From positions 1-60,293 of the IMG/VR virus record IMGVR_UViG_3300046779_000619: a DNA stretch of 60,293 nucleotides, one strand, 5' to 3'. Position numbers and translations under genes: made by a program. Positions within the stretch are counted from its first letter, which is position 1; each line of letters opens with the position of its first letter. The DNA comes from a virus. Taxonomy: Duplodnaviria; Caudoviricetes. Below are positions 1-60,293 of this stretch, one piece after another. The notes under the pieces were generated by a model. That model was not told the origin of the DNA, searched no databases, and was given only the letters and a program-made list of their open reading frames with translations.

Positions 1-726
1 AGCATCTACTTCACCATCACGGCCCCAGCTAGTAATTGTTGAGTGCTCTGCGGCAGGGATAGAAAAACCTGCAACCCCAGCATCATAGTATTCGCGAGCA
101 TACAGCACACCAGAAACAGTATCGCTACCCATGAAGTTAACCAAGTGTGCCGCACCTCCAATAGCCGCTGACTCCAGGCTAGAAACACCACGAGCACCGA
201 AATCGTGCAACTTAAAATCAATAAGGCTAGGGTCACCAGTTTTCTCCAAGTAGTCAGCAATCACTTTCTTGATTGTGTATGATTGAGTAGCCACTGTGGT
301 AGGATACCAAATGGCACGAAGGATGGCTGTTTCCAACCAAGTAGTTAACCAGAAGCACTCTGGGTCAGTGTTTTCGATTGTTGCAAGGACGTTCTTGACT
401 GGCACAACTGTTCCTTCAGGAACGGCGCGGATGACAACAGGGAGGTATCCCATGTGCTTGTCAAGAATGTATTGCCATCCTGCTCGGTTGAAAGGCTCAC
501 CGTGTGCGGTAAGTATTTCGTCAGCCACGTCAATGTCTGATTGAGTAATGGGTTCGAGTAGGTATTCCTTGATAAAGGCCTGGAGTCCGAAGAATACTGT
601 TCTATCGTAACGCCCGCCCCGGGATTCAATGTATGAATAAACACCTGTAGTTCCTACTGGATATTGTTTGAACATGCTAACTTTGTAGCTGTCAGTGTTG
701 AGAATAATGTTTTTTGCGAGTTTCAT
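1..726 (-). CDS. nadV: Nicotinamide phosphoribosyltransferase (NAMPT), 3' end outside window
   Basis: Manual translation (missed by ORF track): MKLAKNIILNTDSYKVSM...HDFGARG...SIPAAEHSTITSWG; AAAGGA SD upstream. Confidence 0.95.
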   Translation of the reverse strand, partial: MKLAKNIILNTDSYKVSMFKQYPVGTTGVYSYIESRGGRYDRTVFFGLQAFIKEYLLEPITQSDIDVADEILTAHGEPFNRAGWQYILDKHMGYLPVVIRAVPEGTVVPVKNVLATIENTDPECFWLTTWLETAILRAIWYPTTVATQSYTIKKVIADYLEKTGDPSLIDFKLHDFGARGVSSLESAAIGGAAHLVNFMGSDTVSGVLYAREYYDAGVAGFSIPAAEHSTITSWGRDGEVDA

Positions 727-751
727 TTTAAAGTTCCTTTAAAGTTAAAAA

Positions 752-774
752 GCCGTTGCGTCTATCGCTTAGGC
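752..774 (-). promoter_or_regulatory. Candidate cis-regulatory hairpin (AUAGA loop), copy 1, upstream of nadV RBS
   Basis: GCC-UAA-GCG-AUAGA-CGC-AAC-GGC; covaries with the copy at 2165-2185. Confidence 0.55.
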
Positions 775-1785
775 ACCTACAAAATGCTGTAGGATTTCGT
801 AGTGGTCTTCAAAGCATTGGTCCGATTGGACTTCTGCAATAGGCACCCACCGAGCCTTTTCTGCATCGTCACTGCCTTTTACTTTAGGCAACTCACCGTC
901 AGGCAGTTGAATATAAAAGGCATGTGTAATAATACGTCCACGAGGACTGCGATCAATAGCATCAAATACTTTACTACGAACAATGTTACCACGCAACACT
1001 GGAGCAGGTACTTTGATTAAAGTTTCTTCACGAAGCTCACGTATTGCGGCATCTTCGACTGACTTGTCAGTGTTAGCGTTGACATAACCGCCCGGCAGTG
1101 CCCACAGGCCTTTACCTGGCTCAGCACGGCGTTTGATCATCAACACGTGAGCAGAGCAAATAACCACAGCATCGGCAGTGCTAAAAATCGGAGGATACTT
1201 CAAGCTGGAATACTGTTTGTTGTGTTCGATCAAGAACTCACGCTCACGAATGATTTGTTCGTATTCGGGAGTTTCTTTGAACTGTGTCAAGAAATCAAAA
1301 GTAGTTTGTGGAACCACGTTCTTAATGAACTTCATGTTTACATCACGCTTGAAGTACAGGTCACGAATATTAACAGCACTCAGCGGTTCAATCTCATCTA
1401 CGTTTTCATAGCCCCATTGAGGGAACATGTCCAAATAGAATGAACTTTCATCTTTCTTGTGACCAATAACAGCAATCTTTTCGCCTGGAAGAGTATGCTT
1501 GTTCACAATGGCTTGGACACGCACTGCCCATGCCTGATCATTATAAATGGTGTCTATGTTGGCTTCGATTGTGACTTGTAATGCAAGTCCGGAAGTTGCA
1601 GCACGAATCATACGTGCTCGTTCTTCTACAACAAACGGATTCTTGTATGTGCGGGGCTGTGCTGCACTACCAGTGATCACAATCAGCTTGTCGCACAATG
1701 CTGTGCTTCGTTTGATGATTTCTAAGTGAGCAGTGTGAAACGGTTGAAAGCGACCGATCAACACCAGTGTATCATATTTTTTCAT
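769..1785 (-). CDS. nadM: Bifunctional NMN adenylyltransferase / ADP-ribose pyrophosphatase (NadM-Nudix)
   Basis: GRFQPFHTAH (HxGH-like) N-domain; Nudix box ALPGG...AAIRELREET; GSDDA. Confidence 0.95.
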   Translation of the reverse strand: MKKYDTLVLIGRFQPFHTAHLEIIKRSTALCDKLIVITGSAAQPRTYKNPFVVEERARMIRAATSGLALQVTIEANIDTIYNDQAWAVRVQAIVNKHTLPGEKIAVIGHKKDESSFYLDMFPQWGYENVDEIEPLSAVNIRDLYFKRDVNMKFIKNVVPQTTFDFLTQFKETPEYEQIIREREFLIEHNKQYSSLKYPPIFSTADAVVICSAHVLMIKRRAEPGKGLWALPGGYVNANTDKSVEDAAIRELREETLIKVPAPVLRGNIVRSKVFDAIDRSPRGRIITHAFYIQLPDGELPKVKGSDDAEKARWVPIAEVQSDQCFEDHYEILQHFVGA

Positions 1786-2141
1786 TTTACATTCTCCAGT
1801 CTTGCGATCTTTTGTGCTAGTTCTTTCTGAATCTTAGCAATTTCTGCTTCGGCTTTTGCACGAGCTTCTGAAACGATTTCAGTAGTTTGTACTACTTTGG
1901 CCTGTACTTTAACTTCTAAGACTTCGATGCTGTTAACATCACGACGCATGTAGTCGGTACTTGAGAATGTAGGGATGTCATCTAGTTTAGCAAACTTTTT
2001 AGAACAGGCATGAGCAGTAAAAGTGCTCCAATAAGGATATCCGCCGCTATGTGCATCTGTGTCGTAATAGACACGCTGTCCTGCTTTGTTGATTGCTGAC
2101 AAGACGTAGAACTTGTCGATAGTAAATGTTTTTTGTGACAT
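1782..2141 (-). CDS. Hypothetical protein, C-terminal coiled coil
   Basis: 119-aa ORF, SD AAAGGA, ATGA overlap with nadM. Confidence 0.75.
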   Translation of the reverse strand: MSQKTFTIDKFYVLSAINKAGQRVYYDTDAHSGGYPYWSTFTAHACSKKFAKLDDIPTFSSTDYMRRDVNSIEVLEVKVQAKVVQTTEIVSEARAKAEAEIAKIQKELAQKIARLENVK

Positions 2142-2164
2142 ACAAAAATCCTTTGTATAAATGT

Positions 2165-2185
2165 GCTCGGAGTCTATCTCCTTGC
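2165..2185 (-). promoter_or_regulatory. Candidate cis-regulatory hairpin (AUAGA loop), copy 2, at 5' end of NAD operon
   Basis: GC-AA-GGAG-AUAGA-CUCC-GA-GC, 4 nt after TATAATAAATA (2190-2200). Confidence 0.55.
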
Positions 2186-2240
2186 TATGTATTTATTATA
2201 CAGAAAAATAATCACACTGTAAAGTGATTATTTGTCCAAT

Positions 2241-2564
2241 TTAAATAACGCTTTCGCTGTCTATTACGGCTAACGGTCCTACATTATGCTGTTCTGCTAC
2301 ATTGTAGATTTCTTTCATGCCGTCGTGCATCTCTTTTAGACGTTTTCCAAACTTCAAAGTTAAGAACGTTAGATCTCTATCACTAACGTCCTTAAAGATT
2401 GCCCTATCGTTTTTTCTAACGATATATCCTCCGGTACTGTAATCGCACCAACCACTGTCGTTTACACAAAACTTATCGGGAGTATGTAGTTCATAGTCCA
2501 TTGACGTTGTGTTAAGAAAATCAACATCTTCTGGTGTTAGTTCGTATCGGAGGATATAGTCCAT
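2241..2564 (-). CDS. Hypothetical protein
   Basis: ORF coupled to the upstream gene by a TAATG overlap. Confidence 0.65.
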   Translation of the reverse strand: MDYILRYELTPEDVDFLNTTSMDYELHTPDKFCVNDSGWCDYSTGGYIVRKNDRAIFKDVSDRDLTFLTLKFGKRLKEMHDGMKEIYNVAEQHNVGPLAVIDSESVI

Positions 2565-3463
2565 TATGCAAAAATCTCTAGTGCTGTACCACATTCTACA
2601 CAAAACTTAGCATGAGCTTTGTTTTGCTTACCGCATGTAACACATTTTGGTTTACGCTCAACTGTAACAGGTTTCATTACAGGCTTGTTATCAGGAGTTT
2701 CTCCCAACAGCTTTAGAACAATAGTATGCTTTTCAGCCTCCATTTCGCCCATGGTAACCGTTGTGAACTTTTGAGTACTCTTGCTACCCGGAACAGTAAT
2801 ACCAACATCGTTCCAGTCCATAGTGGCTGTACCATCATGAACATTCATTGACTGCGGTACTACGGCATCAATGGCTGCTGTTGCGGCAGCTTTAGTAGCT
2901 TCTCCATTACTGAAATCAACACCACGCATTACACCGCCAACATTCGCAGAGTAGGTAGCACCACTAGCAGTTACAGAGAATCGATCTTTACCTAAGCTGC
3001 CGCTAACACCTGTAGTAGTAGCATTAGTGCTATACCAAGGTGTACGAACGCCCTGTGGATAAATCATACCATCGTTATTGAAGATAGAGCTAACATTGAT
3101 AACAGGACGAGGCTTTTCATATTGAAACTCAATACGTACCAAACCATCTTCTAGTTTAGCACCACGCGGTCCGTCTTCGATTGCCTGTGTACGTTCAATG
3201 AACTTGAAACGATTGCCTGCTGATAAGTTACCGTTTTTAACATAACGCTCAAGATCAACTTCTTGGCCTGCGTTGAGCACAAGGCCACCTTCGATGACAT
3301 CTTCACCATCGATAAAGATGTTGACTAATGCTCGTGTGGTGTTGAGGTTCTTGATTAGAAAGCTATATTCGCTACCAAATGGAATATAGACTGTGTCCTT
3401 GAATTCACGGAGGATCTTGCCGTTAGCTTTTAGACTCGCAACGAGTTTTGATTGATACATCAT
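2564..3463 (-). CDS. Hypothetical protein with C-terminal zinc ribbon
   Basis: 299 aa; CVTCG...FCVECG. Confidence 0.8.
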   Translation of the reverse strand: MMYQSKLVASLKANGKILREFKDTVYIPFGSEYSFLIKNLNTTRALVNIFIDGEDVIEGGLVLNAGQEVDLERYVKNGNLSAGNRFKFIERTQAIEDGPRGAKLEDGLVRIEFQYEKPRPVINVSSIFNNDGMIYPQGVRTPWYSTNATTTGVSGSLGKDRFSVTASGATYSANVGGVMRGVDFSNGEATKAAATAAIDAVVPQSMNVHDGTATMDWNDVGITVPGSKSTQKFTTVTMGEMEAEKHTIVLKLLGETPDNKPVMKPVTVERKPKCVTCGKQNKAHAKFCVECGTALEIFA

Positions 3464-3543
3464 TTTTCTTCCTTTTTACTGCGTACACTCTAAACGCATA
3501 GTTAATTTAAAGAGTGTTGGTTTGTAGCAACCCTGCTACAAAT

Positions 3544-3762
3544 CTATTTAGTACGCTCATCTAAGTGAGGCGGAATTCTGGCAGCTTCGTCGTCGGTCAT
3601 GAATCGAGTAGGAGGATGTTCGGCCCATTTAAAGAACTGTACAGGCTTCCAATAGTTATGAAGAATATTATTAATTATAACAATCCCTATAACAATAACT
3701 ACTGTACCTAATACAAATAAAATGCTGCCTGCAAGCCAAGCTGCTGCTTGATCCATGACCAT
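3544..3762 (-). CDS. Small membrane protein
   Basis: One hydrophobic helix; TAG stop. Confidence 0.65.
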   Translation of the reverse strand: MVMDQAAAWLAGSILFVLGTVVIVIGIVIINNILHNYWKPVQFFKWAEHPPTRFMTDDEAARIPPHLDERTK

Positions 3763-3773
3763 GCTATACTACC

Positions 3774-4178
3774 TTAAATCGTCTTGTATAGTGCAGAAGC
3801 TACTGCAAAATTGTGTTTCCATTGCCACTCGTCGAGTACCAGTTGATTAAAGATTTGCTCTTCAATTTCAATAATAGATTCAACGCTTAGTTCCAACATA
3901 CGAATAGCACGAGTGTAGCTGTCCTCGTAACTAGTTGGCTTGCTAGGCATAGCCTTAATCTTTGAAATCTTGTCAAGGTCACCTGTGTTGGCAAGTTCAA
4001 GATTTTCTTGAGCTAGCTTAACGGCGGCTTTCTTATAGTCTTCAACGGCTTCGTTGTATTCACGAATGTGCTTTTCTTTGTTCTCTCGAACAATAGCAAG
4101 CAACTCAGCTTTGTCCATTTTTACATCACGCATAACATTTCTTCCTTCTAATCTCATTTGTCTAGTCCTGTAATCCAA
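3774..4178 (-). CDS. Hypothetical helical protein (start may be 4133)
   Basis: ORF in contiguous minus-strand array. Confidence 0.7.
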   Translation of the reverse strand: MDYRTRQMRLEGRNVMRDVKMDKAELLAIVRENKEKHIREYNEAVEDYKKAAVKLAQENLELANTGDLDKISKIKAMPSKPTSYEDSYTRAIRMLELSVESIIEIEEQIFNQLVLDEWQWKHNFAVASALYKTI

Positions 4179-4384
4179 TCGCTCTTGATACCTTTTTCAT
4201 AGTAATCACGAGCACGACCCGAGTAATAAAATACTTCATTACACATTGTACACTTATATCTGTGTAAGTCAATATCTACATAGGTGTTTTCGGTTGTATA
4301 TTCCCAATTACCTTCTGTTTCGCCTGTGTACCAGTTTTCTTCTTCAACATAGCGACTAACAGTTCTTTCGTGACGGCAACTCAT
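4154..4384 (-). CDS. Hypothetical protein, possible Zn-binding
   Basis: CxH...CxxC; coupled to neighbours. Confidence 0.65.
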   Translation of the reverse strand: MSCRHERTVSRYVEEENWYTGETEGNWEYTTENTYVDIDLHRYKCTMCNEVFYYSGRARDYYEKGIKSDWITGLDK

Positions 4385-4713
4385 TATCGATCCTTGATAA
4401 TATCAAATAGTTCTTTTCTTTCATCTAAGAAGTTTTTGAACTGCATACTAAAAAACATATAGCAGACGTAGGAAAAAGCAACAACTGCTGATGCCACAAT
4501 CGTATATTTGATAGGAGATATTTCTTGAAAAGCCATCATGCTGATAAGAGATGTAAACATCACAAAACCTATACCGCAGATAGTTCCGGCAAATACAGCT
4601 AGCCCCGGACTATCTTCCATAGTTTCACGGTATTTCCTGTGGATCCTAAATACTCCCGAAAATACTTTCTTCAGAAGAAAACCAATAAAGGGCAAAATCA
4701 AATGAACTCTCAT
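4384..4713 (-). CDS. Hypothetical membrane protein
   Basis: 2-3 hydrophobic segments. Confidence 0.65.
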   Translation of the reverse strand: MRVHLILPFIGFLLKKVFSGVFRIHRKYRETMEDSPGLAVFAGTICGIGFVMFTSLISMMAFQEISPIKYTIVASAVVAFSYVCYMFFSMQFKNFLDERKELFDIIKDR

Positions 4714-4877
4714 TCTTCCTCTTCCTCGTTATAACCTACAATATTGCAGATGTCTTCGATAAACTCGTATGCGTTTTCAATAACGCGATCACTTTGATAA
4801 ACTGTTTCTGCACAGTGAATGTTTTGCTCTTCGATGAACTTTTTGCAAAGTTTAAATAATTCTTTTTCTTTGGACAT
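4710..4877 (-). CDS. Small hypothetical protein
   Basis: MSKEKELFKLC...; GGAG SD. Confidence 0.6.
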   Translation of the reverse strand: MSKEKELFKLCKKFIEEQNIHCAETVYQSDRVIENAYEFIEDICNIVGYNEEEEE

Positions 4878-4878
4878 T

Positions 4879-5823
4879 TTAAAACTCCGAAAACTCTTCG
4901 TCATTCTCTAGTTCGAACTCTGCTTTCTCGGCATCGAGTACTTTGGCAATGGCAGCGTTCATTACGCGATAACCGTGATGCTCTTGTTCTTGACTGCCCT
5001 CGTGTGCGCCCGGAATCCAAACACGGCGAGTTTGATGCATAAATCCGTCAATGTACTTGGCTTTCAGATGTTCTATCAAGAGTAGCTGTGCATCTTTACG
5101 ATTACCCTTTTGCATTAAACTAATAACAGTATCGTCAATGTCTAGGATCTTTGAATAGCGATAGTTATCGCCTCTCATCCATTTGCCAACCTTGTTAGAA
5201 TCACCATACTTGAAGAGATCCTTAATACCGCCAAAGAATCGCAGGCCTAATCCACTTTCTTCATCTTCACTTAGCTTTTCTTCTAGCTTATCGAGAAACT
5301 CTGGCAAGTCTGCAACAATGTCTCGAAAACCGTAGATAATATAGTTGTTATCCCAACCAGTAGTACCGTTACCGTCACCTACATAATCTTCACGCTGCCA
5401 GTTTGCAATGATATCGTCAACAACATCCTTACGGAACATTACGAAGCCAACGTCGATAGGGGTAGCCATAGAGTGTTGCTTTACTTTTAAGCGATCTTCG
5501 TGGACGGCTTCAAAGAACAGTTCTTCATCGAAGTCTGCTTTCTTAACAGCAATGTCGTGGGACTTATTATCGCCCACTTCTACTTCGACCAGTTTCTCTT
5601 TAATAGCATCCATGATCAATGTCATTGCTGGGCCACTGCTATTTTCACCCCCACCGTAGTCGTTGTATTCGCTTTCAAACGGCACCAGCAATGGGCTGTA
5701 GAAAGGAGTAGAGTAGCATAGGCTGTCAATCTTTTGATTGCGCTCAAGTACAAATACATATACAGGAGTACCGTGCTTGATATGTAGATTACTTAGACCG
5801 CAGGTTTTATTCCAACATCCCAT
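4879..5823 (-). CDS. Hypothetical acidic protein
   Basis: Long ORF starting MGCWNKTCGLS after GAGGGAG SD. Confidence 0.8.
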   Translation of the reverse strand: MGCWNKTCGLSNLHIKHGTPVYVFVLERNQKIDSLCYSTPFYSPLLVPFESEYNDYGGGENSSGPAMTLIMDAIKEKLVEVEVGDNKSHDIAVKKADFDEELFFEAVHEDRLKVKQHSMATPIDVGFVMFRKDVVDDIIANWQREDYVGDGNGTTGWDNNYIIYGFRDIVADLPEFLDKLEEKLSEDEESGLGLRFFGGIKDLFKYGDSNKVGKWMRGDNYRYSKILDIDDTVISLMQKGNRKDAQLLLIEHLKAKYIDGFMHQTRRVWIPGAHEGSQEQEHHGYRVMNAAIAKVLDAEKAEFELENDEEFSEF

Positions 5824-5824
5824 G

Positions 5825-5974
5825 TCAAACTCCCTCAATAGAGTCAGCAATATCTGCAAGGCGATCTGGCATATCTTCGAGCGTCTCTCGGAACTCCGGA
5901 TCGCAGACATTCATTACTTCCTGGATCAAAGCAGCAGCTTCTGCCAGCTTCATGATTTGTTGATACTTGTCCAT
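5825..5974 (-). CDS. Small hypothetical protein
   Basis: MDKYQQIMK... preceded by ACACAGAAAGG leader. Confidence 0.6.
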   Translation of the reverse strand: MDKYQQIMKLAEAAALIQEVMNVCDPEFRETLEDMPDRLADIADSIEGV

Positions 5975-6107
5975 GTGTGCCTTTCTGTGTAAATCTAAGT
6001 CCCGTCTATTTCCGGGATGCCAATCACATTGGTTGTACTGTTGCTTGCCCAAGGATTTACCGCGGTACCTTGCGACTCATACTGAGGATGTGATAGTCTC
6101 GCTGCTC

Positions 6108-6182
6108 TGGTGCGCTATGTGGGAATCGAACCCACGATTCGGAGTTTTAGAGGCTCCTGCTATGCCACTTAGCTAATAGCGC
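6108..6182 (-). tRNA. Amber suppressor tRNA (anticodon CUA), encoded CCA
   Basis: Cloverleaf: acceptor GCGCUAU/AUAGCGC+ACCA, D-arm GCUA/UAGC, anticodon arm GGAGC-CU-CUA-AA-ACUCC (C31:A39 mismatch), T-arm GUGGG-UUCGAUU-CCCAC. Confidence 0.9.
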
Positions 6183-6191
6183 GATGTTTTT

Positions 6192-6220
6192 ATTATACAA
6201 TCATATTGTTAGATTGTCAA
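6192..6220 (-). promoter_or_regulatory. Consensus sigma70 promoter for the tRNA
   Basis: TTGACA-N17-TATAAT. Confidence 0.85.
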
Positions 6221-6223
6221 TGA

Positions 6224-6424
6224 TTAATATTCGCCGTCGTCTTCTTCGCCGAAGATATACGCAGACATTTTCTTTTCTGCGATTGCTTTAGATTCATCAT
6301 CCTTCATTGCACAATCAAAACAGATCTGTTCATTGTTAGGGCCATACGGGCGGCACTCATCTAGCTTGCCACACATTTCACAGAACTGTTCGGGCTCTTG
6401 CATTATTACACCACGTCCACTCAT
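6224..6424 (-). CDS. Small Cys-rich protein
   Basis: CEMCG...CRPYG...ICFDC. Confidence 0.7.
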   Translation of the reverse strand: MSGRGVIMQEPEQFCEMCGKLDECRPYGPNNEQICFDCAMKDDESKAIAEKKMSAYIFGEEDDGEY

Positions 6425-6927
6425 TTTGTTTCTCCTAGTGTTTCTTCCAACCAAAGTTTACATTCAGGCCATTCTTTGTATTGATGGGCACGACCACCAG
6501 CAGCACGCCATTCGTCGCAGTTACTGCCACGATCATCGATTAGAATGTCTCCGGGATTGCGACAGTGCATGTACTTTTGGTTTGCATAGGGTCCAAGAAA
6601 TACCGGAATACGTGGAAAGTAACGATGTGCCCAGAATACCTTATCCTGGGGCGCCCAAGGCATATCGTTACCCTTGGGTATTGCACTTAGAAAGAAGACC
6701 TGCCCACCTGTGCTGTCTGCATAGTTAGTGACCCATTCAACAAGCTCTAGAGCGCCTTCTCGTAAAGGCAGTTCGCTATACAATCGTTGATTGTCCTTAA
6801 GACGACGCCACTTACCGTCAGGCAAGCGCTCATCTTTCTGGAACTTATGATCTAGCATTTTTTCAACATGACCTTGCCAGTCTGCTACTACATCATCCAT
6901 ATCCAGATATATTGTTAACTTAGTCAT
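6421..6927 (-). CDS. 5'(3')-deoxyribonucleotidase, HAD family
   Basis: IYLDMDDVVAD motif I; LIDD motif IV. Confidence 0.85.
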   Translation of the reverse strand: MTKLTIYLDMDDVVADWQGHVEKMLDHKFQKDERLPDGKWRRLKDNQRLYSELPLREGALELVEWVTNYADSTGGQVFFLSAIPKGNDMPWAPQDKVFWAHRYFPRIPVFLGPYANQKYMHCRNPGDILIDDRGSNCDEWRAAGGRAHQYKEWPECKLWLEETLGETK

Positions 6928-7397
6928 TCTTCATCATCCACTAGTTGGCTTTGAAAGAACGCAAGTTGATCAATCATATTTTGAACACCCTGCTTGTTCA
7001 TAGTGATTTCACTGTAGCCCATGCTAAATGCAAGACGGTTGTTATCAGTTAGTCCAAGCCTGTAAAAAATCTTAGCAGGCTGTTCAACTTCTGGCATAGG
7101 AGGAGGTGCTGCCTTGAGTTCCGGGAACTTGATAACATTATTCATGTCTTCTGCAACAGAACCTTCTGACTTACCGTAATTTCTAAACCAATCAAACATT
7201 TTGATATCCCAATCTACTAGCAAATTCATTGAACGCCCTAATGGTGGAAACCAAAATGGCATTGCTAAACATATTACATAAGTAGGAGCCAACCATATCG
7301 CAGGTACTTCTACAATCCAACTCCATATGCTACCAATAAGGTAAGCGGCACTGATATAAAATATCCAATAGCCGCCTGTGCGTTCGAACAGTTTCAT
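6924..7397 (-). CDS. Hypothetical membrane protein
   Basis: Two N-terminal TM segments. Confidence 0.7.
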   Translation of the reverse strand: MKLFERTGGYWIFYISAAYLIGSIWSWIVEVPAIWLAPTYVICLAMPFWFPPLGRSMNLLVDWDIKMFDWFRNYGKSEGSVAEDMNNVIKFPELKAAPPPMPEVEQPAKIFYRLGLTDNNRLAFSMGYSEITMNKQGVQNMIDQLAFFQSQLVDDEE

Positions 7398-7678
7398 TAC
7401 ATCTTTCCAAATGCACCGGGTTTGCCAGCGTTAGGATTTTCACACTTTACACCTTTGCCAAACTCATCTAAGATTTGACGGGTGTTACCATCTTGTCCTA
7501 CAATGAACTTATAGTTTTCAATACAACGACTTTCGGTCATGCCGTTGACTCCCCAAGTGATATTATTAGAAGAGCTGGTTGAAAATCCAAACAATGCTGG
7601 TGCCGCAATCGTCAAGATTACTGTGGCAATCACAGCGAGTATCATCATTTCAATAAGAGTAAATCCACGTTGTTTCAT
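7397..7678 (-). CDS. Prepilin-type N-terminal cleavage/methylation protein
   Basis: MKQRG-FTLIEMM followed by a hydrophobic helix. Confidence 0.8.
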   Translation of the reverse strand: MKQRGFTLIEMMILAVIATVILTIAAPALFGFSTSSSNNITWGVNGMTESRCIENYKFIVGQDGNTRQILDEFGKGVKCENPNAGKPGAFGKM

Positions 7679-7679
7679 A

Positions 7680-7853
7680 TCATGCTCCGTAGTAGGTTTG
7701 TTTATCTTGTTCAGAAAGATTGGGATCATTCCAAACATTACGGTTGTTCCACTCTTTGATCTTTGCTAGGCGCTCGTCTTCAGTCATTTCGTAGCATCGT
7801 GGATTACGATCTGGCTGACGCAGTGCATCGATACCTCGTTTGAATAAGTTCAT
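7680..7853 (-). CDS. Small hypothetical protein (57 aa, not in ORF track)
   Basis: MNLFKRGIDALRQPDRNPRCYEM...YYGA fills the gap. Confidence 0.5.
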   Translation of the reverse strand: MNLFKRGIDALRQPDRNPRCYEMTEDERLAKIKEWNNRNVWNDPNLSEQDKQTYYGA

Positions 7854-7886
7854 TTGAAGAAGGGCAGTTTCCTGCCCTGTCCTTGA

Positions 7887-8681
7887 TTATTTGTTAATCA
7901 TCAAACCAGTCATGTTGCTTGGAACAACAATGGTCTGGACCCGACCGTTCTTAATACCTTCGGAGATGTTAAGTGCGGCCTGTGCGTTCATAAATGCAAT
8001 AGAACTTGCTGAGTTGTTAGCCAGTGCAGCCATACGTTCTGCTTCCTTGCGGGCAGTCGCCACTTCAACTTCTTTCTGCTTGTATTCGTTTTTAGCACGA
8101 ACCAATGCGTTAGCGGATTCTACAACTGAGTCAGCTGGCACAATGTTACGAATCAACACTTGACCAATGACCAAGCTGCCATCGAGTTTTTCTTCGGACA
8201 GCGATTTTTGAATCTGCTCTTTGATGCTCTGTTCCATTGCCTGACGATTATCTGCCATGTCCAGGGCTTCATACTTACGTGCTTCTTTGTAGATAGCATT
8301 ACGAGCATTTTGAACCATGTAGTTGTACATCAGGTAGATGTCACCATTGTGACGAGCATGAAATGCTTGACTCTTTTGAGAGTAGAGTTCAGCAACCTGC
8401 GCTTGGTTGATGTTATAGATAACCACAGCATCAAAGTCTTTCATTGTGCTGTTGTCTTTTGCCACTGGAGTCATATCTTCCAGTTTGACGTTAACGTCCT
8501 TGATTGGGAATGTAAGAACATCGCCGATTAAGACCTGATTGAATGAACCAGGTAGCAGTTCTCCTTGTTGTACCTGCTTGTCGAAGCCAACGCGAACGCC
8601 AACCTCACCAGTTTCAATACGAGTGCAACCAGTCATAAAGACTGCGCCTGCCAAAATACCAAGAGTCAAAATACGCTTCAT
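7887..8681 (-). CDS. SPFH/band 7 (prohibitin-like) lipoprotein
   Basis: Lipobox-like MTGC; IETGEVGVRV; C-terminal coiled coil. Confidence 0.85.
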   Translation of the reverse strand: MKRILTLGILAGAVFMTGCTRIETGEVGVRVGFDKQVQQGELLPGSFNQVLIGDVLTFPIKDVNVKLEDMTPVAKDNSTMKDFDAVVIYNINQAQVAELYSQKSQAFHARHNGDIYLMYNYMVQNARNAIYKEARKYEALDMADNRQAMEQSIKEQIQKSLSEEKLDGSLVIGQVLIRNIVPADSVVESANALVRAKNEYKQKEVEVATARKEAERMAALANNSASSIAFMNAQAALNISEGIKNGRVQTIVVPSNMTGLMINK

Positions 8682-8692
8682 TGTGTGTGTCC

Positions 8693-8869
8693 TTAAAATA
8701 AAACTACGATAAACATCATTACCACTATCGCTAGCAGTGAAACTATTATACTATAAGATACTGTCTTTGTCAACGACCAACGTTCTTTTCCAGTCATGGA
8801 ACGCCAACCAGTAATACCAAAATGTATCAGTGCTGCCAAAATAGCAAAGGCTAAAATAACTCTAATCAT
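8693..8869 (-). CDS. Small two-TM protein
   Basis: Hydrophobic ORF directly upstream of the SPFH gene. Confidence 0.65.
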   Translation of the reverse strand: MIRVILAFAILAALIHFGITGWRSMTGKERWSLTKTVSYSIIVSLLAIVVMMFIVVLF

Positions 8870-9129
8870 ATCTTTCTCCAATCGTGCATTTCGCACATTC
8901 CATGTTTGCTTTCAAAAAATGTTATATTAGGATTTTCCGGTATAGTACAGGCATATCCTATAACATCAACAATTCTACTTCTGTAGGCTACATTTTTATT
9001 CCAAGGATGACCCGTGATCTTCTTTTGATACATACAGTTACAGCAACACCTTCCGCTAATATTGCCATTTTCTGCAGACCAACCTTCGAAACACAACTCA
9101 TTCTTCTGTTCTTGCTCTTGCATAATCAA
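8866..9129 (-). CDS. Cys-rich hypothetical protein
   Basis: CCCNC...C...CEMH. Confidence 0.6.
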   Translation of the reverse strand: MIMQEQEQKNELCFEGWSAENGNISGRCCCNCMYQKKITGHPWNKNVAYRSRIVDVIGYACTIPENPNITFFESKHGMCEMHDWRKI

Positions 9130-9469
9130 ACCACTTTAAAACTTCTTTAGGATCCTTGTCCTTAACATGTGCTGTTAAGTGTTCACGCATCCAGTTCTTT
9201 TGAGCACCGTAGATGTCTCCGCCGTCGACACGCAAATCCCAAGAACGAGTATTAAATGCTCCTGCATAGTATAACTTATTAAAAGTTAATCGCATAGCAA
9301 CTTTCATTTCAGGTGTTGGCCAAATGCCACAGTATTCCAGTGACATATTCAATGCCTGACTGTGTGTCATAGCAATACCATTCCAGTAGACAATGTACTC
9401 GTCATGCTTTTTAAGATAAAGCAGTACTGGTTTAGGATCTAGCAAACTCCATGTACGTTCATTTCTCAT
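9098..9469 (-). CDS. Hypothetical protein
   Basis: 123-aa ORF in operon. Confidence 0.65.
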   Translation of the reverse strand: MRNERTWSLLDPKPVLLYLKKHDEYIVYWNGIAMTHSQALNMSLEYCGIWPTPEMKVAMRLTFNKLYYAGAFNTRSWDLRVDGGDIYGAQKNWMREHLTAHVKDKDPKEVLKWFDYARARTEE

Positions 9470-9978
9470 ATTTTGGTACCAAAATTTTCTATTAGTCCCG
9501 GAATACTGTCTAAATCTTGTTGATCGAGATTAAACCATTCTCCACGAACTCTTTTATTTTCGAAATGCTTGTGTAACTTTTTCTCAACTATATCTGCCCT
9601 GTCTAATAAAGTTGATTTCCAAACTTCTTTAAGCTCTAGCCAATGCGATGTTTGCAATGCTGATTTTCTCCTATCTGTCTTTGTTCCAGACGTGATTCCG
9701 ATTTTATACGGAGTACCAGAAATATGTGGTCCAATAACATAAACAGTACCGTTTACGGCTCCTGCCATGAATGAGGTTGTTCGCTGACTACGAACCAATC
9801 CTTTATCCTTTAAAGATTTGCGATATTGTGAAGAATATTGTTTAGCACATTCTTTACATTTAGGAATAGTTGTTCGCTGGAGTCGTTGACTAGTCATTTT
9901 AAGATTACTAGGAAAAAAATATTCTTCAGTTGCAGGAAATATTTTTTTGCATTCCGAGCAGTTATAGTGTGATCTCAT
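9466..9978 (-). CDS. GIY-YIG-like (T5orf172/MUG113) endonuclease with N-terminal Zn finger
   Basis: VYVIG...YKIGIT...EKKLHKHF...RVRGEWF; two CxxC pairs. Confidence 0.8.
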   Translation of the reverse strand: MRSHYNCSECKKIFPATEEYFFPSNLKMTSQRLQRTTIPKCKECAKQYSSQYRKSLKDKGLVRSQRTTSFMAGAVNGTVYVIGPHISGTPYKIGITSGTKTDRRKSALQTSHWLELKEVWKSTLLDRADIVEKKLHKHFENKRVRGEWFNLDQQDLDSIPGLIENFGTKI

Positions 9979-10649
9979 GAGTAGTCCTCCGATGGATTGA
10001 ATTCCCATTTACCTGTAGGGTTATTGATAATAGCATCTAGCAGATTTGGTACCGGACGATATCCGTAGGTCCAGTACTTGGACAAACGCTTTACAGCATC
10101 CGGTTGTAAAGGAATATTCATTCTCAGATTCTTTTCACGAATGTCTCGAGCAGTATGCTCACCTAGGGTCCAGTCGAACCCTGCTGTGCCCAGTTGACAT
10201 ACACTTAGATCAAAGTTATCAACAATCTCTCGAACACTGCTGTAATAGCGTTTTGTGATTACCTGAATGATCCATTGATCTGCTCCTACACAGTTACCGT
10301 AGTGTTCACTACGATATTGCAGTGTAACAGCATTTTCGCTTTCGAACTTAACAGTGTAGCGTCCGTAACTTTTAATACGAGCAATAACATCAGCAGCCTG
10401 TTTGGCATTAGCACAGAATACATCAATGTCATTTTCGCCTACAGGCTGTCCTTGATACCAACGTAGGCAAGCACCGCCTGCTATCCAAGGACCTCTATCA
10501 AAGTCTGGTTCGATTACGGCCACAGGTTCGTTGTCAGTGATATCCACAGTTCGATATACTGTATAGGGAACTGTCTTCTTCCCGCCTTCTTCGTACTTGC
10601 CGTTTGGTTCGTCGTTGAATATCTCAGTAAAAATATCTATAACTGCCAT
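9975..10649 (-). CDS. Nucleotidyltransferase (polyA polymerase/CCA-enzyme head-like)
   Basis: WIAGGACLR...NDIDVF...DNFDLSVCQ. Confidence 0.7.
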   Translation of the reverse strand: MAVIDIFTEIFNDEPNGKYEEGGKKTVPYTVYRTVDITDNEPVAVIEPDFDRGPWIAGGACLRWYQGQPVGENDIDVFCANAKQAADVIARIKSYGRYTVKFESENAVTLQYRSEHYGNCVGADQWIIQVITKRYYSSVREIVDNFDLSVCQLGTAGFDWTLGEHTARDIREKNLRMNIPLQPDAVKRLSKYWTYGYRPVPNLLDAIINNPTGKWEFNPSEDYS

Positions 10650-10912
10650 TATTGCCTCTTATTAAGTTCGGCCCACATTAAAAAACTCTTGAAAGCATTG
10701 TACACAGTCTCTGCTTCTTTGTCATCTGCAGGAACTTTTACTCCACGCACATAAAATCCGTCCTTGGCCACTTTTAACATTTCGACATCCCCTGCAACAC
10801 AGGTAATATTGCTGGTCTCTTCAGGAATACTGACCTTGGGTCGACGGCTCTGAAAATCCTCGATATCTCTTACGATTGTTTCCCATGTTGTATTTTTATT
10901 ATAGATATTCAT
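10649..10912 (-). CDS. Hypothetical protein
   Basis: Coupled ORF. Confidence 0.65.
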   Translation of the reverse strand: MNIYNKNTTWETIVRDIEDFQSRRPKVSIPEETSNITCVAGDVEMLKVAKDGFYVRGVKVPADDKEAETVYNAFKSFLMWAELNKRQ

Positions 10913-11148
10913 TTATATTCCGAAACGTCCTTGTGCTTAACAATAATAAAGTTATAAACTTTGCCTTGAAACTTAATAGGCAAATCTAGATGAACAGTGA
11001 TTTCAGGACCGTCTGTGTCGTTGATCTTTCGATCATTACCCACAGTACCCACAAACGGAATCTTGTTCCATTTGCCAATGATTCGATCTCCAATAAAATA
11101 CTTTGGTTTGTAACCAATGCGATTAAAGTAGTCTGTTTGATTACCCAT
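10909..11148 (-). CDS. Hypothetical protein
   Basis: Coupled ORF. Confidence 0.65.
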   Translation of the reverse strand: MGNQTDYFNRIGYKPKYFIGDRIIGKWNKIPFVGTVGNDRKINDTDGPEITVHLDLPIKFQGKVYNFIIVKHKDVSEYK

Positions 11149-11380
11149 TGTTTGACAATCCTAGTAGTGTGTATTCTTTTTCAGTGCAGTGAGCAACAGG
11201 CTTAATCCAACCGTTTTGATAACATTCAGCAATGATGTTAGCATACTGTTTAGGACAGGATGTAGTAATCTCAATGCTAGCACGATCAGCCGTCATAAAC
11301 CCATTATTGATGTAAAACATCTTATCACCGGGCTTGATAGTTTTGATTGCGACAGTTTTAAATGGATTGTTCCAGTTCAT
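11141..11380 (-). CDS. Hypothetical protein
   Basis: Coupled ORF. Confidence 0.6.
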   Translation of the reverse strand: MNWNNPFKTVAIKTIKPGDKMFYINNGFMTADRASIEITTSCPKQYANIIAECYQNGWIKPVAHCTEKEYTLLGLSNNG

Positions 11381-11840
11381 GTTGTTTCACCAGTTTGCAC
11401 ATTAAGATAAAATGATCATAGGCTTTGCGTACACTTTCGTGTTGCATGAGTTTGTCAGCTTCTGCCTGCATGGCCTTAACAGCTTCTTCTGCCGCTTCTC
11501 TTGCGCTAGGCCACTCTAGTTGTTTAGCATCTGGTCCAAACTCTTCTACAAGATTTTCCCATGCTGCCTTTTGACTAGGAGTCAACGGAGTATTGCGATT
11601 CTTCTGTTGTCTACGGATCTCTGTAGCATCCATGATCTTTTTAGAGATAGCATCTTCTGCAACTCGACCAGCGGCAATCATAGCCGCATAGTTAGGATCG
11701 ATGTCGAAGCGACGACTGCTTCCGCCCGGATAGCACATGACAAGATGTGTACCTTTGCGAAAGCTATCTAGAAAATCGTTATCGTACTCGCTGATCGGAA
11801 CGTATCTACGACCAACTTTTTCGTAAAAGATTTTTTTCAT
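11358..11840 (-). CDS. Hypothetical protein
   Basis: 160-aa coupled ORF. Confidence 0.7.
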   Translation of the reverse strand: MKKIFYEKVGRRYVPISEYDNDFLDSFRKGTHLVMCYPGGSSRRFDIDPNYAAMIAAGRVAEDAISKKIMDATEIRRQQKNRNTPLTPSQKAAWENLVEEFGPDAKQLEWPSAREAAEEAVKAMQAEADKLMQHESVRKAYDHFILMCKLVKQHELEQSI

Positions 11841-12640
11841 ACTTCCAATACAATGTTAGGATTCCAGCCAGTGTCTTCACCCCACCCACGACCATTTTGA
11901 TATCCGCGTGGATTACATACTACACGAGTCTCTCTGATCATGTAGTCAAATGGGTGATGTGTGTGACCATGTGTCCACAACTTAATCTGTGGTCGATCCA
12001 TGATAAACTCTTCAAGGCTGCTGTGATATGCACCGTTCATTAGGAACTCGCCTTTGTATTGTTCATGCACACTTTGAAAGCTAGGACTGTGATGTCCAAC
12101 AACAACAAACTTTTCGTCTGGGCGTTCTGCCACTACACTCTTGATGTAGTCTAGTGTTTGTTTATGGCGTTGGCATGTGTCTGCGGGTTTTAAGTTTGTA
12201 TAACCTGATTGGTCATTGCGAATACTGCGATAGTCATTCATCATGTCTCGAACAGCATGTAGTGTAATAGGATCAAACTTATTCATATCTGTCCATAGGG
12301 TAGCACCGATAAAAGTCACATCGTCGATTTTCTTACATTCACGTTCTAAGAAATAGACATTGTCATGGACGCCACAGGCCATACGCAGTTCGTCGAGACT
12401 TTTAACCCAATAACCTCCGTAGAGTTCGTGATTACCTGCTACATAGACGACATGAGGAAACTGAAAACTTACACGTTTTAAAAAGTCTCGAAATCTAATA
12501 CCATACTCACTTTCGGGTTTTAGAACCTTTTCAGCAACCATGATATCACCACTAAGAATCAACACATCACACCCGTCATCGTTTTTAACGTTGTAATCGC
12601 TGAACTCCAAGTGTAGATCTGACACTAACTTAATCTTCAT
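11837..12640 (-). CDS. Calcineurin-like metallophosphoesterase
   Basis: SDLH, GD, GNHE, HH, HGHTH motifs. Confidence 0.9.
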   Translation of the reverse strand: MKIKLVSDLHLEFSDYNVKNDDGCDVLILSGDIMVAEKVLKPESEYGIRFRDFLKRVSFQFPHVVYVAGNHELYGGYWVKSLDELRMACGVHDNVYFLERECKKIDDVTFIGATLWTDMNKFDPITLHAVRDMMNDYRSIRNDQSGYTNLKPADTCQRHKQTLDYIKSVVAERPDEKFVVVGHHSPSFQSVHEQYKGEFLMNGAYHSSLEEFIMDRPQIKLWTHGHTHHPFDYMIRETRVVCNPRGYQNGRGWGEDTGWNPNIVLEV

Positions 12641-12667
12641 AAAAGCCTCTAGATAATATATGTGTAC

Positions 12668-12696
12668 ATTATAGCACCAGTTTAAAAGTTTGTCAA
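12668..12696 (-). promoter_or_regulatory. Consensus sigma70 promoter
   Basis: TTGACA-N17-TATAAT with extended TG. Confidence 0.85.
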
Positions 12697-12733
12697 ATGG
12701 TTAAATAGTAGTACATAACCCGGGAGCGAAACG

Positions 12734-13015
12734 ATGGGCGATATTTTCAAGATTATTGGCGATTTAGGTATGCCAGTAGCAGCAGCCTTGGCCGGTGGAT
12801 ACTTTGTGTATCTCACGATCAAACTGTTGTTACAGGGCGTTTTGGGCAGTATTAAAGGTATGGCTGGTATTATTACAGCCTTGGACAACCGTGTAAAGAC
12901 TATGAATCACGATGTTGTCCGCATCGACACTATTGTATCTAATGCATTAGGACTCCGCCCGGACGTTGACCGTATTGCTCGTGCAGACGGTAAGAATGAT
13001 GCTAGGAGAGATTGA
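12734..13015 (+). CDS. Single-TM coiled-coil membrane protein (paralog A)
   Basis: GGGAG SD; TAAATA upstream; similar to 13211-13525. Confidence 0.75.
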   Translation: MGDIFKIIGDLGMPVAAALAGGYFVYLTIKLLLQGVLGSIKGMAGIITALDNRVKTMNHDVVRIDTIVSNALGLRPDVDRIARADGKNDARRD

Positions 13016-13224
13016 TGTTACATTTCGATTACTCCTGGGATTTAAACCCTAATAGAATTCTTTTAGATGAAGAACTTAACACAGACAAGCTAGGATACAA
13101 ACACGGCGATCTATTTAGATTTACAAATGTAAATGGGCGCCAAATGTTAGTTAAAGTGGATCCGTTAGAAGCATTTGTAAGAGGATACACAGTAAATGTT
13201 GGAGACGAGAATGGATGTAGTTGA
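13012..13224 (+). CDS. Hypothetical protein
   Basis: AGGAG SD, coupled. Confidence 0.6.
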   Translation: MMLHFDYSWDLNPNRILLDEELNTDKLGYKHGDLFRFTNVNGRQMLVKVDPLEAFVRGYTVNVGDENGCS

Positions 13225-13525
13225 GTTAGTCAATAAGTATGGTTTTCCGATTGTTATGGCAGTCGGTATGGGCTTTATTATCAAATACGTTTGGGAATGG
13301 GCAACTAAAGAAGTTAAACCAGTTATCAGCGATGCTAATACCGTTTTGATTGCACTTATTGATCGTATACGTATGCTGGACAACGACTTGATTCGTTTGA
13401 ACCAAAAGGTCAACACAGTCTTACACCTGCGCGGTAAAACTATCGAATACGAACGTGTTGAAGCTGAAAAAGAAATTAATAAAGTTGGCGACGAAGATAA
13501 AGAAGCCAAAAGCGGAAGTAGTTAA
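13211..13525 (+). CDS. Single-TM coiled-coil membrane protein (paralog B)
   Basis: GGAG SD; GFPIVMA...LIDRIRMLDNDLIRL. Confidence 0.75.
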   Translation: MDVVELVNKYGFPIVMAVGMGFIIKYVWEWATKEVKPVISDANTVLIALIDRIRMLDNDLIRLNQKVNTVLHLRGKTIEYERVEAEKEINKVGDEDKEAKSGSS

Positions 13526-13549
13526 AAAGCACCCATAGGGTGCTTTTTT
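13524..13549. terminator. Bidirectional intrinsic terminator
   Basis: AAAAAGCACCC-ATA-GGGTGCTTTTTT between convergent genes. Confidence 0.85.
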
Positions 13550-13724
13550 ATGGCTTGCAAATAGTAGGAATCTTAATCCCATTAAGAGTAAACTGTTTCA
13601 TAAACTGTTCAGTCTCGTCGTTACGAGCAATCATCATTGCTGGCAGCATAAACTTGTACTGTAGCATTAGCCATACAGAATATTCAATCCACCAGTCCAG
13701 TGGAGTATAGAAATTATTTTTCAT
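13548..13724 (-). CDS. Small hypothetical protein (58 aa, not in ORF track)
   Basis: MKNNFYTPLDWWIEYSVW...CKP; overlaps cyclase stop. Confidence 0.45.
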   Translation of the reverse strand: MKNNFYTPLDWWIEYSVWLMLQYKFMLPAMMIARNDETEQFMKQFTLNGIKIPTICKP

Positions 13725-15765
13725 GTGCTACAAACTCTCCATTCCAGTTATCTGGTAAGTCTTGCTGTTTCATGAAGTCGCAACGTTCAATCCAAATCTT
13801 ATAGTACTTGTCCATTTGCCCACCAAATGTGCCTTTCATTTTAGAGCACATAGCAGCAGCTTCGTCAAACTTCTTAGCCTTGTACAGGGCTTGCATTTCG
13901 TTGTACTTAACTAGGTCTCTACTCCAGTCCTCACCGTTAGGGCGTAGTGCTGTATAAATCAAGTCTGCTACTGACTTGCCTTTAGGTTGTAAGTTGTCAA
14001 TACACAAGTAGAAGAAATCGTCTTTGGTTCTGTTGTATGTTTCGGCACCGATAATACATAGCACACCATATGCTTTACAACGTGCTTCTAAACGTGCGGC
14101 TGTTGAAACCATGTCGCCTAAGATGTCATAGCTGTGTCTATCAGTTGAACCCATCTCGCCAATGAAGCCTATGCCTGTGTTACAGCCCCAACCCATAGCA
14201 GCCGGAGGTAATCCTTGTGCTTCCATCTCTTTGGTATAAGCATCTACAGCATCTAACATTTGCAAGCCAACAGCAACGATAGTACGAGCATGATTAGGAT
14301 CTTCGATAGGAGCACCATGAATGTGCATTGACGCATCACCTACATACTTAATGACCATACCTTTGTTGTCCATGATAGGACGACTGATAGCATCCATGTA
14401 ACCGTTCATGTACTTGCCTAAGCCAGCAACGTCATCGCCGTAGTGTTCGCCGATAGGAGTAAAACCGCGCAAGTCACTAAACATAACACTAACGTCTTTA
14501 CGAACACCACGCTTGATGAGTTCTGGATCTTTCTGTAACATCTCTACTACTTCTTTTGAGCAGTATCCAGCAAACTGTTTCTTTATGGCTTGCTTTTGTA
14601 AGAACTCGCTTACAAACTTGACGCCATAGGCATGCAAAGCGACCAAGACTGTGCCAGCTGTAAAGGCAGTAGTGTCAAATAAGAATAGAAAGTTACTGAA
14701 AGCGTAGCTACTAGCAACATAGCCACCCACAGCGATAACAATAGTTGCACCCAATCCAACATAAGTCCACCTTGTTAAAAATAATAAAATCAATCCTGCC
14801 GATGCAATAGCAAGTATTTCTAGACCATCTGCATAGTCAGGACGCTGTATAACAACACCGTTGACCATTGTGCCAATAACTGCGGCTTGAACATCATGTG
14901 GGAACACAGCACCTTTAGCAGTCGGTACCGGATTACTGACACCGGCTGCGGTAGGTCCTACAATAACGATAGCGCCAGCGAGATCTTTGGGCAAGTTAGT
15001 TAAACTTACACTTTGATTCTCCTGGCTCCAATCGACCCAGATGCGTCCAAAGTTGTCTGTAGTAACAGGACCGAACTTTGGTATACGCATTTTCTCAACA
15101 CCGTTTTCGTTGAGCTTTACTTGAAAGGTTGAATCGCCTGCTGCTACTCGCAGTGTCTCCATAGCTATGCTCGGGTATAGTTTGCCGTCAACGCCGGCAA
15201 TCAAAGGTAATCGGCGATTTACACCATCAACTTCTGGTAGAGTATTTACAATGCCGATACCTGCTGCTGATTTTTCTAGTGGAGGTATATTGGCGATGAT
15301 TCCGGGATAGGTTATAATTTGATCAAGAAACTCTGGGCCTAGAACAGCACTACCCGGATTACGTGGAATGTTTTTTGTTTTGTCGCTAGGTATGCTACCT
15401 AGAACTACTGGATATTGGGAAAGAGCCTGGGCAAGAGCTGCGTCACCACCAGTGCGATCAGGCTCAGCCATAAGCACGTTGAGAACAACAAGGCCAGCGC
15501 CCCTATCATAAAGGTCTTTAATAATTTTAGCATACTGTGATCTCGGTAAAGGCCATTGCCCTAGTTTATCTAAAGACTCTTCGTCAATATTAACAGTAAC
15601 AATGTTATTCTGTGTAGGCTCTTTAGCAGTGATTAACGTGTCAAAATAGCGTAGTCTAACGCTTTCTACAAACGCTGTATCACTAACACGAATACCTAGA
15701 ACTAGTGCCAGTGTGATTAATGCTGTCCACGGGCTTAACAGCAAAGATTTTAGTTTGATTTGCAT
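13714..15765 (-). CDS. CHASE2-domain class III adenylate/guanylate cyclase
   Basis: TM, CHASE2 (VNIDEESL..LGQWPLPR; DGVNRR), 3 TM, cyclase FSDLRGFT...KYVGDA...GDMVSTAARLE. Confidence 0.93.
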   Translation of the reverse strand: MQIKLKSLLLSPWTALITLALVLGIRVSDTAFVESVRLRYFDTLITAKEPTQNNIVTVNIDEESLDKLGQWPLPRSQYAKIIKDLYDRGAGLVVLNVLMAEPDRTGGDAALAQALSQYPVVLGSIPSDKTKNIPRNPGSAVLGPEFLDQIITYPGIIANIPPLEKSAAGIGIVNTLPEVDGVNRRLPLIAGVDGKLYPSIAMETLRVAAGDSTFQVKLNENGVEKMRIPKFGPVTTDNFGRIWVDWSQENQSVSLTNLPKDLAGAIVIVGPTAAGVSNPVPTAKGAVFPHDVQAAVIGTMVNGVVIQRPDYADGLEILAIASAGLILLFLTRWTYVGLGATIVIAVGGYVASSYAFSNFLFLFDTTAFTAGTVLVALHAYGVKFVSEFLQKQAIKKQFAGYCSKEVVEMLQKDPELIKRGVRKDVSVMFSDLRGFTPIGEHYGDDVAGLGKYMNGYMDAISRPIMDNKGMVIKYVGDASMHIHGAPIEDPNHARTIVAVGLQMLDAVDAYTKEMEAQGLPPAAMGWGCNTGIGFIGEMGSTDRHSYDILGDMVSTAARLEARCKAYGVLCIIGAETYNRTKDDFFYLCIDNLQPKGKSVADLIYTALRPNGEDWSRDLVKYNEMQALYKAKKFDEAAAMCSKMKGTFGGQMDKYYKIWIERCDFMKQQDLPDNWNGEFVAHEK

Positions 15766-15785
15766 CAACTATTTATTTTGCTGTA

Positions 15786-18065
15786 TTAGTTGCCTTGCGT
15801 TACAGATATAGGAGCACAACCACCTGCTGTTGCACAGTTATGCGAGATTGAGTAAAAGTTTTGTGTGTTACCGCTTTGCGTTAAACTTAAACTTGTAGGA
15901 GTACCACTTAGTGTAACGCTAGCCATATGTCCCGCTGATCCCTGTTGTAAGATATTAACAGTCTTATTGCCACCACTTAGGATAACATCAGCATAGTGAC
16001 TACCGGAATCTCTCTGCTGTATGATTACAGAGTTATTGTTGTCCAGTATGTTGACAAATGCACCCTTTGCTCCGCCAGTACTAGTCTGTGTAATGTTTAC
16101 CGCATTGCTACTGCCCACAATACTAATATCAGCATAGTTAACCTGAGTAGAAGCATTACCTGTCTGTGTAACAGTAACAGTGTTTGAAGAACCATCTCCA
16201 ACATACTTGACAAAGTTATTTTTAGTTCCTGATTGATCCACTGTAATAGTGTTTGCGTTACCCACTTGTTCAATATAGACTCTGGAATCGTTTGTAGTTC
16301 TATTCACGTAGTTTGCAACTTTAGTAGTGTTTGATGCATCGGCATCAAATGGTGTAGCTGTTCCACCGCAGCACAATCCTGCGATAGGGACGATAGCATC
16401 GTTGGTATAGGCAAGTCCTGTGGTATCGATAACTACATTATCGATTGTGCCTGTAGTAAATGCAGAGTTAGGAACTAGAACTCTCCCTGTACCAATGTCC
16501 CACATTAGTTTAAGTCCGTAACCGCCTGTGTCATTCCAGTACCATGCTTCAAAGTTGTAAGTCTGTCCTGCTACTAAATCTACATAACCACTAGCAGTAT
16601 ATCCAGTACCGAGCGCCTGCATCTGGAATGTGGATCTATCATCGATAACCCCTGTACCGTTAATCTTCATAACAAAGCCATCGTCGTTATTAGAATAAAA
16701 GTATATTCTGTAGATAGTTCCTGCCGGCTTAGTTGAAGTTATAGGAGCTGTGATAGTTCCGTTGTAGGCGACTAATGTTCCGTCGCCCATGTTAGGGAAA
16801 GATCCGTTAGTTGGAACATAAACACCACTGGAAGTTTTTCCAGTGTGATTAGTTGAATAATGATTAGGTGATAGGTTAGGAACAACATAAGGGCCTAGTA
16901 AGTTTCTTAGGCAACCGAAGATACCACAGTTATAAGTGTAGGCATCAAAGTCGTGAACCTTGTAGTTCAGACCCTGTTGAACCTGTTGCGATGTGCTTGT
17001 CTGTTGTCCATTAGCAGCGATAGAAGGACTACCCCCAGCTGGCGTATTAGTAACAATCGGTGTTGTATAGGTTGTCAATGTAGAACCATTTACTCGATTG
17101 GTTACAATAGTTGATGTTACTGCTGTGTTGGTAAGAACTTCGGTACCGTTGGTACTGGTTGTTGTACCGTCGGACCAAGTGGTAACAGTAACTGGTGTAC
17201 GATAAGAGTAGGTTGTGTTGCCCGTAGTTGCTGTTCTTGTTGTATAGGTTACCGATGTGCCTGTTACTGTAGGAGCAGGAGGAGTACTAGGTGCGCCAGC
17301 AGTTGCGCCTGTGCCTGCATTAGTTACTGTCATGGTACTGTTGTATCCACCAGCAGTGCCGCTAGTAGTACCACCTAGTATATCCGGGCCGCCACCGTTG
17401 GCGTTGGCAACCAAACCCACTGTACTAGATCCAGGAACACCGTCGCTGTTTACAATACAGGCATTGCTTCCGCCCCATGCACCTTGGCAAGCACCAAAGC
17501 CCGGATTACTAGTCCAACCTTGTGCTGTTATGTTATTGTATGGACCAAATTCTGGGTTATATGCTAGGTTCCCGCCGCCGTTAAGTTGGAATGTTGGAGC
17601 ACGATACCAAGGACCATAATCACCCGCCCAATAACTGCCGTCAATACCGTACATACTAATCTTAGCATAGGCAACTGTACCTGCCTGTGCTGCTGTTAAT
17701 GTAGTGCTGGCAGTCAGTGTTGTCCAAGGAACACTCGTATCGATACAGGGGTTTCCGCAGATGGCATTTGGGTTTGGCAAGTTAGCATTATAAGATGTTG
17801 CTACCTGCGACACTAATCCACCACTACTGTTATAGAATTCTATCTTTACGTTGGCTGTGTCACTTTGTCCCGCACGTCCGCCTCCGTTGTGTGCCAGTAC
17901 GCTGAAGGAGAATGTTCCACCCTGCTGCATGGTGCTGTTGAATACAACGTTCTGACTGATGGTAGTAGTAACATAGGCAGTAGCAATGGCATTATACCCT
18001 GTTTGACTGTATGCAGTGACGGAAAATACCAACAATGCCAAGAACTGTAATATGCGTGTCATCAT
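15786..18065 (-). CDS. Secreted Gly/Thr-rich protein with PA14-like domain and C-terminal curlin-like repeats
   Basis: Signal peptide; NDDGFVMKING...WYWNDTGG..LKLMW; repeated NxxxxxQxG units. Confidence 0.8.
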   Translation of the reverse strand: MMTRILQFLALLVFSVTAYSQTGYNAIATAYVTTTISQNVVFNSTMQQGGTFSFSVLAHNGGGRAGQSDTANVKIEFYNSSGGLVSQVATSYNANLPNPNAICGNPCIDTSVPWTTLTASTTLTAAQAGTVAYAKISMYGIDGSYWAGDYGPWYRAPTFQLNGGGNLAYNPEFGPYNNITAQGWTSNPGFGACQGAWGGSNACIVNSDGVPGSSTVGLVANANGGGPDILGGTTSGTAGGYNSTMTVTNAGTGATAGAPSTPPAPTVTGTSVTYTTRTATTGNTTYSYRTPVTVTTWSDGTTTSTNGTEVLTNTAVTSTIVTNRVNGSTLTTYTTPIVTNTPAGGSPSIAANGQQTSTSQQVQQGLNYKVHDFDAYTYNCGIFGCLRNLLGPYVVPNLSPNHYSTNHTGKTSSGVYVPTNGSFPNMGDGTLVAYNGTITAPITSTKPAGTIYRIYFYSNNDDGFVMKINGTGVIDDRSTFQMQALGTGYTASGYVDLVAGQTYNFEAWYWNDTGGYGLKLMWDIGTGRVLVPNSAFTTGTIDNVVIDTTGLAYTNDAIVPIAGLCCGGTATPFDADASNTTKVANYVNRTTNDSRVYIEQVGNANTITVDQSGTKNNFVKYVGDGSSNTVTVTQTGNASTQVNYADISIVGSSNAVNITQTSTGGAKGAFVNILDNNNSVIIQQRDSGSHYADVILSGGNKTVNILQQGSAGHMASVTLSGTPTSLSLTQSGNTQNFYSISHNCATAGGCAPISVTQGN

Positions 18066-19165
18066 CTTCTTCTTAGCACTCCTGCATTCTGTTTGATATA
18101 AATCATATTTCCGCCTGCGCTTCCGTCACCGATGATTTCTGTGGCTGCTGCATCGTTGTGTATTATTGTGATACTTGTATTGGAACTATATCCCTGTGTC
18201 TTGACTTCGGCATAGTGATCCTCGTTAGTACGGAAAGCAGTGCCCTTGCCTTTGGTTTGAATAGAGCTGGCATCGGTGTTTTCCCAGTTTACACAGATAC
18301 TGGTACTGGCATTACAGCTAGCCGTACCTAGAGCAACTGCCAAAGCCAACAGTCTAGCTCTTTCTATTTCTTCTGCTGCTTCTTTAACTTTGGCAGCAAG
18401 TCTACGCGAAGCTTCTGCTTCAAGTTCTTCTAGTTCTTTATCTTGTTTAGTCTTGGCATGTTCACGGATAGCTGTGGACACTTCCATTGGCTTAACCAAT
18501 ATTAGATTGTTGTTGATTTTGGCTTCGATGGTATTGATAACTGTAGCAGGAGTTGGCATTATGTTTGTACTGGTAACATAGGTTGCATGAAATGCTTGGT
18601 CCAATACTACCTTGCCAGCATCTGTGCTAACTTCAATCTTTCCAACTTTGCAGCGATTCTCTTCCAGCTCATACTGCTTCATGTCTTTTTCTTCTTTGCA
18701 GCTAGGCAGCAGAACCACAAGACTCTGTCCTGCTTCGTCTACAGTCATAGAGAAATCAGTACCACGTACTGCGATAGTTGCTGACGGAGTTTTTATTGCG
18801 ACTTGTTGTGGATTGTTTTTAGCAATCTGCCCGCTAGCGTATCTAACGGTTCCCATGCCCACTTTGAGAGCGAGCTTGCCTGCATCGCTTTTCTTAGGAT
18901 CGAAAACAAAATCGTCAATAAGCAGGCGACTGTTTTCTGTAACTTTAACTTTGGTATCATCAGTAAATGTCAAGGTGCTTACGCATGCCTGTGTTATGTA
19001 AGTGTCCAAGGATTCAATGTCAGCACCTTTAATGCCGGACAACTTCTTCTTGTTCCTTTCAACTTCACAGGCATTTCCTTTATTTTCTGTGACTTTGCCA
19101 ATATTACCACTGGCATTTGAAGCCACAGAAAATGTTAGCAGTAGAGCTAACAAAAGGACTCGCAT
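18062..19165 (-). CDS. FecR-domain secreted protein
   Basis: Signal peptide; FTDDTKVKVTENS...IKTPSATIAVRGTDF. Confidence 0.85.
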   Translation of the reverse strand: MRVLLLALLLTFSVASNASGNIGKVTENKGNACEVERNKKKLSGIKGADIESLDTYITQACVSTLTFTDDTKVKVTENSRLLIDDFVFDPKKSDAGKLALKVGMGTVRYASGQIAKNNPQQVAIKTPSATIAVRGTDFSMTVDEAGQSLVVLLPSCKEEKDMKQYELEENRCKVGKIEVSTDAGKVVLDQAFHATYVTSTNIMPTPATVINTIEAKINNNLILVKPMEVSTAIREHAKTKQDKELEELEAEASRRLAAKVKEAAEEIERARLLALAVALGTASCNASTSICVNWENTDASSIQTKGKGTAFRTNEDHYAEVKTQGYSSNTSITIIHNDAAATEIIGDGSAGGNMIYIKQNAGVLRRR

Positions 19166-19168
19166 AAC

Positions 19169-19978
19169 TTACCTCACGATTGCTGTTGCAGGACCAACGA
19201 TAGCTGAACTACTAGTTCTTACAGTAATAGTATTGTGGCTACCTGTAGCACGAATATCAACAGTGGTATCGTTAGTACCTTGTTGTTGAGTAGTGATGCT
19301 GTTGTAGTCACCTGCTATAACTTGTTTTAGATAATGCCCGTTTGCACCAGCAGCATCTGTCTGCTGAATGTTTAGAACGTTACTATTACCAGAAATACTA
19401 ATGTCGCTAGTACCGTTCGAGCTTAACAAACTTTTTGTAACTTGGTTTGAGTTACCTGTAATACCTGTAATGCTGGTAATATCACTACCAACAATATTTT
19501 GTATAATCAAGTTTGTGTCGCCGACGATTGTTTCTGTAATGACATTACGTAGATTGCTAGCATTGTTAACATCGCCTACGGTTAACTTAGTTTGGTTACC
19601 GTGTCCTGTAACGTTGCTGGTATATACGTTGTCGTTACCCTGAATATTATACTGCGCACTGTTGCCGTTACCTGTTTGATTTAGAGTAACGGTGTTCGAA
19701 CTACCTGTGATAGTAGCATAGTTTGAAGAACTAGGTGCAGTTGGAGTCATTGTGGTCACTCCATTGGTAGCAACTGATGATGCTGTAACGGCTGTTCCGC
19801 CAACATCGTTAGTTCCGCCAACTTGCTGAATGGTAACTGTATTGCTATTACCGACTTGTTCGATATAGACCTTGTTTGGGCCTGTAGCAACTGTTGACTG
19901 AGCATTTGTGATGCCAGCCATTGCCAATGCCGTTACCAGGACTATATTTTTAATTGTATTTGTTTGTCCTAATTTCAT
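19169..19978 (-). CDS. Curlin-like repeat protein (CsgA/CsgB-like)
   Basis: Signal peptide; Asn/Gln/Gly-rich GxxNxxxxxQ repeats. Confidence 0.8.
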   Translation of the reverse strand: MKLGQTNTIKNIVLVTALAMAGITNAQSTVATGPNKVYIEQVGNSNTVTIQQVGGTNDVGGTAVTASSVATNGVTTMTPTAPSSSNYATITGSSNTVTLNQTGNGNSAQYNIQGNDNVYTSNVTGHGNQTKLTVGDVNNASNLRNVITETIVGDTNLIIQNIVGSDITSITGITGNSNQVTKSLLSSNGTSDISISGNSNVLNIQQTDAAGANGHYLKQVIAGDYNSITTQQQGTNDTTVDIRATGSHNTITVRTSSSAIVGPATAIVR

Positions 19979-20018
19979 TTTTATTTTCACTGCGGCTTGT
20001 AACACAGTGAGCTCCCTG

Positions 20019-20975
20019 TTATTTTACTTCTTTTTGTCCGTTTGTTTTGTCGGACTCAACTGCTTTGCCTGATCCAGCGCTTTCTTTGTCGCTGGACTGT
20101 GGTTGTGAGGGTGCAGCTTCGGCGGCTCTTTGCGGCGGGGTTTGTGATTGAACCAACTCATCTTTTTTCTCCTCCTTAAAGTTCCAGTGCCCTTTTCTTG
20201 CACCTTCATGTATAGTACCAACAACGGCTGCTTGAACTGCTAGGTTCACAGCTTTGTTGATACTTTCGTTGATACTGCCGCCTGTTTCTGCTTCGATACT
20301 TTGTGTACCTTGCTCAACAAACTTCAGAACACCGAACTTGTCCATGTAACTCAACACAGTTTTTGTGATAGTAACACTGGTTAATACTTCTCCTGTGCTT
20401 ACGCTGACTGTGCGCAAGTTAACAGTTACAGTATCGCTTTGGTATTGTGTAGTTGCTCCGATTCCCAAAAATCTAACTCCGCTACCACCAGTTAGAGTGT
20501 TTGAATCATAGCCTATAATACCGCCTTCGACTATTACGCCAGCAAACATCATAGGAGGCAAAGGTTTTGCATCCTTACCTTGATATTGCTCACGCATTTG
20601 ACGAATCATTTGACGCTCTTTGATTAGGTTTTCTAAACCAACTCTTTCAAGAACAGTAAACCAACGCTGATCACCTACATCTTGTAATGCCTTAATCAAA
20701 TAGCTGTCTGCACCTTGTGTTACTGCCGAACTCAAACTGGCAATGTTCGGAATGCTCTTACGTTGTCCAGTCTTATCCTGGAATCCGTATACGGCAATAG
20801 GAATAGGACCAGTTGCTGGAGGCTTCAACTTGTTTGTATCTTTCTTTAAGTATGTACTTTGTTCAACCACTGGTTCGTCAAATTGTTTGCCTGTGACTTT
20901 TTCATGAATAGCCGAACTTGTTGCACAGCCGCTCAATAATGCAATGATTGCTAAGGATATAATCGTTCTTTTCAT
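20019..20975 (-). CDS. csgG: Curli secretion pore lipoprotein CsgG
   Basis: Lipobox LSGC; VYGFQDKTGQRK, SSAVTQG, VLERVGLENLIKERQMIR, GGIIGYD. Confidence 0.93.
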   Translation of the reverse strand: MKRTIISLAIIALLSGCATSSAIHEKVTGKQFDEPVVEQSTYLKKDTNKLKPPATGPIPIAVYGFQDKTGQRKSIPNIASLSSAVTQGADSYLIKALQDVGDQRWFTVLERVGLENLIKERQMIRQMREQYQGKDAKPLPPMMFAGVIVEGGIIGYDSNTLTGGSGVRFLGIGATTQYQSDTVTVNLRTVSVSTGEVLTSVTITKTVLSYMDKFGVLKFVEQGTQSIEAETGGSINESINKAVNLAVQAAVVGTIHEGARKGHWNFKEEKKDELVQSQTPPQRAAEAAPSQPQSSDKESAGSGKAVESDKTNGQKEVK

Positions 20976-20986
20976 TTTTCTAAACC

Positions 20987-21478
20987 TTAGATGCTAAATG
21001 CCGCATATGGCATGGTCATTTCTGTGTATGTGTTAGGATCATTTGCATCTTGGATTCTAACGATAATATTAGATCCTGTAATCCACCAAGAAATGTTTTG
21101 TCCCACTAACTCTATGGCGGCGCAAGGGCTGCTAGAAGAACTGGATCCACCGCCATTGCAGGTAGGTGCTGTAGTTGTGCTACCGAATAGGCTATCGCTA
21201 ATGCGTTTAGCTAACTCGCTATAGACTCTTGTTTCCATGCTGGCTTTAAATCTAGCCTGTGGAGTATTTGCTGCGTCTCTTTCAGCAGCAGCTTTTAATG
21301 CGTCGATCGCAGCTTTGTTTTTATCTTTCTGCTGATCTTCTAGTTGTTTAAGTGTAAGAACATGGCTGCTATATCCTACACCACTAAATGACGGACTATT
21401 AAAGCTATGTTGGATTTCTGCTGCGTGTGCCGTACATACAGCCAGAGTAATCCCCAATCCTACTATTGTTCTTTTCAT
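20987..21478 (-). CDS. csgF: Curli assembly protein CsgF
   Basis: Signal peptide then EIQHSFNSPSFSG (cf. CsgF FxNPxFGG); adjacent to csgG. Confidence 0.8.
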   Translation of the reverse strand: MKRTIVGLGITLAVCTAHAAEIQHSFNSPSFSGVGYSSHVLTLKQLEDQQKDKNKAAIDALKAAAERDAANTPQARFKASMETRVYSELAKRISDSLFGSTTTAPTCNGGGSSSSSSPCAAIELVGQNISWWITGSNIIVRIQDANDPNTYTEMTMPYAAFSI

Positions 21479-21562
21479 TGATTCGCTCCCGGTAATCGGT
21501 ATAGTATTTAGATACACGGGGGCAGCAATTAAACGCTGAGTTTAATCTAGAGCAAGAAAACC

Positions 21563-21844
21563 TTAGATATCTTGTTTTCTTTGTACGGTAAAGTAGGGTT
21601 TGATTACGTCGAAAAAGCTATCCCAGTCTGTAATGTGTGGATAGTTCTTGAATACACTATAATACCAACGATCGTCGTATTGATTAATGTATTGTTTGCC
21701 GTTAGCGGCTGTTTTAACGTGTTTTTGAAATAAAGGCTTTACATCAGGCGGGATAGAGTTACCGTTGTAACCACCCCACCATCTTGCGACCAGTTTAGGT
21801 TTAAACTTGTCTTTTTTTATTTTATCAAAATCACTTGCTCTCAT
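21563..21844 (-). CDS. Hypothetical late protein
   Basis: TAAATA 5 nt before ATG. Confidence 0.65.
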   Translation of the reverse strand: MRASDFDKIKKDKFKPKLVARWWGGYNGNSIPPDVKPLFQKHVKTAANGKQYINQYDDRWYYSVFKNYPHITDWDSFFDVIKPYFTVQRKQDI

Positions 21845-21852
21845 GCAAGTAT

Positions 21853-22536
21853 TTATTTGATTTCAGGAAACAGACAATCCTGGATAAAAACCTTTACGTC
21901 TTCTTCGCTAAGTCCAAGACTAACCATAACTTTTGGTGTATGTGGATTCATCTTTTGATTTTCGCAATAGAAGTTTTGTGCGTATGTTGTGTCATGTGCT
22001 GTATTGTTGGTATCGCCTACTGATTGCAGGTAAGTATCGATTCCACGATATGCCATGTCTACAATCTGTGCAAGTTCGGTCTCGTCACTGACATTAGCGG
22101 CAGCTACCATACTGGTACTAAAGATACGTTCTGCCCACTCGGGTAACTTGCGTGTCTTGACCCATTCTAGTTGTTGTGCTTCGTCTGCAAACCAATCAAG
22201 CATAGGATGCTCAGGATCGCCTGCAGGGCTGTAGTCATAAAAGCAACCTGTGATTTTATTCTTGCCTGCAATAACATCAAAACCAAAGATCGGTGCTGGA
22301 TTGTGTGTATGTGGAAACACACAGCAGTGCATCATCCAGAGTCCTTTTGTTTTCCTAGCATCCACAACATCAACGTGAGCACGACGATAAGACCCACTGG
22401 TCCAAACACGGTTAACCCAACCAGGGCTGTTAAAGCGATCCATACCCGTCTCATAGACTTCCTTTCCTGTATTATTAAATGACTCTTCGAAGTACTGTTG
22501 TACAGCAATCAGTGAGTCCCAAACTTTACTCTCCAT
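21853..22536 (-). CDS. pcyX: Ferredoxin-dependent bilin reductase (PcyA/PcyX family)
   Basis: RRAHVD, MMHCCVFP, PIFGFDVI, QNFYCENQKMNPHT; next to heme oxygenase. Confidence 0.85.
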   Translation of the reverse strand: MESKVWDSLIAVQQYFEESFNNTGKEVYETGMDRFNSPGWVNRVWTSGSYRRAHVDVVDARKTKGLWMMHCCVFPHTHNPAPIFGFDVIAGKNKITGCFYDYSPAGDPEHPMLDWFADEAQQLEWVKTRKLPEWAERIFSTSMVAAANVSDETELAQIVDMAYRGIDTYLQSVGDTNNTAHDTTYAQNFYCENQKMNPHTPKVMVSLGLSEEDVKVFIQDCLFPEIK

Positions 22537-23071
22537 GATACAGATCTCGCATCATTTTGATAGCATACTCAAATGCCACACGAGCTTCGTTGCCTAGGTC
22601 ATCTGTAAGTGTTACTCGAATAGCCATCTTCATAGCATCGGCATTATCAAAATCGTAGAACTTACCCTTGCTGATATGTGCTACCTGCTTCTTAATGATT
22701 TGACCACCGAATAAGTCGCCCATATGGCGGCAGTATAGATGCGCTTTAACAAGGTGTTTGCGTTGTTCATCGTTACCTAGTTTGTGTAAGTATGCTTGGT
22801 ATTCAAGCGTTGCTGGAGTTAGGTAACAGTAAGATCCGTCGTCTAGTTCCATAAAGTCTGCATAGATTGATTTTAGACGGGGTAAGTCTGGCATTGTAAC
22901 AAGGAAACCCTGGCGCTGGCAATACCATTCGATTGGATCGTATACTGCCATTAGGTTATACAGATAGTTTCTGTAGTCTTCTTTGCCAATCTTGCCACTG
23001 AGTAGCATCTTAGCGAACTTGGTTGTTTCTGCCTCGTGGTGGAGGTCTTTGGTGATTTCTTTTAGGCTCAT
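22526..23071 (-). CDS. hemO: Heme oxygenase
   Basis: LKEITKDLHHEAE; AHLYCRHMGDLFGGQII. Confidence 0.92.
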   Translation of the reverse strand: MSLKEITKDLHHEAETTKFAKMLLSGKIGKEDYRNYLYNLMAVYDPIEWYCQRQGFLVTMPDLPRLKSIYADFMELDDGSYCYLTPATLEYQAYLHKLGNDEQRKHLVKAHLYCRHMGDLFGGQIIKKQVAHISKGKFYDFDNADAMKMAIRVTLTDDLGNEARVAFEYAIKMMRDLYHGE

Positions 23072-23085
23072 AGTGCGATTATTTA

Positions 23086-23352
23086 CTATCTGTGATATTT
23101 CAAGAGCATTATTGTGATATCAGTTTCTTGATGAACTTTGATAATAAACTCTCCATTACCAGGTGCGCTGTATTCCCAACGATCTCCTAGTTTGCCCAAA
23201 CTATAAGACCAAAAGTTTATTAATTCTTTTCTTGATCGTTTACCATATCGCCTATTGCTAGGTCTTGTATCAAGAAATGTTAGCCAGTAAGAAAACTGGC
23301 GAGTACCTACATTTTTATACTTTAAAAATTTAAAGTCCTCGCCATGAATCAT
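23086..23352 (-). CDS. Hypothetical protein
   Basis: 88-aa ORF in operon. Confidence 0.6.
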   Translation of the reverse strand: MIHGEDFKFLKYKNVGTRQFSYWLTFLDTRPSNRRYGKRSRKELINFWSYSLGKLGDRWEYSAPGNGEFIIKVHQETDITIMLLKYHR

Positions 23353-23353
23353 T

Positions 23354-23656
23354 TTAGGAATCTTGTTCTAGTTGAACTTGAAGTGGAAATCCGTTTGCTC
23401 TCGAAAGATGTGTTGCTTCCATCCCTCGCTGTTCTGCAATCTCGTGACTGTAAACGCCTGCGACTGCGCTACCAGAATTATGAATTTCTAAAGTAAGATC
23501 TTTAGCTTTGCTTTCAGTATGTCTAAAGATACTTACCAGCAGTTCGATTACAAATTCCATCGGAGTATGGTCATCGTTTAAAAATACTACTTTCCACATC
23601 TTTGGTGGTTCTACTTTGATCGATACCTTCTCGTCAATTTGTGTGTCTACGGCCAT
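23354..23656 (-). CDS. clpS: Clp protease adaptor ClpS
   Basis: VVFLNDDHTPMEFV...IHNSGSA...GFPL. Confidence 0.95.
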   Translation of the reverse strand: MAVDTQIDEKVSIKVEPPKMWKVVFLNDDHTPMEFVIELLVSIFRHTESKAKDLTLEIHNSGSAVAGVYSHEIAEQRGMEATHLSRANGFPLQVQLEQDS

Positions 23657-23705
23657 GTTTTCTCCGGGTTATGTTGCAGGGGAAGTTTCCTTCCCCTTTA
23701 TTATA

Positions 23706-24137
23706 TTACTTAATCTCAACGATGTCAATCACTTTAGGCTTCGCAGATTCTGGAATGTTGCGAACTAAACTGATGATCAATAGGCCGTTTTCGATTTGTG
23801 CTCCGACTACTTCAATGTGTTCGGCAAGAGGAAACTCTTTGACGAAGTCACGGGTAGCAAGACCACGATAGAGGTAAGCCTCAGGAGGCCACTCTGTTGT
23901 CATGCTTTCACCTTTGACAATCAGCACATTGTTTTCTACAGTTACATTAACTTCGGATTTATTAAAACCAGTTACTGCCAACTGAATCTTGTAGTTATTT
24001 TCTCCAACCTTAATGATATTGTGAGGTGGATAGTTATTTGATACGCTGTTTGCAAAACGGCGTTCCATTTGATCGAACATGGTGTCGAATCCGATCAATG
24101 CTCTATTTAAAGCGTCTATTCTTGCTAGTTGATTCAT
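23706..24137 (-). CDS. Small heat-shock protein Hsp20 (IbpA-like)
   Basis: NYPPHNII...LAVTGF...YRGLATRDF...NGLL. Confidence 0.93.
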   Translation of the reverse strand: MNQLARIDALNRALIGFDTMFDQMERRFANSVSNNYPPHNIIKVGENNYKIQLAVTGFNKSEVNVTVENNVLIVKGESMTTEWPPEAYLYRGLATRDFVKEFPLAEHIEVVGAQIENGLLIISLVRNIPESAKPKVIDIVEIK

Positions 24138-24142
24138 ATGTT

Positions 24143-24160
24143 TCTCCTTATAAAGTAAGA
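24143..24160 (-). promoter_or_regulatory. ROSE-like SD-sequestering hairpin, hsp20 leader
   Basis: UCUUACUUUAUAAGGAGA, identical to 26083-26100. Confidence 0.6.
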
Positions 24161-24192
24161 ATCAATAGAGTCCATTACAGTACTCTTTATGA

Positions 24193-26076
24193 TTAGTTTT
24201 TGCTCTCAGTAAAAGTAGCATCAACTACATCATTTTGTGCAGCTTGGTCTGGTGTTGTACCAGATTCTTTAAGCTGTTTTTTCTGTGCAAAGGAAACTGC
24301 TACTGTAGTCAGTTTCTCGATTGCCGATTTGATAGCATCTACATCATTGCCAGCATCTGCCACTGCTTGGATAGCAGCTTCAGCATCGCTACGTTCTGTA
24401 TCGGTAAGCTCGTCTTTTAGATCTTCTGTATCTTTCTTAAGTTCATGCACCATAGCTTCTGCTTGGTTGCGTGTTTCAATAAGAGTACGTGCTTTTTTAT
24501 CGGCTTCGGCATTTTCTTCTGCTTCGCGAATCATGCGTTGAACTTCATCATCGCTTAGTCCACTGTTAGACTTGATGGTGATCTTGTTCTCTTTGCCTGT
24601 GCTCTTGTCCTTGGCAGAGATGTGCATAATACCGTTGGCATCAATATCAAAGGTAACTTCAATCTGTGGTTGTCCACGACGAGCTGGTGCAATACCTTCA
24701 AGGTTGAACTCACCTAACAGTTTATTGTGTTGGCATAGTTCACGTTCACCTTGATAGGCCTTGATAGTCACAGCTGGTTGATTGTCTTCTGCTGTTGAGA
24801 ATGTTTGACTAGACTTAGTTGGAATAGTTGTATTCTTTTGAATCAACTTACTCATCACACCGCCTAGTGTTTCAATACCCAGGCTCAATGGTGTAACGTC
24901 TAGTAATAGAACGTCTTTGCGGTCACCGCCTAGAACAGCACCTTGAATAGCAGCACCAACGGCTACAGCTTCGTCTGGATTAACATCCTTACGAGGAGCC
25001 TTACCGAACAGTTTTTCAACGGCTTCTTGTACCTTTGGCATACGTGTCATACCACCGACAAGAATAACTTCATCAATGTCTGCGGCAGTTACGCCTGCAT
25101 CTTGCATAGCAGTCTTGCATGGTGCAATACTACGCTGGATCAGTTCGTCAACAAGACTTTCTAGTTTAGCACGAGTCATCTTGACATTCATGTGCTTAGG
25201 ACCTGTAGCATCTGCTGTGATGTAAGGCAAGTTAACGTCTGTCTGTGCAGAACTAGACAACTCAATCTTGGCTTTTTCGGCAGCTTCTTTTAGACGTTGC
25301 AAGGCCAACATGTCTTTGGTTAGATCGATACCCTGTTCCTGTTTGAATGTATCAACTAGGAAATCCATGATACGCTGATCAAAGTCTTCACCGCCAAGGA
25401 ATGTGTCACCGTTGGTGCTTAATACTTCGATCTGTTTGTCACCGTCGACATTCGCGATTTCAATGATTGATACGTCGAATGTACCGCCACCAAGATCGTA
25501 AACAGCAATCTTGCGATCAGCTTTGTCAGTTTTATCAACGCCATAACTAAGAGCTGCCGCAGTAGGCTCGTTAATAATACGGAGTACTTCCAAGCCGGCG
25601 ATTTTACCAGCGTCTTTTGTAGCCTGTCTTTGGCTGTCATTAAAGTATGCGGGAACTGTGATAACCGCTTGAGTAACTTCTTCACCTAGATAATCCTCTG
25701 CTGTCTTTTTCATTTTGCGCAAGACTTCTGCGCTAATCTGTGGGGGTGCTAGTTCTTTGCCTTGAGCACGAACCCATGCATCGCCGTTGCCTGCTTCGTA
25801 GATTTCATAGGGCATCAGATCAAGATCTTTTTGTACAGCCTGTTCTTTAAACTTACGTCCGATTAGACGTTTGGCTGCATAGATTGTATTTTTGGGATTT
25901 GTAACTGCTTGACGCTTTGCTGATGCACCAACTAGGATTTCGTCCGGAGCATAGGCGACGATACTAGGTGTTGTTCTTGCACCTTCTGCATTTTCAATAA
26001 CTTTGGAAGTTCCATTCTCGATAACAGCCACGCATGAATTGGTGGTGCCGAGGTCAATACCGATGATCTTAGACAT
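24193..26076 (-). CDS. dnaK: Chaperone DnaK (Hsp70)
   Basis: [27 protein letters not shown], full length. Confidence 0.98.
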
Positions 26077-26082
26077 TGTCTA

Positions 26083-26100
26083 TCTCCTTATAAAGTAAGA
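26083..26100 (-). promoter_or_regulatory. ROSE-like SD-sequestering hairpin, dnaK leader
   Basis: Identical 18-mer; two further hairpins upstream (26108-26146). Confidence 0.6.
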
Positions 26101-26154
26101 TCTAATTTGGGCATTATGCCCGGTGTTAGCCCATTAGGTGCTAACAAAAAATAT

Positions 26155-26736
26155 TTATCTCTGAGACGCTAGAGGACTGATATAAGTTCCGTCGAGCATA
26201 GTAGAAGATCGTAGGGCTTTGTAAACGTTTTGGACACCCACTGCTTGATTCCAAGCATCTTCCAGCGCATGATGCTTTAAAACAGGAGGGCGATTAGGGT
26301 TAATACCAATGTCAAACAGTGTACGTGTATCACGTACTTCCCAGAAACTCCAAGGAACTGCTCGTCCTAGCTTTCTAAATAGGTGTTCGCAAATGATAAC
26401 ATCAAAGCCTGCACCGTGACTCCATACACGTTTTGCTCCCCAGCAAAACTTATAGAGCTGTGCCATAGCATCTTCAATCTTAACACGATTTGCAGGATCA
26501 AATGCTTCATCCTGAGCTGCTTGATCTTGCTTGCTCCACCATTCTAAAGTAGCAGGGCTTACAGTACAGCCAATAGCATCACAACTGTCAACATCTACCC
26601 GAACGTAAAACTTTTCACATGTTGGATCTTTAACGTCATCACCAAATGGGTCAAACTTTACTGCTCCGATAGTAAGAATAGTTGCAGTAGGGAGTACATC
26701 AAGTGTCTCCATGTCGATCATAATATCAGTTAGCAT
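26155..26736 (-). CDS. DEDDh 3'-5' exonuclease
   Basis: IDMET...FD...RDTRT...HHALEDA. Confidence 0.88.
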   Translation of the reverse strand: MLTDIMIDMETLDVLPTATILTIGAVKFDPFGDDVKDPTCEKFYVRVDVDSCDAIGCTVSPATLEWWSKQDQAAQDEAFDPANRVKIEDAMAQLYKFCWGAKRVWSHGAGFDVIICEHLFRKLGRAVPWSFWEVRDTRTLFDIGINPNRPPVLKHHALEDAWNQAVGVQNVYKALRSSTMLDGTYISPLASQR

Positions 26737-26809
26737 TATCTTCTGTTCTTTCTTATAAAGTATTAGTGTAACATCTCCTGTTGAGAAAGTACAAGACTAA
26801 TGGATAAAT

Positions 26810-27043
26810 TTAAAAAAGTTTTTTAGGTAAGGATTGATCGCGAAGTTTTTTGTTCCAACGAGCTTTGGCTGCGCTCTTGGCTTTTTTACGATGTATGCTA
26901 GGCTTATCGTAGCATTCGCGTTTTCTTAACTCGTCAAGTAATCCCGAGTCTTCGATCTTTCTTTTAAAGCGGCGTAATGCCACATTGATGTTTTCTGTTT
27001 CTTTTATTTGAACAGATGTTCCTTTAGATTTTCGATAGCTCAT
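26810..27043 (-). CDS. rpsU: Ribosomal protein bS21
   Basis: ENINVALRRFKRK...RKRECYDKPS. Confidence 0.9.
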   Translation of the reverse strand: MSYRKSKGTSVQIKETENINVALRRFKRKIEDSGLLDELRKRECYDKPSIHRKKAKSAAKARWNKKLRDQSLPKKLF

Positions 27044-27422
27044 TATATTTCTTTATGTACCTATTAAGTAAATGACCACATTGTTCTGCTGAATATATGG
27101 TAGATGTATTTACATTCGATAAAGATTTTAAGTTGCCGAAATAGTATGAGTCACGCTGTGCTGACATGTAACCCACAATCGTTTGATTAACACTGTCGGC
27201 ATTGAATATTATTAAATCGGACTTGTATTTTTTATCAAGTAGCCAATCAATATCATCACCAACTTTCCAAATGTAAGAAACAATCGTTGAGAAATCTTCG
27301 ATAAGATTAAGTGCTTGAGATACTGTTTGTGTTTGATCAGTATCTAGATCTACAAACAATACTCTCAAGCCTTCCTGTTGTATATCATCGGGACTAGTTA
27401 CTAAAAGAATCCGCTCGTTCAT
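27024..27422 (-). CDS. Hypothetical protein
   Basis: 132-aa coupled ORF. Confidence 0.7.
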   Translation of the reverse strand: MNERILLVTSPDDIQQEGLRVLFVDLDTDQTQTVSQALNLIEDFSTIVSYIWKVGDDIDWLLDKKYKSDLIIFNADSVNQTIVGYMSAQRDSYYFGNLKSLSNVNTSTIYSAEQCGHLLNRYIKKYNELSKI

Positions 27423-28732
27423 GGCTTGTGTATTTTCTGCCAGAGAGTTGATTTACTCTGTTCGCTGTTCTGTACATAGCCCTTTTCGGTCGATGTAAGA
27501 TAATCACCGGGTCGTTCTAGCTGTTCCATTGCCCACTTGGCTGCTTCTTCTGCTGCCTCAGCATCTGATACATCTGGTTGTGCCTTTAGATAGTCTTCCC
27601 AAGGCAATCTAGAAATCATTCCTCTTTCCAACAACTTCTTTTGGTGCTTCAATGAATCATTGGGATTTTCAGCCTTCCACTTTTTCATTGCTTCTTTTTC
27701 AGAAGGTTGAGCCGATTCGATTTCTTCGATGTCGTCGTCAACTGGCGCTGACTCCACTACCGGTTCTGGAGTTGGCTCTGGCTCAGGTTCTACTATGGGC
27801 TCAGGTATTACTGGAACAACAATAGAAACCGGTTGCGGTTCAATCTTTTCGATTATAACAGGTGCTTGTTCTGTGACAGTGGCTGTGCTTTCGACTATGT
27901 CGTTAGATTCCTTTTCAGGGCTGTCACCCTCCGTGGATTCTTCTTGTTCTCGAGCTTGTCTAAACCACTGGAAGCTGTACTGACTTGCTAGCAATAGAAT
28001 AACTGCTAATGGGTCAAACACTGACACAATGATAATGATTACCCATGTAACGGCTTTCTCTAATACATTGGCATCTGGATTATCACCATAAACAAACGCC
28101 GCGATATATTTTATCGGACCAACTTCTGCTTCCACCTTGCGTACTTCAGCGGCGATGGGTGCCCGTTCTTCACTAAGCTGGGCAATAACTTTCTGTTCGG
28201 CTGCAATCTCAGAAAGTAATCGAGTGCGTTCTTTGGCCTGCCCTCTACGGAGCGCAACTGCCTTGTCCGCACCTTTTTCGTCTTGGCTTCGACCCATAAC
28301 TTGGTCCACAGCCTCATCCATTTGTTTGAGTGCTTTGCGGTTAGCATCGATATTTTCCTTTGCTACTTTAATCTTTTCGTCATAGACAGCGATCTTACTT
28401 TGTACATCTCCCGACACTAGACTTTGATCACTGTGTGCTTTACTTAGGAAGCCAAAGATACCCATGCTGGTAATAACCATCAGTATTGCAATGGCTGCGC
28501 ATAGGTATATTTTGATAAGCTGTGGGGCACGATTCCAGTTTAACTTCAGCCATACAGTAGCTATAAGTTTACTGATTTCTAAGGTCACACCCATTACAAT
28601 AATGGGCACTGCGGCTGCGGCAAAGATAGATACCAGGCCAGCAACAGAGTACCAAACGGCGACTGACGAGATCGTCAACCCACTGATTAACGCCAAATAG
28701 GCTATTATACGATCACCAAGATTTATTTTCAT
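27419..28732 (-). CDS. Multi-TM coiled-coil membrane protein with Pro/Glu-rich tail
   Basis: 3 TM + GIFGFLSKAH, coiled coil, FDPLA TM. Confidence 0.8.
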   Translation of the reverse strand: MKINLGDRIIAYLALISGLTISSVAVWYSVAGLVSIFAAAAVPIIVMGVTLEISKLIATVWLKLNWNRAPQLIKIYLCAAIAILMVITSMGIFGFLSKAHSDQSLVSGDVQSKIAVYDEKIKVAKENIDANRKALKQMDEAVDQVMGRSQDEKGADKAVALRRGQAKERTRLLSEIAAEQKVIAQLSEERAPIAAEVRKVEAEVGPIKYIAAFVYGDNPDANVLEKAVTWVIIIIVSVFDPLAVILLLASQYSFQWFRQAREQEESTEGDSPEKESNDIVESTATVTEQAPVIIEKIEPQPVSIVVPVIPEPIVEPEPEPTPEPVVESAPVDDDIEEIESAQPSEKEAMKKWKAENPNDSLKHQKKLLERGMISRLPWEDYLKAQPDVSDAEAAEEAAKWAMEQLERPGDYLTSTEKGYVQNSEQSKSTLWQKIHKP

Positions 28733-28742
28733 GAACAAATAT

Positions 28743-29171
28743 TTATTCCCTCAGCCATTGCCATTTACTACTAGCATTTTCAAAACAGGCAGTGCGTGTA
28801 ATGTTTTTTTCTGTATTGTAAGCAATGGCCTTAATGTGCAGCCTTCGACAGTATCCAGAACCTGTGGGCCAGGTTATAACAGGAACAGACAGTCCGCTAG
28901 CATCTCTTTCATACCAACTTACTGCCTCTCCGTTTTCTGCATACATCAAGGCATGTGTTATACTCTGATAGTACGCGGCTTTTTGATCTAAGTCAAGAGT
29001 CTTATACCAGCCGAAGCTGAGTTCTAACAGCCTATTGGCAATATTACTAGCTTGGTACTCGAAGAATCTTGGATTGCCAATGTTATCGGCGTAGGCGTTA
29101 CCGGCCAGAAGTATTAACAACTTCCCAACTACCATCCAGCTTTTGACAACTGATGCCTTTGCGTTGAACAT
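28743..29171 (-). CDS. 17-kDa surface antigen-like (RT0821/Lpp0805) protein
   Basis: ENGEAVSW...GYCR...TAC...W. Confidence 0.6.
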   Translation of the reverse strand: MFNAKASVVKSWMVVGKLLILLAGNAYADNIGNPRFFEYQASNIANRLLELSFGWYKTLDLDQKAAYYQSITHALMYAENGEAVSWYERDASGLSVPVITWPTGSGYCRRLHIKAIAYNTEKNITRTACFENASSKWQWLRE

Positions 29172-29418
29172 TGCTTCCTCCGATATTCATCCAATAGGTA
29201 AACTCACCACAGTTAGGAGCCATGCCTATCCTAGCAACTGCTAGACGTTTGATTTGATCATCTGTACAGTCAACTTCAGTGCGACTACTGACTACTTCTT
29301 TGTCTTCAGTAACAATCTTCTGACTGGTGTAACAGTATTGTGGCTTCTGTGCAACAACCTTTGGAGATGACGAACATCCCGTTAAAGCCATTGCAATCAG
29401 AACTAATAGATATTTCAT
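29098..29418 (-). CDS. Lipoprotein
   Basis: Lipobox LTGC; CQKLDGSWE. Confidence 0.75.
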   Translation of the reverse strand: MKYLLVLIAMALTGCSSSPKVVAQKPQYCYTSQKIVTEDKEVVSSRTEVDCTDDQIKRLAVARIGMAPNCGEFTYWMNIGGSNVQRKGISCQKLDGSWEVVNTSGR

Positions 29419-29897
29419 TGCTCTGCTTTCGATGCCTTGGCTTCTGCGATCAGTTGATCAAACACAGCCTTGGGCATTTCTAGACGAACAAATGTATAGT
29501 GACGACCTTTCATGGTAAACTGTGCTGTCTCAGTTTTCAGGTGTTCACGAATAGTTGTACTCTTAACAACATACGAAATCTTTGTTCGTGTGTTCTTTTT
29601 GTCATTGACAAAATCAAGGGTCGTTTCACTGTTGACTTCTGAGTTAATGCGTTTTGCAAAGTTGTTCATTGCAATAGCATACATCTGTTCTTCTGCTGCC
29701 TGTGCGTGAATAGACTCGCCGCCACCGCAAGCATAAGCGAACTCTTTCTTCCACCAGAAGTAGCCTTTAACACCAGCTTGTTGGCATTCCTGATACCAGT
29801 CAGGTTGAGCGTAGGTCTTGCGTTCTTCGATCTCTTTCATTGAAGAACATGCAGTCATCAATGCAACGAAGGGAATAAGGAATAGAGCTTTTTTCAT
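29415..29897 (-). CDS. Lipoprotein (LPP20-like)
   Basis: MTAC lipobox; QPDWY. Confidence 0.7.
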   Translation of the reverse strand: MKKALFLIPFVALMTACSSMKEIEERKTYAQPDWYQECQQAGVKGYFWWKKEFAYACGGGESIHAQAAEEQMYAIAMNNFAKRINSEVNSETTLDFVNDKKNTRTKISYVVKSTTIREHLKTETAQFTMKGRHYTFVRLEMPKAVFDQLIAEAKASKAEQ

Positions 29898-29923
29898 ATG
29901 TGCCTTTCTGTGTGTGATCAATA

Positions 29924-30061
29924 TTAAGCTCGACCGAGCCATGCTACATTACAGCCGTATTGTGCCTTGAGAGCTGCTTCGCCTTCGCTAGCAGTAGCAC
30001 ATTCAAAGACTGTATCGAATGTACGACCTTGAAGGTATACGCGATACTTGTAACGAATCAT
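29924..30061 (-). CDS. Small hypothetical protein
   Basis: GAAAGG SD with CA-rich leader. Confidence 0.55.
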   Translation of the reverse strand: MIRYKYRVYLQGRTFDTVFECATASEGEAALKAQYGCNVAWLGRA

Positions 30062-30095
30062 AACTGACCTTTCTGTGTGTGTTTTCAGTGTTAAA

Positions 30096-30124
30096 AGTAT
30101 AACACCGTGGCTATCCAAAGTCAA
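30096..30124 (-). promoter_or_regulatory. sigma70-type promoter
   Basis: TTGACT-N17-TATACT. Confidence 0.7.
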
Positions 30125-30141
30125 CCGTTATGTTAACCAAA

Positions 30142-30696
30142 TTATCTAGGAAAGAAAACATAGTTAATAACTATGCGTTTTGCATTGTCTATTGGGCAAG
30201 AACTAGCGTGTCTTACAGTTGACGGAAACAGTACAGCTGATCCTTTTTTTGGAAAAATCTCTTTAACAACAGATCCTTGTTCGTCGAAGAATCTAGTGGG
30301 TCCGTCACTGTCATTAAGATAGTAGACCATGGATAAAGATTCTGTTTCGTGTCTATCAGTGTGAACAGGATGTGATTGGTTTTTATTTTTGAATACAGGA
30401 AATAAAAGATTTGCTTTTACTCTAGTAACATGTTTTGGATATATTCCGGTTCGTTGTTCCAGAAAAAACATCACGCACATTGCAAGAGCAGTGATAGCAG
30501 ATTTTGGTTGATTGTCTACTACCAAAGAATGGTACATTTGATGTGTGTCTAGAACTTCTACATCTAAGGAAGGATATGCTTGACTATATCCTCCACAGCT
30601 TGATGCTAGGTTCCAAACACAATCATCGTCTGTGAAAACCTGCTCTAGTTTGTCTGCTAGAGAACTAGGAACAAGGTCTTCAAGAAACTGTATCAT
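30142..30696 (-). CDS. 2OG-Fe(II) oxygenase
   Basis: HTD...VYYLNDSDG.T.F...H...RIVIN. Confidence 0.88.
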   Translation of the reverse strand: MIQFLEDLVPSSLADKLEQVFTDDDCVWNLASSCGGYSQAYPSLDVEVLDTHQMYHSLVVDNQPKSAITALAMCVMFFLEQRTGIYPKHVTRVKANLLFPVFKNKNQSHPVHTDRHETESLSMVYYLNDSDGPTRFFDEQGSVVKEIFPKKGSAVLFPSTVRHASSCPIDNAKRIVINYVFFPR

Positions 30697-30998
30697 TTAA
30701 AGAAAATCAGTGCCATCATTACTGCTTGAACAATGAAGCCCAGGCCGATTGTAATGATATTGAGCATGTCTTTCTGTACTGCTGCCTTGATGAACAACAA
30801 TGTAAGACCGGACCAAACTAGCAATACTAGATCCACACCAGGCAAGCGATCTGTAAGTCCACTCATTACTGCGAGCAAACTTGGAACAGTTGCGGCATGT
30901 AATACCAACACTGCTAACCACCCAAATGTTTCTGCAGAGACTGAAGAGAACTTAGCAAGGATAGATTCTTTGAACAGTTGAAGATTAAAGTCTGTCAT
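30693..30998 (-). CDS. Three-TM membrane protein
   Basis: Hydrophobic, coupled to hydrolase. Confidence 0.75.
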   Translation of the reverse strand: MTDFNLQLFKESILAKFSSVSAETFGWLAVLVLHAATVPSLLAVMSGLTDRLPGVDLVLLVWSGLTLLFIKAAVQKDMLNIITIGLGFIVQAVMMALIFFK

Positions 30999-31555
30999 TT
31001 TTTAGTTCCTTTGTCTTTGGGTTTGTAGAAAATGTGATTACCGATACTTCCGATTTTGTCTAAGTTCCATTTAGGATTGACATAGTTTGCATGATAGTAC
31101 AGTGCTTCTTTTAAGACGTCAAGTTTGAATCCTTCCAATAGCACCTTCTTAGCAACTTCATAACTTTCTTTATAGGCAGCATTTTGTAAAGGCGCTACCT
31201 TGGATCCTGATTCGCAGTACCATGAGAACTGGCATACGACTTTTTCCATTATAACACTTTTCTGATAAATGACACCGCAGATATCTTTTGGGAAGTCTGG
31301 GTGTGCCGCACGATTCATAGTAACCTGTGCAACAGCAACTTTACCTTCGAAGCTTTCGTGTCCTGCTTCTCTATAGATATTAAGGGCAAGACAATCTAGT
31401 TGTCTTTCTCTGGTTTTGATTGTAACGACATCTTGGCTGTAGTAGCCATTTCGTTCACGAAGGTTATTGAACTTGGTATCTGTTACTTTCATTACAAGAA
31501 ACGATACCAAAACAATACCTAAAATAAAGGCAGTAAGCCTTAATGCTTTTTCCAT
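30995..31555 (-). CDS. SleB-like cell-wall hydrolase (Hydrolase_2), N-terminal TM
   Basis: CLALNIYREAGHE...VAVAQVTMNR...CQFSW...IGNHIFY. Confidence 0.92.
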   Translation of the reverse strand: MEKALRLTAFILGIVLVSFLVMKVTDTKFNNLRERNGYYSQDVVTIKTRERQLDCLALNIYREAGHESFEGKVAVAQVTMNRAAHPDFPKDICGVIYQKSVIMEKVVCQFSWYCESGSKVAPLQNAAYKESYEVAKKVLLEGFKLDVLKEALYYHANYVNPKWNLDKIGSIGNHIFYKPKDKGTKK

Positions 31556-31805
31556 AAGTCCTCCTTTGACTTGGTGCGATCATTGCTGATCGCATTACAT
31601 AAAGGGAGTTAACTTCACGAGGCTCTGAAAGAACCCTACTTTCGTGTAGTTGTCTCCATTGGACGCACAATCTCATAACTTGTGTGCCTTTGGCGACCCT
31701 TGGCTTCCCGAAAATACGGGTTTCTCATTGGCCAAGACCCGCGGGTTTAATAAAATGAATCCCATTAAATCAAACCAACTATCTTAGTTTCTTTGCGAAA
31801 CGTAG
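31556..31805 (-). ncRNA. Candidate structured ~250-nt RNA leader of the SleB-like gene
   Basis: Five or more nested stems, including UGCGAUCA-GCAA-UGAUCGCA. Confidence 0.55.
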
Positions 31806-31849
31806 TAATATATACCTCATAATCCAATATCACAGGGCGAAACCGGTGA

Positions 31850-32230
31850 TTATCGACGCATTTTGGCAATATCTTGAGCTTCTTCATCGCTGAACACCGG
31901 CACTGCATTGCTCTTGTGCATTGTGCCAATGCCTTTAATCTTGTCTCCGGTGTAGATTTTATCTGGGGCTTTTACACACGGAACCATACCTGTGTCACGG
32001 CTAGGAATGTGGCGACTGCTACGACCAGGAGGTACATCCAACTTGTATACATCTTTTAGTGTTTTCTTTATTTCTTTGACAACTTTCTTGTTGTCGTATT
32101 TGTCTAGGATAGCTTGCCAGCTTGCTGCTTGTTCTTCAAACTTTCGTTTAGATTCGGCAGAAGTAAATTTCTTCTTGCCTTTTTTCTTGCCTGTGGTACT
32201 GAGCCACGGGCCTTCTAAATGCATACTCAA
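31850..32230 (-). CDS. Conserved basic phage hypothetical protein
   Basis: C-terminal YTG..IKGIGTMHKSNAVPVF...AKMRR. Confidence 0.8.
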   Translation of the reverse strand: MSMHLEGPWLSTTGKKKGKKKFTSAESKRKFEEQAASWQAILDKYDNKKVVKEIKKTLKDVYKLDVPPGRSSRHIPSRDTGMVPCVKAPDKIYTGDKIKGIGTMHKSNAVPVFSDEEAQDIAKMRR

Positions 32231-32263
32231 AAGAAACCTCCAAACTTGTTAAACTATAGGACT

Positions 32264-32292
32264 AGTATAACAGAAAGTTTGGAGGTTGTCAA
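32264..32292 (-). promoter_or_regulatory. sigma70-type promoter within an inverted repeat
   Basis: TTGACA-N17-TATACT. Confidence 0.75.
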
Positions 32293-32297
32293 GTCTA

Positions 32298-32816
32298 TCA
32301 GTTAGCTACTACTCTAGCAACACTGGTCATTACTGCGGCAATACGTCCGATGTCACGAAGTTGTTCTACAGTATAGCCTTCCTTCTTGAGTGTTTCGTAG
32401 TGTGCCTTAACGCAGAAGTGACACTTGCCCACAATACTAGCTGCCAAACTATAGGCTTCGAAACGAGCCTTTGTAGTTCCGCCGTGGCTTGCAATAGCAT
32501 TCATGCGTAACTGTGCTGGCAAGCCTTTCAGCTGCTCGTCATCGGCCATTTCAACGTAGGGATACCAGACGTTGTTTTGAGCCATAATGCTAGCGGCTGT
32601 CAAGGCAGCATCTGCTTCTTTACGATCTGCAAGCTGACTATGAATCCAAGTCCATAGCTTGCTATTGCCTGTTGCAAATGCTGCCGCTAGTGCAACAGCT
32701 TCAGCTTCTTCAACTGGCAGTGTTGAACGTTTGATAACTGCGTCAATATTGAGTTTTGTGTCTCTAGCATACTCAGGGATGCTTGACTCTTTAAGAGCGT
32801 CTACCCATGCTGTCAT
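32298..32816 (-). CDS. ahpD: Alkyl hydroperoxide reductase AhpD
   Basis: IPEYARDTKLN...LRMN...GKCHFCVKAH. Confidence 0.93.
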   Translation of the reverse strand: MTAWVDALKESSIPEYARDTKLNIDAVIKRSTLPVEEAEAVALAAAFATGNSKLWTWIHSQLADRKEADAALTAASIMAQNNVWYPYVEMADDEQLKGLPAQLRMNAIASHGGTTKARFEAYSLAASIVGKCHFCVKAHYETLKKEGYTVEQLRDIGRIAAVMTSVARVVAN

Positions 32817-33214
32817 TTTGTTTTCTCCGCAATGTTTTTGTAACCGGCCCAACTTGGATGGATTTTGTCTTTCTGCCAACGTGTGGTAGGAATAACAGTG
32901 TCGTTAAACTGAGCCGCAACACGTTGGACATGCCTGACAGCATCAGGTTTAGATTCTTCATTGGGCAATACCCAGAAGACTCTATCAGCTGTCACTTTTG
33001 TTCGTATGTTCATCAACATACCGTAAGTGTCTGCTTTTTCCCAATCATTTGTGCTTAGACTAATGATTACAGATTTAGCTGATAGATTATTATTGCCGTA
33101 CTTCTTATTCCATCCATGACTGGTAATCCCACCCTGTGCATAATCCACACACTCTGGACGGAACATTTTAGTTCCTACAGCAATACTATCTCCGATGATC
33201 AAGCAATCCAACAT
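32813..33214 (-). CDS. SGNH/GDSL hydrolase-like protein
   Basis: IIGDSIA...STND...DKIHP. Confidence 0.75.
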   Translation of the reverse strand: MLDCLIIGDSIAVGTKMFRPECVDYAQGGITSHGWNKKYGNNNLSAKSVIISLSTNDWEKADTYGMLMNIRTKVTADRVFWVLPNEESKPDAVRHVQRVAAQFNDTVIPTTRWQKDKIHPSWAGYKNIAEKTK

Positions 33215-33225
33215 GTTAGTCCTGA

Positions 33226-33765
33226 TTAAAGTGTTTCGCCGCCGATAGTACGGTTGCAAGCACAAAGCTCACCAGTTTGCAATGCGTCAAGAATACGCAG
33301 AGTTTCTTCTGGGCTACGACCAACATCTAGGTTGTTTACTGTAACGTGCTGGATAACGTTTTGTGGGTCAACGATAAATGTTGCACGAAGTGCAGCACCT
33401 GCTGGTGCGTAGAACACACCTAGCTGTTCAACCAAGCTCAACTCACCACGCTGTGTGTCAGCAAACTGAGTGTGAGTGATTTTCTGTAGATCTGGGTGTG
33501 CTTTTTGCCAAGCTGTTTTGCAGAACTCGTTGTCTGTACTACCTGTTAGCAATACTGCATCACGGTCAGCAAAGTCTTGGTTCAACTTATCGTATGCTAC
33601 GATTTCTGTTGGGCATACGAATGTAAAGTCCTTTGGATAGAACACGATCACTTTCCACTTGCCTTCGAAGCTTTGGTCTGTGATTGTGAAATATGCATCT
33701 TCTGGTTGTCCTGGCTTGACACCTGTTACTGCAAATGCTGTTAGTTTATCGCCGATTGTTTTCAT
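33226..33765 (-). CDS. ahpC: Peroxiredoxin AhpC
   Basis: FYPKDFTFVCPTEI; GELCAC. Confidence 0.95.
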   Translation of the reverse strand: MKTIGDKLTAFAVTGVKPGQPEDAYFTITDQSFEGKWKVIVFYPKDFTFVCPTEIVAYDKLNQDFADRDAVLLTGSTDNEFCKTAWQKAHPDLQKITHTQFADTQRGELSLVEQLGVFYAPAGAALRATFIVDPQNVIQHVTVNNLDVGRSPEETLRILDALQTGELCACNRTIGGETL

Positions 33766-33901
33766 CTGTTTCTCCTTTGTGTGTGAAATGAAAATTAAGA
33801 ACTTGTTGTTCTATGTTTAATATTATACTTTTATTTACGCTATAGACCAAGCGTTTTTAATAGATTTTATCTAATATATTTTTATGGCAGCAATAGTTTT
33901 T

Positions 33902-34204
33902 TTAAATGAGCCGTAGGGCAACTGCTACTAATATGTCATCGTCGTGACTTAGTGACAGTGCATAAGATCCTTGTAAGATACCTTCTGGATCTTCTACTAC
34001 TGGAGAACTATTTGCAGGAAATCTAATCCTTATTTTATTGTAGGCAAATGATCGACCTTCTGCTTTTACTATGGCCTCAAGACAGGACCATGTCTTAGCC
34101 GCAGAGACAGCATCATCGCCTTCGACATTAAATCTCTTAAGAAAAGCTGGGAAATGAGTCATCATTTCAAATCTCGATATTCTAGTAATGTCAATGCCTA
34201 TCAT
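33902..34204 (-). CDS. acpS: Holo-ACP synthase-like 4'-phosphopantetheinyl transferase
   Basis: IGIDI...RF...WSCLEAIVKA...LSLSHD. Confidence 0.7.
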   Translation of the reverse strand: MIGIDITRISRFEMMTHFPAFLKRFNVEGDDAVSAAKTWSCLEAIVKAEGRSFAYNKIRIRFPANSSPVVEDPEGILQGSYALSLSHDDDILVAVALRLI

Positions 34205-34220
34205 ATATTATTCCAAATAA

Positions 34221-34246
34221 AGAAAGGCTACCGGAGTAGCCTTTCT
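34221..34246 (-). terminator. Intrinsic terminator after tmRNA
   Basis: AGAAAGGCTAC-TCCG-GTAGCCTTTCT then U-rich tract. Confidence 0.8.
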
Positions 34247-34580
34247 GGTAGTTTCTGTTACGAGGTATTTCCTACCCTAAGCAGTGTTTAGGCTGCTAAT
34301 GCGAACTTTGAGTCGTTTGCGTTTACTTTTTTTGCGTCTACGGCCGGGAAACCCCAACCCTACGGCTTCTGCTTTGCCGAGCTGTCCACTCTGTTACTCT
34401 TTGCCCAATCGATCCTGTGTCAGGCCCATCAAAAGCACACATAAGCAGACATTACTTCACCACTATCGTCTGTACCATCGCACTATTTCAGGTGAGAAGC
34501 GATGTATGTGCTTTTGGTGGACCTGGCGGGCACTGCCCCCGCGTCTTGAACTTATTTCTCATCGCTTCATACAGCAATAA
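34247..34580 (-). ncRNA. ssrA: Circularly permuted (two-piece) tmRNA; tag ANDSKFALAA at 34288-34320
   Basis: Acceptor piece ends GCGGG-GGCAGUG-CCCGC-CAGGUCC-ACCA (34515); intervening stem; coding piece starts GGGCCUG (34427) giving G3:U70. Confidence 0.92.
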
Positions 34581-34597
34581 CTTATATTTAAACATCT

Positions 34598-34900
34598 TTA
34601 AGCAAAGATGTCAATATCTACTTTCTCTTTTTGGATTTGTTTTTCTGGACGAATAGGCTCTAACCAAGTGTCCGGGATATAGGCTTTAGGTGTGTCACCT
34701 AACATATTGGTAAGTCCGTAATCAGTAGCTACCCACCAGAAGTGATCAGTAATGATAGCTTTACATTCTACGCCTCGGAAGAAGAAAGATTCTCCTGCTT
34801 TGAAGTGTCCAATGTAGCTGTCAACTAACACAGTCTTACCTATGTTAGCAGGACGTATGCTATGAATGATTTTGGCTAGATCGCCAGCTTCGCATTTCAT
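34598..34900 (-). CDS. Hypothetical protein
   Basis: MKCEAGDLA...PDTWLEPIRP. Confidence 0.7.
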   Translation of the reverse strand: MKCEAGDLAKIIHSIRPANIGKTVLVDSYIGHFKAGESFFFRGVECKAIITDHFWWVATDYGLTNMLGDTPKAYIPDTWLEPIRPEKQIQKEKVDIDIFA

Positions 34901-35145
34901 TTTTTTGCCTGCATTAGTTGTGCGTGAAGAATCATGTTTTCAGTAACTAACTTAGTGATAGTTGCTAACATGATAACATGATCATTGTCTGTAACTTCGT
35001 CTTTGTCAAACTGTTCTAGAATACTTGCAGCAATCATTTTCATTGCCTGCTCTTTACCCTGTTTAAAGGTATTCCAATCGAAGGGGTCACCTTCTTCTAC
35101 TGCAAATGCCAGTTCGACTAGTTGGTCTATGTTTATTTTAGCCAT
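34897..35145 (-). CDS. Hypothetical protein
   Basis: Coupled ORF. Confidence 0.7.
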   Translation of the reverse strand: MAKINIDQLVELAFAVEEGDPFDWNTFKQGKEQAMKMIAASILEQFDKDEVTDNDHVIMLATITKLVTENMILHAQLMQAKK

Positions 35146-35543
35146 CCGATCTTCTCTCCTGTTTCTTTTCTACGGTCGTGCTCCTCAACAGAGGAAGGAT
35201 ATCGCCAGGCCCAAACAGCAACAATGGCCATAAAGACTGCGGTGCTGATTATGCCGATGAGTTTGACATTGCCTAGATACATAAGAACTAGACTTAGACT
35301 CATCATGCCTAACATAAAGTATTTCATCTTCTGTGGGAAGACACGTTTCTCTCCCCAGTTACGTAAGAATGGTCCAAACAACTTGTGATTCATAATCCAG
35401 TTGTGCATACGTTCGCTGCCTTTACTGAAGCAATAGGCTGCGGCTACTACCCAAATACTATAAGGTAATCCAGGAGTGATGACTCCTAAGTAGGCTAGTC
35501 CTAAACATAGGAAGCCCAGTGTGTTCCATAAAAACTTTTTCAT
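35133..35543 (-). CDS. ybaN: YbaN/DUF454 inner-membrane protein
   Basis: LGVITPGLP...CFSKGSERMHNW...HKLFGPFLRNW. Confidence 0.85.
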   Translation of the reverse strand: MKKFLWNTLGFLCLGLAYLGVITPGLPYSIWVVAAAYCFSKGSERMHNWIMNHKLFGPFLRNWGEKRVFPQKMKYFMLGMMSLSLVLMYLGNVKLIGIISTAVFMAIVAVWAWRYPSSVEEHDRRKETGEKIGWLK

Positions 35544-36532
35544 TATGCTGCTACTACTCTATTCGGTACTGCTGCTACTACAACGTCCGGGTGTAGGTTT
35601 GGTAAAAACTTACCGCCGGCTGCTGCGCTCAGAGTTGCTAGTTTGTTTTGAGGTTTTGATTGAGATATCCACTTTCCGCCATATGGTAGATTAGGTATCG
35701 CATAGCTTACGTGTATCCAAACTGTCTTGCCTGGCATGTATTCTAATAACAGTTGATCATATGGCAAGTTCTTACTCATCCATAATGCAACATCGTAATA
35801 GTCGTGTGCCGACAATCCGCGAATCTGTATATCGCAGGCCTGTCCAGTTCCGTGTTGGCCTCCACCGATACTTGCACCGTGGCGGAAACTGTTGGTAAGG
35901 AAGGCTTTTGGATATTGACGCTTAACTGGTTCAACAATGTTAAGTGCCAGTGCTGCAAGATTGTTAACAATCTGTGCAGGTGTCATTCCCGGATATCCCT
36001 CGCTGAGTTGGGGAATAGTTCTAGGAAATGTTACTTTAGAAATCATATCGCCCAGTGTGGTGCCACTAGGCGTCAACACTGTAGACATCTTAAAGTCACC
36101 TTCGCTTACAGGAGTAATGTCCTGTCCTCTAACTGTTACTGCACTAGGAGGAGTTCCTGTTCCAGCAGGTTTAACTTCTTTAGTGATTTCTTCGTATTCT
36201 TTCTTAGTGATTTTTCCTTCAGAAAGGAATCGATCAGCTTCAGCTTTACCACGACTAGTATCTTCTCCATCTTCGTTCTGTACAGCCTGTATAACTGTAA
36301 CTGGAGGAACAGTACTTTGACTAAAAGCTGATTTAGGTGTAGCTGCGTTATAGAGAGCAATAACTTGATTATTTGCCTTAACGTCAGCAGAATCGTATAC
36401 GGGCTCAACTCTACCATCGGGACCGAACCGTAGGCCCACAACAGATGTAAAGTTATGTGTGTGCGGGACTAGAAAATGCCCGCCTACCGAAGTAGAGGGC
36501 GAGTTGGACGGGTTGATGGTAGGTGCTGTCAT
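35543..36532 (-). CDS. Peptidase M15-family protein (putative virion-associated peptidoglycan hydrolase)
   Basis: NSFR...QHGTGQACDI...DQLLLE...WIHVSY. Confidence 0.75.
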   Translation of the reverse strand: MTAPTINPSNSPSTSVGGHFLVPHTHNFTSVVGLRFGPDGRVEPVYDSADVKANNQVIALYNAATPKSAFSQSTVPPVTVIQAVQNEDGEDTSRGKAEADRFLSEGKITKKEYEEITKEVKPAGTGTPPSAVTVRGQDITPVSEGDFKMSTVLTPSGTTLGDMISKVTFPRTIPQLSEGYPGMTPAQIVNNLAALALNIVEPVKRQYPKAFLTNSFRHGASIGGGQHGTGQACDIQIRGLSAHDYYDVALWMSKNLPYDQLLLEYMPGKTVWIHVSYAIPNLPYGGKWISQSKPQNKLATLSAAAGGKFLPNLHPDVVVAAVPNRVVAA

Positions 36533-36542
36533 TATCTTTTAT

Positions 36543-36833
36543 TTACACCAACTTGATACCGGTAGTCTGCTGAATATATGCATCAGCAAACGATTTATCA
36601 GTTGCTTCAATGACTGTTACTGTAGATTTGAACAGTTTAACGTCCTTGTCCGGATTTACAGTAAACAGGTAAGGAACCATTCCTAGTCCTTGTTGTGCCA
36701 TAGTTAGTACCATAGGTCTTCCTAGTTTATAAAACATAGGTCCATCTTCTACTAACTTTGCCACTAGCTCTTCTCCGCTAGTAAGTTTTAGCGTTACTAC
36801 TTCGCCTTCTGTTGCGCCTTTATCGATTAACAT
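36543..36833 (-). CDS. Conserved T4-like hypothetical protein
   Basis: LKLTSGEELVAK...YIQQTTGI. Confidence 0.75.
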   Translation of the reverse strand: MLIDKGATEGEVVTLKLTSGEELVAKLVEDGPMFYKLGRPMVLTMAQQGLGMVPYLFTVNPDKDVKLFKSTVTVIEATDKSFADAYIQQTTGIKLV

Positions 36834-36834
36834 A

Positions 36835-37059
36835 TTATCCTTGTAGATGTGCTTTGAGTTCTGTATATCCGCCGATTAGTTCTTCGCCTAAGAAGATCTG
36901 CGGAACTGTACGTGCTGTTGGTACTGCTTCTAATAGATCTTCTTTAGTGTAACCATCACCGATTTTCTTTTCTTCAAACTCGATGCCTTTCATTTTTAAC
37001 AATCCCTTTGCCTGTTCGCAAAATGGGCAGTTGTACTTAGACCAAACTGTTGCTTTCAT
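36835..37059 (-). CDS. Glutaredoxin
   Basis: CPFC, TVPQIF, IGGY. Confidence 0.95.
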   Translation of the reverse strand: MKATVWSKYNCPFCEQAKGLLKMKGIEFEEKKIGDGYTKEDLLEAVPTARTVPQIFLGEELIGGYTELKAHLQG

Positions 37060-37085
37060 TTTTCTTCCTTAATAAACTTTAAATC

Positions 37086-38186
37086 TTATATAGCCGGTAG
37101 TTCATCGTAATCTAACTTTTCACTCATTACACCAATGACATAGTTAGTACTTTCATTTTCTTGTAGTGCTGTCTGCTTCTTGCTGGTATCGCTATGCTTG
37201 TTAAACCAAGGAATAGGAGTTGACTTTGGACTAGGTGCAAGATATTTGATACCGATCTGATGCAGTGCATCACGAGCAGTATAATCGACAAACTCTTTTA
37301 AGATGTTTGCGTTAAGCCCAATAACTGGACCTTTCTTGAATAGATATTCTGCCCACTCTTTCTCTTCGCGGATAACATCCATGTAGAGTGCATAGACTTC
37401 TGCTTCGCACTCGATCTTCATTTTAGCAAAGCGTGGATCTTCTTTGACAACTTGATTGATCAAGTAGGCAGTCCATCCTTTGTGCAACAACTCGTCTTGT
37501 AAAATCAAGCTGATGATGTTGCCATTGCCGATAAAGATTTTGTTCTCAACCATTGCTAGGCTTGTAGCAAAGCTAACCATAAAGCGGAATGCTTCTAGTG
37601 CATAGCTGGCATTTAGTGCTAACCAGATTGCCTTGATGTGTTCGTGCTCTGTAATCACTTCGCCGATTTCTTTACGGCAGTTGATTAGATGTAGATCATC
37701 ATAATACTTGCCTACACTAGATGCCATAGATACAATCTCTGTAGTATCGTGGATAGTGTTGAATACTTCCTTGGGCACGTTGTAGATATTGCGGATGATG
37801 TGACTGTAGCTACGACTGTGAATGTTAGTTTCAAAGAAGCTCCAGTTGAACATTAGACTTTCTAGCTCTGGCAGACTAACGACCGGAGTAAAGATTTGAC
37901 TTGGGCCACGTCCTTGCAAACTATCAAGTGCTGTTTGTCTTAATAGGTTACTGGTAAAGATATGCTTGACTGCATCACTGGCATCCTTAAAGTCTTGACT
38001 GTCTTTTGTTAGCGAAACTTCCTCTGGAACCCAAAAGAAACCGCGAGCAGTTGTTTCAAAGTCTGCGATCTTTTTATATTTGACTTCTTCGAATCGTTGA
38101 ATAGTGACTGGACCTGCTGGATCTAGAAACATCTTGCGATTAAGATAGTCTGTTTTTGTTGTTAGATTGTATTGTTGTTTTGACAT
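37086..38186 (-). CDS. nrdB: Ribonucleotide reductase class Ia beta subunit
   Basis: FWVPEEV, LDSLQG, ETNIHSRSY, EAFRF, DELLH. Confidence 0.96.
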   Translation of the reverse strand: MSKQQYNLTTKTDYLNRKMFLDPAGPVTIQRFEEVKYKKIADFETTARGFFWVPEEVSLTKDSQDFKDASDAVKHIFTSNLLRQTALDSLQGRGPSQIFTPVVSLPELESLMFNWSFFETNIHSRSYSHIIRNIYNVPKEVFNTIHDTTEIVSMASSVGKYYDDLHLINCRKEIGEVITEHEHIKAIWLALNASYALEAFRFMVSFATSLAMVENKIFIGNGNIISLILQDELLHKGWTAYLINQVVKEDPRFAKMKIECEAEVYALYMDVIREEKEWAEYLFKKGPVIGLNANILKEFVDYTARDALHQIGIKYLAPSPKSTPIPWFNKHSDTSKKQTALQENESTNYVIGVMSEKLDYDELPAI

Positions 38187-38187
38187 T

Positions 38188-38808
38188 TTAATATTTTCCC
38201 GAAGCAAGTACTATCTTGCAGATGTGTTCTAGTCTTTCAATATGCTCGTAAGCACGCCATGGACTAGTATCGATGGCAACCACGCCATGTCCTTTGATAC
38301 CTACAATGTCATAGGCAATATTTCCGTTGCTGTCTAACTGTAAGTTCTTATGGCACTGGTCAGCAAGTGCTTGACTGATAGGTGGTACATCTCCTACGTT
38401 AGGTGCAACCTTCGTATAGCGATTAAGTTCCGGAAACGCTGAGCTAATAGTACTTAGATCAATACCGGCGTGCATGGCCGCAATACAATATGTGGGATGA
38501 ACATGAACTACTACACGGACATCATTGCTATGCTGTCCCATTGCCCGTTGTAATCCAAAGTGTAGTGGTATTTCACCACTAGGCTTTAAGTTGGCACTAA
38601 TATCAGAATAAAATTCTTCTTGCCATAGTAAGCCATGAATACTGATTTTCTTAAACTGATCAGGTTGTAGAGTTTGCTTACGCACACCACTAGGTGTAAT
38701 GTAAAAGTGATCACGGTCGTGGTGACGAATACTTACATTGCCATCACGACTTGTAATCCAGTTACGCTTATAAGCGTCTACCATAATATCACATATTGTT
38801 TCTAACAT
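38188..38808 (-). CDS. Class II aldolase/adducin-family protein
   Basis: DGNVS, ITPSG, PSGE..LH, VHVHP, HGVV. Confidence 0.88.
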   Translation of the reverse strand: MLETICDIMVDAYKRNWITSRDGNVSIRHHDRDHFYITPSGVRKQTLQPDQFKKISIHGLLWQEEFYSDISANLKPSGEIPLHFGLQRAMGQHSNDVRVVVHVHPTYCIAAMHAGIDLSTISSAFPELNRYTKVAPNVGDVPPISQALADQCHKNLQLDSNGNIAYDIVGIKGHGVVAIDTSPWRAYEHIERLEHICKIVLASGKY

Positions 38809-39340
38809 TAACGTGGTCCCAGTTTATAATCTTCCATTGATTTTCTAAATACTTTTTCTTATCGTGTTGGTAGTCTAGTGCCCAAGCATGTTCCCACCAA
38901 TCAACTAATACCACAATATCTTTTTTGACCTGATGATTTTTAATAGTTTTGATTGTGCCATCCTTGGCTAGATAAACCCAACCACTACCTTGAACCCCCA
39001 TTGCTGTTTTTTCAAACTCTTCTTTAAACAGATCAAAAGTAGTATAGTGATCAATGATAAAGTCTTCAATCCAACCATTAGGCTTGTTTGAGCCTTTTGG
39101 TGCTTGATACTGCTGAAACAAAATGTTATGCAAGAAGACGCCTGCTTTATTGAAGTCAGGATCGCCTTCATTGTTATTATAACGTTCAGCGTAGGTCTTA
39201 GCTAACTTTCCATAGTGATACTTGATAGTATCTTCTGAAACAGAAGGGTCTAACTCGTTAGCATCATATGGCAAAGGAAGGATTTCTAACTTGTGTTCTT
39301 TTCCTTCCTTTAACACATTTCTAATAAAGCTAAAGGTCAT
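38789..39340 (-). CDS. sod: Fe/Mn superoxide dismutase
   Basis: LPY..L.P, YH, LHN, QGSGW, DWWEHA. Confidence 0.9.
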   Translation of the reverse strand: MTFSFIRNVLKEGKEHKLEILPLPYDANELDPSVSEDTIKYHYGKLAKTYAERYNNNEGDPDFNKAGVFLHNILFQQYQAPKGSNKPNGWIEDFIIDHYTTFDLFKEEFEKTAMGVQGSGWVYLAKDGTIKTIKNHQVKKDIVVLVDWWEHAWALDYQHDKKKYLENQWKIINWDHVNVRNNM

Positions 39341-41667
39341 AGCTTACAGGCCTCGCAATCTTCTGCATCATCGTAATCAATAACAGCCAACGGTGTTTGG
39401 GACGGTGCTTCTTCTGCGGTCTGTTTGCTGCCTGCCTTGTTAATCAAGCTGTAGTAGAATGTCTTGATACCCCACATGTGTGCCTGCATCAAGTTCTTGG
39501 CAATCAATGTGGTCGGAACTTTTCGATCAGGATAGTTTGCTGGATTGTAGAATGTATTGGTGCTGATACTTTGATCAGTGTAAGCAGCCAATACCGCACT
39601 GGTCTTCAGGTAACCTTCACAGTCTGTCTGCTCCCACATCAGCTGATAGTTCTTACGAACCTTGGCATTGTGATACTCAGGTACAACCTGTGTGAAAGAT
39701 CCGGCCTTTGATTCTTTAGTACTGATCAAACTCATTGGCATTTCAATACCGTTGGTTGAACCAATAACAACTGAGCTAGACTCAACAGGAGCAATGGCTC
39801 CATTAGTAGCATTGCGAACACCGTATTGGATCATTTGTGCTCGTAATGTTTCCCAGTCTAGTTCCGGTGTAAAGTCTGTTAGTTCATTAACACCCTTAGC
39901 ACGTAGTTCCCATGGAAACTTACCTTGACCGTAACGTGTTTGATCTGAACCTAGGCACTTGCCACGTTCCTTGGCCAACTCAACTGACATCTCTGTGAGA
40001 TAGTATGACTGATGTTCTTGCCAAGTTTTAACTTCTGCAAGAGCATCTGCGTCACCATACTTCAAACCACGCTTGGCGTGCCAATAGGCTAGGTTAGTAA
40101 CACCAATTCCCAAGGGACGGATTTCATCGTTTGACAACTTGCTCTGAATGCTCAAGAAGTCTTGATAGTCAAGGATGTTATTCAGGCTACGATGTAGAAT
40201 CCTACAGGCTCTACGCATATCCTCTGGGTTCCGGAACGCACCCCAGTTGATAGATCCCAGTGTACATAACGCTATGCGTCCAGCATCGTCGTCTAATCGT
40301 TTGAATGGACGTGTGGGTAATAGAATCTCACAGCACAAGTTACTTTGATAAATCGTGTGATACTCTGGATCAAAAGGTCCTTGGTTCATTACATTATCAA
40401 TGAATACAAGATATATTCGACCTGTGTCCGTGCGTTCTTTTAGAATACCACCCTTGAACACTTCTTCTGCACTCATGGTCTTTTTGCGTAGACCTGATTG
40501 CTTTTCATACTTTACATATAACTCTTCAAACTTAGCAGTGTCTTTATAGAATGCTTCGTATAAGTCCGGTACTTCGTTAGGATCGAAGAACGTTATGTTT
40601 TCTTTGTTTTTAAATCTACGCCAGAAGAACGCCGAGAGCACAACCCCGTAGTCCATGTGTCGTACTCGTGTCTCTTCTGTACCTTGGTTGTTCTTGAGAA
40701 CGATGAGATCATCAAACTGATGATGCCAAATGGGATAAAAGACAGTAGCAGATGCATTACGAATTCCACCTTGTGAACAGCTCCTTAAATCACCGAACCA
40801 TTTTTTCAGGAATGGTATCATACCTGTGTGTTGAATCTCGCCACCTCTGATGGGAGATCCTAACGAACGTAGACGTCCAATCTCCAAACCGATGCCAGCT
40901 CGCTTGCTAGCATACTTGGCCATCATCTCTCCCGAGGCAAAGATGGAGTCGAGGTCGTCGTCGGAACGAATAAGGACACAACTAGAAAACTGCTTAGTAG
41001 GAGTCCCCAACCCAGCAAGCACAGGTGTAGCGAGAGTAAACAAGCCATCGCTAGCCGCATTATAATATTCCTTGATGTAGCGCATACGGGCGCTGTTTGG
41101 TTCTTCTTTATGGAACACAGTTGCCGCAGCGACCATGTATCGAATCTGTGGTGTTTCATAGATTTCCTTGGTAGCACGATTCTTGACCAAATATTTTTCA
41201 ATCAGTTGTTCGATTGCTGCATAAGAATACTCTTCATCTTTCTCATGGTCCAGCATTTCGTTCATGCGGTTCCAATCGTCTTCTGTGTACCACTCAAGCA
41301 GTTCCGGAGTGTACAGACCAATCTCTACGTTTTTCTTTACGATATCGTATAAGTGAGGCGGCTTATAATCCCCGTAAACATCTTTACGTAACATGCTAAG
41401 GCGTTGTTTGCCTGCTACGTATTGATAGTTGGTATTACAGATATCTGGGTTTGATTCTACATCAATAAGATTAACAATCGCTCTTAATGTGATTTCATCT
41501 ATTTCTTTAGTTGTAATCCCATCATAAAAGTGCGGTTGACTTTTGATTTCAATCATTGACTGACTTACATCTGCTATACCCTTACAGACTTTTGCAATCT
41601 GCGCTTGCCACTTTTCAACTGCCAGTGGCTCTTTATTTCCATTTCTCTTAATGACTGTGATTTCCAT
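39337..41667 (-). CDS. nrdA: Ribonucleotide reductase class Ia alpha subunit with ATP cone
   Basis: VIKRNG, FSSC, SNLCCEI, KTFYY, C-terminal CEACKL. Confidence 0.97.
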   Translation of the reverse strand: MEITVIKRNGNKEPLAVEKWQAQIAKVCKGIADVSQSMIEIKSQPHFYDGITTKEIDEITLRAIVNLIDVESNPDICNTNYQYVAGKQRLSMLRKDVYGDYKPPHLYDIVKKNVEIGLYTPELLEWYTEDDWNRMNEMLDHEKDEEYSYAAIEQLIEKYLVKNRATKEIYETPQIRYMVAAATVFHKEEPNSARMRYIKEYYNAASDGLFTLATPVLAGLGTPTKQFSSCVLIRSDDDLDSIFASGEMMAKYASKRAGIGLEIGRLRSLGSPIRGGEIQHTGMIPFLKKWFGDLRSCSQGGIRNASATVFYPIWHHQFDDLIVLKNNQGTEETRVRHMDYGVVLSAFFWRRFKNKENITFFDPNEVPDLYEAFYKDTAKFEELYVKYEKQSGLRKKTMSAEEVFKGGILKERTDTGRIYLVFIDNVMNQGPFDPEYHTIYQSNLCCEILLPTRPFKRLDDDAGRIALCTLGSINWGAFRNPEDMRRACRILHRSLNNILDYQDFLSIQSKLSNDEIRPLGIGVTNLAYWHAKRGLKYGDADALAEVKTWQEHQSYYLTEMSVELAKERGKCLGSDQTRYGQGKFPWELRAKGVNELTDFTPELDWETLRAQMIQYGVRNATNGAIAPVESSSVVIGSTNGIEMPMSLISTKESKAGSFTQVVPEYHNAKVRKNYQLMWEQTDCEGYLKTSAVLAAYTDQSISTNTFYNPANYPDRKVPTTLIAKNLMQAHMWGIKTFYYSLINKAGSKQTAEEAPSQTPLAVIDYDDAEDCEACKL

Positions 41668-41700
41668 CTACGCCTCAATGTTATATTTCTTCTAGACTGA

Positions 41701-41708
41701 TATTTATA
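41701..41708 (-). promoter_or_regulatory. T4-type late promoter
   Basis: TATAAATA upstream of nrdA. Confidence 0.6.
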
Positions 41709-42129
41709 ACGCATCAGTTTTTGACCATATCAGCCTGGCTTGGATATTATCCAAGTCTTTAATGTCAAGTACCGTTTTATATTCAAAGTTTAAAACATGC
41801 TTGTGATCAACAACTAGAAAATATCTAGGTTGCTTTTCATCAGAAAGCATAGACGTATGTATCTCACAAACGCTGGCCATAAACCGCTGTGTTAATTTAA
41901 TAGTGTACAGCATTCCGAGGGCAATAGCAAGGTCGTCGTACTTATTATCAAGTACTAAATGCCATGGATCGGGCCATTCGGAAGTATTTTCCGGATTGAG
42001 GTAGGGACTAACAAATGGGGCACGGCTCCAAAATAAAACAACATCTTCTAACGGATCGTTGCTTACTTCTAAACTGTCCCTAAATTCTTTCCAAGTTGTT
42101 AGTCTGTTGTTTCCGTATAGATCAAACAC
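41704..42129 (-). CDS. Hypothetical protein
   Basis: 141 aa; WPDPW motif. Confidence 0.75.
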   Translation of the reverse strand: MFDLYGNNRLTTWKEFRDSLEVSNDPLEDVVLFWSRAPFVSPYLNPENTSEWPDPWHLVLDNKYDDLAIALGMLYTIKLTQRFMASVCEIHTSMLSDEKQPRYFLVVDHKHVLNFEYKTVLDIKDLDNIQARLIWSKTDAL

Positions 42130-43726
42130 CGTAAGCCACGCTATAGGAAATAGTTCCAGTGGCTCCTGTCGCTAGTGGGTTCTTATAATAAAGCACTAGT
42201 GTTTCAACGCCGCTGTCTGCGTCGTTATCTCTGAGTTCCACTGCAAATTCAAAGTTGGTCATTAGTGCTCCTCCTGGTGCTGTTATAGTTGATGCCGAAT
42301 ACTGATAGTTATCAGATAGGGATGCTGACGAGTAGTCATCGTCGATGGTTATGGTAATCTGTCCGTGTCTTACATGAGAACTCAATCTCAATGTATAGTT
42401 GATCGTGGTAAACTTATTATGAGCAGAGAATACTGCCAAAGTTCTTAAGCTGTCCGATAGATAGATATCTGAAGAGTTCTTATCAACAATGGAAACATTG
42501 GCTGCATTAACTACTTCGGATACTGCTTTGGTAGTGTTAAGAGAAACTACGGAAGCATTTTGATGTCTGTTGAACGAGCAGTCAGTTACTACGTTGCCTA
42601 ACTGGTCTCCAAAGGCAATGATTTCAACTGTTGGGTTACCAGCAGATCCAACGCCATTACCACAGTTTTTAAATGTACAACGATTTACCAATGTACCTCT
42701 TCCTGGGCCAGTTGTGTAGATTGCACGATTTGCAACTTCTTCAAATAGGCAATCGTTAAACTGCCAATCATTGCCCTGGCTGATTAACAGAGCATCTGTA
42801 GTAACGAGCACTGCTGTATCGACGGCTGCAAAAGTGCAGGAATCAAACAATATGTCTGTTCTAAATACAGGCGGGCTTGTCGAATCTACAACATAGTTGT
42901 CGCATCTAACTGCTACAGCATTGCTGTCAAACTCGCAGTTGATAAACTTCAATCCTGTTGTTCTAGTTCCTGCTAGACTGTTTTCCCAAAACACTGCACT
43001 TGCCTGTGTTATTAATGATCCTATAGTGTTACCTAAAGAATACTCTCCAACAAATCTTACATTTTCTATTTTGGAATCAGCAACACCCGTGAATACTGTT
43101 TCACCGTTTTGTCTTTGAATAGTTAGATTTGAAATCTCGATATTAACAGGACGATTGCTGCTGTTAAAGTCTGCAACTTCTAGTCCTTCGCTTGTGACAA
43201 ATAGAATGTTGTTGTCATTGATCAACAGTACGGTGTTTAACTTAGTTTCGCCTCTGACAATAGTTCCACTAGGAATCTTTAGGTCGGACAAGAACAGGTA
43301 TTCGCCGTTGGGTACAAGTAAAACTTTTTTATAATCAGGATTTGTATTTCTAAATAACTCAGTTACCGCATTAGTAAATGCTTCAACACAGTCTGTAGAA
43401 CCGTCGCCTACTGCACCATAGTCAGCAACACTAACCTGTATCTCGTCTAGCTTACTTTGAATACTGCGAGGCAAGGATAGGTTAATAGAAGGATCAGTAT
43501 AACCAAATGTGTAACTAGATGCTAGGCTCAACAGATTATCGTTTTCTGTTAGTATCTTTGTGTTACCAACATAAGGAGCACCTTCTGCAATGCTGCCATT
43601 TCCGATGTATAGTTCTTGACTATCAATAGCCCATGCCATTTCAGCAGAACTTAGTTGAGGAACGCCTATCCCCGAATTCTTTAGACCTCTACGGATCTGG
43701 ATTTTACTTATCTGTACGACAGCCAT
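42122..43726 (-). CDS. Virion/baseplate-associated protein with pectate-lyase-like beta-helix
   Basis: IQIRRG...ELYIGNG N-terminus; VADYGAVGDGSTD; FxxC repeats. Confidence 0.75.
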   Translation of the reverse strand: MAVVQISKIQIRRGLKNSGIGVPQLSSAEMAWAIDSQELYIGNGSIAEGAPYVGNTKILTENDNLLSLASSYTFGYTDPSINLSLPRSIQSKLDEIQVSVADYGAVGDGSTDCVEAFTNAVTELFRNTNPDYKKVLLVPNGEYLFLSDLKIPSGTIVRGETKLNTVLLINDNNILFVTSEGLEVADFNSSNRPVNIEISNLTIQRQNGETVFTGVADSKIENVRFVGEYSLGNTIGSLITQASAVFWENSLAGTRTTGLKFINCEFDSNAVAVRCDNYVVDSTSPPVFRTDILFDSCTFAAVDTAVLVTTDALLISQGNDWQFNDCLFEEVANRAIYTTGPGRGTLVNRCTFKNCGNGVGSAGNPTVEIIAFGDQLGNVVTDCSFNRHQNASVVSLNTTKAVSEVVNAANVSIVDKNSSDIYLSDSLRTLAVFSAHNKFTTINYTLRLSSHVRHGQITITIDDDYSSASLSDNYQYSASTITAPGGALMTNFEFAVELRDNDADSGVETLVLYYKNPLATGATGTISYSVAYGV

Positions 43727-43749
43727 ATATTTTTCCTGTTATAGGATAT

Positions 43750-44454
43750 TTATCTAGCTTGACTGTAGTATTCCTCTACTTTATTGAGCCAAGCGTCCTG
43801 CCACTTGTTAAAGTCTTTTGGCTCTAGTGTAAACTGTTGATATTGAAAGTCTCTACTGCACATAAAGATAACACCTTTACGGATGTCTGTACCATAGACT
43901 TCATTATGTGCTAATATATAGGCCATTAGCTGTAGATAATAATCTTCTACCCACTCTGATTTCTTTGGCTTGTTTGTCTGCTTGTAATCCATTACAGCAG
44001 GTTCGCCTTCGTGTACACCCACTAGGTCAGTTGTACCCGAAAACAGGCCCGGAAAGTACAAACTCTGCTCCATGGCCCAGATTTCATTTACCTTGCTGAG
44101 TCCGTTATCAATGATAACATCTGCCATCTTGTGTGCTTGCACCTGCACAGGATGTTGGCCCGGAAGGCGCTCTAATCCTGCACAAAACCGCTCTAGATTG
44201 CCGTGCATCGCAGTGCCTATGCCTGCGGCTTCAGTTGTGATTTGTTGTGCTTTTTGTTCGCCTACTCGCTTCTTCCATTCATTTAGATGCGTCATATCCT
44301 TTGTTGCTGAAAGGATAGTTGTAACACTGGGCAGACATTCTCCATCTGGAGTTTGATATACACGTTTGCGTGTTACGGGGTCGTTGATTTGTTTACAGCC
44401 TTTGTACTGAAACTTTTCTATAAATGGTGGAGGAGTTAAAATAGTTGTTGTCAT
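43750..44454 (-). CDS. PD-(D/E)xK exonuclease (Cas4-like phage family)
   Basis: PSVTTIL, GTAMH, GTTDL, DYK, QLMAY. Confidence 0.88.
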   Translation of the reverse strand: MTTTILTPPPFIEKFQYKGCKQINDPVTRKRVYQTPDGECLPSVTTILSATKDMTHLNEWKKRVGEQKAQQITTEAAGIGTAMHGNLERFCAGLERLPGQHPVQVQAHKMADVIIDNGLSKVNEIWAMEQSLYFPGLFSGTTDLVGVHEGEPAVMDYKQTNKPKKSEWVEDYYLQLMAYILAHNEVYGTDIRKGVIFMCSRDFQYQQFTLEPKDFNKWQDAWLNKVEEYYSQAR

Positions 44455-44486
44455 CCTGTATATATTACAGGATAACAAACTAAAGG

Positions 44487-44870
44487 TCAAACCTGGGGAG
44501 TAGTTTGACTCTGTGCCAACTGGCCTGCTGCTGCCGAAGCTGCTGTTTGATCAACTGCTGCTTGACTATCTTGAGGCTGTGCTGTACCGCTAGCTTTTGG
44601 AGCTTCTTCCGGAGCTCCAGGCACGTTGAGCTCGATACCGTTTTGATTAAAATCTTTTACAAGAGTTTGTAATGCAGGAGTCGAATCGTACATGGCTTTG
44701 AATGTTTCGTAGTCGGCCGTAACTTCATTTCCAGTAGATCCAACAAGTCTATTAAGACCACCCCAGTTTAACTTAGCTGGGGCTTTTCTACTAGCAGCAC
44801 GGCCAATAAGGTTTCTGAGAACAATAATATATTTCTCGACGCCTCTATCTGCAAACTCAAATATTCTCAT
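44487..44870 (-). CDS. Hypothetical late protein
   Basis: MRIFEF start; coupled. Confidence 0.75.
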   Translation of the reverse strand: MRIFEFADRGVEKYIIVLRNLIGRAASRKAPAKLNWGGLNRLVGSTGNEVTADYETFKAMYDSTPALQTLVKDFNQNGIELNVPGAPEEAPKASGTAQPQDSQAAVDQTAASAAAGQLAQSQTTPQV

Positions 44871-45142
44871 CCTAGTTCTGCCAGTTGTTTTCTTAGATCT
44901 TGTAACTGTTGTTCAGTCTGTTTGATCTGGTCTTGTACCTGCTTCTTTCTATCCATTAGATCCTTGGCTTGTGCTGCTGCCATCTTAGCCTGTGCTGCTG
45001 GATCGACAACAGGTTGTGCTCCGGGTGCAGGTGCTGCACCAGGGGCTGCTGGAGCAGCTCCCGGACCAGCGGGAGCCATAGCAGGAGCCAACTCTCTGAT
45101 TTTTAGAAAATCACTTTCGTTGGTGATGTCGAAAAATTTCAT
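44867..45142 (-). CDS. Ala/Pro-rich coiled-coil protein
   Basis: Coupled ORF. Confidence 0.7.
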   Translation of the reverse strand: MKFFDITNESDFLKIRELAPAMAPAGPGAAPAAPGAAPAPGAQPVVDPAAQAKMAAAQAKDLMDRKKQVQDQIKQTEQQLQDLRKQLAELG

Positions 45143-46428
45143 CCTGCTAGAACTTTTAATAAACGATTGCTGCGATCAATGCTTTCGCGTTGTTCGCGAC
45201 CTGCTGCTTCGGCTCCGCCTACTGCTGGCTCTGCTGCTGCAAAGTCATCGATAGGAGCTAGATCGCCTTCGCCTGCGTTCATTGCATCTGGTTCAGCAGT
45301 CATGTCTGGCTCAGCAGTTAGATCTGGCTCGCCGCCCATGCCTGGCTCTGCACCTAGCATTTCAGCGCCTTGCTCTTCGCCTGTAAGCTGACGAACACCA
45401 GTTGCTAGTGTTTCGCGTGTGTCTTTTAGGTTTTGTAGAGCTTGCTGAATAGCTGGAGCTACTGTGCTAATAAAACTCTTAGCTTGTTGTTGACTCATTT
45501 CGTCACGGATAGAATCGCCTAACTGTAATAGAGTGTCGTTCTCCATACCAGAAAGTTCTTCAATCCAACGGCCAACTCTGTCAACCATTGTCTTTGCTGT
45601 GACAATCGCAGACGCTTGCTGGATTTCACCTTCTTGTAATCTAGTCATATCTTCTCCTGTTTCGATAGATTCGTTTTTTTCTTTGTTGTGTTGCTTCCAT
45701 GCTGTTGCATAGGCAATCGACTTTTCTTTGTCTGTTAACTTTCCGTCATCTGCATATCCTTTCTTGATATGCTTGACCATGCGCTCACCTTTGGCTGTCG
45801 GCGGTGCGCTTTCTGGGAACTCACCATAGTCTTCATCTGAACCAAAACCTGCTGATGATAAAGCATACGCATCATCAGTTTCGCCACCTTCGTCGTCCCC
45901 AGATCCGTTTACCACATAATCTAACTCGTCTTCTAAATCAGAAAAATATGGTTCAATCCCTCTTACTTCGCCGCCATCTTTGTTGGCAATTTCATAGGAG
46001 ATTGCATCAACTGCACCTTCAACATCACCGTCACGTAGCATTGCTATAACTTGTTTATAGTTAATATCGCCATAGCCGCCGATTTCGTTTATGCTGTTCT
46101 CAAATCTTCTAAGAATATTTACAACTTTATCTTCGTCAAAGTCAGAACCTTCCATCTGGGTGTTGTCAACAATATTTTCATTGCGATCCATTAGTTCTGC
46201 AACAATAGCATCGTGCATCCATTGTGCTTGTGTTAGGGCATCATTCTCGATAGTTTCGTTAAAACTGCTTTCTGTACGAGCTGTATGGATTTGTGTGCGT
46301 AGTTTGTTTCTGGCGTCTTCTAACTGCTCAACGTTAAATGTTTCTAAATTTAGTTTACGACCAAAGGTTTTTTCGATAGTTTCATTAAGCTGTTTTGCGC
46401 TAGTTTTAAATAGGTCACTTGTTTTCAT
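45139..46428 (-). CDS. Acidic helical protein, possible prohead core/scaffold component
   Basis: 429 aa, many (L/I/F)xE sites. Confidence 0.65.
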   Translation of the reverse strand: MKTSDLFKTSAKQLNETIEKTFGRKLNLETFNVEQLEDARNKLRTQIHTARTESSFNETIENDALTQAQWMHDAIVAELMDRNENIVDNTQMEGSDFDEDKVVNILRRFENSINEIGGYGDINYKQVIAMLRDGDVEGAVDAISYEIANKDGGEVRGIEPYFSDLEDELDYVVNGSGDDEGGETDDAYALSSAGFGSDEDYGEFPESAPPTAKGERMVKHIKKGYADDGKLTDKEKSIAYATAWKQHNKEKNESIETGEDMTRLQEGEIQQASAIVTAKTMVDRVGRWIEELSGMENDTLLQLGDSIRDEMSQQQAKSFISTVAPAIQQALQNLKDTRETLATGVRQLTGEEQGAEMLGAEPGMGGEPDLTAEPDMTAEPDAMNAGEGDLAPIDDFAAAEPAVGGAEAAGREQRESIDRSNRLLKVLAG

Positions 46429-46458
46429 ATTGGGAGTCCAGATTGATGTAATATTTAT

Positions 46459-46884
46459 TCAGAATCTTACTAAACGTTCTGTATGGGTTTTGGCTATCAT
46501 TGCACGATCTCGGCTTTCGCAGTATCTGGACCATAACATATCGGCGCGATCGAAGTCTTTGTTATTTACAGATCGCTGATACTGTGATCGCAGCATCTGG
46601 CTGTCTATGTACCAACGACCGTACTCTTGATCAGCGGCCCATAACTTGTCCATTTCTACAGTTCTTCTGTGTAATGCCAGCTGATTTGCCAGTGCAATAG
46701 CCACCGCGTTTAAGCTGATTTCTTTGTAGACCAGGACACCGCGTTGTTTAAGATGTTTAATAGGCCCTTCACTGATTATTATAACATCGCCCACTAGAAT
46801 ACCGTCCGGAGTTTTTACCGGAATGATATTCTTAGACAGCTCATTGGATACCAAGCTGTCTAGTGTTTGATAAATTCTAGTCAT
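46459..46884 (-). CDS. Hypothetical protein
   Basis: 141-aa ORF. Confidence 0.7.
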   Translation of the reverse strand: MTRIYQTLDSLVSNELSKNIIPVKTPDGILVGDVIIISEGPIKHLKQRGVLVYKEISLNAVAIALANQLALHRRTVEMDKLWAADQEYGRWYIDSQMLRSQYQRSVNNKDFDRADMLWSRYCESRDRAMIAKTHTERLVRF

Positions 46885-46885
46885 T

Positions 46886-46908
46886 AAAAAAGGACCCTAA
46901 GGTCCTTT
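46886..46908 (-). terminator. Intrinsic terminator
   Basis: AAAGGACC-TTAG-GGTCCTTTTTT. Confidence 0.75.
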
Positions 46909-46926
46909 ATTTAACTGGGTAGTTAA

Positions 46927-47169
46927 TCAACCCATCTTCATTAAGATTGTAACTACAATAGCTAGAACTCCTGCAATAACAGTTCCTGCTGTGCCAATGA
47001 TAACTTTGGTTAGGCTTTTTTGGCCTTCTACAATATCAGTGTGTACTGTGGCTACCTTATCTTCTAAAGAAGAAAGGCGTGTATCTAGCTGCTGATAACG
47101 TAGGGCACATAAATCAACGTGCGCTTCTAAACTCTGCTTTTCTAAACTCGTAGTCGGCTGTGTCGACAT
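46927..47169 (-). CDS. Coiled-coil protein with C-terminal TM
   Basis: LEAHVDLCALRY...hydrophobic tail; GGAG SD. Confidence 0.75.
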   Translation of the reverse strand: MSTQPTTSLEKQSLEAHVDLCALRYQQLDTRLSSLEDKVATVHTDIVEGQKSLTKVIIGTAGTVIAGVLAIVVTILMKMG

Positions 47170-47228
47170 AATAAATCTCCAATGGGGTATAAAAACAAAT
47201 ACTATGCCTTAAAGTGCCTTTACTAGAG

Positions 47229-47552
47229 TTATTTATCACTTGCTGTCGTTTCCTTGACCATATTTTTGATTTCTTTTAGGTCTGTAAGAACTTCAACAAC
47301 ATTGTCTTTGGTAACATCCCATTGTTTAATCAGCTTTTTCATTGTGTACATTGCCCACCACCACCATACTACTGCTGCGACAAACATAGTTGTCTCTCCA
47401 ATAATCATAGCTATCGAAACCCAAGAGTCAGTACCAAATCTCCATACAAAGAAAATGCCAGCTAACGCCGATATAGGAAGTACAGCCGCAGCCCATGCCC
47501 ACAGTCTTATTTGTCTTAATGTTTTTTCTCTAAAATCTGTAAATCCTTTCAT
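47229..47552 (-). CDS. Two-TM membrane protein
   Basis: TAAATA 5 nt before ATG. Confidence 0.7.
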   Translation of the reverse strand: MKGFTDFREKTLRQIRLWAWAAAVLPISALAGIFFVWRFGTDSWVSIAMIIGETTMFVAAVVWWWWAMYTMKKLIKQWDVTKDNVVEVLTDLKEIKNMVKETTASDK

Positions 47553-47574
47553 ACACTTATTTAATGTGTATTGT

Positions 47575-47979
47575 TCAAGAATTATGCTTAGATATTATGG
47601 TTATCCATATGTTTTGTTGATCGCCTGTGGTTCGAAATGCTGCTGGAGATATGTCCACATTGTTTAAGAGATCTGCCACAATAGGAACTCCATTTAGATC
47701 TTCTAGTAGTAGTCCTACCGGATTGTTATCTTTGGTAAAGACAAAGTCACGCTCAACAAAAAAATCCCATATCCAATGATTGGCCTTGCCATCACCGTTG
47801 GGCAATCGGCCAGTGTGCATCTCCGGGTCGGTGTGCCATTCTACGTTACTGCGTATGCCAATGGCCTGCAGGAGAGTATTAAAGTTTGCCTGTTGGCCAA
47901 CTTTTATTTTATCTGTTTCTGCTCTTGAGCAGTTTGTTCTAGTGATGTCTACTAGCGTGATTATTTTGAACTGTTGCAT
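47575..47979 (-). CDS. Hypothetical protein
   Basis: TLVDITRT...QQANFNTLLQ. Confidence 0.75.
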   Translation of the reverse strand: MQQFKIITLVDITRTNCSRAETDKIKVGQQANFNTLLQAIGIRSNVEWHTDPEMHTGRLPNGDGKANHWIWDFFVERDFVFTKDNNPVGLLLEDLNGVPIVADLLNNVDISPAAFRTTGDQQNIWITIISKHNS

Positions 47980-48016
47980 ATCCTGATAATATTTACATAT
48001 TATACAGTACAGCCGT

Positions 48017-48040
48017 AAAAAAGCCTACCGAAGTAGGCTT
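48017..48040 (-). terminator. Intrinsic terminator
   Basis: AAGCCTAC-TTCG-GTAGGCTTTTTT. Confidence 0.85.
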
Positions 48041-48069
48041 AGTCTTCCCATCCCGAGGAAGTTTAACTA

Positions 48070-48492
48070 TTAGGTTGATGATAGACCGAATAGAGTTGTT
48101 ACAGATCCAACTTCAACGATAGCAGTTGTAACTGGAGCAGCAACAGTACCTGCAACAGCAGAACCAGAACCAACAGTTCCTAGGTTACCGTTTTCAGCCA
48201 TGTAGTTTACCAATGCACCTGTACCACCTAGTACTTTGTCAGCACGTTTAGCAACGATGTTGCTGTTAAGTGCGTGTGCATCACCGATGATGACCATTGC
48301 GTCAGCGTCAAACTCGATGATTGCGCCAGTTGTACCGAACTCTTGAGCTAGACGCTCCATCTTTCCACCGATTGTACCAGACTCTAAGTCTACGCCTGGT
48401 GCTTCGATTCTAAATGCACGAAGTTGTAGTGTATCGTACAATGTGTCAACTGTAGTAGTTGGGTTTGGGTTTACTCTTGTAAATGTAGCCAT
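48070..48492 (-). CDS. Probable abundant structural protein
   Basis: Own TATAAATA promoter, AAGGAG SD and terminator; Gly/Ala/Thr-rich. Confidence 0.75.
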   Translation of the reverse strand: MATFTRVNPNPTTTVDTLYDTLQLRAFRIEAPGVDLESGTIGGKMERLAQEFGTTGAIIEFDADAMVIIGDAHALNSNIVAKRADKVLGGTGALVNYMAENGNLGTVGSGSAVAGTVAAPVTTAIVEVGSVTTLFGLSST

Positions 48493-48537
48493 GATATTTT
48501 CTCCTTAATCAATAGTCCCGCTCCGGGACCGGCATAG

Positions 48538-48545
48538 TATTTATA
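48538..48545 (-). promoter_or_regulatory. T4-type late promoter
   Basis: TATAAATA followed by GTCCC-GGAGC-GGGAC hairpin. Confidence 0.65.
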
Positions 48546-48575
48546 TTGGAGATAAAAAATCGGCGGTTTACGGTC

Positions 48576-49766
48576 TTAATCGGCTCGAAATGGGGTCCAA
48601 CGATGTCTAGGAACTAGCTTAACATCTTGGTAAACATAGCCCTCGCCGCCGGGCTGTCCTGCTGTGTGAGCAACGATGTCACCCTGGGCTTGATCTAGTT
48701 CAGCGATGACTTCGTTTTTAGCTTTCATAAGTTCAGTTACGAGTTCAAAAACAATATCTAGTATGCCGTTAAACTTAGTGTTGTGCTCGGATATTTTCTT
48801 CAACTTTGCAGGAGTTGCAGATAACCAACTAAAGAAGGATTCTGCATTGATATCATCTAACTGCTTGGCCTTGCTTTTTGTGTTAACAAAGGTATAGAGT
48901 GTATCTCTAAGGTATCCCATACCTGCTACAGGATCTAGAAACTGATTGATGTTTGAAGCGTTTTTGTTTATGATCTGCTGTATTCTTGTTAGATTGTCAG
49001 CATCTACAGCCGGTTGATGATTAACATAGGTTTGACCAAACACTACAAGATCAGCGCCGCGGAACTCAGTAACATCTTCTATCGGTTCGCCTTCTTTGTC
49101 GCCAAAGTATTCTAGTTTCTTGTGTGCAACTACAGCAACTTTCTTGCCGGCGATTAGTCTACCGTAATCGCTTACACCTTTAACACTGTAGGTAGTTTGA
49201 TTAGGAGTGAAAGTAATACGCCCATCGGCACCTTCGTAAGGCTTACCGGGATGAAACAAGATATCTCCGTAGACATATCCTCTAAACTTTTCAGGAGTTG
49301 CTGCTTCAAAGACGGGCCACATAGCAGCCATATCACTGGCAAACTTAGGGCGCCACTCTTCGCCCTTGCCTCTGCTGTTGATAAAGTCTTCTAGTTCTTT
49401 AGGACTATTGCTAGCGCCTTCTTCACGACCCCAGTTGTTCTTTCCAACCATTCGAAACTGTCCGTTAGGCTCTCGTCCCCAATAGACTGTAGGGCTTCCG
49501 TCCCACTTGACCGTAATGTCCCTAGCGTCTTGAGACATGCTCATTAGCAGTTTAACAGCACGAGCGGCACCATTTTGTTCTGTGAATACTAAATCTTCAA
49601 GGTGATTAAACTCGCGCCCTACTTTCTTAGGAGCGGCTACATCTTCGTTGGTTTTCTTACGCCCAGCACAGTGAGCCTTCTGACTAAACCCTTTGGGGTT
49701 TGAGCAGTTGATTGAGCTTTTGTACTTCTTGCTCCACTTCTCAGTTACGATCTCAAATGCTCTCAT
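48576..49766 (-). CDS. Ligase-like (KxDG) protein, DUF6267-like
   Basis: HLED, VKWDGSP, GDILF, GEGYV, KLV. Confidence 0.7.
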   Translation of the reverse strand: MRAFEIVTEKWSKKYKSSINCSNPKGFSQKAHCAGRKKTNEDVAAPKKVGREFNHLEDLVFTEQNGAARAVKLLMSMSQDARDITVKWDGSPTVYWGREPNGQFRMVGKNNWGREEGASNSPKELEDFINSRGKGEEWRPKFASDMAAMWPVFEAATPEKFRGYVYGDILFHPGKPYEGADGRITFTPNQTTYSVKGVSDYGRLIAGKKVAVVAHKKLEYFGDKEGEPIEDVTEFRGADLVVFGQTYVNHQPAVDADNLTRIQQIINKNASNINQFLDPVAGMGYLRDTLYTFVNTKSKAKQLDDINAESFFSWLSATPAKLKKISEHNTKFNGILDIVFELVTELMKAKNEVIAELDQAQGDIVAHTAGQPGGEGYVYQDVKLVPRHRWTPFRAD

Positions 49767-50533
49767 CTCACCACTTCAATCATCTTACGGAACCAAGCAT
49801 TTGTTCCTGGGGTATAACTTTCTAGTTTGTTTGCGGTTGGCAGTTCAACTCCGTCTTTGGACAGTGTATCTCTAGCATCAGCCACTAGTTCTTCATAGTT
49901 GGGCAGTTTAATAATGTAGTCAATGATTGCTTCTGGATCTTCGATGTTCTTAGAAGTAGCTGAAAGCCCCAATAGCTTTTTGGCTATTTCGTTTGGGTCT
50001 TTTGTAATAACATCGTTGGTTTCTCTGTTGACTAACCCGTTTTGAAAACTCCACTTGAGTCCTTTAGTTTTAGCAATGCTGGCTAGGATGATGTGTCTAT
50101 GGCTACCTTTTAGATCACTGCCTTCTCTGCCGCCTGTCATTGACCACTTTAACCAGTTAGGCTCTCCAAACATAAAGTCTGCTTGTACATAACCGTTGTC
50201 TTCGTCTCCTTTGATAGGAGTCTTAAAGTGAACACTGATGCCACTCTTGCGGATCCAATCCTTAGGATTGCCACCTTTCTTAGTAATATAAGCAGATAGG
50301 TTTGCTACAAACTCATCCTTGCTTACTTTATTGGAATCAATAGCTAGATCCAAATCGCCAGACATTTCTTTCTTGCCTGTAGTGCCTAGCATGTAATCTG
50401 TTAGTTCTAGTCCTGTAACAGTTTCTAACCATTGGACTGTAGGTAAAACATCAGCCTTGCTGATGCTTAGTGTAAGTATGCTGCCTGCATCGTCTTTAAA
50501 TACGCCGCCGCCTTCAAGTAGTTTTGTCTTCAT
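49763..50533 (-). CDS. Pol-beta-type nucleotidyltransferase-like protein
   Basis: LGTTGKKEMSGDLDLAI...VQADFM. Confidence 0.65.
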   Translation of the reverse strand: MKTKLLEGGGVFKDDAGSILTLSISKADVLPTVQWLETVTGLELTDYMLGTTGKKEMSGDLDLAIDSNKVSKDEFVANLSAYITKKGGNPKDWIRKSGISVHFKTPIKGDEDNGYVQADFMFGEPNWLKWSMTGGREGSDLKGSHRHIILASIAKTKGLKWSFQNGLVNRETNDVITKDPNEIAKKLLGLSATSKNIEDPEAIIDYIIKLPNYEELVADARDTLSKDGVELPTANKLESYTPGTNAWFRKMIEVVR

Positions 50534-50807
50534 TTGATTCGTCTAATCTACGTTTTTCTTTGCGGGACTCGGCAATTTTGCGCACACCCCTAGTAAACTT
50601 CGCTGGATCTGATCCTTTGATAGCATTGATCAATCTGCGCTCAAGCTCATCTGCCTGTTCTGGACCGTAATGCTTGTGTATGCTTTCGATGAGGTTTATT
50701 GCAGAGTTGATGATATTAACTGCTCTGCTTTCTACGAGCGAGTCAGTATTGCGCACTTCTGCGATTTCATTCAGCTCTTGCAAAATGGATCTAGTTTTAA
50801 GTTTCAT
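50514..50807 (-). CDS. Hypothetical protein
   Basis: 97 aa, TAAATA upstream. Confidence 0.75.
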   Translation of the reverse strand: MKLKTRSILQELNEIAEVRNTDSLVESRAVNIINSAINLIESIHKHYGPEQADELERRLINAIKGSDPAKFTRGVRKIAESRKEKRRLDESNEDKTT

Positions 50808-50969
50808 TTTTATCCTAGCGTGATAGTGTATTTAATCCAATCTATTCGTTTTATTTTACAGTATTTTTTCGGTGAAATCAATGGCTTTACTTTTGTGCGG
50901 TTGCAGCATATACTGGACTAAATACTCAGTAGAAACCATGAGTCTCTACTAACAGATTAAGGACACACA

Positions 50970-51152
50970 ATGTTACTAAACTCAATGATAGCCTATATTA
51001 CCAGGCAACTCAAACAGGTAGAAAAGCCTGCAACCTACGGCAGTGAGCTGGAGCGATATATCGTTTCCAAAAACCCAACTACCGCAGCAGAAATCGATCA
51101 CTGGACTCGCCAGTTTGATCGCAACCAAACAACTAAAGGATGGCCACTATGA
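50970..51152 (+). CDS. Small hypothetical protein
   Basis: AAGGA SD; TAAATA at ~50919. Confidence 0.7.
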   Translation: MLLNSMIAYITRQLKQVEKPATYGSELERYIVSKNPTTAAEIDHWTRQFDRNQTTKGWPL

Positions 51153-51271
51153 AAACAATCATGAACGTACTATACGAGTTCTTCGTATCGATGGGTAAAG
51201 CTAAAGCGGCCACCGCATTGGCTCGCATGGGCGACTACGAATCAGCTAAACACATAATGACAGGCAAGTAA
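51149..51271 (+). CDS. Small protein (40 aa, not in ORF track)
   Basis: MKTIMNVLYEFFVSMGKAKAA...GK; ATGA overlap and AAAGGA SD. Confidence 0.6.
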   Translation: MKTIMNVLYEFFVSMGKAKAATALARMGDYESAKHIMTGK

Positions 51272-51272
51272 A

Positions 51273-51848
51273 ATGCCGCACTTAGTATATCGCCTACAGC
51301 CTCACGAGTACCCAAGGTACCGCAAGCATCTGTTGGCCTTAGACGAAGAAAGCAGATACACTCGCTTTGGCTTTCATGTCAAAGACGAGGTTATCGAGCA
51401 GCTCTGTACTACATTTGAAAACAATCCTAAAGAACACAAGATCTTTGTAATCGAAAACGACGAACTAGAAGTTGTTGCTGCTGGACATATCAGTCTAGTA
51501 GGCGGAGAAACCGAACTGGCATTTAGTGTGCTAACGCCTTATAGAAAGCAGGGCATGGGCAGTAGCCTAATGAGTCGCTGTGTTGAATGGTGTCAAAACC
51601 GCAACATCAAAGGCGGCTGTATGGTATGCTTGACCTCTAACACAGCCATTAAGAAGCTGGCCAGCAAGCACGGCATACTGATCAATGAAGGCGGCGAAAC
51701 ACTTGCGGACATTAAGATTCCAGATGCCACTGCGTCTAGTGTCATGCACGAAGTTGTTGAAAGCAACATGGCGAAGATGGATCATCTAGGAAAACTTCAA
51801 AGAAGGTTTGCCAGAATGCTCACATTTCCGTTGCTATTTAAACAATAG
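51273..51848 (+). CDS. GNAT acetyltransferase
   Basis: ELAFSVLTPYRKQGMGS...N.AIKKLA. Confidence 0.88.
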   Translation: MPHLVYRLQPHEYPRYRKHLLALDEESRYTRFGFHVKDEVIEQLCTTFENNPKEHKIFVIENDELEVVAAGHISLVGGETELAFSVLTPYRKQGMGSSLMSRCVEWCQNRNIKGGCMVCLTSNTAIKKLASKHGILINEGGETLADIKIPDATASSVMHEVVESNMAKMDHLGKLQRRFARMLTFPLLFKQ

Positions 51849-51916
51849 AGATATATACTAATACATCAGCTGCAAGGATGCAGCAGATCGTAACACATAC
51901 ACACAAGGAGAAAAAT

Positions 51917-52141
51917 ATGTTTACACACAACACAATCATCGACACCGTTCAAGGTGCAAAAAAGCAGTTCGTTAACACATTCGTTACCGACGCTAAGTTC
52001 AAAGCAGAACTAAACAAACTCATCGATGCTCAAGCAGCCGCTGCTAAGACTTCCGTCGAAGCAAGCCTAGCTATTGCTCAAGCACTTACCAAGCAAGCAA
52101 CTGACACATTCAAAGCATGTGTTCCTGCTTATACAAAATAA
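51917..52141 (+). CDS. Ala-rich amphipathic helical protein (phasin-like)
   Basis: AAGGAG SD; composition only. Confidence 0.55.
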   Translation: MFTHNTIIDTVQGAKKQFVNTFVTDAKFKAELNKLIDAQAAAAKTSVEASLAIAQALTKQATDTFKACVPAYTK

Positions 52142-52169
52142 TCATAACTACACAGACAGAGAAAATATT

Positions 52170-52439
52170 ATGACACAACCAGAAATGAAACTACCAGAAG
52201 TAAAATTTAACAAAAACGGTTACGAAATCCGTACAGACATCTTGGCTATGGCTAAAGATGTTGTTATGCAAGACTATCAAGTCAAGTTTGCAGGATGGCA
52301 AATGTCTGCTGCAAAAGACGAAAAGTCTGGTCAAATCGTTACACAAGTAGGCATGCCAGAGTTTCCAGGGATGGAAAAGATTCTCGAAGCTGCTGAAAAG
52401 ATGTACGCTTTTGTTAATACTGGTGCTAATAAAAAATAA
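52170..52439 (+). CDS. Conserved phage hypothetical protein
   Basis: KNGYEIRTDILAMAK...AEKMYAFV. Confidence 0.75.
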   Translation: MTQPEMKLPEVKFNKNGYEIRTDILAMAKDVVMQDYQVKFAGWQMSAAKDEKSGQIVTQVGMPEFPGMEKILEAAEKMYAFVNTGANKK

Positions 52440-52499
52440 TACTCCCTATTAGGGATGATGCAAATATATCCGAGCATAGCTCAAATATTATAGTAGAAT

Positions 52500-52528
52500 A
52501 AAAAAGGACTCTTCGGAGTCCTTTTTTT
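52500..52528. terminator. Bidirectional intrinsic terminator
   Basis: AAAAAAGGACTC-TTCG-GAGTCCTTTTTTT. Confidence 0.9.
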
Positions 52529-53231
52529 ATGTTCGAATAGTTGCTAACTTAAAACGTTCTAGCAGTTTGATGTAAAACCAACCAATATCAAACTCAAACC
52601 AACGTTTACTTAACTTAGGACTTGCTGGATCTAAGTGATGGTTGTTATGAAGTTCTTCGCCACCAATAACAAAACCAATAGGACTAATATTACGACTATT
52701 ATCTTTTGAATTACCATTAGTGTATCCTGTCCAGTGTCCGATTCCATTTATAACTCCTGCTGCCCAAAAAGGTATCCATAACATTTGAATACCCCATACT
52801 ACTAAACCTATAGGGCCAAAAAGAACAAGGTCTATAGCCAACATGATTAAAATACCTAAGCGACTGTACGGAGTATAGACTCGACGTTCAACCCAATCGT
52901 CTGGTGTTCCTACTCCGTATTGTTGTATCATCTCAGTGTCTTTGCTAGCAGCGTGATATAACCCTGCTCCTTTGAATAGGACTTTGAATATTCCGTATAC
53001 ACTAGGGCTGTGAGGATCACCGGGATTATCGCTGTACCTATGATGCTTACGATGTATTGCTACCCATTGCTTGGTAACCATTCCGGTTGTGAGCCATAGC
53101 CATAATCTAAAAAAGTGGTTGACTACTGGGTGAAAGGACACACCTTTGTGTGTTTGTGATCTGTGTAAAAATAGGGTCACACAGATGATAGTAATGTGGG
53201 TCATTACTAGAGTTGCTAATATTGTATTCAT
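52527..53231 (-). CDS. desA: Delta-9 acyl-CoA/fatty acid desaturase
   Basis: His boxes LHRSQTH, HRKHH, HNNHH; FDIGW. Confidence 0.92.
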   Translation of the reverse strand: MNTILATLVMTHITIICVTLFLHRSQTHKGVSFHPVVNHFFRLWLWLTTGMVTKQWVAIHRKHHRYSDNPGDPHSPSVYGIFKVLFKGAGLYHAASKDTEMIQQYGVGTPDDWVERRVYTPYSRLGILIMLAIDLVLFGPIGLVVWGIQMLWIPFWAAGVINGIGHWTGYTNGNSKDNSRNISPIGFVIGGEELHNNHHLDPASPKLSKRWFEFDIGWFYIKLLERFKLATIRT

Positions 53232-53274
53232 TAAGTATTTACAACTTATTTGATCTATGTTACAATAAGCAACT

Positions 53275-53505
53275 ATGACAAAACTCAACGACGCACTACA
53301 GTGGCTAGGTGCAGGTTTCATTATTTTGGGCCACATCTTTAACAGCATAGGTCCTGCAACATACCCATGGAATATTGTTGTATTTGCTATCGGTACTATA
53401 TTGTTTTTAACATGGGCTGTGCGAGTATCTAATAAACCTCAAGCCGTAGTTAACATAGTTTCGTTGCTGATAGGATTATTTGGACTTTACAAGGCTTTTG
53501 CATGA
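53275..53505 (+). CDS. Small three-TM membrane protein
   Basis: Hydrophobic; YPWN motif. Confidence 0.7.
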   Translation: MTKLNDALQWLGAGFIILGHIFNSIGPATYPWNIVVFAIGTILFLTWAVRVSNKPQAVVNIVSLLIGLFGLYKAFA

Positions 53506-54086
53506 TCAACAAACTTATACTCACAGACGCAGATGGTGTACTCTTAGACTGGGAATGGGCATTCCGTGTATGGATGCTAGAACACGGACACACTTTTAAT
53601 GACGAGGGCAAGGATCAATACAGCCTGCATCATCACTATCTCGGTACAACCAAAGACGATATCAAAAAGCTGGTTAAGATTTTCAACGAGTCGGCCGCTA
53701 TTGGCTTTTTACCTGCACTGCGAGACAGTGTACACTATGTCAAAAGATTGCACGAAGAACACGGATATCAGTTCCGTGTGATTACCAGTCTTAGTCTAGA
53801 TGTAAACGCAGGTAAGCTTCGCGAAATGAATCTGCGCAAACTGTTCGGCAATGCTATCGAAAGTGTTATCTGTTTAGATACAGGAGCAGATAAAGATCAA
53901 GCTCTCGAACCTTACAAAGACAGTGGCATGTTCTGGATTGAAGACAAACCAGAAAACGCTGATGTAGGCCACGCACTAGGACTGCGTAGCATCTTAGTTG
54001 AGCACGGACATAATATGCATCATCTCTGCAACTACGATATTGCAAAGAACTGGAAACAGATTTACGACATCGTAACATCCAACTAA
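53502..54086 (+). CDS. HAD-family phosphatase/nucleotidase
   Basis: LTDADGVLLDW...WIEDK. Confidence 0.85.
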   Translation: MINKLILTDADGVLLDWEWAFRVWMLEHGHTFNDEGKDQYSLHHHYLGTTKDDIKKLVKIFNESAAIGFLPALRDSVHYVKRLHEEHGYQFRVITSLSLDVNAGKLREMNLRKLFGNAIESVICLDTGADKDQALEPYKDSGMFWIEDKPENADVGHALGLRSILVEHGHNMHHLCNYDIAKNWKQIYDIVTSN

Positions 54087-54093
54087 ATATTTC

Positions 54094-54197
54094 ATGGGGA
54101 GTAGCCTGCCTACACTGTAGGTCTTTTACATCGTCAATACGACATTGAGCGAACAATGTCCGGTGTATTAGGGGAATAGGTCCTTGGCAAGACCAAT
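54094..54197 (+). ncRNA. yybP-ykoY (Mn2+) riboswitch
   Basis: GGGGAGUAGC...CGUCAAUAC...CCGG...GGCAAGACC directly upstream of a TerC gene. Confidence 0.88.
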
Positions 54198-54213
54198 TCT
54201 TAAGGAGACTCTC

Positions 54214-54906
54214 ATGGAGTTATTTTCGCTTCAAGCCCTCTGGGCATTTCTTGCTATCATATTGATAGACATTGTGTTAGCTGGTGATAACGCTCTTGTT
54301 ATCGGAATGGCGGCTAATAAACTACCGGATCACTTACGTAAGAAGGCAATCTTCTGGGGTACCTTTGGTGCTATCGCTATACGCTTTGTATCAGTTGCGG
54401 CACTAACATACTTGTTAATGATTCCGGGCTTACGTGCTATTGGGGCGGCAGCACTTGTATGGATCGGTTGGAAACTTGTGTTTGATTCAGGCGAACATAA
54501 TATCGAGGCCAAAGATACATTTTGGGGTGCTATAGGTACCATTGTTGTTGCTGATGCTGTTATGGGGATCGATAACGCACTAGGCATTGCCGCTGCCGCT
54601 AATGGAAACTTTGTACTAATCATTGCCGGTCTATTGATCAGTGTGCCAATCATCTTGTTTGGTGCCACATTAGTCAGCAAGATTTTACAGCGTTGGCCAG
54701 ATACTGTGTTCATTGGTAGCTTTGTATTATTTGCTGTGGCGTTCTTAATGTTAATGAAAGAACCCTTGTTAGTTGCTTGGTGGGCAGGACTAGCACCTTG
54801 GGCTGCTGCTGTAGTACCTTGGGCCGCAGCGTTAGTTATTACTGCTGTTCAGTACAATCAAGCAAGATTACATTTACACAAGAAGTATTTGTTCAAAACG
54901 AATTAA
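54214..54906 (+). CDS. TerC-family (YjbE/Alx-like) metal transport membrane protein
   Basis: IDIVLAGDNA; ADAVMGIDNA; AAGGAG SD. Confidence 0.92.
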   Translation: MELFSLQALWAFLAIILIDIVLAGDNALVIGMAANKLPDHLRKKAIFWGTFGAIAIRFVSVAALTYLLMIPGLRAIGAAALVWIGWKLVFDSGEHNIEAKDTFWGAIGTIVVADAVMGIDNALGIAAAANGNFVLIIAGLLISVPIILFGATLVSKILQRWPDTVFIGSFVLFAVAFLMLMKEPLLVAWWAGLAPWAAAVVPWAAALVITAVQYNQARLHLHKKYLFKTN

Positions 54907-55513
54907 CAAAATCTAGCAGTAACTTGTAATGAATACCTTGATGCCAATGCGGCTCAAGGTATTTTTTATTGTACCAATAATGTTGACTTTCTGGATGACA
55001 CCCTATTAATCCTATACGATTTTGTACTATTGCCATGGCATCCATATTAGGATAAGTTGCTACTGTTTTGAATCCAGTTCCTTCAAACGCACATCCGTCA
55101 TAAAAATACATCTTATGTTTTTCGTTATTCCACATCACCGGCATTGCTTTAGGGTGAGGGCGATGGGTATCTGTTCTTGGGCGTTTGATGTATTGTTCTA
55201 TATCGACGTTATCTAATAAATCAAAATAATATTTTCCAGCCCAATATGCCCCCATACAAATACCCAAGTATTGTCCGCCTCGTTTTACAAATTCTCTAAC
55301 AGGATCTGCATTCCATTTCATTAGTGTATCAAAGCGATCAGCATCGCCGGTGCCGCCGGGAAAACAGACGCAGTCTACATCGTCAAAGAATGTAGCTTCT
55401 ACTTCGTCTCGTGAAAATAGTTTAAATGAATGTTGCGGGGATAATGCTTTAATGATGCCGTTTGCTGAATCGACTGCACAGATTGGCTGATGAATGAATA
55501 AAGCAATTTGCAT
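54893..55513 (-). CDS. BPL_N / class I glutamine-amidotransferase-like protein
   Basis: FPGG...YLGICMGAY...CHPE. Confidence 0.82.
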   Translation of the reverse strand: MQIALFIHQPICAVDSANGIIKALSPQHSFKLFSRDEVEATFFDDVDCVCFPGGTGDADRFDTLMKWNADPVREFVKRGGQYLGICMGAYWAGKYYFDLLDNVDIEQYIKRPRTDTHRPHPKAMPVMWNNEKHKMYFYDGCAFEGTGFKTVATYPNMDAMAIVQNRIGLIGCHPESQHYWYNKKYLEPHWHQGIHYKLLLDFVNSF

Positions 55514-55524
55514 TGATAAAATAA

Positions 55525-55623
55525 GTGCTCACTTAGAGAATCATTCCAGGGCACGACTCCTATAATTCTCCGCCCAGCAGCCGGGCCACACTTGTAACGC
55601 AAAGCGTTCCTAAGGTAGTGTGA
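55525..55623 (-). ncRNA. Candidate structured RNA (three stems, possible pseudoknot)
   Basis: CACAC/GUGUG enclosing AACGC/GCGUU; GCCC/GGGC; GAGAAUUAU/AUGAUUCUC. Confidence 0.55.
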
Positions 55624-55626
55624 TCT

Positions 55627-56820
55627 TTAAACCTCTTCCCACGTATAATCGTCGATTGTGGAATCAGGGTAGCGTTGCAATACACGCTGTTGAACATGTG
55701 CTAGGTCTCTAGCTTCAATGCGAGCGGATCTTCCACTAGCAAGTTGAGTTACATTAAACGTTCTCATTGCAGGTTGTTCCTGCTCTGGCTCTTGTTGTGG
55801 CTCGTCTTGCTGTTGTGGTTGTTCCTGCTCTGGCTCTTGTTGCGGCTCATCTTGCTGTTCAGGCTCTTCATCCTTTTCACCAGATGCAACTGATAAGGGA
55901 TACTTGCCTTTGATTAGATCGATCTCTCTAGCGATGTCGTATCCGCCCGGAACAATCTCTGTAGAACCGCTCTTGATTTCTTCAGCTTTAGACTGTATTC
56001 CAGAAATGATGTCTTTCATCAGCCCTGGGAACAACTCAGAAAAACGTTTATCATTATAAGGAATGTCGTGTCTACGTTCTTGGTCACCTCGAACAAGCTG
56101 ATTGGTTGCAGCGTGGAACTGCCACTTACCATCAACATCCTCAATGTTTGACTTATCAACAACGTTAACAATCATACCGTCTGGTGCATAACGACCAAAC
56201 CATTGTGCTCCACTGCTAGATCCTGTACAGAAGTTAGGAATGTAACCACCGGACTTGTCTGTAGAATAGCAGCTACCGTAGTTCAAAGGAACAATAACAC
56301 GGAAGCGGTCGTTGTCAATAATAACAACTTCTTTGGCTTCACGTTTCATTCTTTCAATATGTTCTTGATCCTTGATGCGGTCTAGTTCTTGGCGATATTG
56401 TCTATCGTTTCGAATACGCTGCAACTGTTTGATACTCTTAAACTTATTAAAATCTTGATCAGCAGGCTTTAGTTTGCCGCGAGTGCTTAGAGCTTTCCAT
56501 GCGCCTAGTGCATCGCCACCTTCTCCGCTGATATCTTCGTAGTCTGCAATACCGTTGACATACTGTCTTAATAGCCAGTCGTCAAACTTACCATCTCTGC
56601 TGAGATCGCCGTAGGTGTTATTGCTCAATACACCGTCTATCAACTCACTCCAGAGTGTAACAGCTTCTTGGTCGGTTGGGCGTGGGCCCAACTTAGCAAT
56701 CGCAGACTTAGGTAATGTATTATCATGTCTGAATGCGATGGCTAACATTTTAGTCATCTTAGGGTCTTTCAAGACCTTTGAAGCTACATTGGCTTCTACT
56801 ATTAGTTGTTTGAGTTTCAT
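55627..56820 (-). CDS. Hypothetical late protein with Q/E/P repeat linker
   Basis: 397 aa; MKLKQLIVEA start. Confidence 0.8.
   Translation of the reverse strand: MKLKQLIVEANVASKVLKDPKMTKMLAIAFRHDNTLPKSAIAKLGPRPTDQEAVTLWSELIDGVLSNNTYGDLSRDGKFDDWLLRQYVNGIADYEDISGEGGDALGAWKALSTRGKLKPADQDFNKFKSIKQLQRIRNDRQYRQELDRIKDQEHIERMKREAKEVVIIDNDRFRVIVPLNYGSCYSTDKSGGYIPNFCTGSSSGAQWFGRYAPDGMIVNVVDKSNIEDVDGKWQFHAATNQLVRGDQERRHDIPYNDKRFSELFPGLMKDIISGIQSKAEEIKSGSTEIVPGGYDIAREIDLIKGKYPLSVASGEKDEEPEQQDEPQQEPEQEQPQQQDEPQQEPEQEQPAMRTFNVTQLASGRSARIEARDLAHVQQRVLQRYPDSTIDDYTWEEV
55772..55859. repeat. 45-bp tandem duplication (QQDEPQQEPEQEQP x2)
   Basis: Units start at 55772 and 55817, near identical. Confidence 0.9.
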
Positions 56821-57695
56821 CCTGTGATCAAGTTCCTCTTAAAGAAAGCTAAAACACTGCTGAGTTTTGCTTGATCCCCATTTGCAATATCTTTTATTAA
56901 CAAGCGACGACCCTCTCCATTTGTTGAAGTAAGATGATTATCGCCATAGCGTCCTCTTGATATTTCGCCTGTCTGTTCTGGATAGTGATATCCTGCTGCC
57001 AGTGTAAGTGCATTACCCACAGCACGAACAATAGGAGCATAGTTGTCTATATTGTCGCCACTTTCGATTGAACTGGCAATACCTTCTAGTTCTTCTAGCA
57101 TGTTAAGTTTTCGTTTAGCTTTGTCAAAAGCATCGTTCTTAATCATGTTAGCAACCATGCCTTTAATATCAGCCTGCGCTGCACGAACTGCTTTTAACCA
57201 TAAAGGTTTAAACTTCTTAACTAGAGAATCTTGATCGATTATAGGACCTGCAGGAGATTGTTTCTGCTTGGCTCTTGCTTTCTTAAGTAATGAAGCACTG
57301 TTTTGATCGGGCCCAACATAAAACTTACGAAGCTGTCCAATCTGCCCTTTAAGAAAATCTATAATGTTTCCACCACGATCATTTCTAAAAGTCTGTACAT
57401 CTCCGCCTGTACTTGCGATTGCGGTGTAAGATCCATTCTTTGATCTAATAGCACCTATGCCTCGGTCACCCTGTATAATAACCCACGAACCGTATCGCTC
57501 GTCCTTTAGCTCACTCCATTGGATCTTCATTATCGGACGATACTCTTGATCATGAGATAGATCGCTATTGGTATGCAAATACTTTATAACTTCTTTACCA
57601 CCGGGAATAGTTTTTACCAAAGACAGTGAAGAACTGGCTTCGGAAATAAGACCTTCACATAGTTGAGCAAATACTCGGGACACTGCAATATTCAT
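56817..57695 (-). CDS. Hypothetical protein
   Basis: 292 aa, coupled. Confidence 0.8.
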   Translation of the reverse strand: MNIAVSRVFAQLCEGLISEASSSLSLVKTIPGGKEVIKYLHTNSDLSHDQEYRPIMKIQWSELKDERYGSWVIIQGDRGIGAIRSKNGSYTAIASTGGDVQTFRNDRGGNIIDFLKGQIGQLRKFYVGPDQNSASLLKKARAKQKQSPAGPIIDQDSLVKKFKPLWLKAVRAAQADIKGMVANMIKNDAFDKAKRKLNMLEELEGIASSIESGDNIDNYAPIVRAVGNALTLAAGYHYPEQTGEISRGRYGDNHLTSTNGEGRRLLIKDIANGDQAKLSSVLAFFKRNLITG

Positions 57696-57696
57696 T

Positions 57697-58131
57697 TTAG
57701 TTACACCAGCTACCTTTTGCTTCTCCGTAGTACTCGCGAGCAAATCCGTTAGCTATCAACATAGCTCTAAGACTCTGACCGTTTAGAATGATATCACCCA
57801 ATACGCGGCCACCGAACTTATCCCAATCATATAGGATGACTTGTCGTTGTGTACTAGCTTTAACTGCATTTTTAGTGAACTCGGTTGCTGCAAGTCCTCT
57901 TTGATTTTCACTTTCGCACTTGGCTCTAAATCCTTTTTCCGGAGTATCGACTCCGAAGATTCTAACAGCGAGTTGTGGCTTGAGCGGAGCAGGTAGAAAG
58001 GGAGCTGCGATTACAACTGTATCTCCATCGTTTACTTTTAAAATTTGTGCGTCATAGGTAACGCCCTGCGGAGTTTTCTGTGCAAATACCAGGGTAGGTA
58101 CTGCCAGTAATAATAGTAATAGTTTTTTCAT
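57697..58131 (-). CDS. Thermonuclease (SNase-like) with signal peptide
   Basis: DGDT, RIFGVDTPE, DKFGGRVLG. Confidence 0.9.
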   Translation of the reverse strand: MKKLLLLLLAVPTLVFAQKTPQGVTYDAQILKVNDGDTVVIAAPFLPAPLKPQLAVRIFGVDTPEKGFRAKCESENQRGLAATEFTKNAVKASTQRQVILYDWDKFGGRVLGDIILNGQSLRAMLIANGFAREYYGEAKGSWCN

Positions 58132-58139
58132 ATGTGTAT

Positions 58140-58781
58140 TTATTTCCAAGCAACCATTTTAAATCTTTCTTCTGGAATGCCAAAGTATTCGCATTTCCAG
58201 CGACTCTGTGCAAAGAAATCTAAATGATGCCAAGTGTCTTTGTGCGCTAGTATTTGACGACCTGCATCCTGCCAATCTATAGCTGATAGTACAGGTTCAA
58301 TAGTTTCTTTAACTACGCATATTTCTTCGTAGTTAAAACTGTCCCATTCCCAGTGCAAGACTTCAAAAGCATTACCATCAGTGTCAGCCCAGTCCATGCT
58401 AAAATCTAATCCCCACTTAGGACGCAGAGCTATGATTTTATGAATCAACGGTAAGGATCTTGCCCAATACTGTAGTTCCTCTAGAGCTGCACCTGTGTAT
58501 CCTTTACGCTCAAATAGTAGGCTGTGATTAAGCACAGCGCCTTCTACAGTATAGTCTTGTGAGAACCAAGGCTGTTTTAGAGCCACACGATGTTCACGAT
58601 GCTTCTTAGGCTTGTTCCAGTTGCTATAGGCATAATGCTTTTCTAGATCAGTTAGGTCATAACCATTTTGATCAAATAGTGCAACATCTTCTGCTGTGGG
58701 CAGATAAACTATCTTCTCTACGGGCTTGTCCCAATAGCCATTGGCATCAAACTTGCTGTCAGTTATAACCACGCTGGACAT
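58140..58781 (-). CDS. Hypothetical protein
   Basis: 213 aa; FDQNGYDL, PKWGLDFS. Confidence 0.8.
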   Translation of the reverse strand: MSSVVITDSKFDANGYWDKPVEKIVYLPTAEDVALFDQNGYDLTDLEKHYAYSNWNKPKKHREHRVALKQPWFSQDYTVEGAVLNHSLLFERKGYTGAALEELQYWARSLPLIHKIIALRPKWGLDFSMDWADTDGNAFEVLHWEWDSFNYEEICVVKETIEPVLSAIDWQDAGRQILAHKDTWHHLDFFAQSRWKCEYFGIPEERFKMVAWK

Positions 58782-58917
58782 TTTTATCTAAACAGTCAGA
58801 GCAGGTGCATTCGTTGCAGTCACAATCATCAGTCATGCAACTTGATCCGCAATGGCCAGTACACCAACACTGGCATTTAGGTTTTAATCTTTGATAAGTT
58901 GTGTCGTTATTTCCCAC
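58759..58917 (-). CDS. Metallothionein-like Cys-rich peptide (52 aa, not in ORF track)
   Basis: AAGGAG SD + GTG; CQCWCTGHCGSSCMTDDCDCNECTCSDC. Confidence 0.65.
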   Translation of the reverse strand: MGNNDTTYQRLKPKCQCWCTGHCGSSCMTDDCDCNECTCSDCLDKNVQRGYN

Positions 58918-58926
58918 ATTGGCTCC

Positions 58927-59331
58927 TTATTTTACAATTGGTCCGCCGGTGACCCAAAGTTCACAGCTACGTGTTCCTGCACATTTAAAGTGCAGTAGAT
59001 TACAGTAGCCTAGGTCTGCGACCTCACGAGTTTTTTCTGCTTGATATGCTTCTTTGCCCATACCGTCGTGTATGCACTTGTACATAGCGTCTGTAATGTT
59101 GAATGCCGCACAGTTACCGCAGGTCATTGTCTTAGCAGTTTTTTCGTCAATGCCCCATTGCTTGGCCGCATCTTTCCAGTAGTTGCCTGGTTCGTCTGGA
59201 TTAGCAGGACCGTAGTGATGTTTATCTATGCCCACTTGTCTATTCTTGACATTTACTTCTAGATCGTGTGTAGCAATAGGACAGCCTTTGTTGGCCGCTT
59301 CTATTATGGTGATATATTTTCTGTAGGTCAT
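58927..59331 (-). CDS. Cys-containing hypothetical protein
   Basis: CP...CGNC...GYC...C...RSC. Confidence 0.75.
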   Translation of the reverse strand: MTYRKYITIIEAANKGCPIATHDLEVNVKNRQVGIDKHHYGPANPDEPGNYWKDAAKQWGIDEKTAKTMTCGNCAAFNITDAMYKCIHDGMGKEAYQAEKTREVADLGYCNLLHFKCAGTRSCELWVTGGPIVK

Positions 59332-60293
59332 CTCTGTTCAATCCAAGTCATTTGTGCCAAGGCTGCTTTGTTGGCAATAGGTGCAGCCACGGCTAGGGTC
59401 AATGTGTCGCTGACTGTGCCTAAACTACTGCGACCAATCTGATAGACAGTATCTTTGTCTAATCTAATGCCCGTGCCTCCACCGCCTGAAATAACAAATC
59501 CGCTGTCAATGTCTGTGCCGCCTGTGTAACTAGTAGCACTGACGTCATACTGTGTAAATGCGTTGGCATCAGGCATATCTACAAAGTTAGCACCGGTCAG
59601 TGTGGCATTGGTTACCAACTTGTAGAACACTGAGGTATTGTCCAATGTGGCCGCTTGGAAGAATGTGGGCAGAACAATACCTTGAAGGGTTGAGGATTTT
59701 AATCTAATGCTGAGTATAGGATAGAATGTATTGGCCACGGACATGGTCCTACCTGTGATAGGGCTAGTAATGTTCTGTGCGATGCCTAGTTTCTCCGCTT
59801 GACCTTCTGTGGTAAGACTGTTAGAACCTTGCCACATATAGTGATATGGCGCAGTCTGGCCACCTGTGGTATTGGTTAGTTCTAGCCTAATAGGCAAGAA
59901 GGGTGTAGAGCACCACGGTGTGTTAATAGTATTGCTGTTTTCAAACGTGTGTATAGTATGTATGTGCCCACGAATCAACCATCCAAATTTAACTTGACCC
60001 ACTCCATACCAGTCGTAGTTTATGACAAACATTTGCTGTGCATCAGGATTGGCCACAAGGGAACTGGGTCCGGTGCCGTCTAATCTATCGCCATTCCAAT
60101 CACTGCGAGGGATGCGGGTTTCTACAACTGATCCAGAAGTTTTAGAACGTATTACACAGTAATATGTTCCGTCACCTGCATCTTCAAAATAAACTCCATT
60201 GTTTTCATCAAATATACCTATGCGTCTACGTATGCCCGCAACCGGTGTTTGTAATCTCACTGAATAACTGAGTTCATTGTAACGTCCAGGAAT
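59328..60293 (-). CDS. Probable structural protein, 5' end outside window
   Basis: Frame stays open to the window edge; beta-rich, RIGIFD..NGVYFE, WYGVG. Confidence 0.75.
   Translation of the reverse strand: MPGRYNELSYSVRLQTPVAGIRRRIGIFDENNGVYFEDAGDGTYYCVIRSKTSGSVVETRIPRSDWNGDRLDGTGPSSLVANPDAQQMFVINYDWYGVGQVKFGWLIRGHIHTIHTFENSNTINTPWCSTPFLPIRLELTNTTGGQTAPYHYMWQGSNSLTTEGQAEKLGIAQNITSPITGRTMSVANTFYPILSIRLKSSTLQGIVLPTFFQAATLDNTSVFYKLVTNATLTGANFVDMPDANAFTQYDVSATSYTGGTDIDSGFVISGGGGTGIRLDKDTVYQIGRSSLGTVSDTLTLAVAAPIANKAALAQMTWIEQR

What the first reader, a model, noticed from the sequence alone, without database searches (positions are those of the whole stretch)
31556..31805. ~250-nt highly structured leader in front of a cell-wall hydrolase
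Seen, in an otherwise gap-free genome: GUUUC/GAAAC; GGUUUGAU/AUUAAACC; CUUGGC/GCCAAG enclosing CCCG/CGGG; GCAC..ACAA/UUGUGC; a long GGAG-AACU-CACGA-[GGUUCU/AGAGCC]-UCGUG-AGUU-CUCC arm; and an 8-bp GCAA tetraloop hairpin, then AAGGAGG. The words GUAGGG and UAACUCC echo the c-di-AMP (ydaO) riboswitch, which often controls cell-wall hydrolases, but the full consensus is not evident. Inference: a new riboswitch-like element gating a lytic enzyme, conceivably sensing a cyclic nucleotide such as the phage cyclase product.
Basis: partly seen in the sequence, partly recalled or inferred. Interest (0 to 1): 0.75.

Follow-up and report, generated by a model that had tools for sequence, protein, structure and literature searches.

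The report
Conserved structured leader RNA before phage endolysin
The 250 bases in front of this giant lake phage's cell-wall-cutting (lysis) gene fold into a conserved RNA that matches no catalogued RNA family. It also sits before an unrelated lysis enzyme in other phages and probably controls when that enzyme is translated.

Summary
The 294-nt gap at 31556-31849 (minus strand) lies between a 126-aa ORF and a SleB/Hydrolase_2 endolysin.

It is a real RNA family. The same leader precedes the lysis gene in 173 of 281 fetched IMG/VR loci, giving 99 distinct core sequences. Covariation supports helices P2, P4, P5 and P6: the covariation score is 0.30 against 0.125 in shuffles (0/500) and at most 0.06 in slid controls. 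The nine strongest mutual-information pairs are all model pairs.

No Rfam 15 family matches, ydaO included. No reading frame is conserved.

In 18 loci the leader precedes a non-homologous, secreted RlpA-like (DPBB_1) lytic transglycosylase in a different phage context.

An invariant CUCC can pair either with an upstream GGAG (P5a) or with the Shine-Dalgarno GGAG. The two states are predicted near-isoenergetic.

Most likely this is a cis-acting translational switch for exported endolysins; the trigger is unknown. A link to the phage cyclase is not supported.

This scan has noted the same family before on other phage DNA.

The parts
31809..31814 (-). TATATA box, promoter-like, 7 nt upstream of P1
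   Evidence: TATATA lies 6-8 nt before the first G of P1 in 86 of 92 distinct upstream sequences, inside otherwise variable sequence. TATA-like octamers are depleted in the window: 11 against 29.6 +/- 7.1 expected. Promoter function and class are inferred.
31787..31801 (-). P1 hairpin GUUUC-loop-GAAAC, probable 5' terminal hairpin
   Evidence: The stem is invariant in 99/99 sequences. The loop is GCAAA, GUAA, GAAA or GAGA in different members.
31777..31786 (-). Near-invariant linker CUAAGAUAGU; can pair alternatively with GUCUUGG, the 5' strand of P3
   Evidence: 7 pairs, 99.6% of cells pair-compatible; only one-sided changes (A-U to G-U in 19 sequences); slid controls for the two alternative helices counted together 33-54%.
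31744..31776 (-). P2, variable-sequence hairpin
   Evidence: 7 of 8 pairs change on both sides; up to 5-6 pair types per pair.
31693..31742 (-). P3 with a conserved asymmetric internal loop (..AAUGAGAAA..) and inner hairpin P3a (CCCG/CGGG, 31720-31707)
   Evidence: The 5' strand C.GCG.GUCUUGGC is invariant. The 3' strand occurs in three length variants that all still pair by my reading of the alignment. The counts show only one-sided changes.
31662..31688 (-). P4 hairpin (GGC-CACAA / UUGUG-GCC)
   Evidence: 7 of 8 pairs change on both sides. The loop GUUAUGAGA is conserved only in the main classes.
31605..31657 (-). P5 long arm: P5a GGAG/CUCC, P5b AACU/AGUU, P5c CACGA/UCGUG, bulge, P5d GGUUCU/AGAGCC
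   Evidence: Both-side changes occur in P5b (2 of 4 pairs) and P5c (3 of 5). P5a is invariant. P5d changes mostly on one side.
31601..31608 (-). Anti-SD CUCCCUUU: 3' strand of P5a, or partner of the SD
   Evidence: CUCC:GGAG(SD) plus UU:AA, A:U, U:R and U:A make 9 pairs, 99.8% compatible, with one-sided changes only. RNAalifold chose this pairing.
31575..31594 (-). P6, variable-sequence hairpin just before the RBS, flanked by near-invariant linkers (UWAUGUAAUG and CACCAARUSAAAGGAG)
   Evidence: 5 of 7 pairs change on both sides. The strongest mutual-information pair of the whole alignment lies here.
31553..31564 (-). Shine-Dalgarno GGAGG (31564-31560) and the endolysin ATG (31555-31553)
30995..31555 (-). 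Regulated gene: 186-aa SleB-type cell-wall hydrolase with an N-terminal hydrophobic anchor
   Evidence: Pfam Hydrolase_2 E 9.4e-26. PHROG endolysin E 1.5e-20. tblastn matches annotated phage endolysins.

Best explanation
This is a cis-acting regulatory leader RNA of about 250 nt, forming the 5' untranslated region of the phage's exported endolysin mRNA.

Shown: the RNA folds into six helices (P1-P6) that are maintained by compensatory evolution. It occurs once per genome. It always abuts the ribosome-binding site of a peptidoglycan-degrading enzyme, either a SleB-type hydrolase or, in other phages, an unrelated secreted RlpA-like lytic transglycosylase.

Inferred: transcription starts at the conserved TATATA box, so P1 is the 5'-terminal hairpin. 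The invariant CUCCCUU segment then toggles between two partners. Paired with the upstream GGAG it closes arm P5, leaves the SD free, and translation is ON. Paired with the SD AAAGGAG across P6, translation is OFF. A second pair of mutually exclusive helices may belong to the same switch: CUAAGAU or CCAAGG, each pairing with GUCUUGG.

The conserved upstream domain (P3-P5 and their near-invariant linkers) would sense a trigger that sets the balance and so times lysis. This matters because both enzyme types carry their own export signal and do not depend on a holin to reach the wall.

The trigger is unknown. My split is roughly one third small molecule or ion (a true riboswitch), one third phage or host protein or RNase, and the rest a constitutive structure.
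For: - **Structure is real.** 88.9% of cells are paired against 79.5% in shuffles. The covariation score is 0.302 against 0.125 (0/500 shuffles reach it) and at most 0.06 when partners are slid by 1-3 columns. 26 pairs change on both sides.
- **Independent check.** The top 9 APC-corrected mutual-information pairs are all model pairs.
- **Strand.** Many G-U pairs would be A-C on the other strand.
- **Position.** 143 of 173 element-bearing loci are followed directly by the SleB homologue, 18 by DPBB_1 proteins, 10 are contig ends and 2 are rearranged. 3 of 3 DPBB-type proteins tested gave Pfam E 1e-22 to 2e-24.
- **Different context.** The DPBB-type loci share none of 9 window neighbour proteins and are phage DNA.
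- **Copy number.** One copy in the window and in each of 98 loci. One copy in each of two near-complete genomes of 327-353 kb.
- **Switch.** P5a, the anti-SD and the SD are invariant. The OFF helix is 99.8% and the alternative P3 helix 99.6% pair-compatible, against 33-54% when the two together are slid. dG(ON)-dG(OFF) is -1.6 +/- 1.8 kcal/mol over 99 sequences.
- **No terminator.** No U-run follows P6.
- **Promoter-like box.** Present in 86/92 upstream sequences.
- **RNA libraries.** Contigs of 4 of 4 laid freshwater metatranscriptome runs cover relatives' leaders.
- **Not coding.**
Against: - The helices that make the switch (P5a, CUCC:SD, the alternative P3) never change on both sides, so covariation neither supports nor refutes them.
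- Thermodynamic prediction favours the ON state in 83 of 99 sequences, so the RNA could simply be constitutively open.
- The forced OFF fold of the window also rearranges upstream helices, so that energy comparison is rough.
- No multi-helix junction or supported pseudoknot was found that would look like a ligand pocket.
- The P4 loop is not conserved family-wide.
- Three near-complete relatives (G003-G005) lack the element, and more distant SleB genes have gaps of 31-314 nt without it. It is therefore dispensable for this kind of phage.
- The transcription start, the expression timing and any ligand are untested. Contigs from RNA libraries cannot prove transcription.
Confidence: 0.55

Rival explanations
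1. Static leader. The folded RNA does not switch. P1 and the tandem hairpins protect the late lysis mRNA from 5'-end-dependent decay and/or present the SD in an open context for efficient translation.
For: The ON fold is the predicted MFE in the window and is more stable in 83/99 homologues. P1 sits right after the promoter-like box. No covariation proves any alternative helix.
Against: A stabiliser would not need 250 nt with near-invariant single-stranded linkers, nor invariant complementary triplets of segments (GGAG/CUCC/GGAG; CUAAGAU/GUCUUGG/CCAAGG). Relatives manage with 30-130-nt gaps.
Confidence: 0.2
2. Protein- or RNase-recognised operator. A phage or host RNA-binding protein, or a processing nuclease, binds the repeated hairpin-plus-CCAA units or the invariant UWAUGUAAUG linker and represses or activates translation, as T4 RegA, gp32 and RegB do on their targets.
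For: Four helices (P3 5' strand, P3, P4, P6) are followed by a CCAA word, and the 3' strand of P3 carries a fifth. In members with U at the variable position, the linker contains the UUAUGUAA part of the T4 RegA SELEX consensus aaAAUUGUUAUGUAA (passage read in PMC3014915). GGAG is the RegB cleavage motif (same paper).
Against: No RegA-family (PF01818) gene was found in five near-complete related genomes, but no control genome rang either, so this is weak. RegA sites are described as unstructured and overlapping the AUG, whereas this linker lies about 45 nt upstream. No candidate protein was identified.
Confidence: 0.25
3. T4 gene e-type temporal block. The leader only serves to hide the SD on read-through transcripts from the upstream sigma-70-like promoter, while a second promoter inside the leader gives short, translatable late transcripts.
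For: A strong TTGACA-17-TATACT promoter lies at 32292-32264 before the upstream ORF. The T4 e paradigm is documented (passage in PMC3014915). The invariant WATGTAAT word resembles the upstream TATATAAT-type box by eye.
Against: The conserved promoter-like box lies upstream of the whole leader, not inside it. WATGTAAT is not enriched in the window: 5 matches against 7.7 expected. A simple hairpin would suffice, and 250 nt of covarying structure is not explained.
Confidence: 0.1
4. Divergent c-di-AMP (ydaO) or other known cyclic-nucleotide riboswitch, possibly reading the phage cyclase product.
For: ydaO riboswitches are known upstream of cell-wall hydrolases (recalled, not read here). The words GUAGGG and UAACUCC occur.
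Against: No Rfam match with E up to 10 in the window region, and none in the leaders of six divergent members. Cyclase presence does not track the element in 5 genomes.
Confidence: 0.04
5. Free-standing non-coding RNA or ribozyme that merely lies next to the lysis gene.
For: Short RNA-library contigs of 240 and 244 nt from two studies span little more than the leader.
Against: The element ends 8-15 nt before the start codon in every member and contains the SD-complementary segment. It has no terminator. Contig ends coincide with the borders of the conserved sequence, as expected from assembly of mixed strains. No ribozyme family matches.
Confidence: 0.05

Closest known systems
Inhibitory leader of the phage T4 lysozyme gene e (McPheeters et al. 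1986, as reviewed in PMC3014915; passage read)
   Same: A phage endolysin whose SD can be sequestered by an upstream complementary strand, so premature translation of a lytic enzyme is avoided by mRNA structure.
   Different: T4 uses one simple helix, defeated by late promoters lying inside it. Here there is a 250-nt, six-helix, covarying RNA. The conserved promoter-like box lies upstream of all of it, and a built-in decoy (GGAG of P5a) competes for the anti-SD.
c-di-AMP riboswitch ydaO-yuaA (RF00379)
   Same: A long structured leader associated with cell-wall hydrolase genes (recalled).
   Different: No covariance-model match. A linear series of hairpins rather than the ydaO architecture (the latter recalled). 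Found in phages only. No evidence of a ligand.
manA and wcaG motif RNAs of T4-like cyanophages (Weinberg et al. 2010, PMC2864571; passages read)
   Same: Orphan, phage-borne candidate cis-regulatory RNAs, known mainly from metagenomes and lying in 5' UTRs of a narrow set of genes.
   Different: Unrelated in sequence and structure (no Rfam hit). They precede metabolic and exopolysaccharide genes, not lysis genes, and occur in marine rather than freshwater phages.
Multi-state 5' leaders such as Salmonella mgtA (recalled, not read here)
   Same: About 250-nt leader with mutually exclusive helices that integrate signals.
   Different: No conserved leader peptide here. No homology. The output is an SD, not a Rho or terminator site.

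Membership tests
ydaO-yuaA c-di-AMP riboswitch (RF00379) | Match to the family covariance model | tested here: not met
   cmscan at gathering score on the whole window. cmscan at E up to 10 on 31400-32000. cmscan at E up to 5 on six divergent members. No ydaO hit in any.
ydaO-yuaA c-di-AMP riboswitch (RF00379) | Binding of c-di-AMP | not testable with these tools
   Needs in-line probing or ITC.
Any Rfam 15 family (4227 models) | Covariance-model match in the leader | tested here: not met
   Only chance-level hits overlapping the intergenic gap and the start of the CDS (a snoRNA at E 2.8, a lncRNA at E 6). Nothing in the leaders of 6 other members.
Riboswitch (generic) | Conserved structured domain supported by covariation, in a 5' UTR | tested here: met
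   The position next to the RBS holds in all 99 aligned sequences.
Riboswitch (generic) | Expression platform with mutually exclusive pairings involving the SD | tested here: inconclusive
   CUCC can pair with GGAG(P5a) or GGAG(SD). Compatibility is 99.8% but the pairs are invariant, so there is no covariation. The energies are near equal.
Riboswitch (generic) | Direct, selective binding of a small molecule | not testable with these tools
   No ligand candidate could be derived. The only gene association is with lysis enzymes.
T4 gene e-type inhibitory leader | SD sequestered by an upstream strand | tested here: inconclusive
   Pairing is possible in 99/99 sequences. It is not the predicted MFE in most.
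T4 gene e-type inhibitory leader | Promoter inside the structure that removes the inhibitory 5' strand | tested here: not met
   The conserved TATATA box lies upstream of P1. The internal WATGTAAT word is not enriched. No experimental transcription start is available.
Protein-coding leader peptide / small ORF | Reading frame conserved among homologues | tested here: not met
   An ORF of at least 30 aa across the invariant GUCUUGGC block occurs in 55, 4 and 6 of 99 sequences in the three frames, with lengths of 0-74 aa. An ATG-started ORF of at least 20 codons ending at the invariant UAA occurs in 23 of 99. 1-nt indels between classes shift the frame.

The most novel reading that the evidence does not exclude
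A phage-specific riboswitch class acting as a 'lysis clock'. The P3-P5 domain binds a metabolite or ion that reports the state of the infected cell (for example nucleotide or energy depletion, or a wall precursor). Binding stabilises P5a, which pulls the CUCC anti-SD off the ribosome-binding site. Sec-exported endolysins of two unrelated folds are then translated only at the right moment. This would be lysis timing set by an RNA sensor rather than by a holin alone.
Probability: 0.25. Interest if true: 0.85.

Novelty: new variant of a known kind. Interest (0 to 1): 0.62.

Why it matters
Lysis timing is a central life-history trait of phages and is textbook-attributed to holins. Here a large, strongly conserved RNA is wired to the ribosome-binding site of endolysins that export themselves. 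It has been kept while the enzyme behind it was exchanged for an unrelated one. That points to an RNA-level layer of lysis control in abundant, uncultured freshwater jumbo phages.

If it senses a metabolite, it would be a new riboswitch class and the first tied to phage lysis. If it binds a protein, it defines a new translational operator. Either way it is a well-defined target, with 99 distinct sequences and a covariance model, for probing and reporter assays, and a possible part for controllable lysis circuits.

Tried and rejected
**Known RNA families.** Rfam at gathering and permissive thresholds gave nothing in the leader.

**Isolate phages.** blastn of 30900-32300 against 50,697 phage records gave one short match, in the upstream ORF only. 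No cultured phage with the element was found at that sensitivity.

**Generic promoter word.** CTATATAW and TATATAWWW are not enriched in the window. TATAAATA occurs twice, in front of nrdA and of a 140-aa ORF, so I do not call the box a 'late' promoter.

**Internal promoter idea.** WATGTAAT is not enriched.

**Kissing interaction between the P3a loop and the P5 bulge.** They are complementary (5 bp) in one class of 33 sequences, but not in the other classes. Rejected.

**Scan for further long-range helices.** An 8-pair GGGUCUUG/UAGGGUUC match consists mostly of G-U pairs. AACCC/GGGUU and GUUUC/GAAAC (in the P3 loop) are invariant and conflict with supported hairpins. None was accepted. Only the alternative P3 helix and the CUCC:SD helix were kept as candidates.

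**Non-Watson-Crick covariation.** The best non-model mutual-information pair links W in CUUWAUG with S in AAnUSAAAGG. U..C and A..G account for most of the 99 sequences, with a handful of other combinations (A..C, U..U). Shared descent may explain it, so it is left open.

**Homology of the different upstream region of L027/L028/L030 to this RNA.** A CM search with filters off matched only the SD region.

**RegA homologue.** No hit in five genomes, but the control genomes did not ring either. No conclusion.

**Cyclase co-occurrence.** No association in 5 genomes.

**Bacterial genomes.** The rest are chance matches, so the scan is not exhaustive.

**Metatranscriptomes.** Only contigs were available. 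They show that relatives' leaders are present in 4 of 4 RNA libraries laid, but not a start, an end or a level. Uncovered parts mean nothing.

**Literature.** Five searches found no description of this RNA. Subscription journals and supplements are not covered, and the supplementary motif lists of the comparative-genomics papers could not be seen.

**Rows dropped.** Left out of the alignments as truncated or rearranged copies: L008, L033, L090, L111, L112, L184, L211.

Full report
**What is there.** The window is a 60-kb fragment of an IMG/VR virus record, with CheckV completeness of 17%. Near-complete relatives are 327-365 kb. Nearly all long ORFs lie on the minus strand. The finding lies in a 294-nt gap (31556-31849). 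Upstream is a 126-aa ORF of unknown function (31850-32230; PHROG 27048). Downstream is a 186-aa protein with an N-terminal hydrophobic segment and a Hydrolase_2/SleB domain (30995-31555). Its support is Pfam E 9.4e-26, PHROG 'endolysin', and tblastn hits to annotated endolysins of many phages. Downstream follow a 101-aa hydrophobic protein overlapping the stop codon, a 2OG-Fe(II) oxygenase and lipoproteins, one with a weak Rz-like spanin hit. This is therefore the head of a lysis cassette.

**Observation.** The 321-nt stretch folds to -97.8 kcal/mol against -77.1 +/- 4.7 for shuffles (z -4.43).

**Relatives.** Protein-guided scans of IMG/VR with the endolysin and with the upstream ORF, plus a 16-nt DNA word from the leader, brought in 280 loci. 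All three scans hit row or keep limits. A profile of the leader finds it in 173 of the 281 loci then held. Some contigs were fetched twice, and there are 106 distinct full-length copies. At the nucleotide level the leader is 71-96% identical to the window's. The flanking endolysin is only 53-74% identical at the protein level outside the 99% near-identical L002.

I aligned 99 distinct core sequences, the window plus 98 others. Seven truncated or rearranged copies were left out: L008, L033, L090, L111, L112, L184 and L211. From this alignment and a manual structure I built a covariance model (258 positions, 62 pairs) and re-aligned the sequences to it.

**Structure.**
- On the structural alignment 88.9% of cells form standard pairs, against 79.5% in column shuffles (0/500).
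- The covariation score is 0.302, against 0.125 in shuffles (0/500) and 0.025-0.060 when partners are slid 1-3 columns.
- 637 cells change on both sides, against 200 in shuffles.
- Pairs that change on both sides: P2 7 of 8, P4 7 of 8, P5b 2 of 4, P5c 3 of 5, P6 5 of 7.
- P1 and P5a (GGAG/CUCC) are invariant.
- P3 shows only one-sided changes in the counts. Its 3' strand comes in three length variants that each still pair by eye.
- An independent mutual-information scan puts model pairs in the top nine places.
- The alignment was fitted to the model, which favours it. However, the same compensations are visible in the plain MAFFT alignments.
- Frequent G-U pairs fix the strand as that of the genes.

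**Not coding, not known.**
- No frame is kept. Across the invariant GUCUUGGC block an ORF of at least 30 aa exists in 55, 4 and 6 of 99 sequences in the three frames, with lengths of 0-74 aa. An ATG-started ORF of at least 20 codons ending at the invariant UAA exists in only 23 of 99. One-base indels between sequence classes shift the frame.
- Rfam 15 gives nothing at gathering score, nothing better than E 2.8 in the region, and nothing in the leaders of six divergent members.
- Five literature searches found no description. Supplements and subscription journals were not visible.
- Notes of this same scan show that other readers and follow-up agents have met this RNA, or close relatives of it, before SleB-type genes on other phage DNA, and read it much as I do. 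I treat those notes as leads only.

**Association with lysis enzymes.** Of the 173 element-bearing loci:
- 143 continue directly into a SleB homologue.
- 10 end at a contig edge.
- 2 are rearranged: L184 has an insertion of about 1.9 kb, and L090 is a partial copy.
- 18 continue into a different gene. This gene encodes a 144-175-aa protein with a cleavable-looking signal peptide and an RlpA-like double-psi beta-barrel. There are 14 distinct sequences, and 3 of 3 tested match Pfam DPBB_1 'lytic transglycolase' at E 1e-22 to 2e-24.

These 18 loci share none of nine proteins encoded around the window's element. One inspected locus carries phage tail-fibre, helicase and S21 genes. The RNA has therefore stayed with the function 'exported wall-degrading enzyme' across a swap of enzyme fold and of genomic context.

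It is single-copy: one hit in the window and in each of 98 loci, and one in each of two near-complete genomes. Three other near-complete relatives have none. More distant SleB genes have 31-314-nt gaps with, at most, a hairpin before the SD. A sister group (L027/28/30) has a different structured region of about 300 nt.

One of 120 stretches fetched from bacterial and archaeal genomes carries the element, on a 4.3-kb MAG contig.

**How it probably works.**
- Six to eight bases upstream of P1 a TATATA box is kept in 86 of 92 distinct upstream sequences, although the surrounding 40 nt vary. TATA-like octamers are otherwise avoided in the window, 11 against 29.6 +/- 7.1. I infer a promoter that makes P1 the 5' end of the transcript. 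Its class is open.
- There is no terminator-like feature after P6, so control is not by attenuation.
- The 3' strand of P5a, CUCC, with the following CUU, is complementary both to the upstream GGAG and to the SD AAAGGAG. RNAalifold picks the SD pairing. RNAfold picks P5a in the window.
- Forcing either state gives dG(ON)-dG(OFF) of -1.6 +/- 1.8 kcal/mol over 99 sequences, with ON lower in 83.
- The extended OFF helix across P6 (9 pairs) and a second alternative helix (CUAAGAU with GUCUUGG, competing with P3; 7 pairs) are 99.8% and 99.6% pair-compatible, against 33-54% for slid controls of the two together. The only changes preserve pairing: U-G to U-A in 29 sequences and A-U to G-U in 19.
- Because all these segments are invariant, this is compatibility, not proof.
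- The near-invariance of the long single-stranded linkers is what one expects of segments with two partners or a bound factor.
- Both enzyme types carry their own export signal, as read from the sequences. Translation is therefore a sensible point at which to hold them back. That is inference.

**What senses what is unknown.**
- In members with U at the variable position, the invariant UWAUGUAAUG contains the UUAUGUAA part of the T4 RegA SELEX consensus. No RegA-family gene was detected, in a search whose controls were silent.
- No supported pseudoknot or junction was found.

**Expression.** Contigs from 4 of 4 laid freshwater metatranscriptome runs, from four studies, cover relatives' leaders at 95-99% identity over 31548-31744. 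This shows presence in RNA libraries only.

**Verdict.** This is a genuine, widespread, uncatalogued structured leader RNA tied to phage lysis enzymes. It works like a translational riboswitch or operator, but membership of any known family was tested and not met. It is a new class within a known kind of system. Its interest is moderate to high, because it offers a direct handle on RNA-level control of lysis timing.

Noticed in passing
L027 ~135-475, L028 and L030 ~2660-3000: A sister group of SleB endolysins (60-62% identical) has a different structured upstream region of about 300 nt, with visible compensatory changes between the three copies. The covariance model R1 matches it only at the SD.
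   Followed up: partly
window 34218-34615 (-): Rfam finds a tmRNA here (permuted tmRNA 102 bits, beta_tmRNA 88 bits). A tRNA lies at 6111-6182 (-).
   Followed up: no
window 32264-32292 (-): A near-consensus sigma-70-type promoter (TTGACA-17-TATACT with TG) lies in front of the 126-aa ORF upstream of the leader. A first-reader note describes a 13-bp inverted repeat around it.
   Followed up: no
whole window: TATA-like octamers (TATAWAWW) are strongly depleted: 11 found against 29.6 +/- 7.1 expected, and every shuffle has at least 11. Eight of the 11 lie on the coding (minus) strand. The two exact TATAAATA words sit in gaps before nrdA (41701-41708) and before a 140-aa ORF (48538-48545).
   Followed up: partly
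window 31551-31807 (-) and alignment A3: The leader is internally repetitive. Four helices (P3 5' strand, P3, P4, P6) are followed by a CCAA word, and the 3' strand of P3 carries a fifth. AGAAAC occurs twice (P1 3' arm and P3 internal loop). AAAGG and GGAG each occur both upstream and in the SD. This suggests origin by duplication, or decoy sites.
   Followed up: partly
L184 ~6190-6500; L110-L112 ~5360-5680: In L184 about 1.9 kb is inserted between the leader (cut after P5) and the endolysin. In L110-L112 the leader lies about 2.4 kb from the ORF126 homologue, so extra genes are inserted upstream. L008, L033, L211 and L112 carry internal deletions of the leader.
   Followed up: no
L182 3062-3316 (-): A phage-encoded ribosomal protein S21 homologue (PHROG 21469, E 1.6e-16) lies two genes downstream of the leader-controlled RlpA-like gene.
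   Followed up: no
L328 2900-3155: A complete copy of the leader (224 bits) sits on a 4.3-kb contig binned into a bacterial MAG. This is probably a phage contig carried into the bin.
   Followed up: no
window 31851-31954: The 3' end of the 126-aa ORF matches an unannotated stretch of a Synechococcus phage record (ON615601.1) at 73% over 104 nt. This is the only isolate-phage DNA match for the region.
   Followed up: no
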